Source: Escherichia phage SUT_E1620. From it: a DNA stretch of 64,000 nt. Positions 1 through 64,000 of this stretch are shown here, piece by piece. The position numbers and the translations under genes were made by a program. The stretch is taken from the sequence record OQ939939; one strand, written 5' to 3'. The notes under the pieces are model-generated. The model had not been told where the DNA came from, did not search any database, and saw nothing but the letters and a program-made list of their open reading frames with translations. Position 1 is the stretch's first letter, and the number at the start of each line of letters is the position of its first letter.

Positions 1-1
1 T

Positions 2-1054
2 ACTAATGAAACTACTTCAGGTATAGCGGTTTTTAGTAATAGAAATACGGAAGGGACTCAACTTTCCTATTCTAGAATGTACCATGAAATTCAGAGTGGT
101 GTTGGTAAAACTACTATTCAGACTACAAGAGAGGGCGGGGCGACTAACTATTTCCAAATTGATGAGTATGGTAATATTGGGAATATTAACTCAATTATTG
201 CATATGGATATATGGGATTAGGTGCTGCTAATGCTATGGGAAATGCCTCTATTGCGATTGGTGACTCTGACTCTGGGCTAAAATGGAATAGTGATGGTAA
301 CATAAGTACCATAGCAGATGGTGTAAAAATAGCCACATGGACACCTCATGGATTTTATACACATAAAATAATAAGCTCAGATGTTGCTAATACCGAAAGA
401 GGGATGTATGTAAACGGGGTTAGGACTACCGGTGCCTCCGCTCTTGTAGCTGGGGTTGTAGAAGCTGGATCTCATGTTGGTTGGAGAGATAGAGCTTCAG
501 GTATGCTTGTTGAATTGAATACTAGAGGAGCTGCTGCCAATATCTGGAAAGCAACTAGATGGGGTGATCAACATGCTGGTGCATCTGACATCGTTATTTA
601 TGATGATGGATCTCCTTATTATAGAACTCTTGTAGGCGGTGGTGAATTTGGGTTCAATGGCCTTGGACAAGCTACCTGTACTTCTTGGATTAGTACATCT
701 GATATTAGGCTTAAGGCACAGCTAAAAGAGATAGTATCTGCTAAAGATAAGGTAAAATCCCTACAGGGGTACACTTATTTTAAACGTAATAGTTTGGTTG
801 AAGATGAGCATTCTTTTTATTGTGAAGAGGCAGGATTAATCGCACAGGATGTTCAAACTGTACTACCGGAAGCTGTATATAAAATAGCTAACTCAGATCT
901 TCTCGGTGTTAATTACTCTGGTGTTACCGCATTATTGGCTAACGCAGTAAAAGAGATGTTGGCGGATGCGGAGGCTCAGGAAGCTCGTATCAGTAATCTA
1001 GAGGAAGAACTGGCAGAGTTAAAAGCTCTAGTAGCCACTCTGGTAAATAAGTAA
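2..1054 (+). CDS. Tail fibre protein, C-terminal part (5'-truncated by window edge) with C-terminal intramolecular chaperone (peptidase S74-like) domain
   Basis: Frame is open from window position 2 (track ORF 77..1054 is the in-window Met). Gly/Ala-rich fibre-like repeats; C-terminal coiled-coil tail (EEELAELKALVATLVNK) resembling autoproteolytic chaperone domains of L-shaped tail fibres. Confidence 0.7.
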   Translation, partial: TNETTSGIAVFSNRNTEGTQLSYSRMYHEIQSGVGKTTIQTTREGGATNYFQIDEYGNIGNINSIIAYGYMGLGAANAMGNASIAIGDSDSGLKWNSDGNISTIADGVKIATWTPHGFYTHKIISSDVANTERGMYVNGVRTTGASALVAGVVEAGSHVGWRDRASGMLVELNTRGAAANIWKATRWGDQHAGASDIVIYDDGSPYYRTLVGGGEFGFNGLGQATCTSWISTSDIRLKAQLKEIVSAKDKVKSLQGYTYFKRNSLVEDEHSFYCEEAGLIAQDVQTVLPEAVYKIANSDLLGVNYSGVTALLANAVKEMLADAEAQEARISNLEEELAELKALVATLVNK

Positions 1055-1097
1055 GAGTATAGGGGAGTAATTCTCCCCTATTTACTAAGGAAATACT

Positions 1098-3392
1098 ATG
1101 TCACGTAATTTAATGCCTAAATCTGGCGCAATGGCGCCATACATTGTAGTTAATAGAGACGCTGCTGTTGCTGGTGTTTTCTCTATTGACGGAGAAGCTG
1201 GCGCTGTTGTACTTACTTCTAAGTACTTACAAATCTCTAAATATAATTTAGATCAGCAAGCTCTAGCTACTCGTCTTACTGGAATAGATAGCTCTATTCA
1301 AAGTAATACTGAAGCTATTGGAAATATTAATACTGCAATTGGTAGTATTAATAGTAGTCTAAGTGCCAAAGCGGCTAAGGGTGCTAATAATGATATTACA
1401 GAATTAAATGCACTTACTAAGGCTATTACTGTATCTCAAGGTGGTACAGGTGCTACTTCTCCAGATGGAGCACGTTTAGCACTAGAATTAAATCATCTCA
1501 CTAAGTCAACAGATGTCTCATATATGGGATCTCCTGATGGTTCAAAGTTACTTTATATTAGTAATGAGGGGGCTTGGGGAGTTACTGCTGAGGGTGGTGG
1601 CACTAACTATGCACTACCTATTACTCAAGGTGGTACAGGTGCTTTAAGTGCAGCAGAGGCACTAGTTAAGCTAATGGATGGTAAACCATTACCATTAGCT
1701 GCAGATGGGCAAGCTCCTTATGATGCTGTAACTGTAAGGCAACTATCTAATATTTCTGGTGGCGGAAATGCTAGCATGAGTGGAGTTATGAATAACTTCA
1801 TAGGTGCTGTTGAGTGGTTTAATGGTAACCGTACTAAGCTACCTGCCGGCTATATACCAGCAGACGGTCAATTAGAAAGCCGTACCGATCCTAAGACTAG
1901 GGATCTATGGGCGGCAGTTTCAGGTGGATTATTCGTAAGTGTTAGTGATACAGAGTGGATAACTAACTCCTACGGTCAGGATTACCAAAAAACAGGGAAT
2001 AGAGGTGCATATTCTACAGGAGATGGCTCTACTAACTTCCGTGTACCTGATTTAAACGGCGTTAGAAGAAATGGGGATACTATGGATGGAATTCCTTTTG
2101 CAGGATATGATACCCCTTATGCAGCATTCCTTCGTGGTGACGGTGGTGGTAGTATTAATGGAGTATTTGCCTCTGGGGCGCTAAATATGAGTGCTGCCCC
2201 TAATATAATAGGTAACTTTTCTGTAAGAGTACCAAATAACCATGGAATGTACGCTACTGGTATTTTCTCGGGTATAAATCATACAGGATGGCCTGATGCT
2301 CCAGATGCTAGTTATTCTGGAGGAAGTGGAACAGCGGATTTTGTAGATACTCAGAAGTATGGATATTCTCTAAATGCTGCAGCAGGTAGCCCAGTATATG
2401 GAAGAGATGGTACATCAGAGGTACGCCCTACTGCTGTTACTGGTCTTTGGATTATCCGTGCTAACGGTTCTTTTAACGCTGCTGGTTCACAGTATCATGT
2501 TATTAATGGAGACTCTACACGCCCTGCTGATGGAACTACTACTTATGGTGGCTTTGCGTATAGTGACTACAGAATAGGGGAAACAGTTAATCACTCAGCT
2601 TTAATAGTAAGTGCCAAAAGATTTGGTAATCCTTATAGTGTTGCTGTTCTTCAGTCCTATAATGATGAGACAGGGGATCTTGCCAACCTAGAGGTACAAT
2701 CTAATGGTGTTGTTAACTTACCTACTTCGATTAATAATAAATCCTGGATACAAGCTTTTGGTGCCAACGGCCTGCATTTAGATGCTGCTACTACTGCTCA
2801 AGATCTACATACTATGCCTGGTGGAGGTTGTGGTGTATCTCAAGCAGAGAGAAATGCTATCGAGTTGAATAATAACCCAGGTGCTGTAGGTTCTGGTGGT
2901 TATGTTAACTGGCTGCAAGGATGGTGGTATGACGATAGGTTCCAGTTCGGTGCTATTCGTAGTGGTTCTACTGTATTGGATGCTGTAGCCTTATCTACAT
3001 ATTCTAATGCATTGGGGTTAAAACAGTGGTTCTTTAGGGCTAATGATGGTAGGATTGCTTCCACTGCAGGTACTATTGCTATTGAAGGTTCAGATATCAA
3101 ACTTAAGGAGAATATAGTTAGAGCACCAGAAGGGGCCTTAGATAGAATAACTAAAATCACCCCTAGAGAGTTTGACTGGAAAGCTGGAGGTAGGCATGAT
3201 AGAGGATATATTGCTCAGGAATTACGTGATGTAGATCCTACCTATGTATATTCATCAACTGTTGGGGAAGGAGAAGAGGTATTAAACGTTAGTACATCTG
3301 CTTTGATTTCTGACTTAATAGCTGCTGTTACAACTCTTAAACAAGAGTTGGATTCTGCCAAATTAGAAATTAAAAAGCTAAAAGCTAAATAA
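1098..3392 (+). CDS. Tail fibre protein (764 aa) with C-terminal intramolecular chaperone domain
   Basis: RBS AAGGAAA upstream; repeated QGGTGA motifs; C-terminal REFDWKAGGRHDRGYIAQEL plus coiled coil, similar to the end of the upstream ORF; strong terminator follows. Confidence 0.75.
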   Translation: MSRNLMPKSGAMAPYIVVNRDAAVAGVFSIDGEAGAVVLTSKYLQISKYNLDQQALATRLTGIDSSIQSNTEAIGNINTAIGSINSSLSAKAAKGANNDITELNALTKAITVSQGGTGATSPDGARLALELNHLTKSTDVSYMGSPDGSKLLYISNEGAWGVTAEGGGTNYALPITQGGTGALSAAEALVKLMDGKPLPLAADGQAPYDAVTVRQLSNISGGGNASMSGVMNNFIGAVEWFNGNRTKLPAGYIPADGQLESRTDPKTRDLWAAVSGGLFVSVSDTEWITNSYGQDYQKTGNRGAYSTGDGSTNFRVPDLNGVRRNGDTMDGIPFAGYDTPYAAFLRGDGGGSINGVFASGALNMSAAPNIIGNFSVRVPNNHGMYATGIFSGINHTGWPDAPDASYSGGSGTADFVDTQKYGYSLNAAAGSPVYGRDGTSEVRPTAVTGLWIIRANGSFNAAGSQYHVINGDSTRPADGTTTYGGFAYSDYRIGETVNHSALIVSAKRFGNPYSVAVLQSYNDETGDLANLEVQSNGVVNLPTSINNKSWIQAFGANGLHLDAATTAQDLHTMPGGGCGVSQAERNAIELNNNPGAVGSGGYVNWLQGWWYDDRFQFGAIRSGSTVLDAVALSTYSNALGLKQWFFRANDGRIASTAGTIAIEGSDIKLKENIVRAPEGALDRITKITPREFDWKAGGRHDRGYIAQELRDVDPTYVYSSTVGEGEEVLNVSTSALISDLIAAVTTLKQELDSAKLEIKKLKAK

Positions 3393-3396
3393 AATA

Positions 3397-3428
3397 AAAC
3401 CCCAGTGGACAATCCACTGGGGTTTTTT
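3397..3428. terminator. Bidirectional rho-independent terminator
   Basis: CCCCAGTGG-ACAATC-CCACTGGGG hairpin flanked by A-run upstream and TTTTTT downstream; sits between convergent genes. Confidence 0.85.
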
Positions 3429-3429
3429 A

Positions 3430-3702
3430 TTACTCTTTACTGCCTGCGATAATACCTAAGTTATATACGGCAAGCATAGCCCTAAGGGTAGGATCTTGAG
3501 ACTCAGAACACAGTTTAATAAAACCTTCTTCATCCCATTGCTCTACATTGCCAAACATATCCACTTTTAATACTACCTTATCAAGGGTAGGGGGTGCTAC
3601 AATCACATCATAGAAATTCGGGTGTTGATTAACATCAATCTCTATTTGATTAGGATCAGCAAAATTATTTACTTCCTGAGCTTCCAAAGCCGCCTTCTCC
3701 AC
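3430..3702 (-). CDS. Hypothetical protein (90 aa)
   Basis: Six-frame ORF; overlaps start of downstream dUTPase gene in operon-like fashion. Confidence 0.5.
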   Translation of the reverse strand: MEKAALEAQEVNNFADPNQIEIDVNQHPNFYDVIVAPPTLDKVVLKVDMFGNVEQWDEEGFIKLCSESQDPTLRAMLAVYNLGIIAGSKE

Positions 3703-4111
3703 GATTAGTCTCCTCTAGTTCGTCAACGATTTCAAAATGATGAGTTGAGTAGTGTGGTAGTACCACTAACTGACAAAGTCTCTCGAAATTCTCCAGAGTT
3801 TGCATTTCAGAACCATAGTTATAAAGGTTCATCTTAATAGTACCACGGTAGTCTGAGTCGATCACTCCTGCGGTGTTTGCGATCATTAGTTTACGCTTAC
3901 CTAAAGAGCTGCGAGGAACTACCAAACCAAACCAACCTCGCGGAATTTCCACCGCGACACCGGTGTCAATCATAAGGGATTTGCCTGGTGCAATAGCACG
4001 TAAATCTGCCGCAAGGTTAGTACCAAAGAATGCACGCAGATCCATACCTGCGGCATCATCAGAACCAATCCTCGGCATGCAATCTGGATGAGTTAGTTTA
4101 ATTTTAATCAT
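3665..4111 (-). CDS. dut: dUTP pyrophosphatase (dUTPase)
   Basis: 148 aa; dUTPase motifs AGMDLRA, PRSSLG, GVIDSDYRG, RGEGGFGSSG. Confidence 0.9.
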   Translation of the reverse strand: MIKIKLTHPDCMPRIGSDDAAGMDLRAFFGTNLAADLRAIAPGKSLMIDTGVAVEIPRGWFGLVVPRSSLGKRKLMIANTAGVIDSDYRGTIKMNLYNYGSEMQTLENFERLCQLVVLPHYSTHHFEIVDELEETNRGEGGFGSSGSK

Positions 4112-4983
4112 TGTCCTGCGATCTCCAAAATATCTTTCGTAAACTTATCTAATACGTCTTGACCCACAGCAGCAATAGCATCTACACAATAGGTCGGTAA
4201 ATCAACCAGAATCAGATTTCGGAAAAGCAACTCCTCCGATGCGTTCAGATTCTGTATATATTTCTGTTTCCCAGGCAGAGGGAGTTGATCAATAATATCC
4301 AGAACATTACCAAATTCACGGATAATATTATAACCACGTTTTGCACCGATGCCTTCAACACCACGGATGTTATCACCAAGATCTCCCATAATTGCTTTCA
4401 GAGAGATAAACTGATCTACATCGTCAACGTTATGATGTTCATACATATCACGAAGATGGTACTCACGACGTGTGGTGAAGGAGAAGCGAGAAACTCGATC
4501 AGTTAATAGAGTATCCCAGTCACCATCAGTAGAGATCAGCCAAACGTGATCATATAAATGACCAATGAGCTTAACAACATAAGCTGCCATATCGTCTGCT
4601 TCTACACCACGAATAGTGAAAGTTGGGAATGTGGTTTCACACAACTCGAAAGCATCACGAAGATACTCGAAGAACTGTTCATCTAGTGCTTTCTCTTCTT
4701 CTGTACGTTGAGCATACTTTTCATCACGGTTGCCCTTATAATCAGGAAGGTGCTCTAAACGGAATACAGACTTTCCTTTATCACCGAGAACGATTGTAGT
4801 TCTAGCTGAGTAGGATTTTGCGAGAGATTGAATTGTAGAAACATAACTTGAAGCGAAGGGTTTCTTACTATTATTATGTTTGAAGCGGAAGCCTAAGTTA
4901 GTTCCATCAACAATCATTAGGTTGCGACGAGAAGCCAGCTCAGCTTCTTCCTCTTCAATAAATTTTCCCCAGGATTTACTCAT
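4108..4983 (-). CDS. Flap endonuclease / 5'-3' exonuclease (T5 D15-like)
   Basis: 291 aa; PIN-like N-terminal and helix-3-turn-helix region (GIGAKRG); length and position match T5 D15. Confidence 0.85.
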   Translation of the reverse strand: MSKSWGKFIEEEEAELASRRNLMIVDGTNLGFRFKHNNSKKPFASSYVSTIQSLAKSYSARTTIVLGDKGKSVFRLEHLPDYKGNRDEKYAQRTEEEKALDEQFFEYLRDAFELCETTFPTFTIRGVEADDMAAYVVKLIGHLYDHVWLISTDGDWDTLLTDRVSRFSFTTRREYHLRDMYEHHNVDDVDQFISLKAIMGDLGDNIRGVEGIGAKRGYNIIREFGNVLDIIDQLPLPGKQKYIQNLNASEELLFRNLILVDLPTYCVDAIAAVGQDVLDKFTKDILEIAGQ

Positions 4984-5465
4984 TATTTAATTAAGTCCTC
5001 AACAGATGCGTGATGTAACCACGGTTCGAATAACCCGATTACGATTTCTATGTCTTTCTTATTTAACACCATATGGGTACGACTCATTAAGTTGTCGACC
5101 ATAGGGTCTGAGCTATCCAAAGCAATTAACCACTGTCCTCTGTCTTTCTTGAATATTAAGGCTGGTTTGGAGTTCATCTGTTCACCTTCACGGGAACACT
5201 GCTGCCACCACTTCTCTAGAGTGGATTCACCAACGTTAAATAAATTACTTGATATGTTATCATCTTTATACCACTTAACTTCGAAGCAGTATTTACTAAT
5301 GTGTCCGCTTTGTGGTGGAAGGTAGATGTCACCCTTCAGTCCATGGCTCTGGCCAAAAGCACCAGAACCTGGAACACGTTCCCACTCAAGACCTGTACGT
5401 TCACGTAGTATATCTCTTACCTGATATTCCCCACGTTTACCTTTCTCTCTACTATCTACGGCCAT
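4983..5465 (-). CDS. Hypothetical protein (T5 D14-like position)
   Basis: 160 aa ORF, start overlaps stop of upstream gene; synteny with T5 recombination cluster. Confidence 0.55.
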   Translation of the reverse strand: MAVDSREKGKRGEYQVRDILRERTGLEWERVPGSGAFGQSHGLKGDIYLPPQSGHISKYCFEVKWYKDDNISSNLFNVGESTLEKWWQQCSREGEQMNSKPALIFKKDRGQWLIALDSSDPMVDNLMSRTHMVLNKKDIEIVIGLFEPWLHHASVEDLIK

Positions 5466-5468
5466 GTT

Positions 5469-7307
5469 TTATTCTAAGTAGGAAAATCCTTCTGCATCTT
5501 TTTTAACAGTAATCTTATGGGCTAATGGATGCGTATGCCCATGAGAAACAATGATAGAATTCAGACTATCTTCCTCATTTAATAATTCAACGAGAGTATC
5601 AAGTCCTTTCGTATCAATAAAGCTAATAACTTCGTCAAGGAACAGAAGATTAATATTAACTTTACTAATAGATGTTAACAGCATTCGAATAGCTAACAGA
5701 GTTGCTAGGTTAATTCTACTCTGCTGACCAGTAGAGCAGTTCTCCATACTGGTACGGTTTCCATCATTGAAGATTACTACTTGTAATTTAGTTTCATCAA
5801 GCTCAAATCCAAGTGCGAACTTACCACCAGTCATAATAGAAAGATATTTATTAATCAATTCCTCAAATACTTTCACACTATGTTCTAGTTTATATCCTAC
5901 CAGATTTTTCAATGCAGCAATCAGAATATCAAGATCAGCAACAGCTTCTGATACTCCATCCAGTTTGGACGTTATCTCAGACATTTCTGCCTCAGCTTTT
6001 TCAATCTGTTCTAGTTTCGCTTTATACTTTGCATTGGCTAACTCGACATTTGCATTATGCTCTTTGGCAATTGCAACTTTAGAACGTCCATCAGCGATTT
6101 CCTGTTCTAATTGTCGGATTTGCACCTGTAGGATTTGCACATTGAGTTCTTCAAAAGAAGCGTCACTCATTGAATTTTTGAACTCGTCTCTAGCTGCTAC
6201 TGCCTTATCCAAAGCATCCTTAGCTCTAGTATACGCAGTGTACTCGACTTGTTCTTTCTTCAACTGCTCCAATGTAGCTTCAAGAGATTGTTTCTCTTTG
6301 AACAGAGGATCGTATTCTGTTCTAGCCATATCCATTGCTTTTTGAGCAGCAGTTGTATCAAGATGCGTACCACAAGTAGGACATTCAGTATTTGAAGCCT
6401 CTTGCTTAAACTTCTGATAACGTTTCTTGACTTCTCCCGCACGTGAGGTAACAATCGTTAAGTCACGCGTAACACTTGAGATCTCTTCAGATTGGTCAGT
6501 GGGCGCAGGGAAATTTTTGAAAGGCTCGAAAGATTGTTCGGCAACTTGTACAGCTTTGTCCAAATTACGGAGTTTAGTAATATTAGCCTCTTGTGACTTG
6601 GCTAATGCCGCCTTAATTTTCGATTCAGTAAGTTCTTGTGCTAACGGTTCTTCATCAAATTCTGGAACTTCAACTGGCTCCTGTAAACTTCCGAGATTAC
6701 CTTTTCCATTGAGGATCTTCGTAATTACGGCCATCTGGCCTTGCAAGTTACTTAACGTACTTGCCACTTCTTTACGATCAGCCTTAATAGTTTCTGACAT
6801 CTCTTTATACTGTTCCTGATTGAACAGATTAACAAGAAAAGCTTTACGTGTTGCATCAGTTGCTTTGAGGAAGTCTAGATTGGAACCAACAGATTGATAG
6901 ATTAGTTTAGTGAATGTTTGGAAGTCACCACCCATAATCTCTTCAATCATCTTGTACGTTTGAGTTGCTGTGTGTCCACTGATATCTTCTCCATTCTTAA
7001 TCAGTGTAACCTTAGCAGTTGATTTAACTACTTTATGCAATTCATACTCATCTTCATCTTTCGAGAAGTAAGCATGCATATCATACTCTTTCTTCGGAGA
7101 ACCCCAAGAGAATAGGGCGTCCTTCTTGATACCACGTGAGTTCTTGTTATAAAACAATTCCTCAATAACAGTAGCAATAGTGGACTTCCCTAGACCGTTT
7201 CCTCCGATTAACTGAGTAACTGGATTCTTATCGAAATGAATTACGATATCCTTACCGTAAGACATAACGTTGCTGAATTTTAGTGTCTTAATTATAATCT
7301 TTGACAT
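5469..7307 (-). CDS. SbcC/Rad50-like ATPase (recombination nuclease subunit)
   Basis: Walker A GGNGLGKST near N-terminus, long central coiled coil, C-terminal signature/D-loop region (LLFLDEVISFID). Start placed at internal Met (MSKIIIKTLKF) to avoid overlap with SbcD-like gene. Confidence 0.8.
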   Translation of the reverse strand: MSKIIIKTLKFSNVMSYGKDIVIHFDKNPVTQLIGGNGLGKSTIATVIEELFYNKNSRGIKKDALFSWGSPKKEYDMHAYFSKDEDEYELHKVVKSTAKVTLIKNGEDISGHTATQTYKMIEEIMGGDFQTFTKLIYQSVGSNLDFLKATDATRKAFLVNLFNQEQYKEMSETIKADRKEVASTLSNLQGQMAVITKILNGKGNLGSLQEPVEVPEFDEEPLAQELTESKIKAALAKSQEANITKLRNLDKAVQVAEQSFEPFKNFPAPTDQSEEISSVTRDLTIVTSRAGEVKKRYQKFKQEASNTECPTCGTHLDTTAAQKAMDMARTEYDPLFKEKQSLEATLEQLKKEQVEYTAYTRAKDALDKAVAARDEFKNSMSDASFEELNVQILQVQIRQLEQEIADGRSKVAIAKEHNANVELANAKYKAKLEQIEKAEAEMSEITSKLDGVSEAVADLDILIAALKNLVGYKLEHSVKVFEELINKYLSIMTGGKFALGFELDETKLQVVIFNDGNRTSMENCSTGQQSRINLATLLAIRMLLTSISKVNINLLFLDEVISFIDTKGLDTLVELLNEEDSLNSIIVSHGHTHPLAHKITVKKDAEGFSYLE

Positions 7308-8265
7308 ATTTAGCAGCTCTAGCCAAGATTCTATCAATGTCGTCTTGAGACAGCTTTTCAACTTCACGGAAGTAAAGCTCAAGCTCGCCTAACATATCAA
7401 GATCAACAAGATTTAACTTAGCATCTTTAGTAACTCGATGGTTAATCTTTTTATCTAAGAGATCAGAATCTTTAATAGACTTTAACTGAACGACGTCACC
7501 AGTGACTTCATAAATTACACGGTCATAGTCACTAGGCTCCATTTCCTCACCAACTCCGATTGTTTTACGAATCAGTTGTGGTAAGTCACCAAGTTCAATC
7601 CATTCTACTTTTAATGTGTCGGTATCAATGATAAAACAACCATTTGTACCTTTTGTTCGTTCTCTATGGAACGATGTAGTTAATGGAGATCCTGGATAAA
7701 GAAGTCTAGTAGAACCAACAGTTTGACTATTAGTATAAGAATGTAAATCGCCAGCAATTACAGTGTCATAACAGTTATACCTCGTTAGATCAATCTCTGG
7801 TTTTACATGTGGAGGGATTTCACCACGAACATGCGTGAAACATAGTTTTGATTCAGATGGTTTCCACTTTGGTTTGTGGATTTCATCATAAGGGATAATA
7901 TCAAATTCAGGAGAACGATATGGTTTAGTAATGACTTCCCAATTTCCGTTTGTTACTTTATTAATAACTCCTGCATAATGATACAGACATGAAATAGTTT
8001 TAGTTAACATTTCATGGTTCCCAGTGAAGATCTTGCCTGAATGGTCAAGTCTTGACATGAACTGTTCAAGAAGTTCTATTTCTTCCGACGATGGGTCGGC
8101 AACATCAAGAATATCACCACCAGCAATATGCAGATCACAGTTATGATTATGGAATATGTCATTTAACCGTTCTCCTAGCATCAGGAAGCGACGCTTCTGC
8201 CATTCCTTTGGAACTTTATCTTGTCCTAATTTGATATGATGATCAGCACTAAATAGTATTCTCAT
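7288..8265 (-). CDS. SbcD/Mre11-like metallophosphoesterase nuclease
   Basis: Calcineurin-like motifs ADHH, GGDILD, GNHE; adjacent to SbcC-like ATPase. Confidence 0.8.
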   Translation of the reverse strand: MRILFSADHHIKLGQDKVPKEWQKRRFLMLGERLNDIFHNHNCDLHIAGGDILDVADPSSEEIELLEQFMSRLDHSGKIFTGNHEMLTKTISCLYHYAGVINKVTNGNWEVITKPYRSPEFDIIPYDEIHKPKWKPSESKLCFTHVRGEIPPHVKPEIDLTRYNCYDTVIAGDLHSYTNSQTVGSTRLLYPGSPLTTSFHRERTKGTNGCFIIDTDTLKVEWIELGDLPQLIRKTIGVGEEMEPSDYDRVIYEVTGDVVQLKSIKDSDLLDKKINHRVTKDAKLNLVDLDMLGELELYFREVEKLSQDDIDRILARAAKYVKDYN

Positions 8266-8270
8266 AAGTT

Positions 8271-8296
8271 AAAAAGAAAGGGAGCCGTAGCTCCCC
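8271..8296 (-). terminator. Rho-independent terminator (minus strand)
   Basis: GGGAGCCGTAGCTCCC hairpin followed on minus strand by T-run (plus-strand AAAAAGAAA). Confidence 0.7.
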
Positions 8297-8304
8297 TTGG
8301 TTTA

Positions 8305-9078
8305 TTAGTCGTCCAGATCGCTAGCAGCTTCAGCGTCGATGCCTTTCTGAGAACCAGCATCACCACCAGACTTAGCGTCACCGCCGTCTTGCTTCTCACG
8401 ACCTTCCATGAAGGCGAGAATAGCTTCTTTCTGCTCTTCATAGGACGGAACCGGGTAGGTTTCTTCCAGAGAAGGAACTTTTTCGAACTTGATGAACTCA
8501 CCAGTATCATCACACATAGCTTCACCGAGGATATCAACATCAGCGGCGTGCAGTTTAGACTCAGCACTGGTAGGATCTTTCAGTTTCATCTGGAACTGCA
8601 TTGCTGCGATCTGCTGTACATCGTACTCAGTATCGAAGCCTTTACCTTTCTTCTCGATAGAAATATCGATATCGAATGGATCTGCCAGTTCAAGCTGCTT
8701 CATGATAGACTGGATGCCTTTCAGGATAGTAGCTTTAACTTCCATAACTTTCAGTTTGTTATCGGAACGGTCGATAACGAAAGCAATGTAGTTTTTCTTC
8801 GGTTTCAGCGGAACACGATTACCATCTTTGTCCAGCTCTTTCTCGAAGAAGCCCATTTCGTGAATCGGGTCAGCTTTACCGCGAACGAAGCTCTCTTTAG
8901 TACGGTTGAAACGCAGACACTCAAACGGAGCTGCATTACCATCTTTGTTAGTCAGCCAGTAGACATAACGTGGAAGAACACCAGAAACGATACGAACACG
9001 AGTTACACCGTTGTTGAATTTCAGGAAGTCGATTTTATCGTTAGAACCGCCAGTAGTTTCGCCCCAAGACTTAGCCAT
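8305..9078 (-). CDS. Putative abundant DNA-binding protein (possible ssDNA-binding protein), acidic C-terminal tail
   Basis: 257 aa; host-optimal codon usage (CTG, CGT, GGT, ACC) suggesting high expression; acidic C-terminus DAEAASDLDD as in SSB-type proteins. Functional call is inference. Confidence 0.45.
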   Translation of the reverse strand: MAKSWGETTGGSNDKIDFLKFNNGVTRVRIVSGVLPRYVYWLTNKDGNAAPFECLRFNRTKESFVRGKADPIHEMGFFEKELDKDGNRVPLKPKKNYIAFVIDRSDNKLKVMEVKATILKGIQSIMKQLELADPFDIDISIEKKGKGFDTEYDVQQIAAMQFQMKLKDPTSAESKLHAADVDILGEAMCDDTGEFIKFEKVPSLEETYPVPSYEEQKEAILAFMEGREKQDGGDAKSGGDAGSQKGIDAEAASDLDD

Positions 9079-9433
9079 ATTTTATTTCCTCTTTAAAGAT
9101 TATCTTCGATTTATTGATTGCAATTAGTGGGTTAGTGTCGATTACAGAACGTGGTATCCATATGGGGACATATTGCATGTCTAAACTCGGATCGTTTGTA
9201 AACTTATATTCGGCATAATTTCGTAGACTTAGAATTCCTAGATATTCTGCCAGTTGTCTATTAGACAATTTGTAAGGGTTATCAACAATAGTTGATTCAT
9301 TCAAGATGAATGAAGAACCGACCAGTAACTGGTGAGCATCAGGCTCTGCAAGCATTCTATTAAATAGCTTGACAATCAGGTCGGAGTTTCCTCTAGCTAA
9401 GAGGTAAATTCTCTCGTAATCAAAGAATTTCAT
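9071..9433 (-). CDS. Hypothetical protein (120 aa)
   Basis: ORF downstream of two consensus minus-strand promoters. Confidence 0.55.
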   Translation of the reverse strand: MKFFDYERIYLLARGNSDLIVKLFNRMLAEPDAHQLLVGSSFILNESTIVDNPYKLSNRQLAEYLGILSLRNYAEYKFTNDPSLDMQYVPIWIPRSVIDTNPLIAINKSKIIFKEEIKYG

Positions 9434-9449
9434 TTTTGTCTCTCATCAA

Positions 9450-9495
9450 TTTATGTATATATTATACATTAAATAGGGAGGATTTGACAAGTACA
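9450..9495 (-). promoter_or_regulatory. Sigma70-type early promoter (minus strand)
   Basis: Reverse complement reads TTGTCA-N18-TATAAT followed by conserved CATAAATTGATGAGAGA box and start codon. Confidence 0.6.
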
Positions 9496-9554
9496 ATTTT
9501 TATTTTTCTGCTTCGGACTTTCTTATCAATCCGAAACTTTCTCTCTCAAATTTA

Positions 9555-9595
9555 TGTGTATATTATACAATAATTATGAGCAGTTGCCAAATGCA
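9555..9595 (-). promoter_or_regulatory. Sigma70-type promoter embedded in 3' end of helicase gene (minus strand)
   Basis: Reverse complement TTGGCA-N17-TATAAT plus conserved downstream box; -35 lies in last codons of ORF 9574..10926. Confidence 0.55.
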
Positions 9596-10926
9596 ATTTT
9601 AGCTAATTGTACTGCTTTCTCCGGAGTCATAGTAATAGTTTTCCATGCATTATTGCGATACACGGCCATACGTCCAGAAGCCTGTCTTAAACCAGTACCT
9701 CCTTTCATAATTAAATCTACAACAATCGGATCTAGCTTTCCGTCAACAATACGTTGAACGCGGCCTGCTAACTGTTCTATGAGAGATTCATTATTAATGA
9801 GACTTCCCATTATTAAACAAGACAGCTCGTTAAGAGAAATACCTTCTGAGAAGATACTCTGAGCTGCTGCAAGCACACAGGGTCCGCCCTCCGCTACATC
9901 TTTCTGGATTCTCAATCGGTCATCCAAAGGAGTTGCACCTATAATCTCATAGGTTGTAACACCACGTTGAGCGAGAGCTTCTAGTATTGTTTGAATTAGT
10001 TCTGTTCTATCACTTACAAAGAGAACCTTATGCCCCATAGACACATATAAATGTGCTAAGTTTATAATAGTTTCCCGATATTCAGGATGATTATACACAT
10101 CGTTAGCACGTAATGCCCACGGTACGTTCTGGTTTCCTGATAATTCTACAGGCACGGAGTACCTATGGATTGTGGGTGGAACAGTATTATTAACCGGAGG
10201 ACTAAAGATCTTATATCCAAAGAAGTCTTTGAACATAACTTGTAGCCCATCTTTACGTTTTAATGTACCTGATAGACCGATCTTGTAGCGAGCACATGAG
10301 ATCTCTAGGAAATTAGTGAAAGTTGTAGCTACACAGTGGTGAACTTCATCAACTATAACAGTACCGAATACCTTAGAAAGATTATTCGCATGTTTGTTCA
10401 CTGTTTGTATATTACTGACCACGATTGGTGGATCAATGTTATACTTTCCAGAACCTATAATACCCGGCTCGAATCCAAACCATTTACGAACTTCTGCAGC
10501 CCACATTTCACGAATGGATGTGTTAGTGCAGATTACCAGAGTTTTCTGGCCAAACTTATATGCAAGAGCTAGAGCTAGGATAGTTTTACCAAATCCAGGC
10601 TTACCATTGATAATACAAGTATCATCGCACTCTTCATATATAGGAAGCTGATCTTCCTCACGTAGCTTGAACTGAGGTTCTGGTATTTCTACCGGAGCTA
10701 ACGTGCGTTTGTCAACTAATTCGTATTTTACTCCCTTAGCATCTAGTAAATCTAGACGCGTAATGGGAATCCACTTAATCTCTTTAGCAACAACACCACT
10801 ATTCTTATACATAATAGGGTATTTACTAGTCATTGTCTCGATGTGATAAGTGGTTTGTTTACTACAGTAATCCCAGAGTTCATCATCGGGCTTGAAATAG
10901 GCTTTATTAGATATAACAACCTTCAT
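9574..10926 (-). CDS. DNA helicase, superfamily 2 (T5 D10-like)
   Basis: Walker A GKPGFGKT, DEAH-like DEVHH, helicase C-terminal motifs (QLAGRVQR). Confidence 0.85.
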   Translation of the reverse strand: MKVVISNKAYFKPDDELWDYCSKQTTYHIETMTSKYPIMYKNSGVVAKEIKWIPITRLDLLDAKGVKYELVDKRTLAPVEIPEPQFKLREEDQLPIYEECDDTCIINGKPGFGKTILALALAYKFGQKTLVICTNTSIREMWAAEVRKWFGFEPGIIGSGKYNIDPPIVVSNIQTVNKHANNLSKVFGTVIVDEVHHCVATTFTNFLEISCARYKIGLSGTLKRKDGLQVMFKDFFGYKIFSPPVNNTVPPTIHRYSVPVELSGNQNVPWALRANDVYNHPEYRETIINLAHLYVSMGHKVLFVSDRTELIQTILEALAQRGVTTYEIIGATPLDDRLRIQKDVAEGGPCVLAAAQSIFSEGISLNELSCLIMGSLINNESLIEQLAGRVQRIVDGKLDPIVVDLIMKGGTGLRQASGRMAVYRNNAWKTITMTPEKAVQLAKIAFGNCS

Positions 10927-11420
10927 AATTTTATTCTAAGTCTAGGAATTTCAGGCTCCTCTTGATGGACTTGATAAATAACAGGGCTATTATTTACCAG
11001 AATATAGCTTATATAAGCTGGAACATAGGATAGCACGAATGGATACGGGACTTTAGCCACATAGCATTGATACTTTCCATTATAAATTCTTGCAGAATGC
11101 AGAACTTTAGATGTGCTAACATCATAGAACGTAGTTTTCTTCCAGTTAATGAGATTTCCATCAGAATCTATGAACTGGCTACGCTTTGACCCAACTAATT
11201 GGGACAACATTGATATTCTACCACGAATAGGATAGAGCTTATAAGGTAATTCTTTCCGCTTCTCAAATAAGGCTAACCTACGTTGAGAGAATGTGCCAGG
11301 CAACTCCCTGTTATCTAACACATATTTATTATATCTTGTTGTAATTATGGAATAATCACCTTCCTGCTCAATTGATACAAACGCCCGTAAAGCATATACG
11401 GGCAATTTGAAATCAAGCAC
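10923..11420 (-). CDS. Hypothetical protein (165 aa)
   Basis: ORF with start/stop overlaps to flanking replication genes. Confidence 0.55.
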   Translation of the reverse strand: MLDFKLPVYALRAFVSIEQEGDYSIITTRYNKYVLDNRELPGTFSQRRLALFEKRKELPYKLYPIRGRISMLSQLVGSKRSQFIDSDGNLINWKKTTFYDVSTSKVLHSARIYNGKYQCYVAKVPYPFVLSYVPAYISYILVNNSPVIYQVHQEEPEIPRLRIKL

Positions 11421-13980
11421 CTAAAATCCTTTTCACATTATCCAGATCTTTACATACAGCAATAAACTTATCATCCTTGTACTTGCTGTGGTCTGGATGC
11501 TCTTTATCCATTGCAGCTAACTTCTTATACTCGAAATCTGCATCGAGTAATACACCCTTAACATAACGAGTATACTCATCATCATCAATACAAGCGATTG
11601 ATGGGTGCTGTTTCTTCATCTTACCACAAGAGTAGTCACGAGAACCACCTTTCTCAGAATCAGAATCAATACCGATTGGGCAGCCAGGGATACTAATACC
11701 ACGATCCTTCTGGATGTTACGAATCAGAATCTCGTTATACTGATCGATCAGATCTTCACGTACAATGGCAACCACGGAGTCGTGAACCAACATGACGATC
11801 TTCATCTCTTTTCCTAGACCCAGGGACAGGATTTCTTCATCAGCATCAATAGCCCCTAACAGGAGACTATCAGAAGATGCAGACTGAATGATTGCGTTAA
11901 ATCCAGAACGGATTTCTTCACCCTGAACACCACGATCTTCGGAATGGATGTTATGCAGACGACGCTTACGACCAAAGTGACTATAGATGAATCCAAAGTT
12001 CTTGATCTGATCGTGGCACTTATCAATCCAACGCTTAAGCTGAGGGAACTGACCGAAGTAAGTTTCGATATAGTCCTTCGCATCTGCAACGGTACATTCA
12101 ACAAACGGTTCGCCTGTCTTAGCGGCCTGTTCCAGAAGAGCTTCGTTAACAGAGTGAGCGACTTTAGCTGGGCCAGAACCATACAGAATACCGAAGGTAA
12201 TTGCCTTAGCAGCCTGACGCAGAGCTGGGAACAACTTCTTAACATCACGCGGTTCACAGGTCAGTTTAAATACCATGTGTGCGATGTTTGAGTGGAAGTC
12301 AGGATATTTATCAGGTTCATTCTTCATGTTGATAAATACTTGTTGCATATTTCTGTCACCAGACAGAACAGCAGCATAGTAAACTTCCGCAGTTGTTAAG
12401 TCCCATGCAATTACACGATATCCAGGAGGAGCTACTACACAACCCTTGATAATAGATTCATCACGTGGTAACTGTTGTAGGTTCAGCTTACCAGAAGAAC
12501 TCAGACGACCAGAAGTAGTCATATGTTCGTGGAAACCGGTACGAATACAACCATCTGCATCGATGCTCAGAAGAATCTTCTCAACATATGTAGAGATCAG
12601 CTTAGTCAGCTTACGAATCTCTAGCAGAGTTTTAGCAATCGGATGCTGAGTAGCCAATTCATTCAGAGCTTCTGCGTTTGTAGAATCTGCACCTGTATCT
12701 GTCAGTTTACCAGTTGGAGTCAGACCAACATAATCAAACAGAAGAACACGAAGTTGCTTAACAGAGTTCGGGTTAAATGCTTCGTTCTGATCTTTCTCTA
12801 GCTGAACGACTTCTGGATAAGTATACAGCTTTTCACGAGCCTTGTTCAGGTTGTGAGTTAACTGATACTGAGCTTCTTTCAAGCGATCAACAGAAATCGG
12901 TACACCTCGATCTTCAACACGTTGAAGGAATACACAACCAGGCATCAGAACGTCATAGTACAGACTGCAAAGCTTTTCATTCTTCTCAATTTTTGGTAAG
13001 AAGAAGTTATGCAGACGCAGAGTAGCATCGGTATCTTTTGCAGCATATGGCCACATAATATCAAATGGAATCAGATCATAGCTGAAATCCTCTTTTTTGA
13101 TCTTATGTGCCTTGCAATAATCATCCTTGAACTTATCCAGTTCAAAGTCGTAATCGCCCATGTCAGTATACTTCATAGCCAGAGATTTCAGGCCGTGGGT
13201 ACCACGACGTTCATCGAGAACATAGTGTTGTAACATGGTATCGTGAAGTCTACGCTCTTTATGTGCTTTCTCGAAGGAAAGTCCTAGATGATAGGAATAA
13301 AAGTGCATATCGAACTTCAAGTTATGGAAAACGATCTGATGATTCTTGCTATCCAGAATTTTCTGGAGATAATGTACAGCTACTTCGGTGATACTGTCAG
13401 AATCAATATAGACACCCTGATACTCTTGGTGAGACATAGAAACACCAAGTAGATAACCATCACGAGCGTACAGAGCTGAGGTTTCGGAGTCGAATGCGAT
13501 AGGACCGATAACCATGTTATACACCATCTTGATGTATTCTTCAGCTTCATCTGGATCAGTAATAGGACGATAATCACCAGCTTTTGCAATCTTCTCACGA
13601 CCATTAATAATATCGTGAATACTTTCTACAGTTGCATCGAAAACTGGTTTCATTTCAGGTTTAAAGTGTAACTGAGCTGGACTAATACTTGCAATCCAAT
13701 TGGCATAGCCGCCATGCTCTACACGTTTACCAGTATAATCACCGATACCTTTCTTACCTGCGAAATACAGGAAAGGTTCAGCACCAACTAGTACAACAAA
13801 ATCGTAATCGTTCGGATCGAACGGGTTATCTGGAGTTCCGATTGTAATATGCTTTTTCAGCAAACGGCCAGATAACTTCTCGTTACACATATGGAATACA
13901 TCAACTTCCTCACCATAAAGCTGGAAGTGTTTATCATAACGAGTGTTATTTAGAGCTTTATCAACTACTGCAATTTTCAA
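11413..13980 (-). CDS. DNA polymerase, family A, with 3'-5' exonuclease domain
   Basis: 855 aa (same length as T5 DNA polymerase); exo motifs (FDSETSAL), polymerase motifs (RxxxKxxxFGxxYG-like KAITFGILYGSG; VHDS). Confidence 0.9.
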   Translation of the reverse strand: MKIAVVDKALNNTRYDKHFQLYGEEVDVFHMCNEKLSGRLLKKHITIGTPDNPFDPNDYDFVVLVGAEPFLYFAGKKGIGDYTGKRVEHGGYANWIASISPAQLHFKPEMKPVFDATVESIHDIINGREKIAKAGDYRPITDPDEAEEYIKMVYNMVIGPIAFDSETSALYARDGYLLGVSMSHQEYQGVYIDSDSITEVAVHYLQKILDSKNHQIVFHNLKFDMHFYSYHLGLSFEKAHKERRLHDTMLQHYVLDERRGTHGLKSLAMKYTDMGDYDFELDKFKDDYCKAHKIKKEDFSYDLIPFDIMWPYAAKDTDATLRLHNFFLPKIEKNEKLCSLYYDVLMPGCVFLQRVEDRGVPISVDRLKEAQYQLTHNLNKAREKLYTYPEVVQLEKDQNEAFNPNSVKQLRVLLFDYVGLTPTGKLTDTGADSTNAEALNELATQHPIAKTLLEIRKLTKLISTYVEKILLSIDADGCIRTGFHEHMTTSGRLSSSGKLNLQQLPRDESIIKGCVVAPPGYRVIAWDLTTAEVYYAAVLSGDRNMQQVFINMKNEPDKYPDFHSNIAHMVFKLTCEPRDVKKLFPALRQAAKAITFGILYGSGPAKVAHSVNEALLEQAAKTGEPFVECTVADAKDYIETYFGQFPQLKRWIDKCHDQIKNFGFIYSHFGRKRRLHNIHSEDRGVQGEEIRSGFNAIIQSASSDSLLLGAIDADEEILSLGLGKEMKIVMLVHDSVVAIVREDLIDQYNEILIRNIQKDRGISIPGCPIGIDSDSEKGGSRDYSCGKMKKQHPSIACIDDDEYTRYVKGVLLDADFEYKKLAAMDKEHPDHSKYKDDKFIAVCKDLDNVKRILGA

Positions 13981-14034
13981 ATTTAGTCTCCTTTTGGTAA
14001 GTAAGTATAACTTCAGTGTTTCTTCTCTAACTTA

Positions 14035-14080
14035 CCAATATATTATACCAAATCTTTGAGCGATTCGGCAACTAAAATTT
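14035..14080 (-). promoter_or_regulatory. Sigma70-type promoter for DNA polymerase gene (minus strand)
   Basis: Reverse complement TTGCCG-N18-TATAAT; -10 overlaps primase stop codon. Confidence 0.55.
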
Positions 14081-14933
14081 CAATACGTTGAGCCAACATA
14101 TCGATCTCTTCTTTATTTAAGTCACCTGGGTCTTTGCCTTCTGGAAGAAGGAAGTTACCAACTACAGGTGTTAAACGTGTTTTTGTACGAATTAGCTTCG
14201 CTAGTGCTTGGGCAGCTTTATTACCAGAGGCATCATTATCTAGCAAGATAACAACTACTCTTACTCCAGCAATAATGTAAGGACTGAACTTATCAGCAAT
14301 GTTATCAGATGTAAACTGATGTGTACCAAAGCAGCAAGAAGCATAATCCACACCGTTATCTTCTAGATTTAACATATCAAAGATACCTTCAACTAGAACA
14401 AGAACTGGTGTATTATATCGTACAGGGAAAATCGGTGGTGAAACTTGTTTTGGTTTTACTAAGTATTTAGGAGGGGCAGAACTGTTTATAGAACGTCCCA
14501 GAAATAGGATATTGCGTCCAACAGCATCTGTTATTGGGAATACAATTCTGCCTTCCCAGTCTGCTTGATGTTGGAAAGCAAAATATTTCTTCAAGGTCTT
14601 AGAACTGATACCTCGGAAATCACCTTCGAAAAGGTAAGCAGATTCAGGAATTGCAAGATTCGTAGATCCATTCCTAATCTCTGAAATCTTTTTACGTACT
14701 TGTGACAATCTTGGTGACTGTCTGTACTGAGTCTCATTAAAATAATGGTAAATGCTCGGTATTCCTCTACCGAAGCCACAACTCAAGCAGTGCATAATAC
14801 CTGATTCAGGATCAATACGCAAACTTGGGTGTTTATCATCATGATCTGGATTGAGACAACAGATGAGGATGTCCCCACCTGTGTCTTTGTATTCAATGCC
14901 TTTCAGATCAAGTAGTTCTGTTATTCTACTCAT
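14043..14933 (-). CDS. DNA primase (zinc-binding + Toprim domain)
   Basis: CHC2-like zinc motif (CCLNPDHDDKHPS...CLSCGF), Toprim acidic motif (VLVEGIFDMLNLED). Confidence 0.8.
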   Translation of the reverse strand: MSRITELLDLKGIEYKDTGGDILICCLNPDHDDKHPSLRIDPESGIMHCLSCGFGRGIPSIYHYFNETQYRQSPRLSQVRKKISEIRNGSTNLAIPESAYLFEGDFRGISSKTLKKYFAFQHQADWEGRIVFPITDAVGRNILFLGRSINSSAPPKYLVKPKQVSPPIFPVRYNTPVLVLVEGIFDMLNLEDNGVDYASCCFGTHQFTSDNIADKFSPYIIAGVRVVVILLDNDASGNKAAQALAKLIRTKTRLTPVVGNFLLPEGKDPGDLNKEEIDMLAQRIEILVAESLKDLV

Positions 14934-16402
14934 ATATCGCTGGCCTGTTCACCTGTTGAATTTTCAGCTTTGTCTTTCTTAGCACGTTTAGGTTGAGCTG
15001 GTTTATCCTTTTCAATAGGAATAACGAACTCAGCTTCCATTTGCGCAATATCTTCCATTGCTAGGTTGGTAGTGTTATCCATTCGTAGAGTTTCCCAGTT
15101 CATCTTAGGCATAAACTTCACACTATCAGAGGAACGAGTCTTAACGAAGTCAAACATAATAGCACCTTGACCGTTATCAGCTTTTGCAGCATTAAGATTA
15201 GCAGCCATATCTGCGGAATCAAGAATCCCTTTAGACATACGCGTTCTACCATCTTGGTCAATCTGGTAAGGGGCAACACCAGCCACGTTATGTTTCTGGC
15301 AGATAGATTTGAAAGATGAACTAACAACCATCTGTTCTTTCCAGTCATACATATCAATGGTCTTTGAATCTGGAAGTCTTGTTTGGTTAATATAGTCTAG
15401 AAGAGCTACAGTAACCTTATCACCATACTTAGCAACTAGTTTATTTAATTCTACGTCAACCGTCGTAATAGACAGTTCAGGATCGTAAACGATGATCATA
15501 GGAGTGTGAAGCTCATAGCCTTCAAGGAGTTTACTTTCCATATCATAGAAGTCACTCATTTTAGCCATAGTGTATTGCTTAACGAAGTTATCGAAAAGCT
15601 CTTCACCACCATTAAACATCCTAGCCCTAGTTCTGGCTAATCTCAACAGAGCAGCACCTTCAAGAGTGTTGTTACGCATTGCTAATGCAGATACTCCAGC
15701 TAACATAGCCAGATTACGTCTAAACACTTCGTGCTCTTTCATCTCAATTGAGAAATATGGAGCAATGTCTCCATTCAAATATTGCTGAACCTGTATGTTT
15801 GAACAGATAATGGATTTACCAGTACCACGCCAACCACCAAGCAGTAACGTTTCTGTGCGAGCTAAACCAATTTGAGCGTCGAACTCATTACAAATACCAA
15901 GAGCGATCAAGTTCAGTTTGGTATCTTCTTCTCTCTGGAAAATACGCATTGTGTCTGCGTTGAATACCTTTCCAGTATTCGTTACTTTCTCTTCTAATTT
16001 TAAGTGAAGGGAGGCAACTCGGTTGAGAATTTCTCCCTGATCCAGCATTGTTAAATCTTGAAGCACGTCTGTTTCTAGAAGCTTCAGGAATAGATCCTGT
16101 GTATATTCGGCTTCTAGGACTTCAAGCGCCTGTTCCATGCTCACTTCTGGAATTTGAGTGTTAGCTAAGACGACAAGAGCTTGAGAAAGGCGGGCGTTCC
16201 TATTGGCCTCAAGCATCAGTGCGTCAATGGACGGCATTGCGTTATATTTCTTATAATAATTCTGGACGGCTTGGTAAATTGAGGAGAAAGCGTCATTAAA
16301 ATGATCTTTATGCAGTTTTGAGAATGTTTCCAATGCTATTTGCTTCTGTTCAGAAGCGAGAAGCATCTTCAACACTACAGCTTGCACGTTAAACAAGGTC
16401 AT
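14930..16402 (-). CDS. Replicative helicase, DnaB-like (RecA-fold ATPase)
   Basis: Walker A GGWRGTGKS; start set at internal Met preceded by AAGGAG (track ORF extends to 16453). Confidence 0.75.
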   Translation of the reverse strand: MTLFNVQAVVLKMLLASEQKQIALETFSKLHKDHFNDAFSSIYQAVQNYYKKYNAMPSIDALMLEANRNARLSQALVVLANTQIPEVSMEQALEVLEAEYTQDLFLKLLETDVLQDLTMLDQGEILNRVASLHLKLEEKVTNTGKVFNADTMRIFQREEDTKLNLIALGICNEFDAQIGLARTETLLLGGWRGTGKSIICSNIQVQQYLNGDIAPYFSIEMKEHEVFRRNLAMLAGVSALAMRNNTLEGAALLRLARTRARMFNGGEELFDNFVKQYTMAKMSDFYDMESKLLEGYELHTPMIIVYDPELSITTVDVELNKLVAKYGDKVTVALLDYINQTRLPDSKTIDMYDWKEQMVVSSSFKSICQKHNVAGVAPYQIDQDGRTRMSKGILDSADMAANLNAAKADNGQGAIMFDFVKTRSSDSVKFMPKMNWETLRMDNTTNLAMEDIAQMEAEFVIPIEKDKPAQPKRAKKDKAENSTGEQASDI

Positions 16403-16435
16403 TCTCCTTTGCACGCTTTCGTGCCTTCTAAATGC

Positions 16436-16468
16436 AAAAAGGGGAAGGAGCATAGCCCCCTCCCCTTA
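16436..16468 (-). terminator. Rho-independent terminator (minus strand)
   Basis: GC-rich hairpin (GGGGAAGGAGCATAGCCCCCTCCCC) followed on minus strand by T-run. Confidence 0.6.
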
Positions 16469-16484
16469 GGTTTAATTTACCAGA

Positions 16485-17252
16485 TTATTCAGCAGCCGCA
16501 GCTTTTGCATCCAGTTTAGCACGCTTAGCGGCACCATCATAGTCCTTAGCAACCAGACCACGACGAGACAGCATAGATTTAACACCGCGCTCAGACTTAC
16601 CAGTTTTCTCAGCGATCTCAGCAACAGTCATGTTAGCCAGATCCAGACCTTCTAACAGATCTTCACGAGTTTTAGCACTTGAAGTTTCCTGTACCGGCAT
16701 AGCAGCGATACGACCTTCACGAAGCAGACTCAGAGCTTTACCACGGATCTGCTTAATATTGCGACCGAAGTGAGCAGCGATAGCTTCAATAGTAGCACCA
16801 GCAACAACCTGATTAACGAAATCAGTTTCTTCGTCAGGAGTGAAGGAACGAACAGCAGCAGCTTTTTCGGTTGGCTTAACAGAAGCAGTCATTTCCAGAC
16901 TCAGGATCTTACCCTGTACCTGCTTAGCACCGAACTGACCACCAGCTACAGCAGCAGCGATTTCAGCGTAAGTATACTGACCAGCATGAGCGTTCAGGAA
17001 ATCAACCAGTTCAGCTTCCTGCTCAGGAGTCCACGGGGATTTCTGTACTTCGTTTGCTTTCTGTACTTCGAAACCTTCTTTACGCAGCTTAGAGCCAACA
17101 GAGCGAGCGGTAACGTCTTTACCAGTCTCGGTAGCCAGTTCAGCAGCGATAGCAGCTACTTGTTCTTGAGAGATTACAGCAACACCCAGAGCAGTGGCTT
17201 TTGCTTTCAGAGACTCGGTTACACCTTCTACGTTCCAGTTCAGTTTAGACAT
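16485..17252 (-). CDS. Abundant DNA-binding protein (T5 D5-like position), Ala-rich with internal repeats
   Basis: 255 aa; host-optimal codon usage; duplicated GxKxLSL/HTH-like segments; synteny next to ligase genes. Confidence 0.55.
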   Translation of the reverse strand: MSKLNWNVEGVTESLKAKATALGVAVISQEQVAAIAAELATETGKDVTARSVGSKLRKEGFEVQKANEVQKSPWTPEQEAELVDFLNAHAGQYTYAEIAAAVAGGQFGAKQVQGKILSLEMTASVKPTEKAAAVRSFTPDEETDFVNQVVAGATIEAIAAHFGRNIKQIRGKALSLLREGRIAAMPVQETSSAKTREDLLEGLDLANMTVAEIAEKTGKSERGVKSMLSRRGLVAKDYDGAAKRAKLDAKAAAAE

Positions 17253-18027
17253 TATTATTTTTCTCCAATAGTTCTTTAATCGACAGGATTTCTATCCCAT
17301 TCGTTTCGGCTTTCTTATAAGATGAGGAAGAACGTTTTGATTCATCCTCACAGATTAGGTATTTGACGTCTTTGGTAACGGACTTCTTAACCGTATATCC
17401 TAGACTTTCTAAATAGTTTGTTGCATCCGTTCGATTTGCAAAATCTTGCAAAGATCCGGTAATACAGACCGTGATTCCATTTGGCTGGGCAACTAAATCA
17501 TCTGTAATGATGATATCAGCTTTAGCACCTCGAATACCAGTTGAGAATTTCCACGGTAATTCAATAACATCCTTGCCTTGTGGGGAATTTAGCCAGGTTT
17601 TGTAATTTTCTCCAGCCTTGCCGTCAGCCTTCACATCGTGGAAGCTAGTGCAATTTTGGGACAGTTTCTTTGCTGCAACCTCTCCAATAAGAGGAATTCC
17701 TAAAGAACCGAGAACCGAACCAAAGTCAATGTCTCCGCGAACCTTAGTATTTAACTCGCTAATCAACTTAGCGGCAACCTTGCTACCCACAGCTCCGACC
17801 AAATCTTCTTCGGTCAGGTAAAACAGTTCTGAGATCTTAGTCAGTTCCAGCTTCTCAATAGTTTTCGGGCCAAAGCCCTTTAACTTCATTTTTGTGCAGA
17901 AGTTCTCGATTAACTTACTTGATTGCGCTGGACAGTTGGACTTATTCCTACAGAATAATTGCCCGTTGACAAGATCTAGCTTAGAACCACAAGAGGGACA
18001 TTGTGTTGGAATTTCGATTTTCATCAA
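17245..18027 (-). CDS. NAD-dependent DNA ligase, subunit B (Zn-finger/HhH/BRCT part)
   Basis: Cys4 motif CPSCGSKL...CRNKSNC, HhH-like GIGPKT, C-terminal BRCT-like region. Confidence 0.75.
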   Translation of the reverse strand: MMKIEIPTQCPSCGSKLDLVNGQLFCRNKSNCPAQSSKLIENFCTKMKLKGFGPKTIEKLELTKISELFYLTEEDLVGAVGSKVAAKLISELNTKVRGDIDFGSVLGSLGIPLIGEVAAKKLSQNCTSFHDVKADGKAGENYKTWLNSPQGKDVIELPWKFSTGIRGAKADIIITDDLVAQPNGITVCITGSLQDFANRTDATNYLESLGYTVKKSVTKDVKYLICEDESKRSSSSYKKAETNGIEILSIKELLEKNNNV

Positions 18028-18044
18028 ATTTCTTCCTTATCAAT

Positions 18045-18095
18045 TTATATAAATATTATAGCAAGTATTTAAGCATTTAGCAACTACAATTTTAA
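18045..18095 (-). promoter_or_regulatory. Sigma70-type early promoter (minus strand)
   Basis: Reverse complement TTGCTA-N17-TATAAT plus conserved ATAAATTGATAAGG box immediately before ligase B start. Confidence 0.7.
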
Positions 18096-18226
18096 CTAAC
18101 TTTGCTTACCCTCGCCATAACTTTCTATCCCTCAACTGAATGATAATAGTATATACCTAAGCGGCGAAAATGTCAATAACCACTTTATAATTCCGACACG
18201 GTAAACGGGTAGCAAAGGGTTACGAA

Positions 18227-19198
18227 TTAGTCGTATACTCGCTCTACTATACAAGGGATTACACCACCAGCACGAATCACTCGAATCTGGCAACCGATCT
18301 CTAAATCGAGAGCGTTAATATAATCAACGTTATTAAGAGTTGCTTTAACGATTGTGGCATCATCAATAATCACCGGTTCGAAATAACCAACTGGAGTTAC
18401 TTTACCAGAAGCCCCTACTTGCCATTCAACTTTAACAAGTGTGGTAATTTCGCCTTCTTCATCCTCTTTAATAGCAAATGCACCACGAGGAAATTTATTA
18501 GTCCAACCTTCACGGAAGAATTTATTGTTGTCGTTAATACGAACAACTTTACCGTCCGTCGGAATCCATTTAAAAAAGGAACGAACATTAACAACTGTCA
18601 AGAAGTTCTCATTCTCTAGCCAAAGCATATCTTTTAAATAGGCTTCTGTAATACCGACTGTTTCCGCTGAACACTGGATACCATATGCAACGAAGATTAA
18701 ACCACCTTCACCAATACGTTGCATGAAATCATCACTATCTTTCAGGTTAATAGCACCCGAAGCGTAGTTACGTTTGTTCTCTACTTCTTTAGTAATGAGA
18801 ACTTCACCAGTGATTTGAGTTGGTACTTTTTGGGAAATAGTTTTGGGGATGTTTAGCATTTTAACATTATGCGTTACATCATTCCCTAGAATACCGTTAC
18901 CACGAGTTAACGCTTGAACAAATTCACCATTAATGTATAATAGAGAAATCGCACAACCATCTAACTTATCAGTTTCAACCTGACCTAATGGATTAAACGG
19001 AGCTTTATCACCACGATCGTAATAGACTTTCTGTAAAGAATACATACGATACAAATGAGGAATATCACCTTTCGGCCCGATTTCTTCCTCTAGCGGGAAT
19101 CTTTTAATCAGACGATCATATTCTTCATCGGAAATAAGACTCATTCCCTGGTAGTACGCTTCTTGACAACGTTTGATAAAGTCTTTTACATTATTCAT
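18227..19198 (-). CDS. NAD-dependent DNA ligase, subunit A (adenylation/OB part)
   Basis: KxDG adenylation motif (ETDKLDGC), NAD-ligase N-terminal region. Confidence 0.8.
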   Translation of the reverse strand: MNNVKDFIKRCQEAYYQGMSLISDEEYDRLIKRFPLEEEIGPKGDIPHLYRMYSLQKVYYDRGDKAPFNPLGQVETDKLDGCAISLLYINGEFVQALTRGNGILGNDVTHNVKMLNIPKTISQKVPTQITGEVLITKEVENKRNYASGAINLKDSDDFMQRIGEGGLIFVAYGIQCSAETVGITEAYLKDMLWLENENFLTVVNVRSFFKWIPTDGKVVRINDNNKFFREGWTNKFPRGAFAIKEDEEGEITTLVKVEWQVGASGKVTPVGYFEPVIIDDATIVKATLNNVDYINALDLEIGCQIRVIRAGGVIPCIVERVYD

Positions 19199-19409
19199 CG
19201 TCTGCGATTTCCATTTTGAGTTCTTTGTTATACTGAGCAGCCATACCAGCTAAATCAGCAGCTTCTTTCAACCACGCATCTTTGTACGCTTTCTGGTTTG
19301 GAGTGCCGATACTATCCTGGTAATTGATTCTTGCTATGGAGAGCAAATTAAGTTTTGCTTGAATCTTTGGAAGTGTTATTGTCATTGCCATAATTGATCC
19401 TCTCATCAA
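19191..19409 (-). CDS. Hypothetical protein (72 aa)
   Basis: ORF directly downstream of consensus minus-strand promoter. Confidence 0.6.
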   Translation of the reverse strand: MMRGSIMAMTITLPKIQAKLNLLSIARINYQDSIGTPNQKAYKDAWLKEAADLAGMAAQYNKELKMEIADDE

Positions 19410-19460
19410 TTTATATAAATATTATATATGAAAACTGAGTCGAAAGCAAGTACATTTATA
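19410..19460 (-). promoter_or_regulatory. Sigma70-type early promoter (minus strand)
   Basis: Reverse complement TTGCTT-N17-TATAAT plus ATAAATTGATGAGAGG box. Confidence 0.7.
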
Positions 19461-19476
19461 AAGAAAAAGCCAAGAA

Positions 19477-19785
19477 CTAGGCATTCTTGGCTTTGAGTTC
19501 TTCAGCTCGTTTCTGTACTTCATGCAAGACCTCGGATTCACTGAGGATTTGCGTAAAAGCGTAAAATAGCTGTGATGTAGTTTCTAGGGTATAAGGAAAA
19601 GAGAAGCCGGATTTCGTTGGAAACCACTCTCCAGTAATATCTTGGAGCCAGTAACGAATTCCCATGTATAGATTCCCACGAAATTCAGATACGGTTAGTC
19701 TTACTTGTTCCCCCTCCTTCTCCCAAAGCATGATGGACTGGTCGTCAACGTGTCCTTCATAGTTTTGATTTACCTGATCACTCAT
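19477..19785 (-). CDS. Hypothetical protein (102 aa)
   Basis: Six-frame ORF; terminator downstream of preceding gene. Confidence 0.55.
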   Translation of the reverse strand: MSDQVNQNYEGHVDDQSIMLWEKEGEQVRLTVSEFRGNLYMGIRYWLQDITGEWFPTKSGFSFPYTLETTSQLFYAFTQILSESEVLHEVQKRAEELKAKNA

Positions 19786-19794
19786 TTACATATC

Positions 19795-19826
19795 CCAAAT
19801 ACACAAAAAGCCCCATATAGGGGCTA
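19795..19826 (-). terminator. Rho-independent terminator (minus strand)
   Basis: AGCCCCATATAGGGGCT hairpin followed on minus strand by TTTTTGTGT. Confidence 0.7.
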
Positions 19827-19835
19827 ATTGGTTTC

Positions 19836-20132
19836 TTATCGGCCTACTGGAGAAGCACGATCTAACTCTGACTGGAGGCTCGTCACACGGCGAACTTTCG
19901 CAACAGGAATGAAACGGAAGCTATCATTAGTACGAGAGAAAACGAGGATTTCATCTTCTTTCGGCTTACGGATGTGCTCACGTTTAATACGCTCAGCCAG
20001 GTATTTATCCTGAGCTGGATCAAATTCCATCGTACCCTGAAGGTACGTGGTTCCTTTCTGACGAAGTTTTTCGTAATGAAGATAAAACTCACCAAATTTT
20101 TCGCATTGAGCAATAATTTCAGCTTTATTCAT
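19836..20132 (-). CDS. Hypothetical protein (98 aa)
   Basis: Six-frame ORF. Confidence 0.55.
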   Translation of the reverse strand: MNKAEIIAQCEKFGEFYLHYEKLRQKGTTYLQGTMEFDPAQDKYLAERIKREHIRKPKEDEILVFSRTNDSFRFIPVAKVRRVTSLQSELDRASPVGR

Positions 20133-20168
20133 AACTGTATTCCTTGTGTTGGTGGATTTATCTAAGAA

Positions 20169-20579
20169 TTACTTAGTGATAGCTCGGATAGCTTCTGCCA
20201 GATGAGCAGCTGCTTTACCGGTCAGCTTGTCGATGATTGCGTCGTCCAGGAAGTCCGGTGCTAAGCCAGCATCAGAGAATGCAGAGCGAAGATCGGAGTG
20301 AGCCTGAGCTTTGGAAGTACGAGAACCACCAGAAGCTTTTTCTCCAGTAGATACGCTTGATTTAGCAGTAGAGCCAGCAGCTTTCTTGATATACAGACCT
20401 GCTTTGGTCAGCTTCATACGGAAACCGTTCGGAGTTACACCATTTTCCTGAGCAATTTCGCTAACAATTTCCATGCTAACGCCCGGACGCTCATCTTCTG
20501 GGAATTGCTCCATACGAGCAACGTAGTCGGAAGACATTTTTTCGAACAGTTCATCAGTCCACTGAGTTGGAGTAGTCAT
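20169..20579 (-). CDS. Hypothetical protein (136 aa), likely highly expressed
   Basis: ORF after consensus promoter; host-optimal codon usage. Confidence 0.6.
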   Translation of the reverse strand: MTTPTQWTDELFEKMSSDYVARMEQFPEDERPGVSMEIVSEIAQENGVTPNGFRMKLTKAGLYIKKAAGSTAKSSVSTGEKASGGSRTSKAQAHSDLRSAFSDAGLAPDFLDDAIIDKLTGKAAAHLAEAIRAITK

Positions 20580-20629
20580 ATTTTTCGATTTCCTTAATTA
20601 AGAATTAAACAGAATAGTTCTTTCAAACT

Positions 20630-20675
20630 ATGAGAATATTATATCAAGAATTATAGGATTAAGCAACTGAAATTT
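20630..20675 (-). promoter_or_regulatory. Sigma70-type early promoter (minus strand)
   Basis: Reverse complement TTGCTT-N17-TATAAT. Confidence 0.65.
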
Positions 20676-20686
20676 TTCAGTAACTG

Positions 20687-20941
20687 CTACACATCTAGTT
20701 CAACGATCTCCCAATCGTCGGCCAGAGCTTCGTCTAGAGTTAGCTCAGTGGTTTTCCACGATGCATCGTCTAGCGTGAGTTTAGTGCGTCCATCTTTAGA
20801 CCACCACCAAGTAAATTCTATGATGTCATTATTATAAACATCTACTTTGATAATAGTGGTAGAATAGGTATTATTTTCCCAGCTATCTCGCTGGAGATAT
20901 TTTACGTCTCCAGCTTTTAACAGATCAGTTAGTTTACTCAC
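20687..20941 (-). CDS. Hypothetical acidic protein (84 aa)
   Basis: Six-frame ORF, stop overlaps upstream gene. Confidence 0.5.
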   Translation of the reverse strand: MSKLTDLLKAGDVKYLQRDSWENNTYSTTIIKVDVYNNDIIEFTWWWSKDGRTKLTLDDASWKTTELTLDEALADDWEIVELDV

Positions 20942-21638
20942 GGCGTTTTCCTTTCTCTTTATCGAGTTTCAAGGCAGCTTTAACAGCTTCATTAACCAAT
21001 GTGATAACTTCTTCACGACTCCACTTAAAGCCTAGAGCTTTAACATCAACTCCCAGCTTTTCCAGATGTTTAACAGAAGCTAATTCGTAGTGCATATAGT
21101 GAACGTTCTGTTGTTTACCTTCTGATAACAACCAGACACGATAACAACCAACTGGGTTAGTCATTGCTTTCTTGATTTCACCAATACACTGATAGCCAGG
21201 AACCCAAACAAGTTCACCAACTTCAAATTCTTCTGCCATTGCATCATCAGGAATCAACGGAGGATTCAATGGATCAACAATATCGTTTAAACGAAGCAGA
21301 GCACCATAACGTTCCAGAACAGATTTAATCATCGCTACAGAACGATAGTTACGATCAGCAATTTCTTCAAAAGAATCACCAGAAAGATACTGTTCAATTA
21401 CGTTTGCAAGCTCAACACCTTCAATCAGTGTTCCACGCTTCTTCTTTTTCATTTCCGCAACCTGAACCTGACGATCTCTCCATTCTTCAATCATTCGTTC
21501 CATAGTTGGGTTAGAAGAAACACCGAGCATTTCACATGCTGCTTTCTTAGTACCACCATTCTCCAAATGTTCAATAACCTTTTTAAAGGTTTCATCAGGG
21601 ATTTCATGGATAAGTTTCTTTCTACGAGAACCAGCCAT
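20934..21638 (-). CDS. Hypothetical protein (234 aa), possible HTH regulator
   Basis: ORF after consensus promoter; basic C-terminus. Confidence 0.55.
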   Translation of the reverse strand: MAGSRRKKLIHEIPDETFKKVIEHLENGGTKKAACEMLGVSSNPTMERMIEEWRDRQVQVAEMKKKKRGTLIEGVELANVIEQYLSGDSFEEIADRNYRSVAMIKSVLERYGALLRLNDIVDPLNPPLIPDDAMAEEFEVGELVWVPGYQCIGEIKKAMTNPVGCYRVWLLSEGKQQNVHYMHYELASVKHLEKLGVDVKALGFKWSREEVITLVNEAVKAALKLDKEKGKRRE

Positions 21639-21654
21639 ATTTAAACTCCTCTCT

Positions 21655-21710
21655 CAAATTTATGAATCTATTATACAGAAAATTTTTGCATAAAGCAAGA
21701 AAATTTTTAA
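21655..21710 (-). promoter_or_regulatory. Sigma70-type early promoter (minus strand)
   Basis: Reverse complement TTGCTT-N17-TATAAT plus CATAAATTTGAGAGAG box. Confidence 0.7.
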
Positions 21711-22165
21711 ACTGGATACAGTTCAGCTTTGAAAGCGGCTCTAACCTCTATGGCCTCTTCTAGAGAACTGCACTGTTGGTACTTACGAACACCATGCTTC
21801 TGCATCAACACACAGTATTTTTCACCGCGCATGTAGATATTGGGTTCACCTAACTTATTATCTTTCCGCACGTCTATGTTGTGCATTTGATCAGATCTAT
21901 TGGAATCTTCTAGGTTCTCAATAAAATTACAGTCTTTTATTCTATTCTTGTGGTCTATTTCTTCGGGAATATAGCCCTTATGATATAGAAATACTAGCTG
22001 ATGCTCTCCCCAATGACGACGTTTGAATCCAATTCTGATATACCCTTTGTGCTTACCGCCAGCAAATTGACCTATTAGTCTCTTCTGTGTGGTTTTCTTC
22101 CATTTAAGATGTCCGGTTTCAGGATCATACTCAAAGGCTTCTCTAACTTCCTCTTGAGTTATCAT
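21707..22165 (-). CDS. HNH homing endonuclease
   Basis: Motif LVFLYHKGYIPEEIDHKNRIKDCNFIENL shared with other HNH ORFs in the window. Confidence 0.8.
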   Translation of the reverse strand: MITQEEVREAFEYDPETGHLKWKKTTQKRLIGQFAGGKHKGYIRIGFKRRHWGEHQLVFLYHKGYIPEEIDHKNRIKDCNFIENLEDSNRSDQMHNIDVRKDNKLGEPNIYMRGEKYCVLMQKHGVRKYQQCSSLEEAIEVRAAFKAELYPV

Positions 22166-22377
22166 TTTCTTTAATAAGTTCCCCTAATTCTCTATAAACT
22201 TGGTCGAGTTCAAACCCTATTCGTAAGGATATCCGCACCTTCCGTTGTTTTAGTAACCAAATAGACACATTTGGGATACCTGCTAACCTCGGAGGAACTA
22301 CACGACATAGTTTCTCCGCAGTATCGTAAACAGAAGTTTTACGTTCTTTTATGGGAAACTTCCTTGTTTCCCACTTT

Positions 22378-25290
22378 TTATTCTTCACTATCATTTCTAG
22401 CTCCCAATTCAGCAAGAGCTTCCTCATGCATCTGACGTTCTTCGTCTGTCATAAACTTAACTGGAATCGGCATACATTCGATCTTACAGTAAGTTCTGTA
22501 CCAGTCCACAATCTTTTCCGTATCCAGATCTTTACCGATACCCATCATGCCAAGATACATACGAGCATATTTTGGGTTAGCACTCTGACCTGTCTTAAGG
22601 AAGAAATCCTTCTTCTTATTCTTAAGAGCTTCGATAAACGGTTTGATTGTTACATTTGAACACTTCTTAATATCTTCCCAGAACATGTCGTGCATCTTAT
22701 GGAAGAATGCAGCTCTATCGTTTGGTTTATCCTTGATATACTGTTCAACGTGTTCCACTGTTACATCTTTAATAGAATCCAGATGATAATAGCGAACCAG
22801 AAGTAACTTGGCTTCATAGGCATCTGCATGACGTGGTGCGCAATATTCAGGAGTTGAGTGCAAAATAGCTTTGATTCGCTCTTCTGTATACTCTTTGCCT
22901 GCACCTTCGATAGTCCCCCAGCTTTCACTGAAGATATCAATAGTTGCACCTTGATCGAGAAGATAATAACGCAAAGTACTGGTATAGTTTCTAGATTCCA
23001 GCTCACGACGGCGTGCGTACAGTTGCTGAGCTAACTCAATCCAACCCTCGTCAATATTATATTGCTCGGAACCCGCAGAGAATCCACTCGTAGATTTATC
23101 AATAAAATAATAAATGTTCTGAGCACCACGGTCGCGCCTGATTGCTTGAAAACGCATGTTTGGCGCTTGGTTTGAGGTTCTAGTGATTACGAATACGTTA
23201 TCAAAATAGTTAAAGTCAACACCACTCGTTACAGATGGACTACATAACAAACAATCAATCTGTTGATCAATTAGCTCATTAGTTGTATAATCCAGAATAC
23301 GTCGGATATCTACATCAGACGTAGAGTTTGAGTGAATTTCTTTAACTAACGCACCAGTATTACGACGTAATGCCATTCCTTTTTCATTCAGTTCATCCGG
23401 TCCACAGTCAGATACTAGGATTGACTTCTCACCCATCTCTAGAGATGTTTGAAGTGCAACCCAAATACTGGATTCGTCAGGGAATTCATAAGCGTGAGCT
23501 TTCGCCAGCATTTTACGGTGATGATTATAGAATGCAACTGGTTTATCAAAATCAATCAAAGAACCATAGGCTTCAATCGTTTCTGCACTGATATCACCAT
23601 CAGATAAGATAACAGTTTTAGCAGTAATAAGGATATCACGAAGAACCTGAATACATTCACGACGGTTTTTAACAACCGGAGCGAATAACAGATCATTCAT
23701 TACTGCGTCACATTCATCAATAAAGATCGTATCAATCTGACCCACAAAGCTCTTGAACTTATGGATAGAGTGAATAGTTGAAGACATACGATCAATAGCA
23801 CCACGTTTGAAGTTCAGCATATCAACTGACTTATCATACTGGCCAGCACCGAATTTCTTCGCGTTAGAAGATACAAGTGCCCTAGTATTTGTGATTGCAA
23901 TAAAGTTTCCTGGAAGAACACCTGCATCTAGCCACTTAGTTACTGCTGTAGTTTTACCCGTACCAAGACTTGCCTTAACAAATGTTAAATGTCCTTTTGG
24001 GGGTACAATGTTAATCTTCAGGTATGGAACTTCGGGAGGTGAATCTGTATCCAGACGTTTTAATGGTACGCCTTTTAAGTTGGGCGGAATCTCACGTTTG
24101 GAGTTATTTACAAATGCTTTGAGAGCCTGCTTACGACCGTTATTAAAGTAATCTTGAATATTACGACTATTATCTTTAGTTGCAATATATTCAGATAAAG
24201 CTGGTTTAATCTCACGTTCTAACCACGTAAAGTCAACACCATCTTCTAACGCTCTGTGATAAAGTTTTGGGATAATACGCAGGTACACTCCATCCTCAGC
24301 TTCTTCTAGCTCGCTGATGGTTTCTTCCACTTTATCAGATGCAGCCTTCTTGCCTTTAATTTGGTCAAGTAAGGAGTAGAATTCTTCTTTGAACTCACCT
24401 CTAGTTGTTTCAAAGTCAACTAGGTTATTAGGTAGATTCACCTTCGAACCCTTAACATACACAAGACGTGGTTTATTCTCCGCTTTAAACGGATCGACTA
24501 TACCATCATCAAATAGGGGATCTGCAAAATAGTGAAGCTGAACAGAAGAATAATAAGCTAAGTCAGCAATATCAAAGCCATACTTTTGCTTACTACTGTC
24601 ATTTATAGATGTAAATAAGAACTTTAACTGTCCCTGCGTTACCTTGACATTAGATTCTAGCATTAAGTGCATTCGGATACCTGGTTTTAATCCAGCCGAA
24701 GACGATGCATGGGCAATAAACCCTGCATCAAGAGGAAACATATCCTCACTAATACTATTCAACATCTTAATAATATGACGTGCCATGCCAACAAGATTAA
24801 ACTTGTCATAGCCCCCAGTATCTACAATACCATCCACGTCCATAGCAATAATATGACTAGGATTGGATACGTTAAAGTTTCCTCTGGTACGACGCACATT
24901 ATCTTTTGGAGCTAAACATTTACCACGAATAGCTACAATATGCGGGTCTTTGGTAAGACGACGCATGATAGGTAACATTTCAGCAAGGTTTTGCGGGTCA
25001 AGTTCTTCAAGTACATCAAATTTGAAGGGCATGGAAGCTGGTTTACCTTCTGGATGCTCTTTAGAGAATCGCTTTGCAAAGGTGTAATCTTCCACTTTGA
25101 TCTCTTTCCAGATGCCAGTGGCTTTATCTCTGGAAAATCCTGCGTGACCTTGTAGGATTGAGAACACAACAATACTCCTATGTTGGTTATTCGGATATCT
25201 TTCTTTAGGACTATTCAAAAGAATAGAACAACTATTACTACCATTTACACAAACATTAATCATCATCAAGCAGTATGAATAAGTTATCAT
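22378..25290 (-). CDS. Replication-origin-binding-protein-like ATPase/helicase (large, ~900+ aa); true start uncertain
   Basis: Walker A LGTGKTT, Walker B-like FIDECDA; large size and position as in T5. The first ~60 codons of the track ORF look non-coding. Confidence 0.6.
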   Translation of the reverse strand: MITYSYCLMMINVCVNGSNSCSILLNSPKERYPNNQHRSIVVFSILQGHAGFSRDKATGIWKEIKVEDYTFAKRFSKEHPEGKPASMPFKFDVLEELDPQNLAEMLPIMRRLTKDPHIVAIRGKCLAPKDNVRRTRGNFNVSNPSHIIAMDVDGIVDTGGYDKFNLVGMARHIIKMLNSISEDMFPLDAGFIAHASSSAGLKPGIRMHLMLESNVKVTQGQLKFLFTSINDSSKQKYGFDIADLAYYSSVQLHYFADPLFDDGIVDPFKAENKPRLVYVKGSKVNLPNNLVDFETTRGEFKEEFYSLLDQIKGKKAASDKVEETISELEEAEDGVYLRIIPKLYHRALEDGVDFTWLEREIKPALSEYIATKDNSRNIQDYFNNGRKQALKAFVNNSKREIPPNLKGVPLKRLDTDSPPEVPYLKINIVPPKGHLTFVKASLGTGKTTAVTKWLDAGVLPGNFIAITNTRALVSSNAKKFGAGQYDKSVDMLNFKRGAIDRMSSTIHSIHKFKSFVGQIDTIFIDECDAVMNDLLFAPVVKNRRECIQVLRDILITAKTVILSDGDISAETIEAYGSLIDFDKPVAFYNHHRKMLAKAHAYEFPDESSIWVALQTSLEMGEKSILVSDCGPDELNEKGMALRRNTGALVKEIHSNSTSDVDIRRILDYTTNELIDQQIDCLLCSPSVTSGVDFNYFDNVFVITRTSNQAPNMRFQAIRRDRGAQNIYYFIDKSTSGFSAGSEQYNIDEGWIELAQQLYARRRELESRNYTSTLRYYLLDQGATIDIFSESWGTIEGAGKEYTEERIKAILHSTPEYCAPRHADAYEAKLLLVRYYHLDSIKDVTVEHVEQYIKDKPNDRAAFFHKMHDMFWEDIKKCSNVTIKPFIEALKNKKKDFFLKTGQSANPKYARMYLGMMGIGKDLDTEKIVDWYRTYCKIECMPIPVKFMTDEERQMHEEALAELGARNDSEE

Positions 25291-25654
25291 ACCTCAGTGC
25301 TGCGCTCTCTTAACTCTTATCCAGATCAGAACCTAGGTCATTGGCCGCTAAGCCGATTCTGATTGCCCTCACTATCCTATTGGTAGGTGGCTACTGGACG
25401 TGTCACCATTCGCTGCTCTTTTCGTTCGCACCCCCATATAAAGCTCTGCCTATATAACGAGCTAAATATGCACGGTTTGGATTTACCTTTCCGAATTCAG
25501 GGTACGCAGATCACTTAATTGATAATTAACTAATGCAGTATAAACACTAGTAATAGTTAAAACAACCCTTAATGGGGCAGCCTAACTGTTCCGTATTGCG
25601 GATTGTAAACAAGAAAAATTAGCAAAATCAATTTTTACTAATGTCTCTCATTTA

Positions 25655-25700
25655 TGGGAATATTATACTATAAAATAATACTCCCTTGCAAATGAAATTT
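25655..25700 (-). promoter_or_regulatory. Sigma70-type promoter (minus strand) with ~350-nt leader before origin-binding-protein gene
   Basis: Reverse complement TTGCAA-N17-TATAAT plus CCCATAAATGAGAGA box. Confidence 0.6.
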
Positions 25701-26152
25701 TACTGGATTGATTCCCTACCGTATAATTGACCTCTAAACATCTTGGCCATAGAACATGCAACCTCATAGTTGTCATATGTTCCTTTAACTATACGTTTAC
25801 GGTTAATAGTAAATACTACTTGCCAATTCTTACTACCAGAAGGGTAAACATGCATTCCTTTCTTATATTTGATATTTCTTAGATTACCGGATACTGTTTG
25901 CTCTCTAAGATTTTCAATACGATCATCACCTTTTATAGTATTCACATGATCTACTAAATCAGGTAAGTATCCATGATGCATTAAAAATATTGCTCTATGC
26001 CGAAGCATAGTCCTATTCCCTAGAGATATACGATAATATCCGTTACCCGTAGAAACACAACATTCTTTCCCTGCATTTCTTCCTGTAGTTCTAAATAACT
26101 TACCATCTTCATATCGGAAGTTATCTAAAAGTTCTTGCTGTGTGAATGACAT
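25700..26152 (-). CDS. HNH homing endonuclease
   Basis: Motif HRAIFLMHHGYLPDLVDHVNTIKGDDRIENL; start set at internal Met MSFTQQ. Confidence 0.75.
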   Translation of the reverse strand: MSFTQQELLDNFRYEDGKLFRTTGRNAGKECCVSTGNGYYRISLGNRTMLRHRAIFLMHHGYLPDLVDHVNTIKGDDRIENLREQTVSGNLRNIKYKKGMHVYPSGSKNWQVVFTINRKRIVKGTYDNYEVACSMAKMFRGQLYGRESIQ

Positions 26153-26291
26153 CCTCACCTCCAATACATATATTATTACATAATCCATCCAAATTGTCAA
26201 CGACAATTTATTTTGACTGTCAATCGACTGGAAAGATTACGTAATAATCCGAGCACTAATAGCCCGGATTACAAATTTCAGCTAATAAAAA

Positions 26292-26687
26292 TCATTCATC
26301 ATTTAAGCCCGAAACATAAATCCCAACACGATTTAATTGTTCTTTAGCTTCTGCGAGAATATTTGGAGTGTACTCCCAAATATCATCTTCCACCTGTAAA
26401 AGATGGGGCGAACAACCGTCATCAGGCACACGACATATGGCCAAACCACGTGGATGGAATATAGAGAAGTTTAGGGCAACAATCAAGCCCATGCTGGACA
26501 ATTCATTCCAGTCAGCTTCCCAACCATCATCTTCATTTTCGTCCACAAAGACACCTACACTAGGGTCTGTTACAGAAGTAAACGGAAATGTTACACTAAC
26601 CTTGTCAACCCCCCACCAACGTGCAAGGAGCCCCTCAGCACGCTCTACCAAACTAGGATCTATCTGACGCCAAAATACTTGTTCCAT
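26292..26687 (-). CDS. Hypothetical acidic protein, paralog A of tandem pair
   Basis: Shares DWxELxxMGLxxALNxxxFxP and C-terminal WxYxP...LxRxG motifs with adjacent ORF. Confidence 0.6.
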   Translation of the reverse strand: MEQVFWRQIDPSLVERAEGLLARWWGVDKVSVTFPFTSVTDPSVGVFVDENEDDGWEADWNELSSMGLIVALNFSIFHPRGLAICRVPDDGCSPHLLQVEDDIWEYTPNILAEAKEQLNRVGIYVSGLNDE

Positions 26688-26696
26688 TCTGCCTCC

Positions 26697-27125
26697 TTAA
26701 GCAGTTAAACCTGGGATCATATACCCGAAACGACGAAGTTTCTGAATTCCCTCATTTACTTCCTCGGGCGAATATGACCAGCCCTCACGTTCATTTACCT
26801 GGAAAGCAGGAGCTTCACCAGTGCGATAATTTACAATAAGACGGTGATTTGCAGGCATAAACAGCTTATGGTTCAAGGCAAAAACCAGACCCATTTCATC
26901 GAGTTCTTTCCAGTCTACAATCTCTTCTACTCCCTCCCCTAAATCCACGCTAACTCCAATACACGGAGCTTCCTCTAGCGGGCCTTTAAAGGATAAGAAG
27001 ATATCGTTATTCTCACACCAAATCTTGAGCAGATTGATGGTTTCATTATACATACCATTAGGGAGAGAGCGCCAGAAGTTGAGAAGCATAGGATTTACCT
27101 CTTTCATGAAAATATTATTGAACAT
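26697..27125 (-). CDS. Hypothetical protein, paralog B of tandem pair
   Basis: See paralog A; tandem duplication. Confidence 0.6.
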   Translation of the reverse strand: MFNNIFMKEVNPMLLNFWRSLPNGMYNETINLLKIWCENNDIFLSFKGPLEEAPCIGVSVDLGEGVEEIVDWKELDEMGLVFALNHKLFMPANHRLIVNYRTGEAPAFQVNEREGWSYSPEEVNEGIQKLRRFGYMIPGLTA

Positions 27126-27127
27126 GC

Positions 27128-27667
27128 TTATACCTTAAGTTTCTGAAGAGCCTTACACATTTCAAGATCTGGACTAAATTCCAGCATATAGCTGATAGCA
27201 TTTAAATCTTGAAGGTTTATTCCAGTCCTACCATTTACAATAACAGTAGGAAATTGGTACATCATAGCACCAGCATCATCTAGGACGCACCAATGCTTGA
27301 GCTTATGTTTTTCTACGAAACGTAAGACAGAATTACCTCGAGATAAACCACCTCCAGTAAAATCTGTTGTACCAAGGAAACGATCGATCAAACCGAGCCC
27401 GGTCATAATCTGAACGTTCTCCATCTCGTTTCGTACAGAAAACCATGAAGATACCCCAACAATCATTATTGGAGAAGGTTTAAGGAAGTTCTGAAAAGCC
27501 TGGAGTAATGGCTTATAAACCCAATCACTACCAAAGAATAGCTTTTCACTATCTGGAGCATGATGGTGAGAGATGCTCGAATTGAGCACCCCATCAATAT
27601 CCAGGAAAATTATAGGAGTATTACTTATTTCCACCAGTAGCATCCCACGTCCAGACTTTAACTTCAT
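27128..27667 (-). CDS. HAD-superfamily hydrolase (phosphatase/nucleotidase-like)
   Basis: N-terminal FLDIDGVLN matches HAD motif I (DxDGxx); 179 aa. Confidence 0.65.
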   Translation of the reverse strand: MKLKSGRGMLLVEISNTPIIFLDIDGVLNSSISHHHAPDSEKLFFGSDWVYKPLLQAFQNFLKPSPIMIVGVSSWFSVRNEMENVQIMTGLGLIDRFLGTTDFTGGGLSRGNSVLRFVEKHKLKHWCVLDDAGAMMYQFPTVIVNGRTGINLQDLNAISYMLEFSPDLEMCKALQKLKV

Positions 27668-27806
27668 CAGTAAAAGGAACTGGAACCTTCAGCTCACCTT
27701 TACCCCACATAACAGATAGGAACAGAGAATAAATGGTAATCATACCGATTAGGTTGACAAACCATACTAGACCTTTCCAGATACCCTTAAAAATCTTCTT
27801 TATCAT
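27621..27806 (-). CDS. Small membrane protein (61 aa)
   Basis: Hydrophobic helix WKGLVWFVNLIGMITIYSLFLSVMW; overlaps neighbours in operon fashion. Confidence 0.45.
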   Translation of the reverse strand: MIKKIFKGIWKGLVWFVNLIGMITIYSLFLSVMWGKGELKVPVPFTDEVKVWTWDATGGNK

Positions 27807-28018
27807 TCGTTCTCCTCTAGGAACGCTTTATGTTCCGGTGTGTCGATATAGATTACACAGAAATCATCTGACATATAATCCATTTCCCACAACTCTTCAC
27901 GATAGCACCATGTTTTATCTGGCCATACAATTATATCATCAGGGTGTCTTTTAGGTGATTTGTAAAATCGGGGATCTGATCCCATATCTCCCATTTTACC
28001 CTTATTAGGATGCGACAT
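27803..28018 (-). CDS. Hypothetical protein (71 aa)
   Basis: Six-frame ORF in operon. Confidence 0.45.
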   Translation of the reverse strand: MSHPNKGKMGDMGSDPRFYKSPKRHPDDIIVWPDKTWCYREELWEMDYMSDDFCVIYIDTPEHKAFLEENE

Positions 28019-28847
28019 AAATAGTTCCTTCCATAAAGGCTTCTACTTGACCAATGAAATGCTTGTTACCAAAAACTTCGGCAGCTCCAGCACGCCATAC
28101 AGTAACACCACGTTTCTCATACTCAAGCTGTTCGTCATAACGAACTTGTGGGTTAACAACCATCATCTTAGTTCCACGACATACAGCAGGAAATAGCTCC
28201 CAGTTGAAGTCGATTACTTGGTTGCTACAACCTACTACAATAACCATATCATTGCTAGTAAGTGTATCAAACAGGTTAATCTGACCCATATACCACGGAG
28301 CCGTCTCACCAAAGAATGTTACGTTTGGTTTTACCCATTCGTAATCCTCAGGGGCAATCGCAGTATACCCAACATCTTCGATGATTTGGTTGCGACCCTG
28401 ACGATAGATCACCTCTTTCAAGTACCCGTGAGCGTGAATGATTTCATCACGAGGGATACCAGCACGTTCCAGAAGGTCATCAACGTTAGTAGTGAAGTTC
28501 TTCACGCTATCCGCACCATAACGCTGGAACCATTCTGCAATTCGCAGATGGGCAATGTTAGGCTCAACAGTCTGTAATTCCTGACGACGCATATTGTAGA
28601 ACTCATGAGTCTTGAGATACAGATCGTTACCATCTTCATCAATGCCATGGAAACGAGCACTGAAGTAGTTAGGGTCATCTTCACCACAGAAGCGACGGAA
28701 GCCAGCTTCAAAGTTAGGCAAGCTACATACTTCCTCTAGATCGTACTCATCCCACAAGGATTTCCCACTAGCAGTATCAGTACGGAAAGCACGAACACCA
28801 CTATCTACACTCAAACCTGCACCACTAACAACGATTAGTCTACGCAT
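28005..28847 (-). CDS. Sir2-like (sirtuin-fold) NAD-binding protein lacking the zinc-ribbon module
   Basis: GAGxSxxSGxxxFR (VSGAGLSVDSGVRAFR), TTNVD (cf. TQNID), catalytic-type HG (HAHGY), VVVGCS (cf. VVVGTS); no CxxC pairs. Confidence 0.7.
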   Translation of the reverse strand: MRRLIVVSGAGLSVDSGVRAFRTDTASGKSLWDEYDLEEVCSLPNFEAGFRRFCGEDDPNYFSARFHGIDEDGNDLYLKTHEFYNMRRQELQTVEPNIAHLRIAEWFQRYGADSVKNFTTNVDDLLERAGIPRDEIIHAHGYLKEVIYRQGRNQIIEDVGYTAIAPEDYEWVKPNVTFFGETAPWYMGQINLFDTLTSNDMVIVVGCSNQVIDFNWELFPAVCRGTKMMVVNPQVRYDEQLEYEKRGVTVWRAGAAEVFGNKHFIGQVEAFMEGTIYVAS

Positions 28848-29041
28848 TATACGATTCCTTGCTTGAATCCTTCGATGATATTTTGGAGCAGAATTGCTTC
28901 TTCTGGGCGAACCTTCTCTTGCTTAATAAGCATATCCAAACCAGCAATACAAGTAGCTACCCCAGCATTATATCCAGCATTCCACTGCTCCATGAGCATA
29001 TTTTCTAAATTACTTTTTAGATTCTGATTCAAGAAGTCCAT
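28847..29041 (-). CDS. Hypothetical protein (64 aa)
   Basis: Start at internal ATG (MDFLNQ) preceded by GGAGG. Confidence 0.45.
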   Translation of the reverse strand: MDFLNQNLKSNLENMLMEQWNAGYNAGVATCIAGLDMLIKQEKVRPEEAILLQNIIEGFKQGIV

Positions 29042-29214
29042 AAAGTTTTTCCTCCAATTCCATAATACGATTTTCGTAAGAAGCACGCAGCTTCTCGATG
29101 GACAAAGCACGAACTGTAACTTCATCTGAATTGATCGCTAGCTGAGCTAGATCTTCTGTTTCCATACGTCCGTTGTAAATTAAGCGATACTTAAGATGTT
29201 TTACGTTTTTCATA
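29010..29214 (-). CDS. Hypothetical protein (68 aa)
   Basis: ATG (MKNVKH) preceded by GAGAGGAG directly downstream of promoter. Confidence 0.5.
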
Positions 29215-29229
29215 TTTTCTCCTCTCAAA

Positions 29230-29280
29230 TTTATGAGAATATAATATCAAATAAAAGCGATATAAGCAAGTACTTTATTT
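29230..29280 (-). promoter_or_regulatory. Sigma70-type early promoter (minus strand) for accessory operon
   Basis: Reverse complement TTGCTT-N17-TATTAT plus CATAAATTTGAGAGG box. Confidence 0.65.
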
Positions 29281-29965
29281 ATTTTTCTACCTTCACACAC
29301 CCATTATTAATTAAATACTCTTCCGCGACTGTAGCAGATATATCGAAGAATTCAGTACATCCAGCAAATCCTGTATACTTTAACCTATATCCTGAAAAGT
29401 ATTCATGAGCCTGCTTCTCAATAGCTCTACTTTTAGACTTGGTACCTATATCTACTGAATAGACACCAAAAATATACAAATCCATTATATTGGAACTTTT
29501 AACTATCTCTTTCCTTCGTCTTTCAGGAGAGACACTAATTCCTATTTTAGTTCCCATATTACTACACATAATGTATATAAAACCAGGAACACTCCAATCA
29601 GTATCACATACAGGACATCCAGAATTCTTATTCTTTACATTACCTACTGTAGCTTCCCACGTATGCCCATACTCACATTCAAAAAGGGTTTTAGTAGCAT
29701 TATTTTTATACTCTCCAATAAGGGTTATACCTCTGCCACGTAACTCTTCGTTCACCGAATCTTTGGTAAGCTTTAAAGTACCTGAGCATATTGGACAGCC
29801 AGATTTGCTGTTCCTTACATTATTAACCGTAGCTTCCCACGTATGACCTATATTACATCTGAACGTACCCTTACTAAGGATTCCTGAATACTCGCTTACT
29901 AGCTTAATTCTTCTAGGCTCTAAATCTTTATTGATAGTATCTTTATCTAACTTCCTTCGTACCAT
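29279..29965 (-). CDS. Duplicated zinc-ribbon protein with C-terminal T5orf172-like (GIY-YIG-related) domain
   Basis: Two repeats of GHTWEATVxNVxNxxSGCPxC; C-terminal GFIYIMCSNMGTKIGIS resembles T5orf172 domain core. Confidence 0.6.
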   Translation of the reverse strand: MVRRKLDKDTINKDLEPRRIKLVSEYSGILSKGTFRCNIGHTWEATVNNVRNSKSGCPICSGTLKLTKDSVNEELRGRGITLIGEYKNNATKTLFECEYGHTWEATVGNVKNKNSGCPVCDTDWSVPGFIYIMCSNMGTKIGISVSPERRRKEIVKSSNIMDLYIFGVYSVDIGTKSKSRAIEKQAHEYFSGYRLKYTGFAGCTEFFDISATVAEEYLINNGCVKVEK

Positions 29966-29974
29966 TTAGTCCTC

Positions 29975-30020
29975 CTTATACTATTATACACAAATTTTTA
30001 GCTCGAAAGCAAATAAAATA
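29975..30020 (-). promoter_or_regulatory. Sigma70-type promoter (minus strand)
   Basis: Reverse complement TTGCTT-N18-TATAAT. Confidence 0.55.
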
Positions 30021-30047
30021 AAAGCCAGGTCGACTAGCAACCTGGCT
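30011..30047 (-). terminator. Rho-independent terminator after nrdD (minus strand)
   Basis: GCCAGGT...ACCTGGC hairpin followed on minus strand by TTTTATTTTATTT. Confidence 0.75.
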
Positions 30048-30053
30048 GATTCA

Positions 30054-31928
30054 TTATTTAGCGCGAATGTCCTGATGTTTCACTCGACCCATAACCTCAT
30101 GTTGTTTACCTGGGTTAAACGGACGAGCACCTGGATTTCCAAGATATCCACAAACTCGACGAGTTACCTCAAGAGTCTCAGGATCATGATTGCCACAAAT
30201 TGGGCATTTGAAACCATCCTCAGAAGCTATAGTTTCACCCAAGAACCCACATTCCCCACAAGAGTCTACTGGAGTATTAATACCGAAGTAATGAACTTTA
30301 CTTGCAGCATAGTTAATAACCCATTCCAGTGCATCAGGGAATCGTTTCATATCCGGTAATTCCACATAGGAAATGCACCCACCAGAAGCAATAGGAGTAA
30401 AGTTAGACTCATAATCAAACTTCACATTTGGAGCAACCTTACGTTCTACATCAAGGTGATGGGAATTAGTGTAATATCCTTTAGCCAGAATATCTTCATG
30501 CTCTGGGAAATACTCACGGTCTAGGCGACAGAAGCGATCACATAGAGATTCAGATGGTGTAGCATACAGACTATACCCTAATTGAGTCTCTTCCTTCTTC
30601 TGATCAGCACGATCACGCATGTATTGTAGCACACGTTGAACGAACTTGATACAAGACTCAGACATTGTATCTACATCTTTACCAAACATGAGTTGCAACA
30701 TTTCGTGGCAGCCAATATATCCTAGGGATACAGAAGCACGCTTGTAGAAATGATCAAATACATATTCATCTGGCCCCAGACGTAATCCAAAGGCTCCTGA
30801 CATATAGAGGATGGGCGCAGCTTTAGCTTGAATGTATTTTAAGCGATCAACCCTCCACTCCAATGCTTTTAACGCGGTATCCACACGCAGCTCAAGCAGA
30901 TCGAAGAATAGATCAATATTTCCTTCCGCTTCGATAGCGATTCGAGGAAGGTTTACGGAAACAACGCCTAAGTTGTTACGACCAGAAGTTTCACCATCTT
31001 CCGCAGCAGCCAGGAATGAACGACAGCCCATAGAGACTTTGTAGTCCCCCGTAACTTCTACAACCTTATCATAACTGATGTAGTCAGGATACATACGTTC
31101 AGCAGTACATTTCATAGCTAACTTCTTGATATCATAGTTAACATCACCAGGTTTCATGTTTACGCCCTCACGCAAAACAAATACCAGTTTAGGGAAGATA
31201 GCTGTACGTTTATTGATACCCAAACCATCCATACGTACTTCTAGTATTGCTTTCTGTACAAGACGTGCTTCCCAAGAAGTTCCTAGACCAAAACCAAAGG
31301 TAATAAACGGACTTTGACCATTAGAGTTGAACATCGTATTGATTTCATACTCCAGGCCCTGACAGGCATCGTAAACTTCTTTCTCAGTCATTTCCGTAGC
31401 CATTACAGATGCTTTAGCTTCATCCTTAGTCCAACGCTTTGCAAACGCATGATTCTTATCATAAGACTTACGAACATAAGGAGCCAATACTTCATCTAAT
31501 CGGTCTACAGAAGTACCCCCATATTGATGTGAACTAACCTGAGTGATAATCTGAGCTGTGATAGCAGCCGCAGTAGTAATAGAGTTTGGTGTACTGATTT
31601 CAGCATTACCAACCTTCATACCATTCTTCAACATATCTTCCAAAGCAACCAGGCAACAGTTAGTCATACCTAACGCAGCGTAATCAGCATCATGGAAGTG
31701 AATATCACCAATCATGTGAGCATTTCGAATCTGGATTGGCATTTCTTCCAGAATCAGATATTTACTCAATTCCCCTGCAAGCATATCCCTTTGTGTAGGG
31801 AAACGTTCTGAGGGCTTATTGGCATTATTAAACAGCAGCTCTTCATCTGCTGAACCTTCGATAATTTCTTTGCAGTTTCGAATCAAGGACTGCATTCCTT
31901 TATACTTTAGTTCTTCATTGCGATTCAT
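30054..31928 (-). CDS. nrdD: Anaerobic ribonucleoside-triphosphate reductase (class III RNR)
   Basis: 624 aa; C-terminal zinc site CGECGF...CPICG and glycyl-radical motif RVCGYLG. Confidence 0.9.
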   Translation of the reverse strand: MNRNEELKYKGMQSLIRNCKEIIEGSADEELLFNNANKPSERFPTQRDMLAGELSKYLILEEMPIQIRNAHMIGDIHFHDADYAALGMTNCCLVALEDMLKNGMKVGNAEISTPNSITTAAAITAQIITQVSSHQYGGTSVDRLDEVLAPYVRKSYDKNHAFAKRWTKDEAKASVMATEMTEKEVYDACQGLEYEINTMFNSNGQSPFITFGFGLGTSWEARLVQKAILEVRMDGLGINKRTAIFPKLVFVLREGVNMKPGDVNYDIKKLAMKCTAERMYPDYISYDKVVEVTGDYKVSMGCRSFLAAAEDGETSGRNNLGVVSVNLPRIAIEAEGNIDLFFDLLELRVDTALKALEWRVDRLKYIQAKAAPILYMSGAFGLRLGPDEYVFDHFYKRASVSLGYIGCHEMLQLMFGKDVDTMSESCIKFVQRVLQYMRDRADQKKEETQLGYSLYATPSESLCDRFCRLDREYFPEHEDILAKGYYTNSHHLDVERKVAPNVKFDYESNFTPIASGGCISYVELPDMKRFPDALEWVINYAASKVHYFGINTPVDSCGECGFLGETIASEDGFKCPICGNHDPETLEVTRRVCGYLGNPGARPFNPGKQHEVMGRVKHQDIRAK

Positions 31929-31949
31929 TATACCCTCCTTCTCTAACTA

Positions 31950-31995
31950 AGACTACTATTATAACTCATTCGAAGGCGGATGTCAACAATATTTT
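31950..31995 (-). promoter_or_regulatory. Sigma70-type promoter for nrdD (minus strand)
   Basis: Reverse complement TTGACA-N17-TATAAT. Confidence 0.6.
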
Positions 31996-32169
31996 ACTAT
32001 AAAGTTCTGTAACATGATCTGAGTCAAAAAATTTTATTTGCCAACCTCTACTAAAAATAGTATAATCACGCATCCGTGTACGCGATATAAAATGATTATC
32101 TAGTACCATACATCTCCCAATAAAAGCAAGCAAATTTTTTATTTAAATGCAATATCATAGGCTTATTTA

Positions 32170-32215
32170 AAATTGTAGTTGCTTTCTCCCGTATATATTG
32201 GTATAATATATTTGT
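32170..32215 (+). promoter_or_regulatory. Sigma70-type early promoter
   Basis: TTGCTT (32179-32184), 17-bp spacer, TATAAT (32202-32207); second TTGCCA-N17-TATAAT at ~32040-32069. Confidence 0.65.
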
Positions 32216-32280
32216 AAGTTGATAAACAAGATCTTTTTGTTGATCCTCTGTTAGCGAAGTACACTATAGGAGTGTTATTT

Positions 32281-33033
32281 ATGGGAAAAGCACGTCAAAA
32301 AAGAGAGAACCGCAATGGTTCAAGAAAGCGTGGCAACAAGTATGAGAGTAACGTAATTCAAGCAGATTTCTCTGGTGATTACGCCAATCCAGTTGCTAAA
32401 TCCCTAGTTGGTAAAAACCGTGAGCAAAAATCATATATCAATATGATCAAGAACAACACAGTGACTGTGGGTATTGGTGAACCAGGTACTGGTAAAACCT
32501 TTATTCCGTCCGTTCTTGCAGCTCAGGAACTCGTAGACATTCACTCAGATATTGAGCAAGTGATCCTCGTGCGTCCGAACGAACCTCTAGGTAAATCTCT
32601 TGGTATGCTCCCAGGTGATCTGGCAGAAAAGCTAGAGCCTTGGTTGGAACCAATAGCCGATGGCATGAAATGGGCAATCGGTGATCACGCCTACAAAGGA
32701 TATGTCGAACGTCAGAAAATTAAATTCCTGGCTATCGAACATGCCCGTGGCCGAACTTTCAACAACTCCTATGTAATTGTCGATGAAGCTCAGAATATCT
32801 CCGTTGAAGCAATGATCTGTCTTTTGACTCGTGTAGGACAAGATTGTCGTTTAATTATCTGTGGAGATATAGCTCAGAAAGACATCAAGGGTGATTCAGG
32901 TCTAGCACTTCTTATGGAAGTCTATGAGAAGTACGAAAACTCTCCTTTCTCTATGATCGAACTGATCGACAACGTTCGCTCACCAGAGTCTAAAGCATTC
33001 TACGATATCTTTAAGGATATGGGGAAGGTGTAA
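32281..33033 (+). CDS. phoH: PhoH-like ATPase
   Basis: Walker A GEPGTGKT, Walker B VIVDEAQ; ATG at 32281 preceded by AGGAG (track ORF uses upstream GTG). Confidence 0.85.
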   Translation: MGKARQKRENRNGSRKRGNKYESNVIQADFSGDYANPVAKSLVGKNREQKSYINMIKNNTVTVGIGEPGTGKTFIPSVLAAQELVDIHSDIEQVILVRPNEPLGKSLGMLPGDLAEKLEPWLEPIADGMKWAIGDHAYKGYVERQKIKFLAIEHARGRTFNNSYVIVDEAQNISVEAMICLLTRVGQDCRLIICGDIAQKDIKGDSGLALLMEVYEKYENSPFSMIELIDNVRSPESKAFYDIFKDMGKV

Positions 33034-33034
33034 T

Positions 33035-33277
33035 ATGGGAAACGTCGTACATCTGCACCGCAAAACTAAGATCCACCGTACTTCATTGAGTGCTGCTAAT
33101 ATGATTACACGTAAGGAAGGGGAAGAAAGTCCTAAGACTACCCTAGCGTGGAAAATTGTAGCCTCTAATCCAAATCGGCCTTTCAACTATAATGAACTGA
33201 GTACTTCTATAGACATTCTTATGGCTAAGGAAATACGACAGAAACTAACTGATATGACCGATAAACTTAAATGGTAA
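33035..33277 (+). CDS. Hypothetical protein (80 aa)
   Basis: ORF overlapping phoH stop; terminator follows. Confidence 0.5.
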   Translation: MGNVVHLHRKTKIHRTSLSAANMITRKEGEESPKTTLAWKIVASNPNRPFNYNELSTSIDILMAKEIRQKLTDMTDKLKW

Positions 33278-33285
33278 GACAGACG

Positions 33286-33318
33286 AGCCTGGGTATGAAA
33301 ATATCCGGGCTCTTTTTA
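33286..33318 (+). terminator. Rho-independent terminator
   Basis: GAGCCTGG...CCGGGCTC hairpin followed by TTTTT. Confidence 0.7.
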
Positions 33319-33400
33319 TCTGTAAAATTGTACTTGCAAAATGACTCAAAACAAAGTAGAATATCTCCTAAATCCTGATAACTACAAAAAGGAAAGCCAA

Positions 33401-35731
33401 ATGAGCCATCGTATAGAAAAAGTAATTAAACGTGACGGTACTGTTCAGGACTTTGCTCCTGAAAAACTCAATGATTGGGCTGCATGGGCATGTAAAGATA
33501 CTGACGTAAGTTGGTCTGCCGTAGTTATGGCTGCCCTGAAAAATCTACCCAAAGGTGTTGTAGACTCCGATACACTCCAAGATGTGTTAATTAAAGCCGC
33601 TGAAGGTCTTATCAAAGACAACCCAGCATATGATACTGTAGCAAAGGAATTACGTCTTGCGCAGATGCGTAAACGCCTATACGATTCCTTTGAACCTCCT
33701 TCTCTGCGTTTCTTCCACGATCATATGGTTCGTGTTGGCGCCTGGGAAGACATGAGTGCATGGATTAGCGATGATCAGTTTGATGCTCTGAATCAAGTTA
33801 TTGATCATGATCGCGATCGTTTATTCACCAGTGGTGGGCTGAAACAGTTCTTCGACAAGTATTCCCGTCGTAATATTGCAACTGGTGAAATTTATGAAAC
33901 CCCGCAGTTTGCTTACATGGGTATGGCAATGGCGATGTTATCTCAACCTAACTGGACAATTCTAGATGCAATCGACCTCTACAATGCAATGTCGCTCCAC
34001 AAAATCAACGTTCCTACGCCGCCACTGGTTGGCCTGCGCTCTAGTGACCGTGGATTTGCTAGTTGCTGTCTCGTGGATTCCACTGACACGCTGGATTCAA
34101 TCGACACAGCCGAGCACATCGTCTTCAAAATGGTCGCAGCCAGAGCGGGAATCGGGTATCATCTTGAAAGCCGATCAATTGCTGATCCGGTGCGAAATGG
34201 GGCATTCCCGCATTCCGGAAAACTGCCATATTATCGACACATTGACCGATCAGTAAAAGCTAACACTCAGCAAACCCGTGGCGGTTCTGCTACTGTGTCT
34301 TATCCATACTTCGATCCTGAAATCATTCAGTTGATGCAGGTTAAGCAGCAACGTGCTACAGACGAGAATAAAATCGATAAGATGGATTACTCTCTGAGCT
34401 TTAACAACCTTCTATTAAAACGTTACCTGAAAAACGAAGATATTACGCTAATGTCCTACTTCTACGCACCAGAAGTTCATGAAGCGTTTTATGGCGAAGA
34501 TGAGGCTAAGTTTGAAGAAATCTACGTGGCAGCGGAGAAACGTGTGGCTTCTCTTACAAAGATCGACCACGAAGGAAAAACAATTCCAGCAGCTCCTAGA
34601 ATCTCTGCAAAAGAAATCCTAGATACTTGGTTACGTATCCGTATGGAAACAGGGCGTATGTATGCTCATCACATTGGTGAATCTAACCGTCATGGTAACT
34701 TCCTTGACCCGATTCGTATGACCAACCTTTGTGTTGAAATTACTCAGCCAACCCGTCCATTCCATCACATTACGGAGCTGTATAAGACCCAAGATCAGTT
34801 AGACGATATGCGTCCAGAAGATATTGGTGAAGTATCTCTGTGTAACTTAGGTGGTGTTGTACTAGGTCGTATGGAATCTCTGGCTGAATGGGAGAAAACT
34901 TGCTACATTCTTCTGAAATTCGTTGATACAATCATCGAGATTCAGGATTACCCATTCCCAACTATGGAGTACACGGCTAAGAAACGTCGTAACGTTGGTA
35001 TTGGTCTGATGAACGCAGCAGGTGCAATGGCAGCAGAAGGTTTGGCTTACGAAGGTGTTGAAGCCCGTAACTGGATTCACCGTGAAGCTGAAAAGCTGTC
35101 CTACTTCCTACATAAAGCCTCTGTACGTCTGGCTAAAGAACAAGGTGCATGTGACTGGTTTAATCGTACTAAGCCTTCGCAAGGAACTCTGGTAATCGAC
35201 ACGTACAAGAAAACTGTTGATGAACTGGTAACTGTAGGTCTAGAAATGGATTGGGAATCTCTGCGTGCAGATATTCTGAAATATGGTATGCGCAACTCTG
35301 TTCTTACTGCTCAGATGCCAGGTGAAAGTTCCTCTGTACTGCTAGGTGTTACTAACTCTATCGAACCGCCCCGTAAGATCGTATCTATCAAGGGTAGTGC
35401 AGTGAATAAAGTAATTGCAATTGCTCCAGGTGCAACTGATTGGGATACATTAATGAGCTATAAACTGGCTTATGATGTAGATCGTATCGAGTGGATCAAA
35501 TGGGTAGCAACCATGCAGAAATTCTTCAGCCAGTCTATCAGTACGAATATGTACTATGACTACACCAAGTTCGAGAATGAAATCATTCCCGGCCCAGTAG
35601 TAGTTCGTGACTTTATGACTGCTGTTAAGTACGGTTGGAAAACTTGGTACTACGCTAACTTCAACACTGAAAATGGTGGTGGAGCTGGTGAAGAAGCAGC
35701 AGGTTGTGCATCAGGTGGTTGTAACCTATAA
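33401..35731 (+). CDS. nrdA: Ribonucleoside-diphosphate reductase large subunit (class Ia)
   Basis: ATP-cone N-terminus (VIKRDGT), active-site NLCVEI, C-terminal Cys pair; start at MSHRIEK with RBS AAGGAAA (track start 33341 lies in promoter). Confidence 0.9.
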   Translation: MSHRIEKVIKRDGTVQDFAPEKLNDWAAWACKDTDVSWSAVVMAALKNLPKGVVDSDTLQDVLIKAAEGLIKDNPAYDTVAKELRLAQMRKRLYDSFEPPSLRFFHDHMVRVGAWEDMSAWISDDQFDALNQVIDHDRDRLFTSGGLKQFFDKYSRRNIATGEIYETPQFAYMGMAMAMLSQPNWTILDAIDLYNAMSLHKINVPTPPLVGLRSSDRGFASCCLVDSTDTLDSIDTAEHIVFKMVAARAGIGYHLESRSIADPVRNGAFPHSGKLPYYRHIDRSVKANTQQTRGGSATVSYPYFDPEIIQLMQVKQQRATDENKIDKMDYSLSFNNLLLKRYLKNEDITLMSYFYAPEVHEAFYGEDEAKFEEIYVAAEKRVASLTKIDHEGKTIPAAPRISAKEILDTWLRIRMETGRMYAHHIGESNRHGNFLDPIRMTNLCVEITQPTRPFHHITELYKTQDQLDDMRPEDIGEVSLCNLGGVVLGRMESLAEWEKTCYILLKFVDTIIEIQDYPFPTMEYTAKKRRNVGIGLMNAAGAMAAEGLAYEGVEARNWIHREAEKLSYFLHKASVRLAKEQGACDWFNRTKPSQGTLVIDTYKKTVDELVTVGLEMDWESLRADILKYGMRNSVLTAQMPGESSSVLLGVTNSIEPPRKIVSIKGSAVNKVIAIAPGATDWDTLMSYKLAYDVDRIEWIKWVATMQKFFSQSISTNMYYDYTKFENEIIPGPVVVRDFMTAVKYGWKTWYYANFNTENGGGAGEEAAGCASGGCNL

Positions 35732-35740
35732 TAAAAACAA

Positions 35741-35768
35741 GGAGATCTTCGGGTCTCCTTTTTTCTTT
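35741..35768 (+). terminator. Rho-independent terminator
   Basis: GGAGATC-TTCG-GGTCTCC hairpin + TTTTTTCT. Confidence 0.8.
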
Positions 35769-35771
35769 GAA

Positions 35772-35815
35772 ATTTTACTTGCTAATCGCTACCAGATTTG
35801 CTATAATATTCCTGA
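35772..35815 (+). promoter_or_regulatory. Sigma70-type early promoter
   Basis: TTGCTA (35779-35784), N18, TATAAT (35803-35808). Confidence 0.65.
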
Positions 35816-35838
35816 AATAGTGAGAAAGAGGAAAATCA

Positions 35839-36984
35839 ATGACTACTTTACTAAACCTGAATTGGGATCATACTAACGCTGACCTTTTCCTGGGCGATTC
35901 TCTTGGTATCGCAGATTACGTTCGTGTAGCACATCCTGAACTTGAGCGTCTAGCACTTCTGCAACGTTCTCAATTTTGGACTGAAACTGAAATCAGTCTG
36001 GAAGCCGATAAGAAACAATGGCCAAACCTTCCGCGTGATATTCAGGAAATTACTCTCCTGAACTTAGCATGGCAGACCCAAACAGATTCTTTCATTAGCC
36101 GTGCTCCTGAAGCAGCTATTATGCCGCTTGTAAGCCGTCCTGAATTGGAGGGTATGCTCAAGCAGTGGAGCTACTTCGAAGATCTGCACAGCCGTGCGTA
36201 TAGTAATATTATTCGTAACGTTCTGACTGATCCAGCAGAATTTATTGATTCTGTAACTAAAAACCAAGAAGCATTTGCACGTATCGCAGATTCTGTTGAA
36301 CTGTTTGATGAATTGTATCTGTTAGGTCAGTATTTCCTTGCAGTACGTAATCATCGTGGTGATAATACTTATCCAGAAACTGAGTTCCCTGAAGTTAAAC
36401 GTGAAACTCAGGCTAAGCTGTTAGATGCTTACTTTGCAATCTACGGTCTGGAAGCAATGCAGTTCTACGCATCCTTTGCATGTACCTTTGCTCTAGCAGA
36501 GAACGATATTCTGCAAGGTATTGCTAAGAACCTGCAATTAATCGCTAAAGATGAAGCTCTACATACTCAAATGTCTAAAGCTATCATCCAGATTATGTTC
36601 CAGCAGTTTGATAAAGATCTGGTAGACGAAGCATTAGCTAAAGCACCAGCACAACTCCTAAAAACTCTGAAAACTGAGATTGAATGGGGCCACTTTATCT
36701 TTAAAGGCCGCAGTCTGATTGGTTTGAACGCAGAATTGCTTGAAGAATACCTTTACTTTGTAGGACGTAACGCATTTATGCACATTGGTGTAGAATGGCC
36801 AAACCACTTACCTGTAATTACTAAGAATCCGATTCCGTGGATCATGAACTGGTTGGATACTACTTCTCTACAACCTGCTCCGCAAGAGATTCAGATTGGT
36901 GCAGCCTACCGCGTAGGTCAAGTCACAGAAACCTCTGCTGATACTCTGAAAGATCTTGGCAACGAATTTGAGGGTATGTTCTAA
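35839..36984 (+). CDS. nrdB: Ribonucleoside-diphosphate reductase small subunit
   Basis: 381 aa; di-iron ligand motifs (ExxH pairs), directly downstream of nrdA. Confidence 0.85.
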   Translation: MTTLLNLNWDHTNADLFLGDSLGIADYVRVAHPELERLALLQRSQFWTETEISLEADKKQWPNLPRDIQEITLLNLAWQTQTDSFISRAPEAAIMPLVSRPELEGMLKQWSYFEDLHSRAYSNIIRNVLTDPAEFIDSVTKNQEAFARIADSVELFDELYLLGQYFLAVRNHRGDNTYPETEFPEVKRETQAKLLDAYFAIYGLEAMQFYASFACTFALAENDILQGIAKNLQLIAKDEALHTQMSKAIIQIMFQQFDKDLVDEALAKAPAQLLKTLKTEIEWGHFIFKGRSLIGLNAELLEEYLYFVGRNAFMHIGVEWPNHLPVITKNPIPWIMNWLDTTSLQPAPQEIQIGAAYRVGQVTETSADTLKDLGNEFEGMF

Positions 36985-37514
36985 TGATAGCAGCAATCTA
37001 TGCAACTGGGCCGAATGGGGAGTTCGGCCTCAATGGTAAACTCCCTTGGGGTTCTTTCAAAGAAGAACTAAATACTTTTTATGCTACTTTGGATTCTCTA
37101 GCACCTGATAATATTATTGTAGGAGCAGGAACTTGGTTAGCCTTCCCTGAGACTCTGCAAAAAAGAATACTAGGAGATTCTGACCTATTTATTTATGCAA
37201 ATAGACCACTACCTAACTCTGTAGGATCAGCTACACGCATAAGCAACATTGGATACCGTCTGCCTGATTTTCTCAAGGAAGAGGTAACTGTAGTATTAGG
37301 GGGAGCAACTCTGCTTCTTGAAATGTATGTCAAAAATCATCTAGATATGGCGTATATCTCTACTATTACTTCAGCCACACCATTATCTGCTGATGTACAT
37401 CTACATCATCATATTACTTTAACTAATTCAATGGCAACTAGAATGGACTATGTGGCAGGACAGAATGCAGATAAAACGCTTTCATTCTTACAAGAATTGG
37501 TGATATTTAAATGA
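36984..37514 (+). CDS. Dihydrofolate reductase
   Basis: 176 aa; N-terminal IAAIxxxGxxG...LPW motif; precedes thymidylate synthase. Confidence 0.75.
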
Positions 37515-38365
37515 AGCAATATATTGAAACTGGAAAACGTATTCTTGAAGAGGGTGTATGGGTAACGAATCCTAGAACAGGGGTTCGTTGCCTAACCATT
37601 ATTGATGCAGACTTTACCTTTAACGTAGGAGCAGGAGAACTGCCGCTAGTAACTACTCGTAAAGCATTTGCTAAACAAGCAATAATGGAAATGATCGGAT
37701 ATCTCCGTGGGTACGACTCAGCAGCACAATTCCGCGCTATTGGTGTTAATACATGGAATGCTAATGCAAATGAAAATATTGCTTGGCTAGGTAATCCATT
37801 CCGTAAAGGCGAGGATGATATGGGACGAGTCTATGGTGTTCAAGGACGTCATTGGACTAATTCTGATGGTATGGTATTTGATCAGTTAGCCAAAGTCTAT
37901 CATAATTTGAAAAGAGGGATTGACGATCGTGGAGAAATTTTAACTTTTTGGAACCCTGGGGAATTTCGTAAAGGATGCCTACGTCCGTGTATGCATACCC
38001 ATCAATTCTCTATTTTAGGTGATACACTATACCTAAACTCTTTCCAGAGGTCTAATGATTTCTTGCTGGGCCAAGTATTTAATATGGTGCAATGCTATGC
38101 ACTTCTAGCTATTATGGCACAGATTACAGGTCTTAAGCCAGGTATTGCTCGTCAAAAGATTATTAATCTTCATATCTATGAAGATCAGTATAATGTTCTG
38201 ATGGAGCACAAGCAATTCGATCGTGAACCTTTTGCATCTCCTACTTTAGAAATCAATCCAAATATTAGAACTTTGGATGATGTATTAACGTGGGTAAGTA
38301 AGGATGATTTTACTGTTCGTGGCTATGAACACCATCCTGCTATTGCATATCCATTTACGGTGTAA
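37511..38365 (+). CDS. thyA: Thymidylate synthase
   Basis: 284 aa; catalytic-Cys region [10 protein letters not shown], conserved N-terminal region. Confidence 0.85.
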
Positions 38366-38368
38366 CAT

Positions 38369-38722
38369 ATGTTAATTATACTATTATTTGTCATATTCTT
38401 TCTAAAACATTTTATGGCCGATTATCCACTCCAAACACCATATATGCTAGGAAAGACGCATAAAATAGGGTGGAAACTTCCATTATTAACCCATTCGCTA
38501 GTACATGCTGGATTAACATTTGCAATTCTAATCCTATTCACATCACCAGGAATGTCTATAGCTTTAGCTATTATGGAATTAATTCTACACTTTATTATAG
38601 ATTATTGGAAAGCACAACGCTGCAAATACGCTATAAGCGATGCTAAGTTTTGGATAGCTTTAGGATTTGATCAGTTACTGCATTATCTGACATACGCCCT
38701 AATAATCTTGATTATAATCTAA
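38369..38722 (+). CDS. Small integral membrane protein (117 aa)
   Basis: Multiple hydrophobic helices; terminator follows. Confidence 0.55.
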   Translation: MLIILLFVIFFLKHFMADYPLQTPYMLGKTHKIGWKLPLLTHSLVHAGLTFAILILFTSPGMSIALAIMELILHFIIDYWKAQRCKYAISDAKFWIALGFDQLLHYLTYALIILIII

Positions 38723-38726
38723 TTCA

Positions 38727-38755
38727 AATAGCCCTTCGGGGCTATTATATTTAAA
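38727..38755 (+). terminator. Rho-independent terminator
   Basis: TAGCCC-TTCG-GGGCTA hairpin followed by TTATATTT. Confidence 0.7.
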
Positions 38756-38800
38756 TTTCATTTGCTTACTGAGTGAAATTCAAATATAATATACTTCTAA
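38755..38800 (+). promoter_or_regulatory. Sigma70-type early promoter
   Basis: TTGCTT (38762-38767), N17, TATAAT (38785-38790). Confidence 0.7.
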
Positions 38801-38820
38801 TTTGACAGAAGGATTTAATA

Positions 38821-39399
38821 ATGACAGCCATAGTAGCATTTAAATATAAAGATAAAGTATACTTAGCTGGTGATCGTATGGGTTCTAATGGCTATACGAA
38901 ACTGCTGGTTAAAAATCCGAAAGTATTCAAAATCTCTGATGATTTGTACTTCGGATACACTAGTTCCTTCTACATGGGACAATTACTAGAGCATAGCTTT
39001 ACTGTACCACCACGTTTAGCAGATATTTCCGATGATAAATATTTATATACGGAAATAGTACCTAAATTACGTGATATGTTTAACCAGAAAGATTTTGGCG
39101 AAAAGAAAAATGAAAAATATGCTGAACCTAATCTGGGACAATTTATTATGCTCTACAAAGGAAGAATCTTTATTTTCCAATCTAATGCTTCTATTCTAGA
39201 AGTTGAACATGCCGGTGTAGGCTGTGGAGGAGAAGATGTACTTTCCAGTATTCGTACAGGTTTAGCTATTGCGGATTGTCGAGCCACAGATTTAGATGTA
39301 GATGATATATTTGAAATCATTGATCTGGCTTTTACGCATTGTGCAGATTATATGTGTGGTGTATCTTCTCAACATGATGTTTTAGTAATTGGAGAATAA
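38821..39399 (+). CDS. Putative Ntn-hydrolase (HslV/proteasome beta-subunit-like peptidase)
   Basis: N-terminus MTAIVAFKYKDKVYLAGDRMGSNG parallels HslV [24 protein letters not shown] (Thr after initiator Met, AGD motif). Confidence 0.5.
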   Translation: MTAIVAFKYKDKVYLAGDRMGSNGYTKLLVKNPKVFKISDDLYFGYTSSFYMGQLLEHSFTVPPRLADISDDKYLYTEIVPKLRDMFNQKDFGEKKNEKYAEPNLGQFIMLYKGRIFIFQSNASILEVEHAGVGCGGEDVLSSIRTGLAIADCRATDLDVDDIFEIIDLAFTHCADYMCGVSSQHDVLVIGE

Positions 39400-39401
39400 A
39401 T

Positions 39402-39671
39402 ATGTCTATTCTTTTATCTGCTTTAGAAGCAAAACAAAATACTATTGCTAGCATTAAAAAGGAAGTAATTGACCTAGAATCACTTATTGCCGTAGAGATT
39501 GACAAAGCTATTAAAGATAAAGAATTTAATTGTCACATCCAGGGATTAACTGAATACTCAGAAAACGCTAGAAATAGCGTCATGCAAAAACTTAGCAAAC
39601 TAGGTTATGTTGTAGAAGCTAAGTATGAACAGCGTGAAGGTTTTTGGCTTGAAATTGATTGGAGCAAATAA
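39402..39671 (+). CDS. Hypothetical protein (89 aa)
   Basis: ORF tightly packed between neighbours. Confidence 0.5.
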   Translation: MSILLSALEAKQNTIASIKKEVIDLESLIAVEIDKAIKDKEFNCHIQGLTEYSENARNSVMQKLSKLGYVVEAKYEQREGFWLEIDWSK

Positions 39672-40147
39672 TGTCGGTTTTCCACATATATACAGATGGT
39701 GCATGTAAAGGCAATCCTGGTTTAGGTGCGTGGGGATTCGTTGTCTATAATGATAATGATGATCGTATTGGCTCTAAATCTGGCTTCAGCCCTAAAACTA
39801 CTAATAACGAAATGGAACTTACTGCAATTGTAGAAGTTCTTCGTTGGTCTACTAAGAAAGATAATCGTCCAGTAATTATCTACACTGATTCTGCTTACTG
39901 CAAAAATGGTATGGAAAGCTGGATGTGGTCTTGGCAGAAGAAAGGCTGGAAGAAGGGAGATGGTGAAACTCCTCTTAATCTAGAACTCTGGCAAGAAGCA
40001 TTTAAACTAACTCAACAGTATATTAACTTCCATGATACCAATCCAACCTTTGTTAAGGTTAAAGGTCACTCAGGTATTCGTGGTAATGAAGAAGTTGATG
40101 CTCTATGCAATACTGTAATTACTGAGCAAGAACTTGCTGAGATGTAA
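39659..40147 (+). CDS. Ribonuclease H
   Basis: HIYTDGACKGNPG, MELTAIVEVL, IYTDSAY and C-terminal GNEEVDAL motifs of RNase HI. Confidence 0.85.
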   Translation: MEQIMSVFHIYTDGACKGNPGLGAWGFVVYNDNDDRIGSKSGFSPKTTNNEMELTAIVEVLRWSTKKDNRPVIIYTDSAYCKNGMESWMWSWQKKGWKKGDGETPLNLELWQEAFKLTQQYINFHDTNPTFVKVKGHSGIRGNEEVDALCNTVITEQELAEM

Positions 40148-40157
40148 TAAATAATTT

Positions 40158-40205
40158 AAAAATTCACTTGCTTAAAGCCCTCGAATTTAGTATAATATTC
40201 GTATT
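40158..40205 (+). promoter_or_regulatory. Sigma70-type early promoter
   Basis: AAAAATTCACTTGCTT (-35 at 40168-40173), N17, TATAAT (40191-40196). Confidence 0.75.
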
Positions 40206-40223
40206 GAAAGTGAGGAGGGCTTT

Positions 40224-40502
40224 ATGCGAATTTACAACTCAAATTCATTAGGATTTAAACCTTTGAGAAAACGCGCACAATCTCCGCGTCAGATCAGAAA
40301 GGCAAATATTGGTGAGCCAGAAACTAGGCTTCCACCACCTCCGGAGCAGCGTCTAGTTTATCTAGATGAAGAATTAGCCGAAAGGGAACGCAAAGCTCAA
40401 GAAGAAATTGAGCGCAAGAAACTGTGTACTGCTCCTGCATATAACAAGGGTGGTTATCAGTACGTTTCCAGTGAGGAACAAGCTAAGATGATCGGCAGAT
40501 AA
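40224..40502 (+). CDS. Hypothetical protein (92 aa)
   Basis: ORF after consensus promoter and GAGGAGGG RBS. Confidence 0.6.
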   Translation: MRIYNSNSLGFKPLRKRAQSPRQIRKANIGEPETRLPPPPEQRLVYLDEELAERERKAQEEIERKKLCTAPAYNKGGYQYVSSEEQAKMIGR

Positions 40503-40509
40503 TTTTTAA

Positions 40510-40560
40510 AAAATTCATTTGCTAAACGCTTCAAAATTTCGTATAATATATCTCATAAAT
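40510..40560 (+). promoter_or_regulatory. Sigma70-type early promoter
   Basis: TTGCTA (40519-40524), N17, TATAAT (40542-40547), downstream CATAAATTGATCAAC box. Confidence 0.75.
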
Positions 40561-40585
40561 TGATCAACAAAAAGGAAAACAAATA

Positions 40586-41101
40586 ATGGCTAAGCAGAAA
40601 AACGCAAAAACTCAGGCAGCTCCGGCAGTTAAAACTTTCGCTCAGACCGAAGCCAATCGTAAGGCTCGTCTGGAACGTCATCTGCGTAAGCATCCTACTG
40701 ATGCTCAGGCTCAGACTGCCCTGAAGTCTGCGGCTCCGGTTCGCCAGAAGCCGAAGGCCAAGAACTCTACTCGCGCAACTGCTAAGCAGGTTGTGTTCAT
40801 CAAGGGTGAAGGTCATAAGTCTGTACCGGTAACTCTGAGCTTTAACGGCGGTGCTGAGATGTTCGCCCGCAACGGTATGGCTCTGAAAGACTACGAAAAA
40901 GCAGTCAATCAGAAGCGTAAGCCAATGGCTGACGTAATGCGTGAATCCCGTGGACAGTTTGGCTCCGTTAAACCGAATATCTTCGGTGTAGAGTACAGCC
41001 GTGACAACGTTCGCGCTCTGTGCTATGGTATCGGTATTAAGTTTACTGGTGCTTCTGATCGTAAATCCGCTAAACCTGCTCGTAAGCGTAAAGCGAAGTA
41101 A
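40586..41101 (+). CDS. Lysine/alanine-rich basic protein, likely highly expressed (unknown function)
   Basis: 171 aa; strong RBS AAAGGAAAAC; host-optimal codons; the 190-aa minus-strand ORF over the same DNA is judged antisense artefact. Confidence 0.65.
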   Translation: MAKQKNAKTQAAPAVKTFAQTEANRKARLERHLRKHPTDAQAQTALKSAAPVRQKPKAKNSTRATAKQVVFIKGEGHKSVPVTLSFNGGAEMFARNGMALKDYEKAVNQKRKPMADVMRESRGQFGSVKPNIFGVEYSRDNVRALCYGIGIKFTGASDRKSAKPARKRKAK

Positions 41102-41107
41102 TGATTG

Positions 41108-41125
41108 ATGGGGCGAAAGCCCCAT
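41108..41125 (+). terminator. GNRA-tetraloop hairpin (weak terminator or processing site)
   Basis: TGGGGC-GAAA-GCCCCA hairpin, weak T-tract; motif recurs at ~41388 and ~43337. Confidence 0.4.
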
Positions 41126-41162
41126 ATATTAACTCTTTCTCTGACTAATTAAGGATATTTTT

Positions 41163-41378
41163 ATGTTCTCTAAGAAACCACGTTCCGTTACTGAAATCGT
41201 TGCTTCCTTTACCACTATTACTGATGAACTTCAAGCTCGTATTGAAGCTGACCAGAAAACTGCTGCTGATATTCAGAAACAGCAAGAAGAACTCGCTCTG
41301 AAACTGGCTGAAACCAATAAGAGTGAAAAATCTGCTCAAACTATTAAGGAAAATATCCTTAAACTGCTGGGCAAGTAA
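41163..41378 (+). CDS. Hypothetical protein (71 aa)
   Basis: ORF with host-optimal codons. Confidence 0.55.
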   Translation: MFSKKPRSVTEIVASFTTITDELQARIEADQKTAADIQKQQEELALKLAETNKSEKSAQTIKENILKLLGK

Positions 41379-41419
41379 TTTAAATCAGGGGGCGAAAGCC
41401 ACTCTTATTTGGAGAAACT

Positions 41420-41632
41420 ATGCGTAACTTCGTTGCAAAGAATGATTTTAACCGTGCTAGCACTCACAAGTCTGCTAGAGACTACACTCGTCTTTCTAAA
41501 CATGAGCTTCTAGAAGAAATCATGGAAGAAAACTGGGATGTTAGTGAAAATGGAACAGACCTGTTTGAAGAAGAGGAACTTCCTCTGAAAGACCCCAAAC
41601 AGTGGGAGTCTATTAAAGAGACAGCTCTTTAA
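41420..41632 (+). CDS. Hypothetical acidic protein (70 aa)
   Basis: ORF with RBS GGAGAAA. Confidence 0.55.
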   Translation: MRNFVAKNDFNRASTHKSARDYTRLSKHELLEEIMEENWDVSENGTDLFEEEELPLKDPKQWESIKETAL

Positions 41633-41662
41633 TAGTTTTCTACAACAATAAAGGACATAATT

Positions 41663-42364
41663 ATGAAATTCAAGCCCTTTGGTATGCTGGACATTGAATC
41701 TCTAGGTACTCCAGGAAATTGCGGTACTACTCATATTGCAATGCCTTCTTTCGCTTTTGTAGCGATGCACGGAATTGATAAAGATCCTGATCTGGTATTC
41801 GTTACTCTAGACGTTCAAGATCAGCTTAATGCGGGTGCTAAGGTAACTGCCTCTACTATTGCATTCTGGATGGATCAAGCTAAAAACAGTCCATCTGCGC
41901 TCCATATTATGGAGGCTCTAAATGGTCGTAATCCTAAACTGATTGCCTTCCGTGATGGTAAGCATCACTGCACTAATGACGTAGGCTCTAATTATGCTGC
42001 CTTCTCTATGGCTCAGAACATTATGGAATTGTCTCTAGGAGATAATGCTCTGTATTACGGCAATGGCCCAGAGTTTGATATGACAATCTACTCTGCAAAT
42101 ACGTTCCATGCCGGAACCAATGAAGAAATAGTTCCGTGGAAATTCTGGAACTTAGGTAACGTTCGATCTTTCCGTAATCAGTGGATGCAAGCTGGTTATA
42201 GCTATAAAGATCTAGAAGCCGAAGGTGCTAGCTGGGCAAAAGCTAAAATGGAAAAAATGGACACCATTCGTTATGGAATCTACCCTGTGAAGCATGATCC
42301 AGCATTCGATGCTTTAGTTGAAAGTTATTGTGTAGCCGTCATGATCGAAAAAATCAAAATTTGA
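41663..42364 (+). CDS. Putative DEDDh-type 3'-5' exonuclease
   Basis: N-terminal MLDIESLG (exo motif I-like DxE), C-terminal HDPAFDAL (motif III-like H...D); weak, by eye. Confidence 0.4.
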   Translation: MKFKPFGMLDIESLGTPGNCGTTHIAMPSFAFVAMHGIDKDPDLVFVTLDVQDQLNAGAKVTASTIAFWMDQAKNSPSALHIMEALNGRNPKLIAFRDGKHHCTNDVGSNYAAFSMAQNIMELSLGDNALYYGNGPEFDMTIYSANTFHAGTNEEIVPWKFWNLGNVRSFRNQWMQAGYSYKDLEAEGASWAKAKMEKMDTIRYGIYPVKHDPAFDALVESYCVAVMIEKIKI

Positions 42365-42410
42365 TTTGCTTTCAGCTCCAAAATTCTGTATAATATATTC
42401 ATAAATTTGA
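42360..42410 (+). promoter_or_regulatory. Sigma70-type early promoter
   Basis: TTGCTT (42366-42371), N17, TATAAT (42389-42394), CATAAATTTGAGAGAAC box. Confidence 0.75.
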
Positions 42411-42434
42411 GAGAACAACAAAAGGAAAACAATT

Positions 42435-42617
42435 ATGCCAGTATCTAAAAACGTCCGTAAAAATGGTAAAGTAGCAAAACGTAACCTGGGTCTACGTCGT
42501 ATGGCTGAACGTCAGTCCGGCATCCAGAAAATCTTTAACGTACTGAATCGCGCCAATCCGAATATTGATAACAGTTCTGATACTGTTCTGCGCACTCTGC
42601 TCGCAATCGGTCTGTAA
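42435..42617 (+). CDS. Hypothetical basic protein (60 aa)
   Basis: ORF after promoter with RBS AAAGGAAAAC. Confidence 0.55.
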   Translation: MPVSKNVRKNGKVAKRNLGLRRMAERQSGIQKIFNVLNRANPNIDNSSDTVLRTLLAIGL

Positions 42618-42668
42618 TAGACCGTTTTTAAAACAAATTCAAATCTCAAACTTCATATAAGGAAGCAA

Positions 42669-43310
42669 ATGATGACTACTCGTATCTCTAAAACTCGTGC
42701 TCTGGCAACTATCAAGTCTCTGGAAGCTAAAATCCGTAAAGCTACTGAACAACAGCTTTTGATTGCTGTTGGTGAAGGTAAAGACAAGAATCAAGTTGTC
42801 GTTGGTGCTGCAATCGAAGTAGATGCTCTGTCTACTCGTATTAAAACTGATTTCCAGTCTCTGCTGGATATGATGACCCAGCGTGATCATCTGAAAGCAG
42901 CGCTGATCAAGAGCAATGCTGAAACTGTTGTAGAGATCGGTTCCCGCTCTATGACTGTTGCGGAAGCAATCGAAGCTAAGCGTTCTATGGAACTCAAAGC
43001 TCAGTTGCTGGCTAACATGCGTAAGCAGTTCCATGCTGCTACTGTTAAGTTTAACACTCAGAAGGCTCAGTTTGATGCCAAGTATGAGCGTTTGCAGGAT
43101 ACCATGGCTACCCGCGATAAGAAGACTTCCGAGGATGAAGTTAAGATGCAGCTTAACCTGCTGGAACTCAAGAACACTCCGTTCCTGATCGATCCGCTGG
43201 AGCTGGAAAAGCTGATCAAGCAACACGACGAAGAATACCAGGACTTTGCAACCAACGTTGACTTTGTTCTGTCTGAGTCCAACGCCTCTACTTTTATCGA
43301 AGTAGAGTAA
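42669..43310 (+). CDS. Hypothetical coiled-coil protein (213 aa), likely highly expressed
   Basis: Host-optimal codon usage; overlapping minus-strand ORFs judged antisense artefacts. Confidence 0.6.
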   Translation: MMTTRISKTRALATIKSLEAKIRKATEQQLLIAVGEGKDKNQVVVGAAIEVDALSTRIKTDFQSLLDMMTQRDHLKAALIKSNAETVVEIGSRSMTVAEAIEAKRSMELKAQLLANMRKQFHAATVKFNTQKAQFDAKYERLQDTMATRDKKTSEDEVKMQLNLLELKNTPFLIDPLELEKLIKQHDEEYQDFATNVDFVLSESNASTFIEVE

Positions 43311-43684
43311 TAATTTAAAAGACTAGTAAATCGGTAGACGAAAGCCCAAGCATCTTACCTCGCAGCAGCGGTTGAAATACGAGGTTAAATAAGACCGCTG
43401 ACCATACTATAAGGTATAATCTATTGGAGATTATGTTTATTACATCAGACATTTAATCTGACACGTAAAAACAAAAGGTCGTTGGTAGTACCAACACAAC
43501 TTCAAAGATCAACGCTCAAGTATGAAAGCTGAAAAGTTAAAAGCACTCAAACTTCTAACCTTCTAAAGCTAAAAGATGCAAAGTATTCGTTGATGATTCA
43601 AACCCTAGATCAAAGGTACATGGCTCATAAGATATGGCCTGTGGCGCCTCTAGGCTGTTTATCGGTTTACTAGTCTCTCAATTT

Positions 43685-43730
43685 AAAAATGTATTTGCTA
43701 ATTAGTTTAGTTTTCTGTATAATATATTTT
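43685..43730 (+). promoter_or_regulatory. Sigma70-type early promoter
   Basis: TTGCTA (43695-43700), N17, TATAAT (43718-43723). Confidence 0.7.
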
Positions 43731-43753
43731 TAAATTGATGAGACGAGGCTCCT

Positions 43754-44071
43754 ATGACTTTACATATTTTGTTTGATGATGTACGTGACTTAAATGGAAT
43801 GGATATCATCATCAGAAACCCTGATGTAGCGTACGAAATGCTCTATCAGTTACAACTCCAGGGTAATTATCTTTATTTAGATAATGACATGGGTAGTAAA
43901 GTAGAAGGCCACCATTTGTTAAGTCGTATCCTAGAAGATAAAGATTTGTACCCTAAAAAGGTGGTTTTAGTCACCAGCAATTCTGTTGCTGCAGAAAATA
44001 TGCGCCAACAGTTAAAAACAGCTGGTTATCAAGAAAACCCCAATCGTATTGAGTACGATTGGCAGGAGTAA
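43754..44071 (+). CDS. Hypothetical protein (105 aa)
   Basis: ORF after consensus promoter. Confidence 0.55.
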   Translation: MTLHILFDDVRDLNGMDIIIRNPDVAYEMLYQLQLQGNYLYLDNDMGSKVEGHHLLSRILEDKDLYPKKVVLVTSNSVAAENMRQQLKTAGYQENPNRIEYDWQE

Positions 44072-44075
44072 ATAA

Positions 44076-44600
44076 ATGGAAATAACCCAGGAAAACCTAT
44101 TATCCTTATTTCACTACAATAGTGAGGAAGGTAGATTGTACTGGAAAGCTAATCCCAATAAAGCCCCTGCATGGAATGCCAAATGGGCGGATAAGCCTGC
44201 TGGGGCTAAAGATGGGAAATCAATAGTAGTGTCCATTGATAATAAATCATACAGACACCATAGATTAGTATTTTTATATCATAAAGGATACTTACCAGTA
44301 CAAGTTGATCATAAAGATAGGACTAGGCATGACACTAATCCTTTCTGCGATAAAATAGAAAATCTCAGAGACGCCACTCATTCACAAAATAATGCTAATA
44401 AAGATATTGGGAAGGCCAATACTTCTGGCTATAAAAATGTGTATAAAACACATCAAGGGTGGAGGGTTATTGTAAAGAAAGATAAAAAGCCTATAGAGGG
44501 CGGAACCTTTCTTAGTCTAAAAGAAGCGGTAGATGTAGCAAATGATTTAAGGTTTGACCTATTCGGTGAATTTGCACTATACCAGCCGTATAAGGAGTGA
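44076..44600 (+). CDS. HNH homing endonuclease
   Basis: Motif HRLVFLYHKGYLPVQVDHKDRTRHDTNPFCDKIENL. Confidence 0.8.
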   Translation: MEITQENLLSLFHYNSEEGRLYWKANPNKAPAWNAKWADKPAGAKDGKSIVVSIDNKSYRHHRLVFLYHKGYLPVQVDHKDRTRHDTNPFCDKIENLRDATHSQNNANKDIGKANTSGYKNVYKTHQGWRVIVKKDKKPIEGGTFLSLKEAVDVANDLRFDLFGEFALYQPYKE

Positions 44601-44604
44601 TACT

Positions 44605-45054
44605 ATGTTGAAAGTATTACTCCTGCTGGCCACTACTATAAGTAGCTTACCTGCTTATGCCACACATGATGCTAAAGAGATAGACTGTATTGCAAAAAAC
44701 ATCTATTTTGAGAGTCGTGGTGAGGGCACTAAAGGAATGATCGCAGTTGCACAGGTTACTAAAAACCGTGTTAACTCTGGTACTTTTCCTGATTCTTACT
44801 GTAAAGTAGTATATCAGTCTAACCAGTTCTCTTGGGTGGCCAAGAGACCAAAAGTTGATAAAACCGATGAGGCTTGGCAAGTTGCTAAGAATTTAGCTAG
44901 AGTGATATACTACGTTGATTTACCACAAGATCCAACACATGGAGCGTTATACTTCCATAGTGGTAAAGATAAACCGTACTGGACAAAGAAGTTTAAGAAA
45001 ACAACGAAGATTCAAGGCCATACGTTCTACAAGCCTGTGGTTAAGAAAACTTAA
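44605..45054 (+). CDS. Secreted cell-wall hydrolase (SleB-like)
   Basis: Signal peptide MLKVLLLLATTISSLPAYA; motif NIYFESRGEGTKGMIAVAQVTKNRV; start set at internal ATG after AAGGAG. Confidence 0.7.
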   Translation: MLKVLLLLATTISSLPAYATHDAKEIDCIAKNIYFESRGEGTKGMIAVAQVTKNRVNSGTFPDSYCKVVYQSNQFSWVAKRPKVDKTDEAWQVAKNLARVIYYVDLPQDPTHGALYFHSGKDKPYWTKKFKKTTKIQGHTFYKPVVKKT

Positions 45055-45100
45055 AAATTCGATTGCTTAAAGCCTTAAATTTCTGTATAATACTTTCATA
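45055..45100 (+). promoter_or_regulatory. Sigma70-type early promoter
   Basis: TTGCTT (45063-45068), N17, TATAAT (45086-45091). Confidence 0.7.
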
Positions 45101-45122
45101 AATTAATGAGAGGAAGCGAAAT

Positions 45123-45293
45123 ATGAAATCAGTTGTAATTATTGGTGTTAATACTCGTGGTATCCGTACTACGAAAACAGTTAAAACTACTAACGTTGCT
45201 GAAATTACTACAAACCCTAAGAAGTTTGATTTCGCTAAAGTCTCGGCAGTTATGACAGAACAATCTTTTAACCAAGCACTGGGAATTAAATAA
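45123..45293 (+). CDS. Small hypothetical protein (~56 aa)
   Basis: ATG after GAGAGGAAG RBS downstream of promoter; below track size cut-off. Confidence 0.35.
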   Translation: MKSVVIIGVNTRGIRTTKTVKTTNVAEITTNPKKFDFAKVSAVMTEQSFNQALGIK

Positions 45294-45736
45294 TGGAAGA
45301 GAATATTCTAGATGTTTTGCGTAGGGCTTTGCAGGAATCTAAGGTTGATGGTTCTGATAAAGAAGTAGCTAAAAGCTACCAGACCATAATCGGAGATCTT
45401 CAGCGTGTTGATAAAGACTTCATTACTTCTGAACAGTTTGTATCTTATCTAAAAGCTCAACTGAAAAGCATTAATCAGACGAAAGCTAAACTTCACGGTC
45501 AAGACCTTGATAATTATAGCTTGCAGTCTGCTCAGTATGAGTATATACTGAACAAATGGCTACAACAGTATCTGCCGCCTCAGTTATCTGATTCTGAGAT
45601 TCGCAAATACTTTGCAGAATTAGTTAAGTTGAACCCTGGGATTACAAAAGGTATGCTGATGAAAGCGATTAAGGAAGAGTTTCCTGGTCGTTACGACGGT
45701 GGCATTGCTGCTCAGGTTGCTGGCGAATTTAATTAA
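45293..45736 (+). CDS. GatB/YqeY-domain protein
   Basis: 147 aa; pattern YLPxQLSxxEI...GITKGMLMKAIKEEFPGRYDGGIAAQVAGE parallels YqeY C-terminal region. Confidence 0.55.
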   Translation: MEENILDVLRRALQESKVDGSDKEVAKSYQTIIGDLQRVDKDFITSEQFVSYLKAQLKSINQTKAKLHGQDLDNYSLQSAQYEYILNKWLQQYLPPQLSDSEIRKYFAELVKLNPGITKGMLMKAIKEEFPGRYDGGIAAQVAGEFN

Positions 45737-45780
45737 AAATTGATTTGCTAAACGCCTCAAAATTCTGTATAATAGATTCA
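45733..45780 (+). promoter_or_regulatory. Sigma70-type early promoter driving ORF-free tract
   Basis: TTGCTA (45745-45750), N17, TATAAT (45768-45773), CATAAATTAGAGAAC box; no ORF for ~830 nt downstream. Confidence 0.7.
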
Positions 45781-46621
45781 TAAATTAGAGAACAGCGAGC
45801 CGATTACGCTGAGTGAGTTTAGTGATTCCTACTAGGATAGCTATTCCACTGAATAGAGTCGGTGAGTTGGAGACTAGTAAGTACTCTGAGAGAGGCTACG
45901 AGCTAACGCTTATTGCTATTGATAGGGAACTGAAAATCTGCGGAAAACTCGGGAGCTGTCCCGAAATCTCGTAAACTCTTCTCTAGTTTATGTTAGTGGG
46001 GTGTCGAACTGACTTATGTGATAACACTGCCGTCCTAGTATAAACGGTAATATCAAACCGTAACTGGTGGAAGATGCAGGTTCGAATCCTGCGGTCGGAA
46101 AGAATCAGATAACTCGGGCTTATACCGGATAAGCATTCGCTGCTGGAGTACATACTATGACGGTTCAGGAGGTACGCCGCCTGATCAGTATTAGGTTAGA
46201 ATCGAAACAGCTAAACCACGAGGAAACCTGACGGCCTCAACCAAACTCGGAACTCGGGATCACTGCCTAGTGTGTGCCCCGTTTAACATAGAGACTAGGC
46301 ATCGAAAATCGGAGGTGTGATTCTACCAGACCGCGTGAATATGAGAGTGGGAAATGCTGGCATGAGAGATGTCACTAATGGTGCCCAATAGTACAGGTAA
46401 TTCGCGATAATTCCTGTTGAGTGGCAGCAGTAGGCTGGGAGTCATGACCTAAGCCTAACCGAGTTCTTCACATACGGAGAACATAACCACAAAGTCACCC
46501 TGACTTAAACTGGAGGATATTGTCTGACGGAAGGGCTGCAGAGCTTAATCTGAGGGGGCTGACCCTACCTACCGTCGGGTATCTTTAAGAGCTTTTATAA
46601 GAGTTCTTAAAAATACCTAAA

Positions 46622-46693
46622 CGGGGTGTAGTCTAAGGGATAGGCAGGAGTCTTCTAAATTCCTTTATGCAGGTTCGAATCCTGTCACCTCGG
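46622..46693 (+). tRNA. tRNA-Arg (anticodon TCT)
   Basis: Hand-folded cloverleaf: acceptor CGGGGTG/CACCTCG, anticodon loop CTTCTAA, T-loop GGTTCGAATCC, 3' GCCA. Confidence 0.75.
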
Positions 46694-46722
46694 CCAATTT
46701 TATTAACTGTTAGGAAAATAAA

Positions 46723-46923
46723 ATGAAAACACGATATATAGTAAAAGTAGTAGGTGAACATTCACAAGTAAATACCACCGATGTTACAGCACTAGCATTT
46801 GAGGTAATCTCCGGTATAGTCATATTTCATAATGGAGATATCAAAGCTCCTGAATTTGCTGTGGATGCTAGCCTGTTTATTTCTGCAACTAAAGTAACTG
46901 TAGTAGCTAACTCTTCTAAATAA
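46723..46923 (+). CDS. Hypothetical protein (66 aa)
   Basis: ORF with RBS AGGAAAA. Confidence 0.5.
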   Translation: MKTRYIVKVVGEHSQVNTTDVTALAFEVISGIVIFHNGDIKAPEFAVDASLFISATKVTVVANSSK

Positions 46924-46934
46924 TAAGGAAATAT

Positions 46935-47879
46935 ATGTTTACTAAAAACACTAAAGAACTGACTTCCGATCAAAAAGTAATTCGTACTATTAAACGTTGG
47001 GGTGTTGGTGCTGTAGTTGGTCTTGGCGCTCTTATTCTGGCTCTCAATTCCTATACAGTTGTTCAGGACGGTACGGTTAAAACTCAGACTTTCCTGGGTA
47101 AAGTTAGTCCTAATCCTGTATTGCCGGGGTTCCATATTGTTAACCCATTTGCTTCTTTTGATACTTTTAGTACGAAAGATATTTCCATGAAACTGGATAA
47201 ACTTCAGGTTCCTAGCCAGGATAAGTTTAAGTCTACTGTTGACATTACCGTTATGTTGCAGTTTGATGGTGCTAAAGCTCCTATGAACCGTGTTAACGCA
47301 GGTACTCAGGATCAAGCTCTGAACAAGTACGTTGAAGAGAAGATGCTGTCTACGATTCGTGAGTTTGGTAAGTCTGTACCAAAAGCACAAGATCTGTTCG
47401 ACGCTAAGATTCAGGCTCAACTGCAAACCGCTATTCAGCAAGAAGTAGAAGAGTACGCGCGCCCTTATGGTTACACCGTTAAGCAAGTATTCCTTCAGGA
47501 TATTACTCTGCCACCGGTAATTATGGAACAGGTACAGAACACCAAAGTTCGTGAAGAACAAGTTAACGCTGCAAAAGCTGAACTGGCTCGTGTTGAACAA
47601 GAAGCACAGCAGAAAGTTAAGCAAGCTGAGGCAGATCGTTCCGCTCGTGAAAATATGGCAGTAGCTAACGAACGTGACGCAGATGCTAAACTGTACGCAG
47701 CTAAGAAAGAAGCTGAAGCTAACGCCGCTCTGCAACGTACCATTACTCCTGAAATGATTCGTTGGAAGCAGCTGGAAGTTGAAATGCTTCGTGCTGAAAA
47801 ATACCAAGGTGGTGTACCGCAGACTGTTGTCGGTACTGGCTACGATGGTCAAATGATCATGGATATGCGTAACAAGTAA
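46935..47879 (+). CDS. SPFH/band-7 (prohibitin-like) membrane protein
   Basis: N-terminal TM helix (WGVGAVVGLGALILAL), SPFH-like core, C-terminal coiled coil; 341-aa minus-strand ORF here judged antisense artefact. Confidence 0.7.
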   Translation: MFTKNTKELTSDQKVIRTIKRWGVGAVVGLGALILALNSYTVVQDGTVKTQTFLGKVSPNPVLPGFHIVNPFASFDTFSTKDISMKLDKLQVPSQDKFKSTVDITVMLQFDGAKAPMNRVNAGTQDQALNKYVEEKMLSTIREFGKSVPKAQDLFDAKIQAQLQTAIQQEVEEYARPYGYTVKQVFLQDITLPPVIMEQVQNTKVREEQVNAAKAELARVEQEAQQKVKQAEADRSARENMAVANERDADAKLYAAKKEAEANAALQRTITPEMIRWKQLEVEMLRAEKYQGGVPQTVVGTGYDGQMIMDMRNK

Positions 47880-47902
47880 TAGTTACACGTAATCTTCGAA
47901 CC

Positions 47903-47938
47903 AAGCCCGCGTTTCCTCCGAGAGCGCGGGCTTTTCTG
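47903..47938 (+). terminator. Rho-independent terminator (first of tandem pair)
   Basis: AAGCCCGCG...CGCGGGCTT hairpin followed by TTCTG. Confidence 0.75.
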
Positions 47939-47954
47939 TATTTAAGGCAAAAGA

Positions 47955-47992
47955 AAAAGCCCCTTACCTTTCGGCAGGGGCTTTTGTTTTTT
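47955..47992 (+). terminator. Rho-independent terminator (second of tandem pair)
   Basis: AAAAGCCCCT...AGGGGCTTTT hairpin followed by GTTTTTT. Confidence 0.8.
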
Positions 47993-48053
47993 GGTTTAGA
48001 ACCATACTCTTGGTGTACAGCAACCACCCATACGGGAGAGAGAGGAATCAAAC

Positions 48054-48350
48054 ATGAAACGCATTGTACTTGCATTGACTCTAGTATCTACTTCTGTATT
48101 TGCTGCTCCGCAACAGGAACTTTGTCAAGTTCAGGTTTGTAATAAGTTAGAACGATTTACTTTGGATATTTGGTCACACATTAAAGATAATATGGGTGAA
48201 CAGTGTTTTGATATTGTTCTGCCAAAAGAGCAGGCTGTTCCTGGTGCTGTTCTTAGCTCAGAGTCACGTTGGTGGCAGGGTTCTTCTATCAACCCAACTA
48301 AGAAGTCAGTGACACGTATCAAACAAGTATATCAGTGCAACGTTCAGTAA
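48054..48350 (+). CDS. Secreted small protein (signal peptide)
   Basis: 98 aa; N-terminal MKRIVLALTLVSTSVFAAPQ signal-peptide-like; RBS GAGAGAGG. Confidence 0.6.
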   Translation: MKRIVLALTLVSTSVFAAPQQELCQVQVCNKLERFTLDIWSHIKDNMGEQCFDIVLPKEQAVPGAVLSSESRWWQGSSINPTKKSVTRIKQVYQCNVQ

Positions 48351-48351
48351 A

Positions 48352-48398
48352 ATTTCACTTGCTTAATGCCGAAATTTTCTGTATAATATATTCATAAA
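48352..48398 (+). promoter_or_regulatory. Sigma70-type early promoter directly upstream of tRNA-Ser
   Basis: TTGCTT (48359-48364), N17, TATAAT (48382-48387); tRNA starts ~15 nt after -10. Confidence 0.75.
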
Positions 48399-48401
48399 TT
48401 T

Positions 48402-48492
48402 GGAAGATTAACCCTAAAGGTAAGGGAGCTGTTTGCTAAACAGCCAGTAGCTGTGGAGACACGGTGTGCCAGTTCGAATCTGGCATCTTCCT
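48402..48492 (+). tRNA. tRNA-Ser (anticodon GCT), long variable arm
   Basis: Acceptor GGAAGAT/ATCTTCC, anticodon stem-loop GCTGT-TTGCTAA-ACAGC, T-loop GCCAGTTCGAATCTGGC, CCA encoded. Confidence 0.75.
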
Positions 48493-48500
48493 CCAAATTT

Positions 48501-48575
48501 GGTTCTCAAGCTCATTTGGTATGAGCCGTCGCCTCATAAGCGAAAGGTAGGTAGGTTCGAATCCTCCGGGAGCCA
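48501..48575 (+). tRNA. tRNA with CAT anticodon (Met, fMet or Ile-lysidine)
   Basis: Acceptor GGTTCTC/GGGAGCC, anticodon loop CTCATAA, T-loop TTCGAAT, CCA encoded. Confidence 0.7.
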
Positions 48576-48595
48576 CCAATTAACTAGGAGACTAT

Positions 48596-48781
48596 ATGTC
48601 TAGATTCTATGAAATGAAGAAAGCATTAGAAGAATGTCGGTGTAAGGATTGTCATGGTGGTGGTAGGCAGGATGATGCAGAACCTGGGGATATTTTCTAT
48701 AGAGAATGGGAATGTCCTACATGTAAAGGTACTGGTATCAACCCTGAATATGCAATTTGTCTAGACATTGAGCGAGGCTAA
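48596..48781 (+). CDS. Small zinc-ribbon protein (61 aa)
   Basis: CxCxxC...CPTC cysteine pairs; RBS AGGAG. Confidence 0.5.
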   Translation: MSRFYEMKKALEECRCKDCHGGGRQDDAEPGDIFYREWECPTCKGTGINPEYAICLDIERG

Positions 48782-48782
48782 G

Positions 48783-49121
48783 ATGGATATTTTTACTACT
48801 CCGGCAATAAACCTTTTAGGTGTTGGCTTGTTCCAAGCTACGGTGTATCGTACTGATGATTCTACTGATGTGGTAACGTTCATCGTACCTGAGTTCTTCC
48901 TAGAAAAGTTCTTTGAAGAGTTTGAGCAGTTCCGTGAAGAACACAATGCTCATTCCGATATGGAAGATCTAGCAGCTATGTTCCCTGCGGTTTACGGCTA
49001 TATCTTTGAAGGTAATGGCCTAGATCTTAATAAATCTGAACTCGTTGAACTTAACTGGGGCATCAATTTTGAAGTTGGCTCTCCATTCCCTCGATATTTC
49101 CAGGGTTTAGAGATTCGCTAA
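48783..49121 (+). CDS. Hypothetical acidic protein (~112 aa)
   Basis: ATG (MDIFTT) immediately after upstream stop; acidic composition. Confidence 0.55.
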   Translation: MDIFTTPAINLLGVGLFQATVYRTDDSTDVVTFIVPEFFLEKFFEEFEQFREEHNAHSDMEDLAAMFPAVYGYIFEGNGLDLNKSELVELNWGINFEVGSPFPRYFQGLEIR

Positions 49122-49129
49122 GATTACAT

Positions 49130-49203
49130 GGGGGTGTAATCGAATTGGCATAGGTACTGGACTTAAAATTCAGGTTTTGTGGGTTCGAATCCCACCACCC
49201 CTA
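49130..49203 (+). tRNA. tRNA with TAA anticodon (Leu-type decoding UUA) but short variable loop
   Basis: Acceptor GGGGGTG/CACCCCT, anticodon stem-loop CTGGA-CTTAAAA-TTCAG, T-loop GTGGGTTCGAATCCCAC, A73, CCA. Confidence 0.6.
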
Positions 49204-49357
49204 CCAAATTAAGGAAATAAAATGAAAGCTATTAAGAAAGCACTACGTAAATTTATGTACTGTCGTTTTCATAGCATCAAGGCTTCAACTAATGGTACGA
49301 CTTACGATCGCTATGATCCTAAGTTTGGCTTACATTCTAAATAACTGGAGATAATAA

Positions 49358-49564
49358 ATGGCTAATCCTGAAATTACGGCACAACGCTTTATGCTGAAAG
49401 GAATTATTGCTGAAGCAGGCATGACAGAAGAAGTTGCAGATTTTCAAAAGCAGTTCCTAAATATTCTCACTCAAGCCAAAGAGCTAGGAGAGAAAGAACA
49501 TGGCGCGGCTATTATGGCAATCACATTGGTTGGGCTTGATCTGGCAGAAGAATCAGGAGTTTAA
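49358..49564 (+). CDS. Hypothetical protein (68 aa)
   Basis: Six-frame ORF with RBS GGAGATAA. Confidence 0.5.
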   Translation: MANPEITAQRFMLKGIIAEAGMTEEVADFQKQFLNILTQAKELGEKEHGAAIMAITLVGLDLAEESGV

Positions 49565-49577
49565 CTCCTCCAAGCAG

Positions 49578-49625
49578 AAATTTTAAAAATGTACTTGCTT
49601 TTTACTTAAGATTTCTGCTATAATA
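49578..49625 (+). promoter_or_regulatory. Sigma70-type early promoter
   Basis: TTGCTT (49595-49600), N18, TATAAT (49619-49624). Confidence 0.65.
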
Positions 49626-49654
49626 GTTATATAAATTGATGAAGGAGTTAACGA

Positions 49655-49930
49655 ATGTCAAAACGTGTTACTGCAACTGGTGTTGAAAGTGCTGTTTGTA
49701 AATCCTGGGGTGGCTGGGAAGGTGAGATTGAATGGCTTTATTTCTACGATGTAGAACTTCTGCCGGAAGTCAAAGCTAAATGTGTGGAAGCTGGTATGGC
49801 TCCTGATGCAAAGGCTGATATCGAAATCACCATGACTAAGCTAGAAGGTCGTGTAATTACGCTCAATGATGATTATGAAGAAGTGTTCGAGCTTCCATTC
49901 AAACTGAGTGTCACTCCTAGCTTCGAGTAA
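49655..49930 (+). CDS. Hypothetical acidic protein (91 aa)
   Basis: ORF after promoter with RBS GAAGGAG. Confidence 0.55.
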   Translation: MSKRVTATGVESAVCKSWGGWEGEIEWLYFYDVELLPEVKAKCVEAGMAPDAKADIEITMTKLEGRVITLNDDYEEVFELPFKLSVTPSFE

Positions 49931-49957
49931 CTGATATAGCACTGAGCAAGTTCTTTA

Positions 49958-50000
49958 AAATTTGACTTGCTCAGTCCTTCAAAACTTGATATAATATTTA
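49958..50000 (+). promoter_or_regulatory. Sigma70-type early promoter upstream of tRNA cluster
   Basis: TTGCTC (49967-49972), N17, TATAAT (49990-49995). Confidence 0.65.
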
Positions 50001-50118
50001 TCTAATTTGGAAACATATCTGAATGAGAAGTAATTAAGCGAGTTGCTTTTAGGGGTAAAGTCAGGAAATCCTGAAATATTCCACCTTGAGTTTAACCGAC
50101 TTACTTTTCATTCAAATA

Positions 50119-50196
50119 TGGGGGATTGGCTCAGTGGCGACGGCGCCTGGCTGTAGACCGGGTATATCACGCGGAGGTTCGAGTCCTCCATCCCCC
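50119..50196 (+). tRNA. tRNA-Tyr (anticodon GTA)
   Basis: Acceptor GGGGGAT/ATCCCCC, anticodon stem-loop CCTGG-CTGTAGA-CCGGG, extended variable region, T-loop GGAGGTTCGAGTCCTCC, CCA. Confidence 0.7.
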
Positions 50197-50207
50197 ACCA
50201 AATTTAA

Positions 50208-50279
50208 TGCACCTATCGTCTAATGGTTAGGACATCAGGATTTCAATCTGAGAATCGGAGTTCAATTCTCCGTGGGTGT
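50208..50279 (+). tRNA. tRNA-Glu (anticodon TTC), isotype tentative
   Basis: Acceptor GCACCTA/TGGGTGT, anticodon stem-loop TCAGG-ATTTCAA-TCTGA, T-loop CGGAGTTCAATTCTCCG, GCCA end. Confidence 0.6.
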
Positions 50280-50291
50280 GCCAATTAATAA

Positions 50292-50359
50292 TTGGGGTAC
50301 GCATAGGTTGCTAGTGGGCCTCCAAAACCCATGAAAAGGTTTCGAATACCTTTACCCCT
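50292..50359 (+). tRNA. tRNA-Trp (anticodon CCA), 5' boundary uncertain
   Basis: Anticodon loop CTCCAAA, T-arm AAGGTTTCGAATACCTT, 3' TACCCCT-G-CCA; short D-arm, position-1 mismatch. Confidence 0.5.
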
Positions 50360-50377
50360 GCCAGATAAGAAAATAGT

Positions 50378-50941
50378 ATGTTTAAGACAATACCTGAATT
50401 TCCTATGTATAAAATTTCTGAAACAGGCAAAGTTTACTCATTGCATGTTAACAGAGAAATAGCTACTTATCTTAACAATAAAGGTTATCCATGTGTTAAG
50501 CTAAGTAAAAATGGTGTTGAGCATACTCTTTTAATATCTAGACTATTATGCAGAGTATTTAAAGATTTAGAAGATCTTTATTCCTCTAAAGAAGTAGACC
50601 ATAAAGATAGAAATCCGGCAAATTTTGAACTAAGCAACCTACAAGTTCTTAGTAAAGAAGAGCACGTAATAAAAACATGTTCTGATAACAATATTAGTAG
50701 AAGAACGGATGTTTGTCCTATTTGTGGTGATACTAAGCATAAATCCTCAAAAGCCTGCTTAAAGTGTACTGCTTCGGCTAGGATTAAGAGTAGAGATATT
50801 ACAAAAGAAGATATAGAGTATTGGGTACGAAACTTCTCCTGGGCTAGAGCTTCAAGAGAACTTGGACTATCTGATAATGGACTCCGAAAGAGATATAAGG
50901 CTCTTGGGGGAGACCCTAAAAATATTTGCACCTTTAGCTGA
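50378..50941 (+). CDS. HNH homing endonuclease with C-terminal DNA-binding module
   Basis: HNH core (EVDHKDRNPANFELSNL), Cys cluster, C-terminal LSDNGLRKRYKALGG shared with ORF 52201..52782. Confidence 0.75.
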   Translation: MFKTIPEFPMYKISETGKVYSLHVNREIATYLNNKGYPCVKLSKNGVEHTLLISRLLCRVFKDLEDLYSSKEVDHKDRNPANFELSNLQVLSKEEHVIKTCSDNNISRRTDVCPICGDTKHKSSKACLKCTASARIKSRDITKEDIEYWVRNFSWARASRELGLSDNGLRKRYKALGGDPKNICTFS

Positions 50942-50999
50942 GATGGATTAGCGCTTGCCTGAAGAGCTTGAGAGGTTGGATCGTTACCAACGGGGTGCA
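50928..50999 (+). tRNA. Candidate tRNA-Phe (anticodon GAA) with non-canonical T-loop and weak anticodon stem
   Basis: 7/7 acceptor pairing GCACCTT/GGGGTGC, D-stem GCTG/TAGC, anticodon loop CTGAAGA, T-stem GTTGG/CCAAC with loop ATCGTTA (54/58 swapped), A73-CCA; anticodon stem has two U-U mismatches. Confidence 0.45.
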
Positions 51000-51019
51000 C
51001 CAATTTGAAGGAGATGCTG

Positions 51020-51292
51020 ATGCATCCTGAAAACTTCTTTATTTACTGTGCGGATAAGTCGCTGAAACGTAGAATTAACAAAGTCTATCATTATCGTGCC
51101 AGTCAACAGCCTTATGTTTACGCTTTTGACGGAGATCACATTCCACTAGATCAATTAGCGTGTGATTACATGGTATTGAAGAACTTTGATGAGACAAAGA
51201 TCTCAAGCGTTCATAATCGACAGAATCCACTAACGTGGAAGTATAAGAAGAAAAAGAAAGGCATCATATTTCTGAAAAATGTAGTTGCTTAA
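51020..51292 (+). CDS. Hypothetical protein (~90 aa)
   Basis: ATG after AAGGAG RBS (track ORF starts at upstream TTG). Confidence 0.5.
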   Translation: MHPENFFIYCADKSLKRRINKVYHYRASQQPYVYAFDGDHIPLDQLACDYMVLKNFDETKISSVHNRQNPLTWKYKKKKKGIIFLKNVVA

Positions 51293-51320
51293 CCGCTTAA
51301 AGTTCTGTATAATTATTACA
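51280..51320 (+). promoter_or_regulatory. Sigma70-type early promoter
   Basis: TTGCTT (51285-51290), N16, TATAAT (51307-51312). Confidence 0.6.
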
Positions 51321-51342
51321 TAAATTGAACTGGAGAAGCAAC

Positions 51343-51567
51343 ATGACTGAACAAGAACTGAAAGAACGTAAGCTGGTAATGCTTCGTTTACTAAACATTT
51401 TCTCTGGTATGGATGGTGGAATTGACTTCATTAATCTACGTTGCTTTGTAGAAGAAGCAGAAGGCGAATCTATCACTAAAATTCTTAAACATATGGGATT
51501 ACTTTTAGATGCTGCTGGTGTAGCTACTGAATATAAACTAGAAGATTTGCCGGAGCGTGTTAAATGA
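51343..51567 (+). CDS. Hypothetical protein (~74 aa)
   Basis: ATG (MTEQELK) after GGAGAAG RBS; track start 51325 lies at the transcription start. Confidence 0.5.
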   Translation: MTEQELKERKLVMLRLLNIFSGMDGGIDFINLRCFVEEAEGESITKILKHMGLLLDAAGVATEYKLEDLPERVK

Positions 51568-51755
51568 AAAAGTTAGTCAAATTTAAGTGTTGTGGTTCTG
51601 AACATATCTTCACACGTTTGCGTGAATTTAAAATGTGTAAGTGTGGTAAATCAGGCTATGATGCTGGAGACGGTTATTACTCCCGTACTCTAGGAGATTT
51701 CAACGATTTAGAATTCGTTGATCTCGAAAAACAAGATAAATCGACCGTTGGCTGA
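51564..51755 (+). CDS. Small Cys-rich protein (63 aa)
   Basis: CCGSEH...CKCGKSG zinc-ribbon-like; 3' end overlaps tRNA-Cys. Confidence 0.5.
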   Translation: MKKLVKFKCCGSEHIFTRLREFKMCKCGKSGYDAGDGYYSRTLGDFNDLEFVDLEKQDKSTVG

Positions 51756-51814
51756 ATGGCTTAGGCGGAGGCCTGCAAAACCTCCTTATGTGAGTTCGAA
51801 TCTCATGCGGTCGT
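51742..51814 (+). tRNA. tRNA-Cys (anticodon GCA)
   Basis: Acceptor CGACCGT/GCGGTCG, anticodon stem-loop GAGGC-CTGCAAA-ACCTC, T-loop GTGAGTTCGAATCTCAT, T73, CCA. Confidence 0.7.
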
Positions 51815-51825
51815 CCAAATTTTTA

Positions 51826-51905
51826 GGGTCGTTAGCCAAGCGGTTTGGCGGTGGACTGTTAATCCATGTCGAAAGACAACGTAGGTTCGAATCCTACACG
51901 GCCCG
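51826..51905 (+). tRNA. tRNA with GTT (Asn) anticodon and a 13-nt hairpin variable arm
   Basis: Acceptor GGGTCGT/ACGGCCC, D-stem GCCA/TGGC, anticodon stem-loop GTGGA-CTGTTAA-TCCAT, variable arm GTCGAAAGACAAC, T-loop GTAGGTTCGAATCCTAC, G73, CCA. Confidence 0.6.
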
Positions 51906-52011
51906 CCATATTCTGTGTAGAGTTAAGTAAACCGGTAGCCAACCAGTTATCATTGCTGATATCGAATTCAGTCACAGATACCATTTTTCATTAACAACTG
52001 AGGAAATAGAT

Positions 52012-52197
52012 ATGACAACTCGTGCAATTGCTCGACTAGAAGCTGATCGTGATAGTCTGATTAATAATATTAAGGTTCGTGATAATATTATTAAGGCTCT
52101 GAAAGCTGAACTTCTTGAAGAACTTCAAGGTCAAGTAGAGCGTCGTGAAGCTCTAAAAGAGGTTGAGGAAGCTATCGAAAAACTCAAAGCTGAGTAA
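52012..52197 (+). CDS. Small coiled-coil protein (61 aa)
   Basis: ORF with RBS GAGGAAATAG. Confidence 0.5.
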   Translation: MTTRAIARLEADRDSLINNIKVRDNIIKALKAELLEELQGQVERREALKEVEEAIEKLKAE

Positions 52198-52200
52198 ATT

Positions 52201-52782
52201 ATGCACGGAATATCCTTACCCATTCCAGGGTTTGAGGAGTACTTAGTAAGTTTGGATGGGTTAGTATTTAGTATCAAATCAAACAAAATACTAACCCCAA
52301 TAACCAGTAATTACGGATACTTATCTATACGTCTCCATAAAAATGGTCAACAGAGAAATACCGGTGTACATAGGATTTTAGCATGTGCATTTAAGAAATT
52401 ACCAAGTCTAGACTCTGAACTAGAAGTTGACCATATTAACACAGACATTACTTATTGGGGTCTTAATAACTTACAAGTGCTCACAAAAGAGCAGCATCTA
52501 GAAAAGACTTTAAAAGATAAAGGATTTAGTAAACTAAACCATGATAATTGTTGTAAGGATTGTGGTAAAGCTATTTCTTTAAAAGCTGAAAAATGTCAGG
52601 AGTGCTCTTCACATAAACCAAAAGATATCTCTATAACTAAAGAAATAATCGAGGTTACAGTAAGAGAGCTAGGCTGGTCAGGTGCAGGGAGAAAGTTAAG
52701 TTATTCAGATAATGGGTTGCGTAAAAGATACACTTCTTTAGGAGGCAATCCTAAAGAACTTAAAAAGTTAAAGGTACTATAG
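52201..52782 (+). CDS. HNH homing endonuclease (paralog of 50378..50941)
   Basis: HNH core (EVDHINTDITYWGLNNL), Cys cluster, C-terminal LSYSDNGLRKRYTSLGG. Confidence 0.75.
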   Translation: MHGISLPIPGFEEYLVSLDGLVFSIKSNKILTPITSNYGYLSIRLHKNGQQRNTGVHRILACAFKKLPSLDSELEVDHINTDITYWGLNNLQVLTKEQHLEKTLKDKGFSKLNHDNCCKDCGKAISLKAEKCQECSSHKPKDISITKEIIEVTVRELGWSGAGRKLSYSDNGLRKRYTSLGGNPKELKKLKVL

Positions 52783-52844
52783 TCTAACGGTTAGGATACT
52801 CCCCTGTCACGGGAGAGGTAGGGTTTCGATTACCCTTAGTACCG
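52773..52844 (+). tRNA. tRNA-Asp (anticodon GTC)
   Basis: Acceptor GGTACTA/TAGTACC, anticodon stem-loop CTCCC-CTGTCAC-GGGAG, T-loop AGGGTTTCGATTACCCT, G73, CCA; first 10 nt overlap HNH gene stop. Confidence 0.75.
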
Positions 52845-52853
52845 CCAAATTAT

Positions 52854-52926
52854 ACATCCATAGCTCAATGGTTAGAGCTACCGCCTCTTAAGCGGAGGGT
52901 TCTAGGTTCAAGTCCTAGTGGGTGTA
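52854..52926 (+). tRNA. tRNA-Lys (anticodon CTT)
   Basis: Acceptor ACATCCA/TGGGTGT, D-stem GCTC/GAGC, anticodon loop CTCTTAA, T-loop CTAGGTTCAAGTCCTAG, A73, CCA. Confidence 0.65.
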
Positions 52927-53141
52927 CCAAACATCAGAGCAGCGTGATGTACTGCAAAGACCCAAAGTCCGGGGGGACTTCTTGATTCAAAGGAGCAGGC
53001 ATTAATTATCATTCTAGCGTGGTGGAGAGGGGACACCAGCTTGCCGAGGGTAGAAGCTCGTTCGATTCGAGTGAAAGAATGGTTCTCGTAAATCCGCACA
53101 AGTGATAGCAGGTTCAAGTCCTGCCTAGATTGACTTATTAT

Positions 53142-53212
53142 GCGTTCGTAGTTAAAAGGTATAATTTTTGGTTGCCAACCAGAAGTTGAGGGTTCGATTC
53201 CCTCCGACCGCA
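53142..53212 (+). tRNA. tRNA-Gly (anticodon GCC)
   Basis: Acceptor GCGTTCG/CGACCGC (one mismatch), anticodon stem-loop TTTGG-TTGCCAA-CCAGA, 4-nt variable loop, T-loop GAGGGTTCGATTCCCTC, A73, CCA. Confidence 0.65.
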
Positions 53213-53459
53213 CCAAATTTAGGTTTCTGCTTCCTAGAGAACGGACTCCTAGATAAACAAGGCGATGAGTTTCCGGCCGGTTCTAGTCGCTGAAAATCCT
53301 CCCGACCAGGTAGGTGTAGGTAAACGAAAGTTTACTTATTGAGTAGGTTCCGATAGATCGGCGGATCTATTCTGGCATTTAAGAGAAGTCTCGCAAACTT
53401 CTTTGTCAGCAGAGCGTTTGAAGCGTGAGGTGGCCTACACAATAAGTAAATTTATTAAA

Positions 53460-53505
53460 AACTCATTTGCTATTTCACTTAATTCTCTGTATAATATATC
53501 TTATA
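53460..53505 (+). promoter_or_regulatory. Sigma70-type early promoter upstream of tRNA-Pro
   Basis: TTGCTA (53466-53471), N18, TATAAT (53490-53495). Confidence 0.7.
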
Positions 53506-53527
53506 AAGTGAGTTAACAAAGAATATT

Positions 53528-53602
53528 CTCCGTGTAGCTCAGTTTGGCCAGAGCGTTCCGTTTGGGGCGGTAGGGTCGGGGGTTCAAATCCTCCCACGGA
53601 GA
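53528..53602 (+). tRNA. tRNA-Pro (anticodon TGG)
   Basis: Acceptor CTCCGTG/CACGGAG, D-stem GCTC/GAGC, anticodon loop TTTGGGG, T-loop GGGGGTTCAAATCCTCC, A73, CCA. Confidence 0.75.
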
Positions 53603-53611
53603 CCAAACAAT

Positions 53612-53686
53612 TGCGGGTTAGATCTCTGGTAGAGATCGCTAGTCTCATAAGCTAGAAAGAGGTAGGTTCGATTCCTACACCCGCTT
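53612..53686 (+). tRNA. tRNA with CAT anticodon (Met, fMet or Ile-lysidine)
   Basis: Anticodon stem-loop CTAGT-CTCATAA-GCTAG, T-loop GTAGGTTCGATTCCTAC, 3' ACCCGCT-T-CCA; 1:72 U-U mismatch. Confidence 0.65.
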
Positions 53687-53710
53687 CCAATTTAATAGAA
53701 GGATTTCGAA

Positions 53711-53874
53711 ATGAAATTATTTCGTTTAAAAGTAAGTGACCTGCGATCTAGCAAAGATCGTAAGAAGTATCCACTAGCCCATTACGGTAAAGATGAAAAC
53801 GAAGTGATGGCGGAATTTGGTATTAATCATCCTTACTTGAAAGTCTACTCTATTAAGGAAGTCTATGCTAATTA
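53711..53874 (+). CDS. Small hypothetical protein (~54 aa)
   Basis: ATG after AAGGA RBS; below track size cut-off; stop overlaps next ORF start. Confidence 0.35.
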
Positions 53875-54338
53875 ATAAAGTTTTAGCTGCCTTAAACCTT
53901 CCTGATAACTTCATTATAGATGATAAGCTCATAAGAGCTTATATGAGCAAATATAACGAAATTTCGGGTAAAGAAGGTAAGTTAAAAACTTCAGAGTTTA
54001 GATTCTGTTATCGAATGGCAGCCTTAAATCTCTTAAAGTATAAAAGGGAGCATAAAATACCTATAACGGAAGGTTTTGTATATGTAATTGGTAATCCAGC
54101 ATGGCCAGGCATGTATAAAATAGGTATGACTATAGATGTGAATGAGAGGTTAGCAAGTTATCAAACTTATTCACCTAATAGAGACTACAAGCTATACCAT
54201 TTCAGATTTTCGTCGGATAAAAGACGTACAGAGAAAGAATTACATAATCTTCTTAAAGATTATAGAGTATCTGGAGAGTGGTTTGAAGTACCTATACTAG
54301 ATGCTTTTAAATTATTAGTAGAAAAATTGGATTGCTAG
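53865..54338 (+). CDS. T5orf172-domain (GIY-YIG-related) protein
   Basis: Core GFVYVIGNPAWPGMYKIGMTIDVNERL; 3' end overlaps tRNA-Lys. Confidence 0.6.
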   Translation: MLINKVLAALNLPDNFIIDDKLIRAYMSKYNEISGKEGKLKTSEFRFCYRMAALNLLKYKREHKIPITEGFVYVIGNPAWPGMYKIGMTIDVNERLASYQTYSPNRDYKLYHFRFSSDKRRTEKELHNLLKDYRVSGEWFEVPILDAFKLLVEKLDC

Positions 54339-54403
54339 CTCAACTGGATAAGAGTAGCGGACCTTTAATCCGTCAGTTCTGGGTTCGAATCCCAGGCAAT
54401 CCA
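54329..54403 (+). tRNA. tRNA-Lys (anticodon TTT)
   Basis: Acceptor GGATTGC/GCAATCC, anticodon stem-loop GCGGA-CCTTTAA-TCCGT, T-loop CTGGGTTCGAATCCCAG, A73, CCA; first 10 nt overlap upstream ORF end. Confidence 0.7.
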
Positions 54404-54410
54404 CCAAACT

Positions 54411-54481
54411 GCTCGGTTAGTTTAATGGGAGAACCCCGTCTTTACACGGCGGTTGCGATAGTTCGATTCTATCACCGAGTA
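54411..54481 (+). tRNA. tRNA-Val (anticodon TAC)
   Basis: Acceptor GCTCGGT/ACCGAGT, D-stem GTTT/GAAC, anticodon stem-loop CCGTC-TTTACAC-GGCGG, T-loop GATAGTTCGATTCTATC, A73, CCA. Confidence 0.7.
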
Positions 54482-54503
54482 CCAATTAACTCAAAATAAG
54501 GAA

Positions 54504-54866
54504 TTGCAAATGCAATTATCAAGCAAGGTTCAAGGCTATTTCGGTCATGTAACAATGGAGTTCGCTATCTCTAAAGGTTGGGATTTCGAGCAAGATCTAG
54601 CTGAGTTCTACAAAGATATTGATCTGAACGTACCATACATGGGACTCTCCACTGGTCAAGTGATCACAGAAGGCGATGTGTTCAAGGCAAGTCAAGGTGA
54701 GGTAACACCTAGTTTTGCCAAGTTCTGGTTAGGACTTACTTTGAAGGAAGATGCACCAGAGGATGGTGTGGTTATACAGAGTATGCACTCTGGAAGCTCT
54801 GATTACTACCTTTTCGTTAGCGACGTTAAGGAACTACAAGAAATCGCTAAAAATGTACTTGCTTGA
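54504..54866 (+). CDS. Hypothetical protein (120 aa)
   Basis: ORF with RBS AAGGAATTG. Confidence 0.55.
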   Translation: MQMQLSSKVQGYFGHVTMEFAISKGWDFEQDLAEFYKDIDLNVPYMGLSTGQVITEGDVFKASQGEVTPSFAKFWLGLTLKEDAPEDGVVIQSMHSGSSDYYLFVSDVKELQEIAKNVLA

Positions 54867-54900
54867 TGCTTAATTTCTTGTTATAATATTTATATAAATT
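54855..54900 (+). promoter_or_regulatory. Sigma70-type early promoter (overlaps 3' end of upstream ORF)
   Basis: TTGCTT (54859-54864), N17, TATAAT (54882-54887), ATAAATTGATGAGGAG box; ~250-nt untranslated leader before tRNA-Ala. Confidence 0.7.
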
Positions 54901-55149
54901 GATGAGGAGAAATCCTCATCAAAGTTCACTAAGGTATTAGCTCGACCTAGGACTGGCTGCCAAAAAGCACAATTGCAATTAGACCCCTAATGGCGGGGGA
55001 TACTTTGCAATAAGTTCTAGATTAGTCCACTAGATTCAGCGGCAACTGAATAGTGTATCGGGTTTGTGAAGAGCGGTTATCCTCTACTGGCTAATGTCTG
55101 AGGGTAATACGCACACCGAGCTAATAGCCTTAGTAAACTTAAAGATTTT

Positions 55150-55220
55150 GGGGATATAGTTTAATGGTAGAACATCTGCTTTGCACGCAGAAGACGAGGG
55201 TTCAACTCCCTCTTTCTCCA
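55150..55220 (+). tRNA. tRNA-Ala (anticodon TGC)
   Basis: Acceptor GGGGATA/TTTCTCC with G3-U70 pair, anticodon stem-loop TCTGC-TTTGCAC-GCAGA, T-loop GAGGGTTCAACTCCCTC, A73, CCA. Confidence 0.7.
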
Positions 55221-55228
55221 CCAAATTC

Positions 55229-55301
55229 GGGGTCATAGGTTATTTGGTTAAACTTACTGCCTTGCAAGCAGTGGAACTCAGTTCAATTCTGAGTGGCTCC
55301 A
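55229..55301 (+). tRNA. tRNA with TGC anticodon (second Ala-type; isotype tentative)
   Basis: Acceptor GGGGTCA/TGGCTCC (G3-U70 present), anticodon stem-loop ACTGC-CTTGCAA-GCAGT, T-loop CTCAGTTCAATTCTGAG, A73, CCA. Confidence 0.55.
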
Positions 55302-55323
55302 CCAAACAAATTAAGGAAATAAT

Positions 55324-55542
55324 ATGGTATTCTTAGCAACCTCTGTAGTTCTTGCAGCTTTAGCACTAGCTATCTATTTTAGAACTGCTAAAGATTTAGC
55401 TAAAGAAAAGAAAACTTTCTTTACTGATTATTCTTGGGGCGCTCCATATACTGTCCGCTTTATCAGCTTAGAAGCTATGCTGATAATGGTATTCAGTGGC
55501 GTAGGTTCCATTGTTGCGGGATTATTATTTATTTCTAACTAA
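55324..55542 (+). CDS. Small membrane protein (72 aa)
   Basis: Two hydrophobic helices; RBS AAGGAAATAA. Confidence 0.55.
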   Translation: MVFLATSVVLAALALAIYFRTAKDLAKEKKTFFTDYSWGAPYTVRFISLEAMLIMVFSGVGSIVAGLLFISN

Positions 55543-55549
55543 ATAAAAT

Positions 55550-55627
55550 GGGGATGTGGCGAAATTGGCAGACGCGCTAGATTTAGGTTCTAGTCTTCGG
55601 GTGTGGGTTCGAGTCCCTCCATCCCTA
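55550..55627 (+). tRNA. tRNA-Leu (anticodon TAG)
   Basis: Acceptor GGGGATG/CATCCCT, anticodon stem-loop CTAGA-TTTAGGT-TCTAG, extended variable region, T-loop GTGGGTTCGAGTCCCTC, A73, CCA. Confidence 0.7.
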
Positions 55628-55646
55628 CCAAACATTGGATTAACTC

Positions 55647-55859
55647 ATGATGAAAACTCCTATAACTGATATCTGGTTAGCTGTTAATACATTAACTAAA
55701 GAGTATGTGTTTATAGAGTATGGTCAGAGGTATGACCAAAAGATGTATAATCTCATACTTCCAGTATCCGCTAATGAAGTTTATGATTTAATCCTGAGAT
55801 CTACGGAAGAGCAAATCGACTTGGTGACGAAAACCGCTTGGAAAGTGGCTGACTTGTGA
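55647..55859 (+). CDS. Hypothetical protein (70 aa); 3' third overlaps tRNA-Ser
   Basis: Six-frame ORF; last ~55 nt coincide with tRNA-Ser(GGA), so coding status uncertain. Confidence 0.4.
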   Translation: MMKTPITDIWLAVNTLTKEYVFIEYGQRYDQKMYNLILPVSANEVYDLILRSTEEQIDLVTKTAWKVADL

Positions 55860-55894
55860 AAGCAGGCTTGAGAGTTCGAATCTCTCTTCTTCCG
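55805..55894 (+). tRNA. tRNA-Ser (anticodon GGA), long variable arm
   Basis: Acceptor GGAAGAG/TTCTTCC, anticodon loop TTGGAAA, ~20-nt variable arm, T-loop GAGAGTTCGAATCTCTC, G73, CCA. Confidence 0.65.
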
Positions 55895-55904
55895 CCAAAC
55901 AACT

Positions 55905-55991
55905 GGAAGGTAGGACATAGTGGTATGTAACAGGTCTTGAAAACCTGCCCGCTGTAGCGATATGGTGATGGTTCGACTCCATTACCTTCTG
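55905..55991 (+). tRNA. tRNA-Ser (anticodon TGA), long variable arm
   Basis: Acceptor GGAAGGT/ACCTTCT, anticodon stem-loop CAGGT-CTTGAAA-ACCTG, ~19-nt variable arm, T-loop GATGGTTCGACTCCATT, G73, CCA. Confidence 0.7.
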
Positions 55992-56359
55992 CCAAATCTT
56001 GAAGTATGCCGGAATCGGTAGACGGGGCTTCCTAAAGGGCGTAAGGGGAACATCCACTCCTCATAAGATACCCGAAAACGAGGCTGAGATAAATGGTCTA
56101 TCTCGTGAAGGTTCAAGTCCTTCTGCTTCTTGATATTCAATGGCTCAAAGAGTAACGGTGCTATTTGATGCTCTTAGTAAGACTTTCCCGACATGCGTTC
56201 GGGAGTAAGCTGCTAAGGCTAGAGTAGAAGAGTTTCGGAGAGCCGCCACAATTGAAAATTCGTACTCGTCTTGAGCTGCGTGCAATAGGAGATAACTTGA
56301 TTAGTATTCTAGAAAATGCTATTTGAGGATGGTTTCGCTAATCCTGCGAGTTTTCAATT

Positions 56360-56433
56360 GTGGCTATATCATAATTGGTTAATGATCCTGATTGTGAATC
56401 AGGCCTATGTGGATTCGAATTCCACTAGCCACC
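56360..56433 (+). tRNA. tRNA-His (anticodon GTG)
   Basis: Acceptor GTGGCTA/TAGCCAC, D-stem TCAT/ATGA, anticodon stem-loop CCTGA-TTGTGAA-TCAGG, T-loop GTGGATTCGAATTCCAC, C73, CCA. Confidence 0.75.
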
Positions 56434-56442
56434 CCAAATATT

Positions 56443-56514
56443 GCGTCCTTATTTCAATGGAAAGAATGTAAAGCTACGAACTTTACGATCGGGGTTCGAT
56501 TCCCTGAGGATGCA
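56443..56514 (+). tRNA. tRNA-Arg (anticodon ACG)
   Basis: Acceptor GCGTCCT/AGGATGC, anticodon stem-loop TAAAG-CTACGAA-CTTTA, T-loop CGGGGTTCGATTCCCTG, A73, CCA. Confidence 0.7.
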
Positions 56515-56541
56515 CCAATTAACTTATATAGGAACTAAAAT

Positions 56542-56742
56542 ATGGCTGATTTCTGCAAAGAATGCTCTATCGATATGTGGGGCAAAGATACTGGTGATCT
56601 TTCTGGTCTGATTACAGAAGCCGAAGTTAAAGAAGGCTATGGTGCTGTTGTAATCTGTGAAGGTTGTGGTATTATTCGTGTTGATCATAATGGTAAACGT
56701 CTAGAAGAACCAGATCCAATTGCCACGGTTCCTGTAGAATAA
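56542..56742 (+). CDS. Small zinc-ribbon protein (66 aa)
   Basis: CKEC...CEGC cysteine pairs; RBS TAGGAACT. Confidence 0.5.
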   Translation: MADFCKECSIDMWGKDTGDLSGLITEAEVKEGYGAVVICEGCGIIRVDHNGKRLEEPDPIATVPVE

Positions 56743-56749
56743 AAATTAT

Positions 56750-56822
56750 CGGGATGTAGATCAATTGGCAGATCGTCGGCCTCTGACTCCGAAGGTTCCA
56801 CGTTCGATCCGTGGCATCCCAG
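56750..56822 (+). tRNA. tRNA-Gln (anticodon CTG)
   Basis: Acceptor CGGGATG/CATCCCA (C1-A72 mismatch), D-stem GATC/GATC, anticodon loop CTCTGAC, T-loop CCACGTTCGATCCGTGG, G73, CCA. Confidence 0.7.
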
Positions 56823-56831
56823 CCAAACAAT

Positions 56832-56904
56832 TGGAGAGTAGTGTAACGGTTAGCACAACGGCCTTTGACTCCGTTAATGGTAGGTTCGATTCCTCCTTCT
56901 CCAG
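56832..56904 (+). tRNA. tRNA-Gln (anticodon TTG)
   Basis: Acceptor TGGAGAG/TTCTCCA (U1-A72), anticodon loop CTTTGAC, T-loop GTAGGTTCGATTCCTCC, G73, CCA. Confidence 0.7.
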
Positions 56905-56913
56905 CCAATTTAT

Positions 56914-56985
56914 GCGTGATTAGTTCAGTGGCTAGAATAACTGGCTTCCAACCAGTAGACACGAGTTCGACTCTCGTATCCCGCA
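56914..56985 (+). tRNA. tRNA-Gly (anticodon TCC)
   Basis: Acceptor GCGTGAT/ATCCCGC (one mismatch), anticodon stem-loop ACTGG-CTTCCAA-CCAGT, 4-nt variable loop, T-loop ACGAGTTCGACTCTCGT, A73, CCA. Confidence 0.7.
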
Positions 56986-57004
56986 CCAAATATAAGGAAA
57001 CGTT

Positions 57005-57226
57005 ATGGACGTTTTTGAGTTTCGTAATAAAAACCCCAATAGACGAGTTTTAATTATTGGTGAAACATATCGAGCTTATGAGCAAGAAGATGGTTCGGTT
57101 TTATTAAATGATGAAAAACAAGGCTATAGCTTTCATCCAGAAGAAACATATGAAGAATTTCGTACTAAGTTTCTTTTACCAGACTGGCTAGCAATAGCTG
57201 AGCAAAGAGAATCCGAAGATGGCTGA
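57005..57226 (+). CDS. Hypothetical acidic protein (73 aa)
   Basis: ORF with RBS AAGGAAACG. Confidence 0.5.
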   Translation: MDVFEFRNKNPNRRVLIIGETYRAYEQEDGSVLLNDEKQGYSFHPEETYEEFRTKFLLPDWLAIAEQRESEDG

Positions 57227-57383
57227 TAATCTAAAGCTAAAAGTAGATAAACGAATGAAGTGCGTTGAGGTTGAGTTAGGAGAAGAACGTTTAAAACTCT
57301 CATTCGAATTTCTACAGCAGTTGGCTATGACAGTAATGTCTGATAAGTCCCCTATATTTGAAAAAGAAATCCCGTTGAAATAA
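57219..57383 (+). CDS. Small hypothetical protein (~54 aa)
   Basis: ATG overlapping upstream stop; below track cut-off; coordinates approximate. Confidence 0.3.
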   Translation: MADNLKLKVDKRMKCVEVELGEERLKLSFEFLQQLAMTVMSDKSPIFEKEIPLK

Positions 57384-57392
57384 TGGGTTTAT

Positions 57393-57464
57393 TGCTCCTA
57401 AAGCATTGCTGGCGATGCAGTTGCCTTGTAAGCATCTGAACCGGGTTCGATTCCTGGTGGGAGC
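57393..57464 (+). tRNA. tRNA-Thr (anticodon TGT)
   Basis: Acceptor GCTCCTA/TGGGAGC, D-stem GCAT/ATGC, anticodon loop CTTGTAA, T-loop CCGGGTTCGATTCCTGG, A73, CCA. Confidence 0.7.
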
Positions 57465-57474
57465 ACCAAATTTA

Positions 57475-57525
57475 AAAAATTCATTTGCCTTCTCTCTTAT
57501 TTCTTGTTATAATATTTATATAAAT
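57475..57525 (+). promoter_or_regulatory. Sigma70-type early promoter
   Basis: TTGCCT (57484-57489), N17, TATAAT (57507-57512), ATAAATTAATGAGAGGG box. Confidence 0.7.
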
Positions 57526-57543
57526 TAATGAGAGGGAAACCAA

Positions 57544-57837
57544 ATGAAACGTTATCTTTCTGTCGTGTTCCAAACTGGTGGTCAACGCTACACTTATGAA
57601 TTTCCTGAGTCCTGGAAAATTAAAGAAGGTGATCAAGTTGTTGTATTAACACCTCGTGAAGGCTTCAAAGTAGTAACGGTTAAACAAGTATTTCCAAAAG
57701 ATCACGAACCATCTAAGTCTATTCAGTACAAGATGATTCATGGTCTAGTTCGTAAAGTACCACGAACTGAGGTAGAAGTAGATAAGACTGGTGAAGCTAA
57801 ATACCAGTATACTTCTTACTTAGATGAAATGATGTAA
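57544..57837 (+). CDS. Hypothetical protein (97 aa)
   Basis: ORF after consensus promoter, RBS GAGGGAAAC. Confidence 0.6.
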   Translation: MKRYLSVVFQTGGQRYTYEFPESWKIKEGDQVVVLTPREGFKVVTVKQVFPKDHEPSKSIQYKMIHGLVRKVPRTEVEVDKTGEAKYQYTSYLDEMM

Positions 57838-57838
57838 T

Positions 57839-57911
57839 GCTCTGATAGTTCAACAGGTTAGAACAGGCGACCGATAATCGTCAAATCTTGGTTCGATCCC
57901 AAGTCGGAGTA
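57839..57911 (+). tRNA. tRNA-Ile (anticodon GAT)
   Basis: Acceptor GCTCTGA/TCGGAGT, D-stem GTTC/GAAC, anticodon stem-loop GGCGA-CCGATAA-TCGTC, T-loop CTTGGTTCGATCCCAAG, A73, CCA; begins 2 nt after upstream stop. Confidence 0.7.
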
Positions 57912-57920
57912 CCAAATTAT

Positions 57921-57993
57921 AGTTAGTTGGCAGAGTGGTTATGCACCTCCTTCATACGGAGCGACTACAGTGGTTCAAATCCACTACTAACTA
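57921..57993 (+). tRNA. tRNA with CAT anticodon (third CAT tRNA)
   Basis: Acceptor AGTTAGT/ACTAACT, anticodon loop TTCATAC, T-loop AGTGGTTCAAATCCACT, A73, CCA. Confidence 0.7.
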
Positions 57994-58033
57994 CCATTAA
58001 AAGAGCTAGAGATAGCTAAATATAGGAGCAGTT

Positions 58034-58228
58034 ATGTTAACAGTTAAAGTAATGGCCACTAATGGTGGTGAAGAAATTCATGATGGTACTAGTGTAGGAT
58101 TTAATCCCAAAAATAAAAGTATTCATATTTCAGGGTTAGATCAACCAATTTTCTTAAAGGAGAATGAAGTCGCCTACGTTATGAACCAAAACGGTAAAAC
58201 TGTTTCCGTTTACCACGGAAAGCAGTAA
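58034..58228 (+). CDS. Hypothetical protein (64 aa)
   Basis: ORF with RBS TAGGAGCAG. Confidence 0.5.
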   Translation: MLTVKVMATNGGEEIHDGTSVGFNPKNKSIHISGLDQPIFLKENEVAYVMNQNGKTVSVYHGKQ

Positions 58229-58599
58229 AGAACAGAGGATTAGGTCTTTGCACCAGATCCTGCTGAGAAGAGAGCCCACATTCTATAAATGGCCGGGCGT
58301 GACAGCAGGAAGTAGACTGCAACTCCATGCTATCCAGGAGTATAAATGTAGAAGCTAAGACTTTAGATAGCCATTGTCTTAGCGTGAGCAATCACGTAGT
58401 TGCAACAGACCTGGAAGATCGCAACGTTAAAATCAAAGTTCCAGTGCTTATTTATCTAATCGAGACCATCAATCTCACCGGAATGCTAGCACCCCAACAG
58501 TAGCTAGTGATTAGATAGTAAGCAAGCCTGCCTTCCAGTTTTTATCTTGCTTCTGGGTTAACAAAAAGCTGAGCCAAATTCTAACATCAGGGAGATCTA

Positions 58600-58968
58600 A
58601 TGAAAGCATATCAAAGTCTTAAGTCTGGCGTAATTAACATTGTTCATAACAATCAGATCATTCAACTATATTCTAAAGATGGTGAACTTAAACAGAAAGT
58701 TCTAGTCGAAGATCTAGAAGGTATCACACCTCACTTTGACCCTGAGGCCTTTCGCATTGTAGATGTGGAAGTGGTTCCTCAAGTCGAGGGTGGTCAGCAC
58801 CTAAATGTCAATGTGTTAAGCCGTGATCAGCTTTTGGATGCACAGAAACATCCTGAAAAATATCCTCAGTTGACCATCCGTGTCTCTGGCTATGCTGTTC
58901 GATTTAACGCATTGACGCGTGAACAACAGAACGACGTTATTAGTCGTACATTTACTCAGGCGATATAA
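58600..58968 (+). CDS. grcA: Autonomous glycyl-radical cofactor (GrcA/YfiD-like) protein
   Basis: C-terminal ~70 aa ([12 protein letters not shown]...[23 protein letters not shown]...RTFTQ) closely matches GrcA/PFL C-terminus as I recall it, including RVSGYAV glycyl-radical motif. Confidence 0.75.
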
Positions 58969-59049
58969 TGGGGTTTGGATACGATTTCTCCCAGCTACGC
59001 AAGGTAGTCGAGCAAACTCCATTTATCTCCCAAGTTTTAGGAGAAATGT

Positions 59050-59343
59050 GTGGATCGAGCATTAAGACGCCATCACCGGCAACGTGTGAAAAACAATCGC
59101 AAAAAGTATTGGACAGTCTTCCCACATGAAGAAAGCCCTAAGCGGTTAGGCATTATCACTACCACTCCTTGCATCTGTTCTTGTTGGATGTGTGGGAATC
59201 CTCGCAAATACTATAAGAATAGTAAAGCAGGCATGAAAATCTCGGAGATTAAAAAGATGGATGCAATGATCTTAGGTATCGGATACGGCGAAGGTATTTC
59301 AAATGATGAATTTGATGGCTTCGTAGGTTTCGGTAAAGGTTAA
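59050..59343 (+). CDS. Basic Cys-cluster protein (97 aa)
   Basis: Motif PCICSCWMCGNP (CxCxCxxC), basic N-terminus; function unknown. Confidence 0.5.
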   Translation: MDRALRRHHRQRVKNNRKKYWTVFPHEESPKRLGIITTTPCICSCWMCGNPRKYYKNSKAGMKISEIKKMDAMILGIGYGEGISNDEFDGFVGFGKG

Positions 59344-59352
59344 TTAATAATA

Positions 59353-59388
59353 AACCCCAGCTATTGAATAAGTAGTCTGGGGTTTTCT
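59353..59388 (+). terminator. Rho-independent terminator
   Basis: AACCCCAG...CTGGGGTT hairpin (large loop) followed by TTTCTTG. Confidence 0.6.
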
Positions 59389-59407
59389 TGTATATAGGAT
59401 TTTCGAA

Positions 59408-59593
59408 ATGAAAATTTTTAAAGTGAACTATAGCGGCCTGTGGTTAAGTGGTACAGCTATTGTTGTTGCGGAAACTGCGGAAGAAGCAATCGAACTGGCT
59501 AGAAATCATAGAAGTTCTATAGAATTCGAGAATGTGACAGTAGAAGAACTCCCTAGCAGTGGGGTAGTATACAACGACAACGGAGATTACTAA
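59408..59593 (+). CDS. Hypothetical protein (61 aa)
   Basis: Six-frame ORF. Confidence 0.45.
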   Translation: MKIFKVNYSGLWLSGTAIVVAETAEEAIELARNHRSSIEFENVTVEELPSSGVVYNDNGDY

Positions 59594-59651
59594 TGTTATA
59601 TTTTGAAGTTCGTCCACATTAAGTTAATTTAAAAGACTTAATGGAGGTAAT

Positions 59652-59999
59652 ATGAGCCGTACATATCGTAAACAATCTGGTGATCAGTGGTGGAAATCTA
59701 AAGCTAAGTATATTCAGGAGTACACGTTCCTTAAAGGGAGTGGCTACTGGATTCGGGTTACTTACGCTAAATCCTGGGATGAAATAGAGCAGGAAATGAA
59801 GGAAGCAACTATCCACAACGAGAAAAAGGATGGTTACAACTGGGATTCTGTTAGCAAGAATGTTAAGTGGCATTCTAACAAAATGGTTCGTCAGGGAAAC
59901 CGTCGTGAGCTTCACCGTGTGATGAAAGATCCAGAAAATTACGACTATAATCGCGATCATGACCTGCGTAAGCGTGGGTTGTGGTGGTGCTACGACTAA
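59652..59999 (+). CDS. Hypothetical basic protein (115 aa)
   Basis: ORF with RBS GGAGGTAA. Confidence 0.55.
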   Translation: MSRTYRKQSGDQWWKSKAKYIQEYTFLKGSGYWIRVTYAKSWDEIEQEMKEATIHNEKKDGYNWDSVSKNVKWHSNKMVRQGNRRELHRVMKDPENYDYNRDHDLRKRGLWWCYD

Positions 60000-60005
60000 G
60001 GAAAT

Positions 60006-60503
60006 ATGGAAACCTGGAAAGACATAACAGGTTTTGAGGGTAAATACCAGATATCTAATAATGGGAATGTCTCTAGTTATTTATCTGGTAAAATTCTCAA
60101 ACCCCAAGTAAATAGACAAGGGTATCTTGTCGTCAACCTATATTATGAAGTAGGTAAAGCTAGAAAATTTAGGATACACAGACTTGTAGCTGAGCACTTT
60201 ATACCTAATCCAGATAATAAACCCTTCGTTAATCATCTGGATGGTGATAAGTCAAATAATGACGAGGATAACCTAGAATGGAGCACCTCGGAAGAGAATA
60301 ATAGACATGCCCGTGAAAATGGTTTAGCTAATTGGGCGAAAGGGGAACAGCATGGTAGGTGTAAACTATCTGATGCAGATATCTTTTGGATAAGAAGTCA
60401 TTATCAGCCAAGAAACCGAGAATTTGGTCAAGCTGCTTTAGCTAGGATGTTCGGTGTAAGTCAACCTCACATATCGTATATAATTAACGGGCATAAAAGG
60501 TAA
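60006..60503 (+). CDS. HNH homing endonuclease with C-terminal HTH
   Basis: N-terminal ITGFEGKYQISNNGNV motif, HNH-like HRLVAEHFIPN...NHLDGDKSNN, C-terminal HTH-like segment. Confidence 0.7.
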   Translation: METWKDITGFEGKYQISNNGNVSSYLSGKILKPQVNRQGYLVVNLYYEVGKARKFRIHRLVAEHFIPNPDNKPFVNHLDGDKSNNDEDNLEWSTSEENNRHARENGLANWAKGEQHGRCKLSDADIFWIRSHYQPRNREFGQAALARMFGVSQPHISYIINGHKR

Positions 60504-60509
60504 AAATGA

Positions 60510-60560
60510 AATAATTCATTTGCTAAAGAACCTCTTTATTGATATAATATTTATATAAAT
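60510..60560 (+). promoter_or_regulatory. Sigma70-type early promoter
   Basis: TTGCTA (60519-60524), N18, TATAAT (60543-60548), ATAAATTGATAGAGAGGG box. Confidence 0.7.
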
Positions 60561-60579
60561 TGATAGAGAGGGCTTTGAA

Positions 60580-60861
60580 ATGAAAACTCGCCTAGACTGT
60601 GCTGTTCATGTACTTGAGCATGATATTATTGGGACTTGTATGTCCTATCATGAAGCAGGCAGAATGATTGTTAAACGTGTTGCTGATGTTTGTAGTTTGA
60701 AAATCACAGAAGATGAAGCAGACGAACTGCTTGGACAGGCAATAGAGAAAACAGAAATTTTCTTATGTGATTCTTGTTCTTGGTGGTGTGAAGCTCACGA
60801 ACATTCTTTCAATGATTATGACATATGCCGTGACTGTAAAGAGGACGATGAAGATGAATAA
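60580..60861 (+). CDS. Hypothetical Cys-rich acidic protein (93 aa)
   Basis: ORF after consensus promoter; CDSCSWWC...CRDC motifs. Confidence 0.55.
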   Translation: MKTRLDCAVHVLEHDIIGTCMSYHEAGRMIVKRVADVCSLKITEDEADELLGQAIEKTEIFLCDSCSWWCEAHEHSFNDYDICRDCKEDDEDE

Positions 60862-61150
60862 GTTTATTATTGCTCTAGTAATTTCAGCAGTTAGTTTCGG
60901 TTCTCTGGCATCTACCAAAGTTTCTATGAAAAATAATAATGTTAGAGTTCAGCAGAACGGTATTACCACTGAATACGGTAAAGTTAGGTCGGTAAAGGAA
61001 CGTAATGGTAATATAGAAATTATGACCAATAAAAATTTCTCAACGCCAGCAGTAACTATTCACCGTAATGGTAATATTACTACTCAACGTTCTAATAACT
61101 CCGATTCCTTCACTTGTCGTTACGACTGTGATGTTGAGATGGAAGAATGA
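60848..61150 (+). CDS. Secreted small protein (signal peptide)
   Basis: Start at MKMNKFIIALVISAVSFGSLAS after AAGAGG RBS (track ORF starts further upstream in overlap). Confidence 0.55.
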   Translation: MKMNKFIIALVISAVSFGSLASTKVSMKNNNVRVQQNGITTEYGKVRSVKERNGNIEIMTNKNFSTPAVTIHRNGNITTQRSNNSDSFTCRYDCDVEMEE

Positions 61151-61671
61151 TTACCCAGGAAAGATTAAAAGAATTACTGATATATGATCCGGAAACAGGA
61201 TTATTCTATAGACGCCTAAAAAGCGGTAGAATAAAACCCATAAATAATAAACCTAATAACTATGGGTATATTCAGATTAGGGTTGGGAATGGATATAGGG
61301 AATTAGCACATAGATTAGCCTTCTTATACATGGAAGGGTATATTCCTGAATTTGTTGATCATATCAATAGAATTAGAGATGATAATCGATGGAGTAACCT
61401 TAGGGATAGTTCTAGACAGGAAAATAACAGGAATAGAGCTGCTACTAGCAACTCAGGATACTTAGGAGTATCTTGGGATATTCACCTCCAGAAATGGAGG
61501 GTTTATACTAATAATGATGAGGGTGCAAGAGTTTATGGTGGTCTCTTCAATCATGAAGACTTAGAATCTGCGGTATACAAAGCCAATGGGCTGCGTCTAG
61601 AACTGCACGGTACTCTCGCAGTTATTGAAGAATTTACAGGCTTTCCAAAAGAAATGGAGAGAAGAACGTGA
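61147..61671 (+). CDS. HNH homing endonuclease
   Basis: Motif HRLAFLYMEGYIPEFVDHINRIRDDNRWSNL and AP2-like segment (YLGVSWD...KWRV). Confidence 0.8.
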   Translation: MITQERLKELLIYDPETGLFYRRLKSGRIKPINNKPNNYGYIQIRVGNGYRELAHRLAFLYMEGYIPEFVDHINRIRDDNRWSNLRDSSRQENNRNRAATSNSGYLGVSWDIHLQKWRVYTNNDEGARVYGGLFNHEDLESAVYKANGLRLELHGTLAVIEEFTGFPKEMERRT

Positions 61672-61961
61672 AAGAGCTAAATCTCAACAGTCTAGTACAG
61701 ATTCCAGCAACTGATGCTGTACTAGAATATCTTAGAAAGGATCATGTTAAATTCTGGACTGATTATAGCTACGAGCATAACTCAGATTTAGCTACTGATT
61801 TTGCAAATAAACGAATAGCTGAGTATACAGATCCTAGAGTTAAGAATGGTGTGATTACTTTACCACTTTGGGATGTGATGGAAAAGTTTGGTAAAGATTT
61901 GTGCCCAGGTTGTGTACCATTGTTTGTTACTATTCTAATTGATGAAAAGGATCTTAAATGA
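61668..61961 (+). CDS. Hypothetical protein (97 aa)
   Basis: ORF overlapping neighbours by 4 nt. Confidence 0.5.
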   Translation: MKELNLNSLVQIPATDAVLEYLRKDHVKFWTDYSYEHNSDLATDFANKRIAEYTDPRVKNGVITLPLWDVMEKFGKDLCPGCVPLFVTILIDEKDLK

Positions 61962-62242
61962 TTATCTCTCCATTTGCTTTGTGGTTTGTTATTGGTGCAG
62001 TTGTCGCGATTTACAGCCTGATTGATGATCTGTATATCTCTAAAAATAAAGATGTTATTCTTTATGTAATAAATAAATATCGTCCGCCAGAGTTAGCAGA
62101 ATTTGATGATGAAAAGATGTTCAAATTCATCATGTCTGGCATGCTTATTATGGACACCTTGTTCGGGCCGGTAGCTACTTATTTCTTCTTCCGTAAAACT
62201 CGTAAGATGAAAAAGTTTCGTGCTGAAATGCAGAGCAAGTAA
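61958..62242 (+). CDS. Small membrane protein (94 aa)
   Basis: Two hydrophobic helices. Confidence 0.5.
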   Translation: MIISPFALWFVIGAVVAIYSLIDDLYISKNKDVILYVINKYRPPELAEFDDEKMFKFIMSGMLIMDTLFGPVATYFFFRKTRKMKKFRAEMQSK

Positions 62243-62358
62243 AGAACTCGCGTAGGACCGAGTTGCGTCACCTGCAACTGTTACGGATAAGGGAGTCGTG
62301 CCCCTTAATGCGGTAAGTGGTGAGTTGGTCGCTGACCTCAACTTTAACTGGAGATATC

Positions 62359-62706
62359 ATGAGCTTTATTTTATTCTTTGTAGCAGCATGGTTTATTATT
62401 GGTTTAGGCTATGCTATTGCAGTTATTCGTCATCTGGATGAATATTCTGCTGAATGGTTTATTAAGTACCTACGTTTAGACGATCAAGAACACGAGTTCG
62501 ACAGTGCTGAGGAAAGACAGGCTGTCCAGTCAATGACTCCCAAAGAATGCTTGCTTTACATGCGTGTAATTGGTTTCTTTGGACTGTTGGTAGCGGGGCC
62601 GCTAGGTCTTACTATTGCTCCCTACAAAGAAGTTGTTGACGACATTAAACTATGGAGAACTGCTGGATCGCTACGTCGTGCTAGAGAATTAAGTAAACAA
62701 GAGTGA
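62359..62706 (+). CDS. Small membrane protein (~115 aa)
   Basis: Start at MSFILFF after GGAGAT RBS; hydrophobic helices. Confidence 0.5.
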   Translation: MSFILFFVAAWFIIGLGYAIAVIRHLDEYSAEWFIKYLRLDDQEHEFDSAEERQAVQSMTPKECLLYMRVIGFFGLLVAGPLGLTIAPYKEVVDDIKLWRTAGSLRRARELSKQE

Positions 62707-62740
62707 TGATAATCACCTCCTAGCAAGAATAATAATGACA

Positions 62741-62777
62741 AAGCCCAGCCTGCAATTTTGCGACTGGGCTATTTTTG
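62741..62777 (+). terminator. Rho-independent terminator
   Basis: AAGCCCAG...CTGGGCT hairpin followed by ATTTTTG. Confidence 0.7.
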
Positions 62778-62784
62778 TAATAAA

Positions 62785-62830
62785 ATTTCAGTTGCTCAGA
62801 TGCCACAAGTATTGTATAATATGTTTATAG
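62785..62830 (+). promoter_or_regulatory. Sigma70-type early promoter
   Basis: TTGCTC (62792-62797), N17, TATAAT (62815-62820). Confidence 0.7.
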
Positions 62831-62851
62831 ATTGAGGCAAAAGGATAATTT

Positions 62852-63550
62852 ATGAGAATCATTTCAAAGTTCAATGATGTATACGATTTGCAGAATAGTT
62901 TATTTGATCCAGATCGTGTCTGGGAGCGTAAAACTGAAGAGCTGCTAGTAAAAGTAACCGACGATGTAGAAAAGAATATTGTTCATAATCGTCAGGTGTT
63001 TCGTGAAGGTTCCTTATCCTTCCGTGGTGATTTCGAATACTCAGTAAATCCGCTGTTTATTGCAGGTGAAGTTTACTGGTTACATGAGCTGTCCTGCTGG
63101 CATCCGGCATTCAGTTTCAAAACGTTCAACATCGATGCTGTATTTGATAAAATGGAAGAAATGGGATTACATGCCCGTTCTTACTTACTAGACAAGAATC
63201 GTGGTGATGTTCGTGAAACCATGCGAGATATGTTGGTTGAAGCAAAACCTAAAGCAGAACGTATCTTATCTGAACTGCGCGTACCAATTGCATATGTGAA
63301 AGGTATTAAGAAGAACGATAACGATGATGTTCGTAACTTCGTAATTCAGACAAACATTCGTTTCCACCAGTCAGGTATTCCGTGGCAGGAAATTGAAAGT
63401 AACTTATACCGTTTACACCAAGTTCTCGAACAGTATATCTTCGGTGTACTAGGAACTGGTGAGCCTGATATGATTACCGTATCAGATAAAGACAGGTTAG
63501 CAGCACATGGATTTGATACAAAAACTTCTTTCAGGAATATGGCAAGGTAA
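62852..63550 (+). CDS. Hypothetical protein (232 aa)
   Basis: ORF after consensus promoter, RBS AAAGGATAA. Confidence 0.6.
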   Translation: MRIISKFNDVYDLQNSLFDPDRVWERKTEELLVKVTDDVEKNIVHNRQVFREGSLSFRGDFEYSVNPLFIAGEVYWLHELSCWHPAFSFKTFNIDAVFDKMEEMGLHARSYLLDKNRGDVRETMRDMLVEAKPKAERILSELRVPIAYVKGIKKNDNDDVRNFVIQTNIRFHQSGIPWQEIESNLYRLHQVLEQYIFGVLGTGEPDMITVSDKDRLAAHGFDTKTSFRNMAR

Positions 63551-63956
63551 GTGGTATATCCTGGGAGCAGGTCTAGCGATAGGCATCGGATTCGGTGCTT
63601 ATCACTTAGTAAATAAGGTTGAGACTCTAGCAGGTGATCTTGCAGTAGCTACTAAAAAGATTACGTCCCTAGAGACTTCCCTTAATAATGTGAAAGCTGA
63701 GAGTGAACTTCGTGAAACTCGTATGAATCAGTATTTCACAATGAATAATGTTTCCCAAGCAGATCTAGACAAGAAAATTAGTCAGCTTGATAAAGCACTT
63801 AGTCGTCAAGACATTATAGCTGCAAAGCCTGGATTGGTTACATTAATTGCTAAAAAGCAGAGTAAGGAGTTCGAGGAAAGATTAGCATGTTTAACTGGAA
63901 ACTTGGAGTACTGCTCGCAGCCGCAATCACAATCACAGGCTGTGCAGAAGAAATAA
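63507..63956 (+). CDS. Hypothetical membrane-anchored coiled-coil protein (149 aa)
   Basis: N-terminal hydrophobic segment then coiled coil; start uncertain (overlaps upstream ORF by 44 nt). Confidence 0.45.
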   Translation: MDLIQKLLSGIWQGKWYILGAGLAIGIGFGAYHLVNKVETLAGDLAVATKKITSLETSLNNVKAESELRETRMNQYFTMNNVSQADLDKKISQLDKALSRQDIIAAKPGLVTLIAKKQSKEFEERLACLTGNLEYCSQPQSQSQAVQKK

Positions 63957-64000
63957 AACCAGAGCCTTCACATGAGTTAAAGCAAGCCCATGTTGACTGG

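What the first reader, a model, noticed from the sequence alone, without database searches (positions are those of the whole stretch)
49130..49203. Class-I-shaped tRNA carrying a Leu-type UAA anticodon
The fold gives anticodon loop CUUAAAA (anticodon UAA, decoding UUA) with only a 5-nt variable loop and A73. Bacterial tRNA-Leu normally has a long variable arm, and the island already has a canonical long-arm tRNA-Leu(UAG) at 55550. This suggests an unusual Leu isoacceptor or a tRNA of altered identity.
Basis: seen in the sequence. Interest (0 to 1): 0.4.

Follow-up and report, generated by a model that had tools for sequence, protein, structure and literature searches.

The report
Short-armed phage leucine tRNA (UAA)
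This is a real, conserved leucine tRNA of a T5-like phage that reads the phage's favourite leucine codon (UUA) but lacks the long extra arm normally seen in bacterial leucine tRNAs. It belongs to a large, apparently undescribed family of such "short" leucine tRNAs in phages and tRNA gene arrays.

Summary
ARAGORN and the Rfam tRNA model (57.4 bits) both call a tRNA at 49130..49206 with anticodon loop CUUAAAA (UAA), a 5-nt variable loop (GUUUU), A73 and an encoded CCA. No alternative register is supported.

It is best read as a genuine tRNA-Leu that has lost the extra arm, not a tRNA of altered identity.
- Its D-arm (3-bp stem, 11-nt loop GAAUUGGCAUA) matches E. coli tRNA-Leu.
- It carries the E. 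coli LeuRS identity set: A73, A14, A15-U48, G18G19, A20a, U54-A58.
- An anticodon-blind isotype classifier places it with long-arm Leu tRNAs.
- The gene is 77/77 identical in relatives whose flanks are 89-94% identical.
- UUA is the phage's commonest Leu codon.

Scans with the D-loop/T-arm signature, anticodon left free, returned Leu anticodons almost exclusively: 118 of 120 in viral contigs and 124 of 124 in genome contigs. More than 100 non-redundant short forms carry all six Leu anticodons, with strong covariation. Ser and Tyr tRNAs in the same loci keep their long arms.

The "canonical long-arm" Leu(UAG) at 55550 is itself reduced (81 nt). Charging by host LeuRS is inferred, not shown. The only bacterial type I tRNALeu studied so far (Streptomyces) was not charged by E. 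coli LeuRS.

The parts
49130..49206 (+). Whole tRNA-Leu(UAA) gene, 77 nt, type I (short variable loop), CCA encoded
   Evidence: ARAGORN, Rfam RF00005 at 57.4 bits, structure. Identical (77/77) in relatives with 89-94% identical flanks and >=99% identical in 292 phage records.
49130..49136 (+). Acceptor stem 5' strand GGGGGUG. It pairs with 49196..49202 (CACCCCU) and includes a G1.U72 wobble.
   Evidence: G1.U72 is also present in E. coli leuZ tRNA-Leu(UAA) and in 38 of 102 family members.
49139..49155 (+). D arm: 3-bp stem AUC/GGU and 11-nt loop GAAUUGGCAUA (G13 A14 A15 U16 U17 G18 G19 C20 A20a U21 A22)
   Evidence: E. coli Leu tRNAs have the same geometry, with loops GAAUCGGUAGA, AAAUUGGUAGA and GAAUUGGUAGA. 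In the window only the two Leu tRNAs have an 11-nt D loop.
49157..49173 (+). Anticodon arm: stem CUGGA/UUCAG, loop CUUAAAA (49162..49168), anticodon UAA at 49164..49166, A36-A37-A38 motif
   Evidence: The MFE fold gives the same hairpin. MiaA and TrmL determinants are taken from PMC4615657.
49174..49178 (+). Variable loop GUUUU (5 nt). The last base is U48, partner of A15 (49144) in the Levitt pair.
   Evidence: The 15-48 pair is A-U in 101 of 102 family members.
49179..49195 (+). T arm GUGGG-UUCGAAU-CCCAC (U54 U55 C56 ... A58)
   Evidence: G53, U54, C56, A58 and C61 are invariant in the family, though part of this is fixed by the search pattern.
49203..49206 (+). Discriminator A73 followed by the encoded CCA
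   Evidence: A73 is invariant in the 102 aligned family members and was not part of the search pattern.
48783..49121 (+). Upstream small ORF on the same strand, ending 8 nt before the tRNA (context: the tRNA is embedded in a polycistronic unit)
   Evidence: Sequence. Annotated as a hypothetical protein in bobsandoy, SuperGirl and S113 at the equivalent position.
49222..49344 (+). Downstream small ORF starting 15 nt after the CCA, with AAGGA upstream (context)
   Evidence: Sequence. Annotated CDS in relatives.
55550..55630 (+). Companion tRNA-Leu(UAG), 81 nt, Leu-type D arm (AAAUUGGCAGA), reduced 8-9-nt variable region CUUCGGGU
   Evidence: The isotype classifier gives Leu 54.4 bits.

Best explanation
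It is a functional, phage-encoded leucine tRNA that has lost the long extra arm (a "type I" tRNA-Leu).

Shown: the gene, its cloverleaf, its register, its conservation, and its membership of a large covarying family restricted to Leu anticodons.

Inferred:
1. It is transcribed with the flanking small ORFs and cut out by host RNase P and 3' nucleases. The CCA is already encoded.
2. Host LeuRS charges it with leucine. In E. coli that enzyme reads A73 and the elbow architecture (A14, A15-U48, G18G19, A20a, U54-A58), not the anticodon or the extra arm, and the tRNA has all of these.
3. Host MiaA/MiaB and TrmL (with MnmEG) modify A37 and U34, because their determinants lie in the anticodon stem-loop (A35, A36-A37-A38, pyrimidine 34). 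This restricts reading to UUA and UUG.
4. It supplies decoding capacity for UUA, the phage's most frequent Leu codon, in a host where UUA is a minor codon and whose DNA T5-like phages destroy.

Why the arm was lost is not established.
For: - Gene and register.
- Leu-type D arm identical in geometry to E. coli leuZ, leuW and leuQPV.
- E. coli Leu identity set, with the extra arm and anticodon dispensable: review PMC9976931 and PMC6614811 introduction. Every listed nucleotide is present in the window tRNA.
- Anticodon-blind, variable-region-blind isotype HMMs, with the Leu model trained only on long-arm tRNAs lacking my search signature: Leu 41.5 bits, Lys 33.3, Tyr 31.5. The classifier is right for 23 of 27 window tRNAs.
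- Family scans with the anticodon unconstrained: 118 of 120 viral hits and 124 of 124 genome hits have Leu anticodons. Short forms carry UAA, UAG, CAA, CAG, AAG and GAG.
- Of 173 tRNAs with exactly this architecture, 154 have Leu anticodons.
- Covariation over 102 non-redundant members: 98.8% of cells paired, 737 double-sided changes, score 0.93 against 0.23 shuffled, slid controls 34-46% paired.
- Arm loss is Leu-specific: Leu 267 short / 134 long, Ser 4 / 148, Tyr 1 / 64. This fits SerRS needing the arm and LeuRS not needing it.
- Purifying selection: 77/77 identical against flanks of 89-94% identity.
- Codon usage: UUA is 23.5% of Leu codons in 70 window ORFs, against 13% in an E. coli sample. 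CUA is 17% against 4%.
- TrmL and MiaA need only the anticodon stem-loop, and an E. coli tRNALeu lacking the whole variable arm is expressed and methylated normally (PMC4615657).
Against: - No aminoacylation, expression or modification data exist for this tRNA. Charging is inferred.
- E. coli LeuRS did not charge the only bacterial type I tRNALeu studied, Streptomyces tRNALeu(CAA) (PMC6614811). That tRNA ends its variable loop in C48 rather than U48.
- The E. coli LeuRS leucine-specific domain is reported to favour tRNAs with a large variable-arm loop (PMC3643597).
- Position 20 is C here, whereas it is always U in E. coli tRNALeu.
- The isotype margin over Lys is only about 8 bits.
- The family survey is biased. 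A14, A15, G18, G19, A20a and much of the T arm were fixed by my search pattern. The sequences were pre-filtered by ARAGORN, so the percentage paired is partly by construction. The loci were chosen because they contain such tRNAs.
Confidence: 0.85

Rival explanations
1. Altered identity: a class I tRNA (for example Phe GAA with G34 changed to U, or a Lys or Ile relative) whose anticodon drifted to UAA. It would then insert a non-Leu amino acid at UUA/UUG, or read all UUN codons.
For: It has a class I shape and A73. UAA is one change from GAA. ARAGORN lists no tRNA-Phe in the window. Lys is the second-best isotype model at 33.3 bits.
Against: - The window has a tRNA-Phe(GAA) orthologue of T5's at 50928..51002.
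- Phe is not in the top three isotype models.
- Of the E. coli PheRS determinants I recall (U20, G27-C43, G28-C42, G34, A35, A36, G44, U45, U59, U60, A73; from memory, not checked here), the tRNA lacks U20, G27-C43, G28-C42, G34 and U59 (sequence).
- LysRS, IleRS and TyrRS need anticodon bases that are absent here (established identity rules).
- Family members with the same body carry CUN-box Leu anticodons, which only an anticodon-independent Leu identity explains.
Confidence: 0.04
2. Primarily an anti-defence tRNA. It is still a Leu acceptor, but the loss of the extra arm and the altered loop (C32) were selected so that it escapes host or competitor tRNA-targeting nucleases or toxins that recognise host tRNA-Leu, rather than for codon supply.
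For: T5-family tRNAs are documented to neutralise tRNA-cleaving defences: tRNA-Lys against PARIS and tRNA-Tyr against retron Eco7 (titles and abstracts of PMC11464382 and PMC11555353). A toxin study (MenT3 and tRNA-Ser) turned up in my search for papers on variable-arm length; only its abstract was seen, which says it prefers serine tRNAs (PMC11541572). The window's Tyr and Leu(UAG) are trimmed too. Short forms are concentrated in phage contigs and tRNA arrays.
Against: No defence system that targets tRNA-Leu through its extra arm was identified here. Codon usage alone already explains a UUA reader. Arm loss is seen only for the isotype whose synthetase tolerates it, which fits neutral or streamlining loss equally well.
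Confidence: 0.08
3. Decaying or non-functional tRNA relic (pseudogene) that merely keeps a tRNA-like sequence.
For: The single-sequence MFE fold is not the cloverleaf and is not significantly stable (z = -1.2). The D stem is weak (A-U, U-G, C-G). T5-like islands contain tRNA-like remnants, for example the 46029 hit, the T5 "tRNA-like" RNAs and the APCEc03 chimera.
Against: It is 77/77 identical across relatives with 6-11% flank divergence and >=99% identical in 292 records. It scores 57.4 bits, in the middle of the range of the island's tRNAs. All tertiary and identity nucleotides are intact. Family-wide compensatory changes occur in all four stems.
Confidence: 0.03

Closest known systems
E. 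coli / enterobacterial type II tRNA-Leu, especially tRNA-Leu(UAA) leuZ
   Same: Same anticodon and almost the same anticodon loop (CUUAAAA against UUUAAAA). Same 3-bp D stem and 11-nt D loop with A14, A15, G18G19 and A20a. U48, A73 and even the G1.U72 wobble are shared.
   Different: It has no extra arm: 5 nt (GUUUU) instead of 15 nt with a 5-bp stem. C20 and U21 replace U20 and G21, and C32 replaces U32. No significant nucleotide similarity to any E. coli chromosomal tRNA was found by blastn.
Streptomyces coelicolor type I tRNALeu(CAA) (Fan et al. 2019, PMC6614811)
   Same: A bacterial-system tRNA-Leu with a 5-nt variable loop that coexists with type II Leu tRNAs and a single LeuRS.
   Different: That tRNA is chromosomal and its variable loop is ACAGC, ending in C48. 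A73 is not an identity element for its LeuRS, and E. coli LeuRS cannot charge it. The phage tRNA keeps the E. coli-type identity set (A73, A15-U48) and works in hosts with an E. coli-type LeuRS.
Animal mitochondrial type I tRNA-Leu(UUR)
   Same: UAA-type anticodon, short variable loop, A73 and A14 as identity elements (PMC9976931).
   Different: Mitochondrial tRNAs are structurally relaxed and are read by a dedicated LeuRS. The phage tRNA has a fully canonical elbow (G18G19, UUCGAAU T loop).
Engineered E. coli tRNALeu variants lacking the variable arm (Larkin et al. 2002 minimal tRNAs; the VLAD mutant in PMC4615657)
   Same: A Leu body without the extra arm that still works with E. coli enzymes. 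The minimal tRNAs are leucylated if A73 and the D/T-loop tertiary pairs are intact (PMC9976931). VLAD is expressed in vivo and methylated by TrmL.
   Different: Those are laboratory constructs. This is a natural, conserved gene family.
T5 tRNA-Leu1(UAG) (T5t10)
   Same: A Leu tRNA in the same kind of T5-family tRNA island. T5's own annotation reports that it becomes an amber suppressor when its anticodon is replaced.
   Different: T5's is a normal 85-nt long-arm tRNA. ARAGORN found no short Leu(UAA) in the 20-kb T5 tRNA region I fetched.

Membership tests
tRNA (RF00005) | Cloverleaf with a 7-nt anticodon loop (U33, purine 37), T loop UUCRANY and G18G19, scoring above the Rfam gathering threshold | tested here: met
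   57.4 bits against a threshold of 29, full-length 1-71 match. ARAGORN call.
Bacterial tRNA-Leu (E. coli LeuRS identity set) | Discriminator A73 | tested here: met
   A at 49203. Invariant in 102 family members and not part of the search pattern.
Bacterial tRNA-Leu (E. coli LeuRS identity set) | A14 and the A15-U48 Levitt pair | tested here: met
   A14 and A15 at 49143-49144, U48 at 49178. A-U in 101 of 102 members. U48 was not in the search pattern; A15 was.
Bacterial tRNA-Leu (E. coli LeuRS identity set) | Leu-type D arm: 3-bp stem, 11-nt loop with G18G19 at loop positions 6-7 and A20a | tested here: met
   GAAUUGGCAUA against E. coli GAAUUGGUAGA, GAAUCGGUAGA and AAAUUGGUAGA. Across 2111 tRNAs, 310 of those with this geometry have Leu anticodons; the next isotype is Ser with 31.
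Bacterial tRNA-Leu (E. coli LeuRS identity set) | D/T-loop tertiary pairs G18-U55, G19-C56 and U54-A58 | tested here: met
   T loop UUCGAAU and G18G19 are present. The three-dimensional pairing itself is not testable here.
Bacterial tRNA-Leu (E. coli LeuRS identity set) | Long variable arm (type II shape). It is typical of the family but reported as not required for E. coli leucylation. | tested here: not met
   5-nt variable loop. Dispensability comes from PMC9976931. This is a descriptive hallmark, not an identity determinant in E. coli.
Bacterial tRNA-Leu | Actually aminoacylated with leucine by the host LeuRS | not testable with these tools
   Needs an aminoacylation assay or a charged-tRNA assay. 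The caveat is that E. coli LeuRS failed on Streptomyces type I tRNALeu.
Bacterial tRNA-Leu | Body sequence closest to tRNA-Leu when the anticodon is hidden (isotype model) | tested here: met
   Home-made isotype HMMs: Leu 41.5, Lys 33.3, Tyr 31.5 bits. tRNAscan-SE itself was not available.
Type I (class I) tRNA shape | Variable region of 4-5 nt without a stem | tested here: met
   GUUUU.
tRNA-Phe (rival) | G34 A35 A36 anticodon plus the PheRS core determinants (U20, G27-C43, G28-C42, U59, U60; recalled from memory) | tested here: not met
   U34, C20, C27-G43, U28-A42 and A59. Phe is not among the top isotype scores. A separate tRNA-Phe(GAA) lies at 50928..51002.
Ochre suppressor tRNA (rival register) | Anticodon UUA read from the loop | tested here: not met
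   The loop is C32 U33 U34 A35 A36 A37 A38 in ARAGORN, Rfam and the MFE fold, so the anticodon is UAA, not UUA.

The most novel reading that the evidence does not exclude
Short-variable-loop (type I) tRNA-Leu is not a Streptomyces or mitochondrial curiosity. It is a large mobile family carried by phages and tRNA arrays across many bacterial phyla, with all six Leu anticodons. It is charged by ordinary type-II-adapted LeuRS enzymes, including E. coli's. Loss of the arm may be adaptive, for example through escape from tRNA-targeting nucleases or toxins or through faster processing, rather than neutral. This would revise the published view that bacterial LeuRS enzymes other than Streptomyces' only handle type II tRNALeu.
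Probability: 0.3. Interest if true: 0.65.

Novelty: new member of a known kind. Interest (0 to 1): 0.45.

Why it matters
The gene itself is routinely annotated "tRNA-Leu" in hundreds of T5-like phage records, so its existence is not new. What appears undescribed in the literature I could search is that it is a type I tRNA-Leu working in the best-studied LeuRS system (E. coli/Salmonella), and that it belongs to a very large family of short Leu tRNAs in phages and tRNA arrays.

The one experimental paper on bacterial type I tRNALeu states that almost all bacterial tRNALeu are type II and that Streptomyces LeuRS is the only prokaryotic LeuRS able to charge both types. A natural E. coli-phage substrate makes that claim directly testable. 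It is also a natural experiment on which class II tRNAs can lose the arm: Leu can, Ser cannot. It is relevant to engineering compact orthogonal or suppressor Leu tRNAs. Finally, it bears on how phage tRNAs diverge structurally from host tRNAs, which matters for tRNA-targeting defence systems.

Tried and rejected
- Host origin: blastn of the tRNA against 5,426 E. coli genomes found only 23-nt T-arm matches on plasmids, so there is no close host tRNA.
- "Phe is missing, so this is a mutated Phe": rejected after the weak Rfam hit at 50928 proved orthologous to T5's annotated tRNA-Phe(GAA).
- T5 itself as a reference for this tRNA: T5 has only a normal 85-nt Leu(UAG), and ARAGORN found no short Leu in the 20-kb tRNA region I fetched.
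- Using A15-U48 and A73 alone as Leu-specific marks within the window: rejected, because many tRNAs of this AT-rich phage also have A15/U48 and A73. The specific feature is the D-arm geometry together with these nucleotides.
- Single-sequence thermodynamic folding: uninformative.
- Promoter and terminator scan around the gene: fewer promoter-like sites than in shuffles and nothing usable.
- Literature searches for a prior description of phage short-arm tRNA-Leu: none found. This does not prove absence, since the older T5/BF23 tRNA papers from subscription journals are not in the library.
- The primary paper on minimal E. coli tRNALeu (PMC115294) is not held, so I relied on the review's summary.
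- One search call failed on a term shorter than three characters.

Full report
**What is there.** The window is the tRNA island of a T5-like phage (Demerecviridae, Epseptimavirus-like). A 1.9-kb query around the finding matches 495 phage records, mostly Salmonella and Escherichia phages. ARAGORN finds 27 tRNAs, including tRNA-Leu(taa) at 49130..49206. Rfam's tRNA model matches 49130..49203 end to end at 57.4 bits, in the middle of the range of the island's other tRNAs. It aligns CUUAAAA as the anticodon loop with high posterior probability. The structure has these parts:
- a 7-bp acceptor stem with G1.U72
- a 3-bp D stem and an 11-nt D loop, GAAUUGGCAUA
- a 5-bp anticodon stem and the loop CUUAAAA
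- a 5-nt variable loop, GUUUU
- a canonical T arm
- A73 and an encoded CCA

The single-sequence MFE fold keeps the same anticodon hairpin but mispairs the weak D arm, and it is not informative.

**Is it a Leu tRNA or something else?** Four lines of evidence point to Leu.

First, the D arm matches E. coli tRNA-Leu. I fetched leuZ, leuW and leuQPV from MG1655. All have the same 3-bp D stem and 11-nt D loop (GAAUCGGUAGA, AAAUUGGUAGA, GAAUUGGUAGA), with G18G19 and A20a at the same places. LeuZ (UAA) even shares G1.U72. In the window only the two Leu tRNAs have an 11-nt D loop.

Second, the E. coli LeuRS identity set is complete. According to the 2023 identity review and the Fan et al. introduction, it consists of A73, A14, the A15-U48 Levitt pair, G18G19, A20a and the D/T-loop tertiary pairs. 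The anticodon and the long arm are dispensable, and minimal tRNALeu without the arm is still charged. Every one of these nucleotides is present here.

Third, an anticodon-blind classifier says Leu. I built per-isotype profile HMMs from about 1,700 tRNAs found in the fetched loci. The anticodon was masked and the variable region removed. The Leu model was trained only on long-arm tRNAs that lack my search signature. This classifier gives the anticodon's isotype for 23 of 27 window tRNAs. It puts this tRNA with Leu at 41.5 bits, then Lys at 33.3 and Tyr at 31.5, with Phe not in the top three. A published tRNAscan-SE table for another enterobacterial phage shows the same pattern for its Leu tRNAs, with Leu first and Lys close behind.

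Fourth, Phe is not missing. The idea that this is a mutated Phe lost its motive when the weak Rfam hit at 50928..51002 turned out to be the orthologue of T5's annotated tRNA-Phe(GAA).

**Relatives.** The tRNA is >=99% identical in 292 phage records. It is 77/77 identical in bobsandoy, SuperGirl and S113, whose flanking DNA is only 89-94% identical. That is purifying selection, as for the neighbouring tRNAs.

More distant phages carry 77-nt short-loop tRNAs with the same body but the anticodon UAG: Tequintavirus SPC35, Vibrio phage JSF12 and Aeromonas phage LAh_8. T5 itself has a normal 85-nt Leu(UAG).

I then scanned IMG/VR with the D-loop/T-arm signature, leaving the anticodon free and the variable region free in length. 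About 50 distinct ones are short (74-78 nt), with anticodons UAA, UAG, CAA, CAG or AAG. All carry Leu anticodons: CAG 41, UAG 25, CAA 24, AAG 16, UAA 14, GAG 4. Most lie in dense tRNA arrays of 8-37 tRNAs per 8 kb or less. Only an anticodon-independent Leu identity explains one body type carrying anticodons from both Leu codon boxes and essentially nothing else.

Across all 2,111 distinct tRNAs in the fetched loci, the split by variable-region length is specific to Leu:

| Isotype | Short | Mid | Long |
|---|---|---|---|
| Leu | 267 | 9 | 134 |
| Ser | 4 | 1 | 148 |
| Tyr | 1 | 2 | 64 |

This matches the rule that SerRS needs the arm and E. coli-type LeuRS does not.

An alignment of 102 non-redundant short Leu tRNAs (<88% identical) is gap-free. 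One sequence with a shifted 3' end was left out. A14, G18, A20a, A22, U33, G53, U54, C56, A58, C61 and A73 are invariant, and 15-48 is A-U in 101 of 102. All four stems covary: 98.8% of cells paired, 737 double-sided changes, score 0.93 against 0.23 shuffled, and slid controls of 34-46% paired. Short forms are usually each other's nearest neighbours (155 of 165), so they look like a lineage rather than many independent deletions. The sample is biased, however.

**Caveats on that survey.** The D-loop and T-arm nucleotides were fixed by my pattern, so their invariance is partly by construction. A73, U48, the anticodon and the stems were not fixed. ARAGORN pre-selects foldable sequences. The loci were chosen because they contain such tRNAs.

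**What it does.** In 70 ORFs of the window (16,292 codons), UUA is the most used Leu codon at 23.5% of Leu, and CUA is 17.4%. In a small E. coli sample these are 13% and 4%, and CUG dominates at 46%. The phage's two Leu tRNAs (UAA and UAG) read exactly the codons it over-uses. The anticodon loop carries A35, A36-A37-A38 and a pyrimidine at 34. These are the determinants for MiaA and TrmL, which do not care about the variable arm. Host modification, and hence UUA/UUG-restricted reading, is therefore expected. The gene sits 8 nt after one small ORF and 15 nt before the next on the same strand, so it is probably cut out of a polycistronic transcript.

**What remains inferred.** Nobody has shown that this tRNA is charged.
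- The only experimental study of a bacterial type I tRNALeu found that E. coli LeuRS could not charge the Streptomyces tRNALeu(CAA). That tRNA's variable loop ends in C48, not U48, so it probably lacks the A15-U48 element that the phage family keeps.
- The E. coli LeuRS leucine-specific domain is reported to favour a large variable-arm loop.
- E. coli Leu tRNAs always have U20 where this one has C20.

I therefore put 0.85 on "functional Leu acceptor reading UUA/UUG". Small weights go to altered identity (0.04), a primarily anti-defence role (0.08) and a dead relic (0.03).

**Novelty.** The gene is annotated tRNA-Leu in most relatives. Its odd shape is not mentioned in anything I could search. 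The one relevant paper says that almost all bacterial tRNALeu are type II and that Streptomyces LeuRS is the only prokaryotic LeuRS known to charge both types. I file it as a new member, in fact a large set of members, of a known kind: type I tRNA-Leu. It is moderately interesting because it is directly testable in the E. coli system.

**Correction to the finding.** The tRNA-Leu(UAG) at 55550 is not canonical. It is 81 nt, and its variable region CUUCGGGU can form at most a tiny C-UUCG-G hairpin. The window's tRNA-Tyr is also trimmed, at 81 nt against 88 nt in T5.

Noticed in passing
window 50928..51002 (+): A tRNA-Phe(GAA) that ARAGORN misses (Rfam 33.4 bits). It is identical to T5's annotated tRNA-Phe over the 5' two-thirds but has a different T arm, and its anticodon stem has two U.U mismatches.
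   Followed up: partly
window 55550..55630 (+): tRNA-Leu(UAG) of only 81 nt with an 8-9-nt variable region (CUUCGGGU). This is a rare intermediate class: 9 of 410 Leu tRNAs in the survey.
   Followed up: partly
window 50120..50200 (+): tRNA-Tyr of 81 nt with a variable region of about 9 nt and no stem, against 88 nt in T5. Tyr tRNAs almost always keep the long arm in the survey (64 long, 2 mid, 1 short). T5-family tRNA-Tyr is reported to counter a retron defence.
   Followed up: no
window 51826..51908 (+): tRNA-Asn(GUU) of 83 nt with an unusual 12-nt variable region (UCGAAAGACAAC). The isotype classifier scores it Cys above Asn.
   Followed up: no
window 46029..46100 (+): A weak tRNA-like element (Rfam 29.3 bits, just at threshold) that ARAGORN does not call. 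It may be a tRNA remnant of the kind T5's record annotates as tRNA-like RNAs.
   Followed up: no
L004 1001..1077 (Escherichia phage APCEc03): A chimera of the 5' half of the short Leu(UAA) tRNA and the 3' half of the short Leu(UAG) tRNA. Its acceptor halves do not pair and ARAGORN does not call it. It looks like a deletion by recombination between the two paralogues.
   Followed up: partly
L052 about 3442..3521 (IMG/VR UViG_3300021400_001287): An 80-nt tRNA with the Leu-type D loop (GAAUUGGCAUA) and A73 but the anticodon CUA. It is a candidate leucine-inserting amber suppressor on a 91-kb viral contig.
   Followed up: no
L129, L133, L154, L159, L161, L166 and about 20 more genome loci (Clostridia/Lutispora MAGs): Nearly identical short tRNA-Leu(CAG) genes, each the only tRNA in up to 8 kb. 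These may be chromosomal rather than phage type I tRNALeu in a Clostridia lineage.
   Followed up: no
L136 and L157 (Tumebacillus avium chromosome CP021434.1); L131, L140, L155 (Effusibacillus, Tumebacillus): Short tRNA-Leu(CAA) genes inside tRNA arrays (4-21 tRNAs per 8 kb) of cultured Bacillota genomes, two of them in one complete chromosome.
   Followed up: no
window 48501..48578 (+): The tRNA called Met(CAU) here corresponds by position (next to Ser-GCU) to T5's tRNA-Ile2(CAU). The isotype classifier scores it Asn, Phe and Ile rather than Met, so it is probably a lysidine-dependent Ile tRNA.
   Followed up: no

What the first reader, a model, noticed from the sequence alone, without database searches (positions are those of the whole stretch)
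50928..50999. Candidate tRNA-Phe with swapped T54/A58 and a two-mismatch anticodon stem
The acceptor stem pairs 7/7, the D-stem and T-stem pair, the end is A73-CCA, and the anticodon loop CUGAAGA gives GAA (Phe), an isotype otherwise missing from the island. However the T-loop is ATCGTTA rather than TTCGAAT, which looks like a reciprocal swap of the 54/58 pair, and the anticodon stem has two central U-U mismatches. It may be a functional atypical tRNA or a fresh pseudogene.
Basis: seen in the sequence. Interest (0 to 1): 0.5.

Follow-up and report, generated by a model that had tools for sequence, protein, structure and literature searches.

The report
Phage tRNA-Phe with swapped T-loop pair
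This is a real, conserved phenylalanine tRNA gene of a T5-like phage whose normally invariant T-loop pair U54-A58 is reversed to A54-U58, a reversal that turns out to be common in phage tRNAs and almost absent from cellular genomes.

Summary
Window 50928-51002 (+) is a 72-nt cloverleaf plus CCA with anticodon GAA, T-loop AUCGUUA (A54/U58) and U.U mismatches at 28.42 and 29.41. Rfam scores it 33.4 bits (cutoff 29). ARAGORN misses it only because both oddities occur together.

It is not a pseudogene. It is the syntenic orthologue of the T5/BF23 tRNA-Phe gene and the only tRNA-Phe in the island. It is identical in relatives whose flanks differ by 10%, and the same T-arm occurs in 70 sequenced phages.

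Sister alleles at the same locus carry canonical U54/A58, so the pair covaries. Across 60 related phage tRNAs the cloverleaf shows strong compensatory change, with 54/58 as A.U in 35, U.A in 15, C.A in 8, A.A in 2 and never U.U.

A T-arm scan found at least 93 more A54/U58 tRNAs of about 18 anticodons in viral contigs. In bacterial and archaeal genomes it found only 3, all inside dense tRNA arrays.

The mismatched anticodon arm is also conserved across phages of several families.

Best reading: a functional elongator tRNA-Phe. The gene is known; the natural A54.U58 class appears undescribed. No expression or charging data exist for this allele.

The parts
50928..51002 (+). tRNA-Phe(GAA) gene, 72-nt body (4-nt variable loop) plus encoded CCA (51000-51002)
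   Evidence: Rfam RF00005 33.4 bits over 50928-50999. Identical sequence is annotated tRNA-Phe in IrmaTschudi and BSP22A. ARAGORN finds it at a 90% threshold.
50961..50963 (+). Anticodon GAA within loop CUGAAGA (50959-50965), with C32, U33 and G37
   Evidence: Read from the sequence and the Rfam alignment.
50980..50986 (+). T-loop AUCGUUA: A54 (50980) and U58 (50984) replace U54/A58. U55, C56, G57, U59 and A60 are retained, and the loop is closed by G53-C61.
   Evidence: Sequence. 54/58 covaries across 60 relatives: A.U 35, U.A 15, C.A 8, A.A 2. The same loop occurs in 93 other distinct phage tRNAs.
50954..50970 (+). Anticodon arm CUUGC-CUGAAGA-GCUUG with U28.U42 (50955/50969) and U29.U41 (50956/50968) between C27-G43 and G30-C40/C31-G39
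   Evidence: The same arm is conserved in T5/BF23, 7-11 and uncultured phages with different acceptor and T stems. EcS1, RP7 and Cronus carry other non-Watson-Crick combinations at these pairs.
50937..50952 (+). D-arm GCUG-AGAUGGAU-UAGC (G18, G19 present; U8-A14 canonical; U21 in place of A21)
   Evidence: Invariant in all 60 relatives. It was the seed of the IMG/VR scan.
50378..50941 (+). Free-standing HNH/NUMOD4 homing endonuclease ORF (187 aa). Its last four codons and its TGA stop lie inside tRNA-Phe positions 1-14.
   Evidence: Pfam HNH_3 and NUMOD4. A relative annotates it 'H-N-H endonuclease F-TflII'. Relatives lack it, and there the Trp-like CCA end and tRNA-Phe are 7 nt apart.
50293..50363 (+). 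Sub-threshold tRNA-Trp-like gene (anticodon CCA), orthologue of BF23 'tRNAW', immediately upstream of the endonuclease insertion
   Evidence: Alignment to the BF23, ende and IrmaTschudi spacers. Rfam 22.6 bits, below the gathering score of 29, with a shortened D-arm.
51020..51292 (+). Downstream small ORF (homologue of BF23 'ORF trn 2.6'), with RBS GGAG at 51010-51013, 8 nt after the CCA. The tRNA is therefore embedded in a mixed mRNA/tRNA transcription unit.
   Evidence: ORF list. Annotation of BF23 and IrmaTschudi. No terminator-like site on the + strand in 49900-51900.

Best explanation
Window 50928-51002 is the functional elongator tRNA-Phe(GAA) gene of this T5-like (Epseptimavirus-type) phage. 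It is transcribed as part of the + strand tRNA/small-ORF island and cut out of the polycistronic precursor by the host tRNA-processing enzymes (RNase P at the 5' end; the CCA is encoded). It is then charged by the host PheRS and reads UUC/UUU. Its T-loop carries a reversed 54-58 tertiary pair (A54.U58 instead of U54.A58), which most likely keeps a trans Hoogsteen/Watson-Crick A.U pair stacked on G53-C61, with the roles of the two bases exchanged. The elbow (G18-U55, G19-C56) and the L-shape would then be preserved. [quoted passage not shown] Shown here: gene identity, orthology, purifying selection, covariation of all four stems and of 54/58, and the phage-wide spread of the A54/U58 loop. Inferred: processing, charging, decoding, and the geometry of the swapped pair.
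For: 1) Rfam tRNA model 33.4 bits against a gathering score of 29, full length. 2) Synteny: the gene sits between tRNA-Glu/Trp and the 'trn 2.6' ORF, exactly as tRNA-Phe does in BF23/T5, IrmaTschudi, BSP22A and ende. 3) Purifying selection: 0/75 differences in the tRNA against 77/745 (10.3%) in the adjoining DNA versus IrmaTschudi, P about 3e-4. The identical T-arm occurs in 70 phage records. 4) It is the only tRNA-Phe in the island, here and in the lab phage IrmaTschudi. 5) The sister allele (ende type) differs only in the T-arm, by paired changes: G52-C62 to C-G, A54/U58 to U54/A58, U7.G66 to U7-A66. 6) Across 60 distinct relatives, 96.7% of cells pair against 65.5% in shuffles, and the covariation score is 0.764 against 0.166, with 0/500 shuffles as high. 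54/58 is A.U 35, U.A 15, other 10. U58 never occurs without A54 in about 1,090 phage cloverleaves scanned with an unconstrained loop. 7) Switches between states occur in near-identical backgrounds: window vs L009, L123 vs L029, L121 vs L110. 8) Other A54/U58 phage tRNAs score 52-64 bits. 9) HMD-P2 carries A54/U58 with a perfect anticodon stem and scores 44.7 bits. 10) Determinants shared with bacterial tRNA-Phe identity are present: G34, A35, A36, A73, U59 (table in PMC9976931). The T5 tRNA-Phe, with the same body but a canonical T-loop, has been studied as a substrate of E. coli PheRS (Kholod et al. 1997, cited in PMC9976931).
Against: There are no expression, processing or aminoacylation data for the A54/U58 allele. 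The in vitro work concerns the T5 allele with a canonical T-loop, and I could read it only through a review. The covariance score is the second lowest in the island. E. coli PheRS determinants U20, U45 and A26:G44 are not matched: the tRNA has A20/U21, G45 and G26:A44. RNAfold's minimum-energy fold keeps the cloverleaf but slips the anticodon arm into a 26-29/37-40 register, with a z-score of only -1.56. A swapped trans Watson-Crick/Hoogsteen pair is not isosteric with the original with respect to the backbone, so some loss of elbow stability is possible.
Confidence: 0.8

Rival explanations
1. The non-canonical features are adaptive rather than merely tolerated. A54.U58 and/or the unpaired centre of the anticodon stem would make the phage tRNA a poor substrate for host or competitor enzymes that recognise canonical tRNA (T-loop or anticodon-stem tRNases, TrmA/TruB), while it still works in translation. 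This extends the best explanation rather than excluding it.
For: By the T-arm scan, the A54/U58 loop is about 100-fold commoner per base in viral contigs than in cellular genomes: 98/136 pattern matches are cloverleaves in IMG/VR against 3/119 in GTDB genomes. It spans about 18 anticodons and many D-arm types, which suggests repeated selection. The mismatched pairs stay non-Watson-Crick through further substitutions (U.C, A.C, C.C) in EcS1, RP7 and Cronus. tRNases that cut the T-loop between T and pseudouridine exist (CdiA-CT E479, PMC9086364). A phage-defence Schlafen cuts the anticodon stem at 29-31/39-41, and tRNA-Phe(GAA) is among its targets (PMC13056530). Phage tRNAs are known to escape anticodon nucleases through sequence changes (PMC10264068).
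Against: No nuclease or modification enzyme was tested. Canonical and swapped alleles coexist in very similar T5-like phages on the same hosts, which fits near-neutral compensated drift as well. Only one tRNA of the 28 in this island has the swap.
Confidence: 0.25
2. A tRNA-like processing element. The cloverleaf is kept mainly as an RNase P/RNase E punctuation signal that separates the endonuclease mRNA from the downstream ORFs (or limits endonuclease expression), and the RNA is not used in translation.
For: The endonuclease ORF ends inside the tRNA: its stop codon lies at tRNA positions 11-13, so 5' processing would remove it. Two other ORFs in the island end inside tRNA-Cys and tRNA-Asp in the same way. 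The next RBS starts 8 nt after the CCA.
Against: The identical gene is kept in relatives that lack the endonuclease. The anticodon loop, the GAA anticodon, A73, CCA and U59 are conserved, which a mere processing signal would not require. It is the only source of a phage tRNA-Phe.
Confidence: 0.07
3. A recent pseudogene: a tRNA-Phe gene inactivated by T-loop and anticodon-stem mutations, perhaps collateral to the endonuclease insertion 7 nt upstream.
For: Low covariance score (33.4 bits) and no ARAGORN call. Two universally conserved features are violated. Degenerate tRNA-like sequences do exist in the same island (46029-46100 and 50293-50363).
Against: There are 0/75 changes against 10% divergence in the flanks. 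The same allele occurs in 70 genomes, with and without the endonuclease. The two T-loop changes are reciprocal and recur in more than 120 independent phage tRNA sequences with intact, covarying stems. The mismatches are shared with T5/BF23, whose tRNA-Phe has been used as a PheRS substrate.
Confidence: 0.03

Closest known systems
Bacteriophage T5 / BF23 tRNA-Phe (gene tRNAF, GenBank AJ604530)
   Same: Same locus, between tRNA-Glu/Trp and ORF trn 2.6. The acceptor stem, D-arm, anticodon arm (including both U.U mismatches), variable loop, A73 and CCA are identical.
   Different: T5/BF23 has T-arm GUUCG-UUCAAUU-CGAAC with canonical U54/A58. The window has GUUGG-AUCGUUA-CCAAC with A54/U58, plus G66 instead of A66. 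Rfam scores are 45.8 against 33.4 bits.
A54.A58 T-loops of eukaryotic initiator tRNA-Met and eukaryotic tRNA-Ala(AGC)
   Same: A natural departure from U54 in the 54-58 tertiary pair, accompanied by a purine at position 60 (PMC7566577; PMC7912444). The phage A54 loops also mostly carry A60.
   Different: Those tRNAs keep A58, whose Hoogsteen edge is unchanged. Here position 58 is U, so the two bases must exchange roles. [quoted passage not shown]
Escherichia coli tRNA-Phe (pheU/pheV)
   Same: Anticodon GAA, A73, U59, G10-C25, G18/G19, G53-C61, encoded CCA.
   Different: There is no detectable DNA similarity in 5,426 E. coli genomes. The D-loop, 26:44, variable loop, positions 32 and 37 (G37 instead of A37), anticodon stem and T-loop all differ, so this is not a recently captured host gene.
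tRNA-Phe genes of other cultured phages with the same D-arm (EcS1, Cronus, arall, RP7, Bcp1)
   Same: Same D-arm and the same AUCGUUA T-loop. EcS1, RP7 and Cronus also have non-Watson-Crick 28.42/29.41.
   Different: Different acceptor and T stems (compensated) and different phage families: Straboviridae, Stephanstirmvirinae, Herelleviridae, and the Novosibvirus genus of Demerecviridae.

Membership tests
tRNA (Rfam RF00005) | Full-length match to the covariance model at or above the curated gathering score | tested here: met
   33.4 bits against 29, model positions 1-71.
tRNA (Rfam RF00005) | Four-arm cloverleaf supported by compensatory changes in relatives | tested here: met
   In 60 relatives, 96.7% of cells pair and 16 of 22 pairs have double changes. 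The covariation score is 0.764 against 0.166 in shuffles, and slid controls score 0.13 or less.
tRNA (Rfam RF00005) | Conserved core nucleotides U8, A14, G18, G19, U33, G53-C61, U55, C56 | tested here: met
   All are present in the sequence and invariant in the family alignment.
tRNA (Rfam RF00005) | U54-A58 reverse-Hoogsteen pair in the T-loop | tested here: not met
   The tRNA has A54 and U58. The pair is reversed rather than lost, and it covaries with U54/A58 in sister alleles.
tRNA (Rfam RF00005) | Five Watson-Crick/G.U pairs in the anticodon stem | tested here: not met
   Three pairs plus U28.U42 and U29.U41. The mismatches are conserved in the lineage.
Elongator tRNA-Phe | Anticodon GAA with U33, and discriminator A73 | tested here: met
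   Loop CUGAAGA and A73 followed by CCA. The identity set is taken from PMC9976931.
Elongator tRNA-Phe | Additional E. coli PheRS determinants U20, U45, U59, 10-25 and A26:G44 | tested here: inconclusive
   U59 and G10-C25 are present. Position 20 is A (U at 21), position 45 is G, and 26:44 is G:A. The determinant list is from PMC9976931.
Elongator tRNA-Phe | Aminoacylation with phenylalanine and use in translation | not testable with these tools
   Only indirect evidence: T5 tRNA-Phe, which differs from this tRNA only in the T-arm and at position 66, was studied as a substrate of E. coli PheRS (Kholod et al. 1997, via PMC9976931).
T5-like (Markadamsvirinae) tRNA-Phe orthologue group | Same genomic slot and near-identical sequence | tested here: met
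   Synteny and 90-100% identity over the gene in 517 records.
tRNA pseudogene | Relaxed constraint: substitutions at the flank rate, uncompensated stem changes, degeneration in relatives | tested here: not met
   0/75 differences against 77/745 in the flanks. All differences from the sister allele are paired. The gene is conserved in 70 genomes.

The most novel reading that the evidence does not exclude
Reversed reverse-Hoogsteen pairs (A54.U58, and in a subset also A8.U14) define a phage-specific tRNA architecture that recurs across isotypes and phage families. It would be maintained because it lets phage tRNAs escape host or competitor enzymes that read the canonical T-loop or core (tRNases, TrmA/TruB-dependent surveillance) while remaining competent for charging and decoding. 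The T5-like phages, with both alleles at one locus in lab-tractable strains, would be the natural test system.
Probability: 0.25. Interest if true: 0.8.

Novelty: new variant of a known kind. Interest (0 to 1): 0.55.

Why it matters
U54-A58 is treated as a near-universal tRNA constant. The reviews I could read list only A54.A58 in some eukaryotic tRNAs as a natural exception, and a full-text search for A54 + U58 + tRNA found nothing relevant.

This gene gives a natural, conserved A54.U58 tRNA in phages of E. coli and Salmonella, including the BASEL-collection phage IrmaTschudi. A sister allele differs essentially only in that pair. That makes a ready-made system for asking what the 54-58 pair is for: elbow geometry, m5U54/pseudouridine-55 modification, or recognition by nucleases.

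There is also a practical point. The gene is unannotated in about two-thirds of the listed records that contain it, and ARAGORN misses it at default settings. Phage tRNA repertoires, and the 'missing isotype' statements built on them, are therefore systematically incomplete.

Tried and rejected
1) Link between the endonuclease and the T-arm allele (co-conversion or target-site immunity). Rejected because the identical A54/U58 allele occurs in phages without the endonuclease (IrmaTschudi, BSP22A, Stitch).

2) Alternative anticodon-arm register 26-29/37-40 proposed by RNAfold. Rejected because the RP7 sequence breaks it (A26.C40, A29.G37), while relatives with perfect stems covary in the canonical 27-43 register.

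3) Recent capture of a host gene. Rejected: no match in 5,426 E. coli genomes.

4) The D-arm GAGAYGGAUUAG as a requirement for the swapped loop. Rejected: only 3 of 93 A54/U58 tRNAs from the T-arm scan have it.

5) Literature searches for A54/U58, for T-loops of phage tRNAs, and for non-canonical tRNAs gave no description of this class. Kholod et al. 1997 is not held.

6) BLAST of two metagenomic A54/U58 tRNAs (Asp, Thr) against cultured phages. Only Ralstonia phage RSP15 matched one of them, and the gene is unannotated there.

7) The promoter/terminator scan around the gene found nothing informative.

8) The GATC (Dam) site created at the DNA level by GGATCG was considered as an explanation. 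It is unlikely, because the loop also occurs in a Bacillus phage.

Full report
OBSERVATION

Window 50928-51002 (+) reads GCACCUU-UA-GCUG-AGAUGGAU-UAGC-G-CUUGC-CUGAAGA-GCUUG-AGAG-GUUGG-AUCGUUA-CCAAC-GGGGUGC-A-CCA.
- a 7/7 acceptor stem, two pairs of which are G.U;
- paired D and T stems;
- anticodon GAA, then A73 and CCA;
- T-loop AUCGUUA, with A at 54 and U at 58;
- U.U at 28.42 and 29.41.

Rfam's tRNA model matches exactly these coordinates at 33.4 bits (gathering score 29) and marks only the two anticodon-stem pairs as non-standard. ARAGORN reports 27 tRNAs in the 46.6-58 kb island but not this one. Neither tool finds another GAA tRNA in the window. The other 27 tRNAs all have canonical UUCRANY T-loops.

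An in-silico test shows why ARAGORN fails. Restoring either the T-loop (A54U + U58A) or the anticodon stem rescues detection. Either single T-loop change does not. At a 90% score threshold the native sequence is called tRNA-Phe.

ORTHOLOGY AND CONSTRAINT

The window is a T5-like phage (Demerecviridae, Epseptimavirus-like). The gene sits in the slot that holds tRNA-Phe in BF23/T5 (gene tRNAF), IrmaTschudi, BSP22A and ende. That slot lies downstream of tRNA-Tyr, tRNA-Glu and tRNA-Trp and upstream of the small ORF 'trn 2.6'.

The 75 nt are identical in IrmaTschudi, BSP22A and Stitch. Against IrmaTschudi there are 0/75 differences in the tRNA and 77/745 (10.3%) in the adjoining DNA, giving P about 3e-4 for no change at the flank rate. 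The identical T-arm is present in 70 records of the phage collection. Most of the listed rows carry no tRNA annotation there. In IrmaTschudi, a lab phage of E. coli K-12, this is the only tRNA-Phe in the whole tRNA island. A fresh pseudogene is therefore excluded.

THE 54/58 SWAP COVARIES

At the same locus other T5-like phages carry canonical T-loops: UUCAAUU in T5/BF23 and UUCGAUA in ende. The ende allele differs from the window allele only within the T-arm and its junction, and only by paired changes: G52-C62 to C-G, A54/U58 to U54/A58, and U7.G66 to U7-A66.

HMD-P2, Proteus phage RP7 and the T4-like phage EcS1 share AUCGUUA. HMD-P2 combines it with a perfectly paired anticodon stem and compensated acceptor and T stems. 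Rfam scores separate the two effects:

| Phage | T-loop pair | Anticodon stem | Rfam bits |
|---|---|---|---|
| window | A54/U58 | mismatched | 33.4 |
| EcS1 | A54/U58 | mismatched | 36.0 |
| RP7 | A54/U58 | mismatched | 38.3 |
| HMD-P2 | A54/U58 | perfect | 44.7 |
| ende | U54/A58 | mismatched | 42.4 |
| BF23/T5 | U54/A58 | mismatched | 45.8 |
| Providencia PSTCR5 | U54/A58 | perfect | 49.2 |

A scan of IMG/VR for the invariant D-arm (which is blind to the T-loop) returned 120 loci. These yielded 60 distinct 72-nt cloverleaves. On that alignment:
- 96.7% of pair cells are standard pairs, against 65.5% in shuffles;
- the covariation score is 0.764 against 0.166, with 0/500 shuffles as high;
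- slid controls score 0.13 or less;
- the 54/58 columns are A.U in 35 sequences, U.A in 15, C.A in 8 and A.A in 2.

Switches between states occur in otherwise near-identical backgrounds (window vs L009, L123 vs L029, L121 vs L110). The covariation therefore reflects several events.

A PHAGE-WIDE CLASS

I scanned for the T-arm alone (GGATCGTTACC, then 11 nt, then CCA). In IMG/VR this gave 136 matches, of which 98 sit in full cloverleaves. These comprise 93 distinct sequences and about 18 anticodons: Asp, Thr, Tyr, Phe, Met, Lys, Ile, Asn, Ala, Glu, His, Gly, Val and Ser. Only 3 have the D-arm of the Phe family. Rfam scores such tRNAs at 52-64 bits inside large phage tRNA arrays.

The same pattern in one genome per bacterial or archaeal species gave 119 matches, of which only 3 are cloverleaves. 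Two of these lie in arrays of 18-20 tRNAs on MAG contigs and the third among at least four tRNAs on a 4.3-kb contig, contexts resembling the phage tRNA arrays. Both scans stopped at 120 loci, so the contrast (72% against 2.5% real among matches) is an order-of-magnitude estimate.

A census with a completely unconstrained 7-nt loop over about 1,090 phage cloverleaves gave U.A 934, A.U 112, A.A 28, C.A 12, G.G 2 and G.A 1. U58 never appeared without A54, and both A54 classes prefer A60.

Cultured carriers of an A54/U58 tRNA-Phe include E. coli phages EcS1 and arall, Erwinia phage Cronus, Proteus phage RP7 and Bacillus phage Bcp1. No similar sequence exists in 5,426 complete E. coli genomes.

THE ANTICODON-STEM MISMATCHES

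The arm CUUGC-CUGAAGA-GCUUG, with U28.U42 and U29.U41, is shared by T5/BF23, the Epseptimavirus alleles, Salmonella phage 7-11 and several uncultured phages. Their acceptor and T stems differ through compensated changes.

Where the arm has changed, the two central pairs remain non-Watson-Crick: U.C/U.U in EcS1, U.U/A.C in RP7 and U.U/C.C in Cronus. More distant relatives have ordinary pairs there. Listeria phage LP-048, for example, has CUUGC/GCAAG.

This pattern points to constraint or selection rather than decay. The reason is not shown. RNAfold prefers a slipped 4-bp helix (26-29/37-40) for this arm, but RP7 breaks that register, and the family covaries in the canonical one.

CONTEXT

A 187-aa HNH/NUMOD4 homing endonuclease ORF occupies 50378-50941. 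A relative annotates its homologue as F-TflII. It is inserted precisely into the 7-nt spacer that separates the CCA of a tRNA-Trp-like gene from tRNA-Phe in relatives. Its last codons and its TGA stop lie within tRNA positions 1-14.

The tRNA-Trp-like gene (50293-50363) is the orthologue of BF23 'tRNAW'. It scores only 22.6 bits and has a shortened D-arm.

The next ORF's RBS begins 8 nt after the CCA. No + strand terminator-like site is found nearby. The tRNA is therefore part of a mixed tRNA/mRNA transcript, which is an inference.

MECHANISM

Best-supported reading (confidence about 0.8): a functional elongator tRNA-Phe, processed by host enzymes, charged by host PheRS and decoding UUC/UUU.

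The universally shared Phe determinants G34, A35, A36 and A73 are present, and so is the E. coli determinant U59. U20, U45 and A26:G44 are not matched (PMC9976931). That review also records that T5 tRNA-Phe has been studied as a substrate of E. coli PheRS, with Mg-dependent identity requirements (Kholod et al. 1997). T5 tRNA-Phe shares everything with the window gene except the T-arm and position 66.

The covariation argues that A54.U58 forms a pair that replaces U54.A58, presumably the same trans Watson-Crick/Hoogsteen A.U pair with roles exchanged. The geometry is not tested here. From established knowledge, A54 cannot receive the m5U54 methylation made by TrmA.

Whether the swap and the mismatches are adaptive is open (about 0.25). 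T-loop-cutting and anticodon-stem-cutting tRNases exist (PMC9086364; PMC13056530), and phage tRNAs are known to evade anticodon nucleases (PMC10264068). Against this, both alleles coexist in very similar phages.

COMPARISON AND NOVELTY

The gene itself is known: it is the T5-family tRNA-Phe, and the identical allele is annotated in some records. What I could not find described is a natural A54.U58 T-loop:
- a full-text search for A54 + U58 + tRNA returned nothing relevant;
- a T-loop review gives U54 as universal except A54 in eukaryotic initiators, with A58 conserved (PMC7912444);
- a survey of unusual tertiary pairs reports only A54.A58, and only in eukaryotes (PMC7566577);
- a review of non-canonical tRNAs does not mention it (PMC7609411).

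The library lacks most subscription-journal papers, so prior description cannot be excluded.

I rate the finding as a new variant of a known kind, with interest 0.55. As a gene it is ordinary. As a natural, genetically tractable exception to a near-universal tRNA rule, and as a systematic annotation blind spot, it is worth attention.

Noticed in passing
window 50293-50363 (+): tRNA-Trp-like sequence (anticodon CCA, encoded CCA end), orthologous to BF23 'tRNAW'. It is missed by ARAGORN and scores below the Rfam threshold (22.6 bits), with a shortened D-arm and a U53-A61 closing pair. BSP22A and Stitch carry a different, canonical tRNA-Trp allele in this slot. Whether this phage has a working tRNA-Trp is unclear.
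   Followed up: partly
window 50378-50941, 51564-51755, 52201-52782 (+): Three ORFs end inside the 5' part of the next tRNA gene: an HNH/NUMOD4 endonuclease inside tRNA-Phe, a DUF7695 ORF inside tRNA-Cys, and a second HNH/NUMOD4 endonuclease inside tRNA-Asp. RNase P cleavage of the precursor would therefore remove their stop codons. This may couple tRNA processing to expression of these ORFs.
   Followed up: no
window 46029-46100 (+): Weak tRNA-like match (Rfam 29.3 bits, just at threshold) with a canonical UUCGAAU T-arm. It has only 5/7 acceptor pairs, no convincing anticodon arm and no CCA, so it is probably a degenerate tRNA remnant at the left edge of the island.
   Followed up: partly
window 57394-57468 (+); loci L250-L368: The island's tRNA-Thr(UGU) has A8 and U14, so the other universal reverse-Hoogsteen pair (U8-A14) is also reversed. 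Among phage cloverleaves, A8/U14 is enriched in the A54/U58 class: 18 of 89 against 12 of 766 in the U54/A58 class. An example is a metagenomic tRNA-Asp family with both pairs swapped.
   Followed up: partly
loci L010-L129 (alignment A3): One invariant D-arm (UUAGCUGAGAYGGAUUAGC) is shared by phage tRNAs with anticodons GAA (Phe), GAU (Ile, 11 distinct sequences), UGC (Ala) and GUU (Asn). This suggests anticodon or identity switching within a single phage tRNA lineage.
   Followed up: no
phage records listed (e.g. Stitch, 100268_sal2, phiR2-01, Sw2, Sepoy): The identical A54/U58 tRNA-Phe is present but unannotated (or overlaid by a 'hypothetical protein') in about two-thirds of the listed records. 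Bacillus phage Bcp1 (L372) and Ralstonia phage RSP15 also carry unannotated A54/U58 tRNAs.
   Followed up: partly
L272 13913-14302; L305 10370-10760: Two uncultured phage contigs with large tRNA arrays also encode a tmRNA, matching both the Betaproteobacteria tmRNA and the permuted tmRNA models in Rfam.
   Followed up: no
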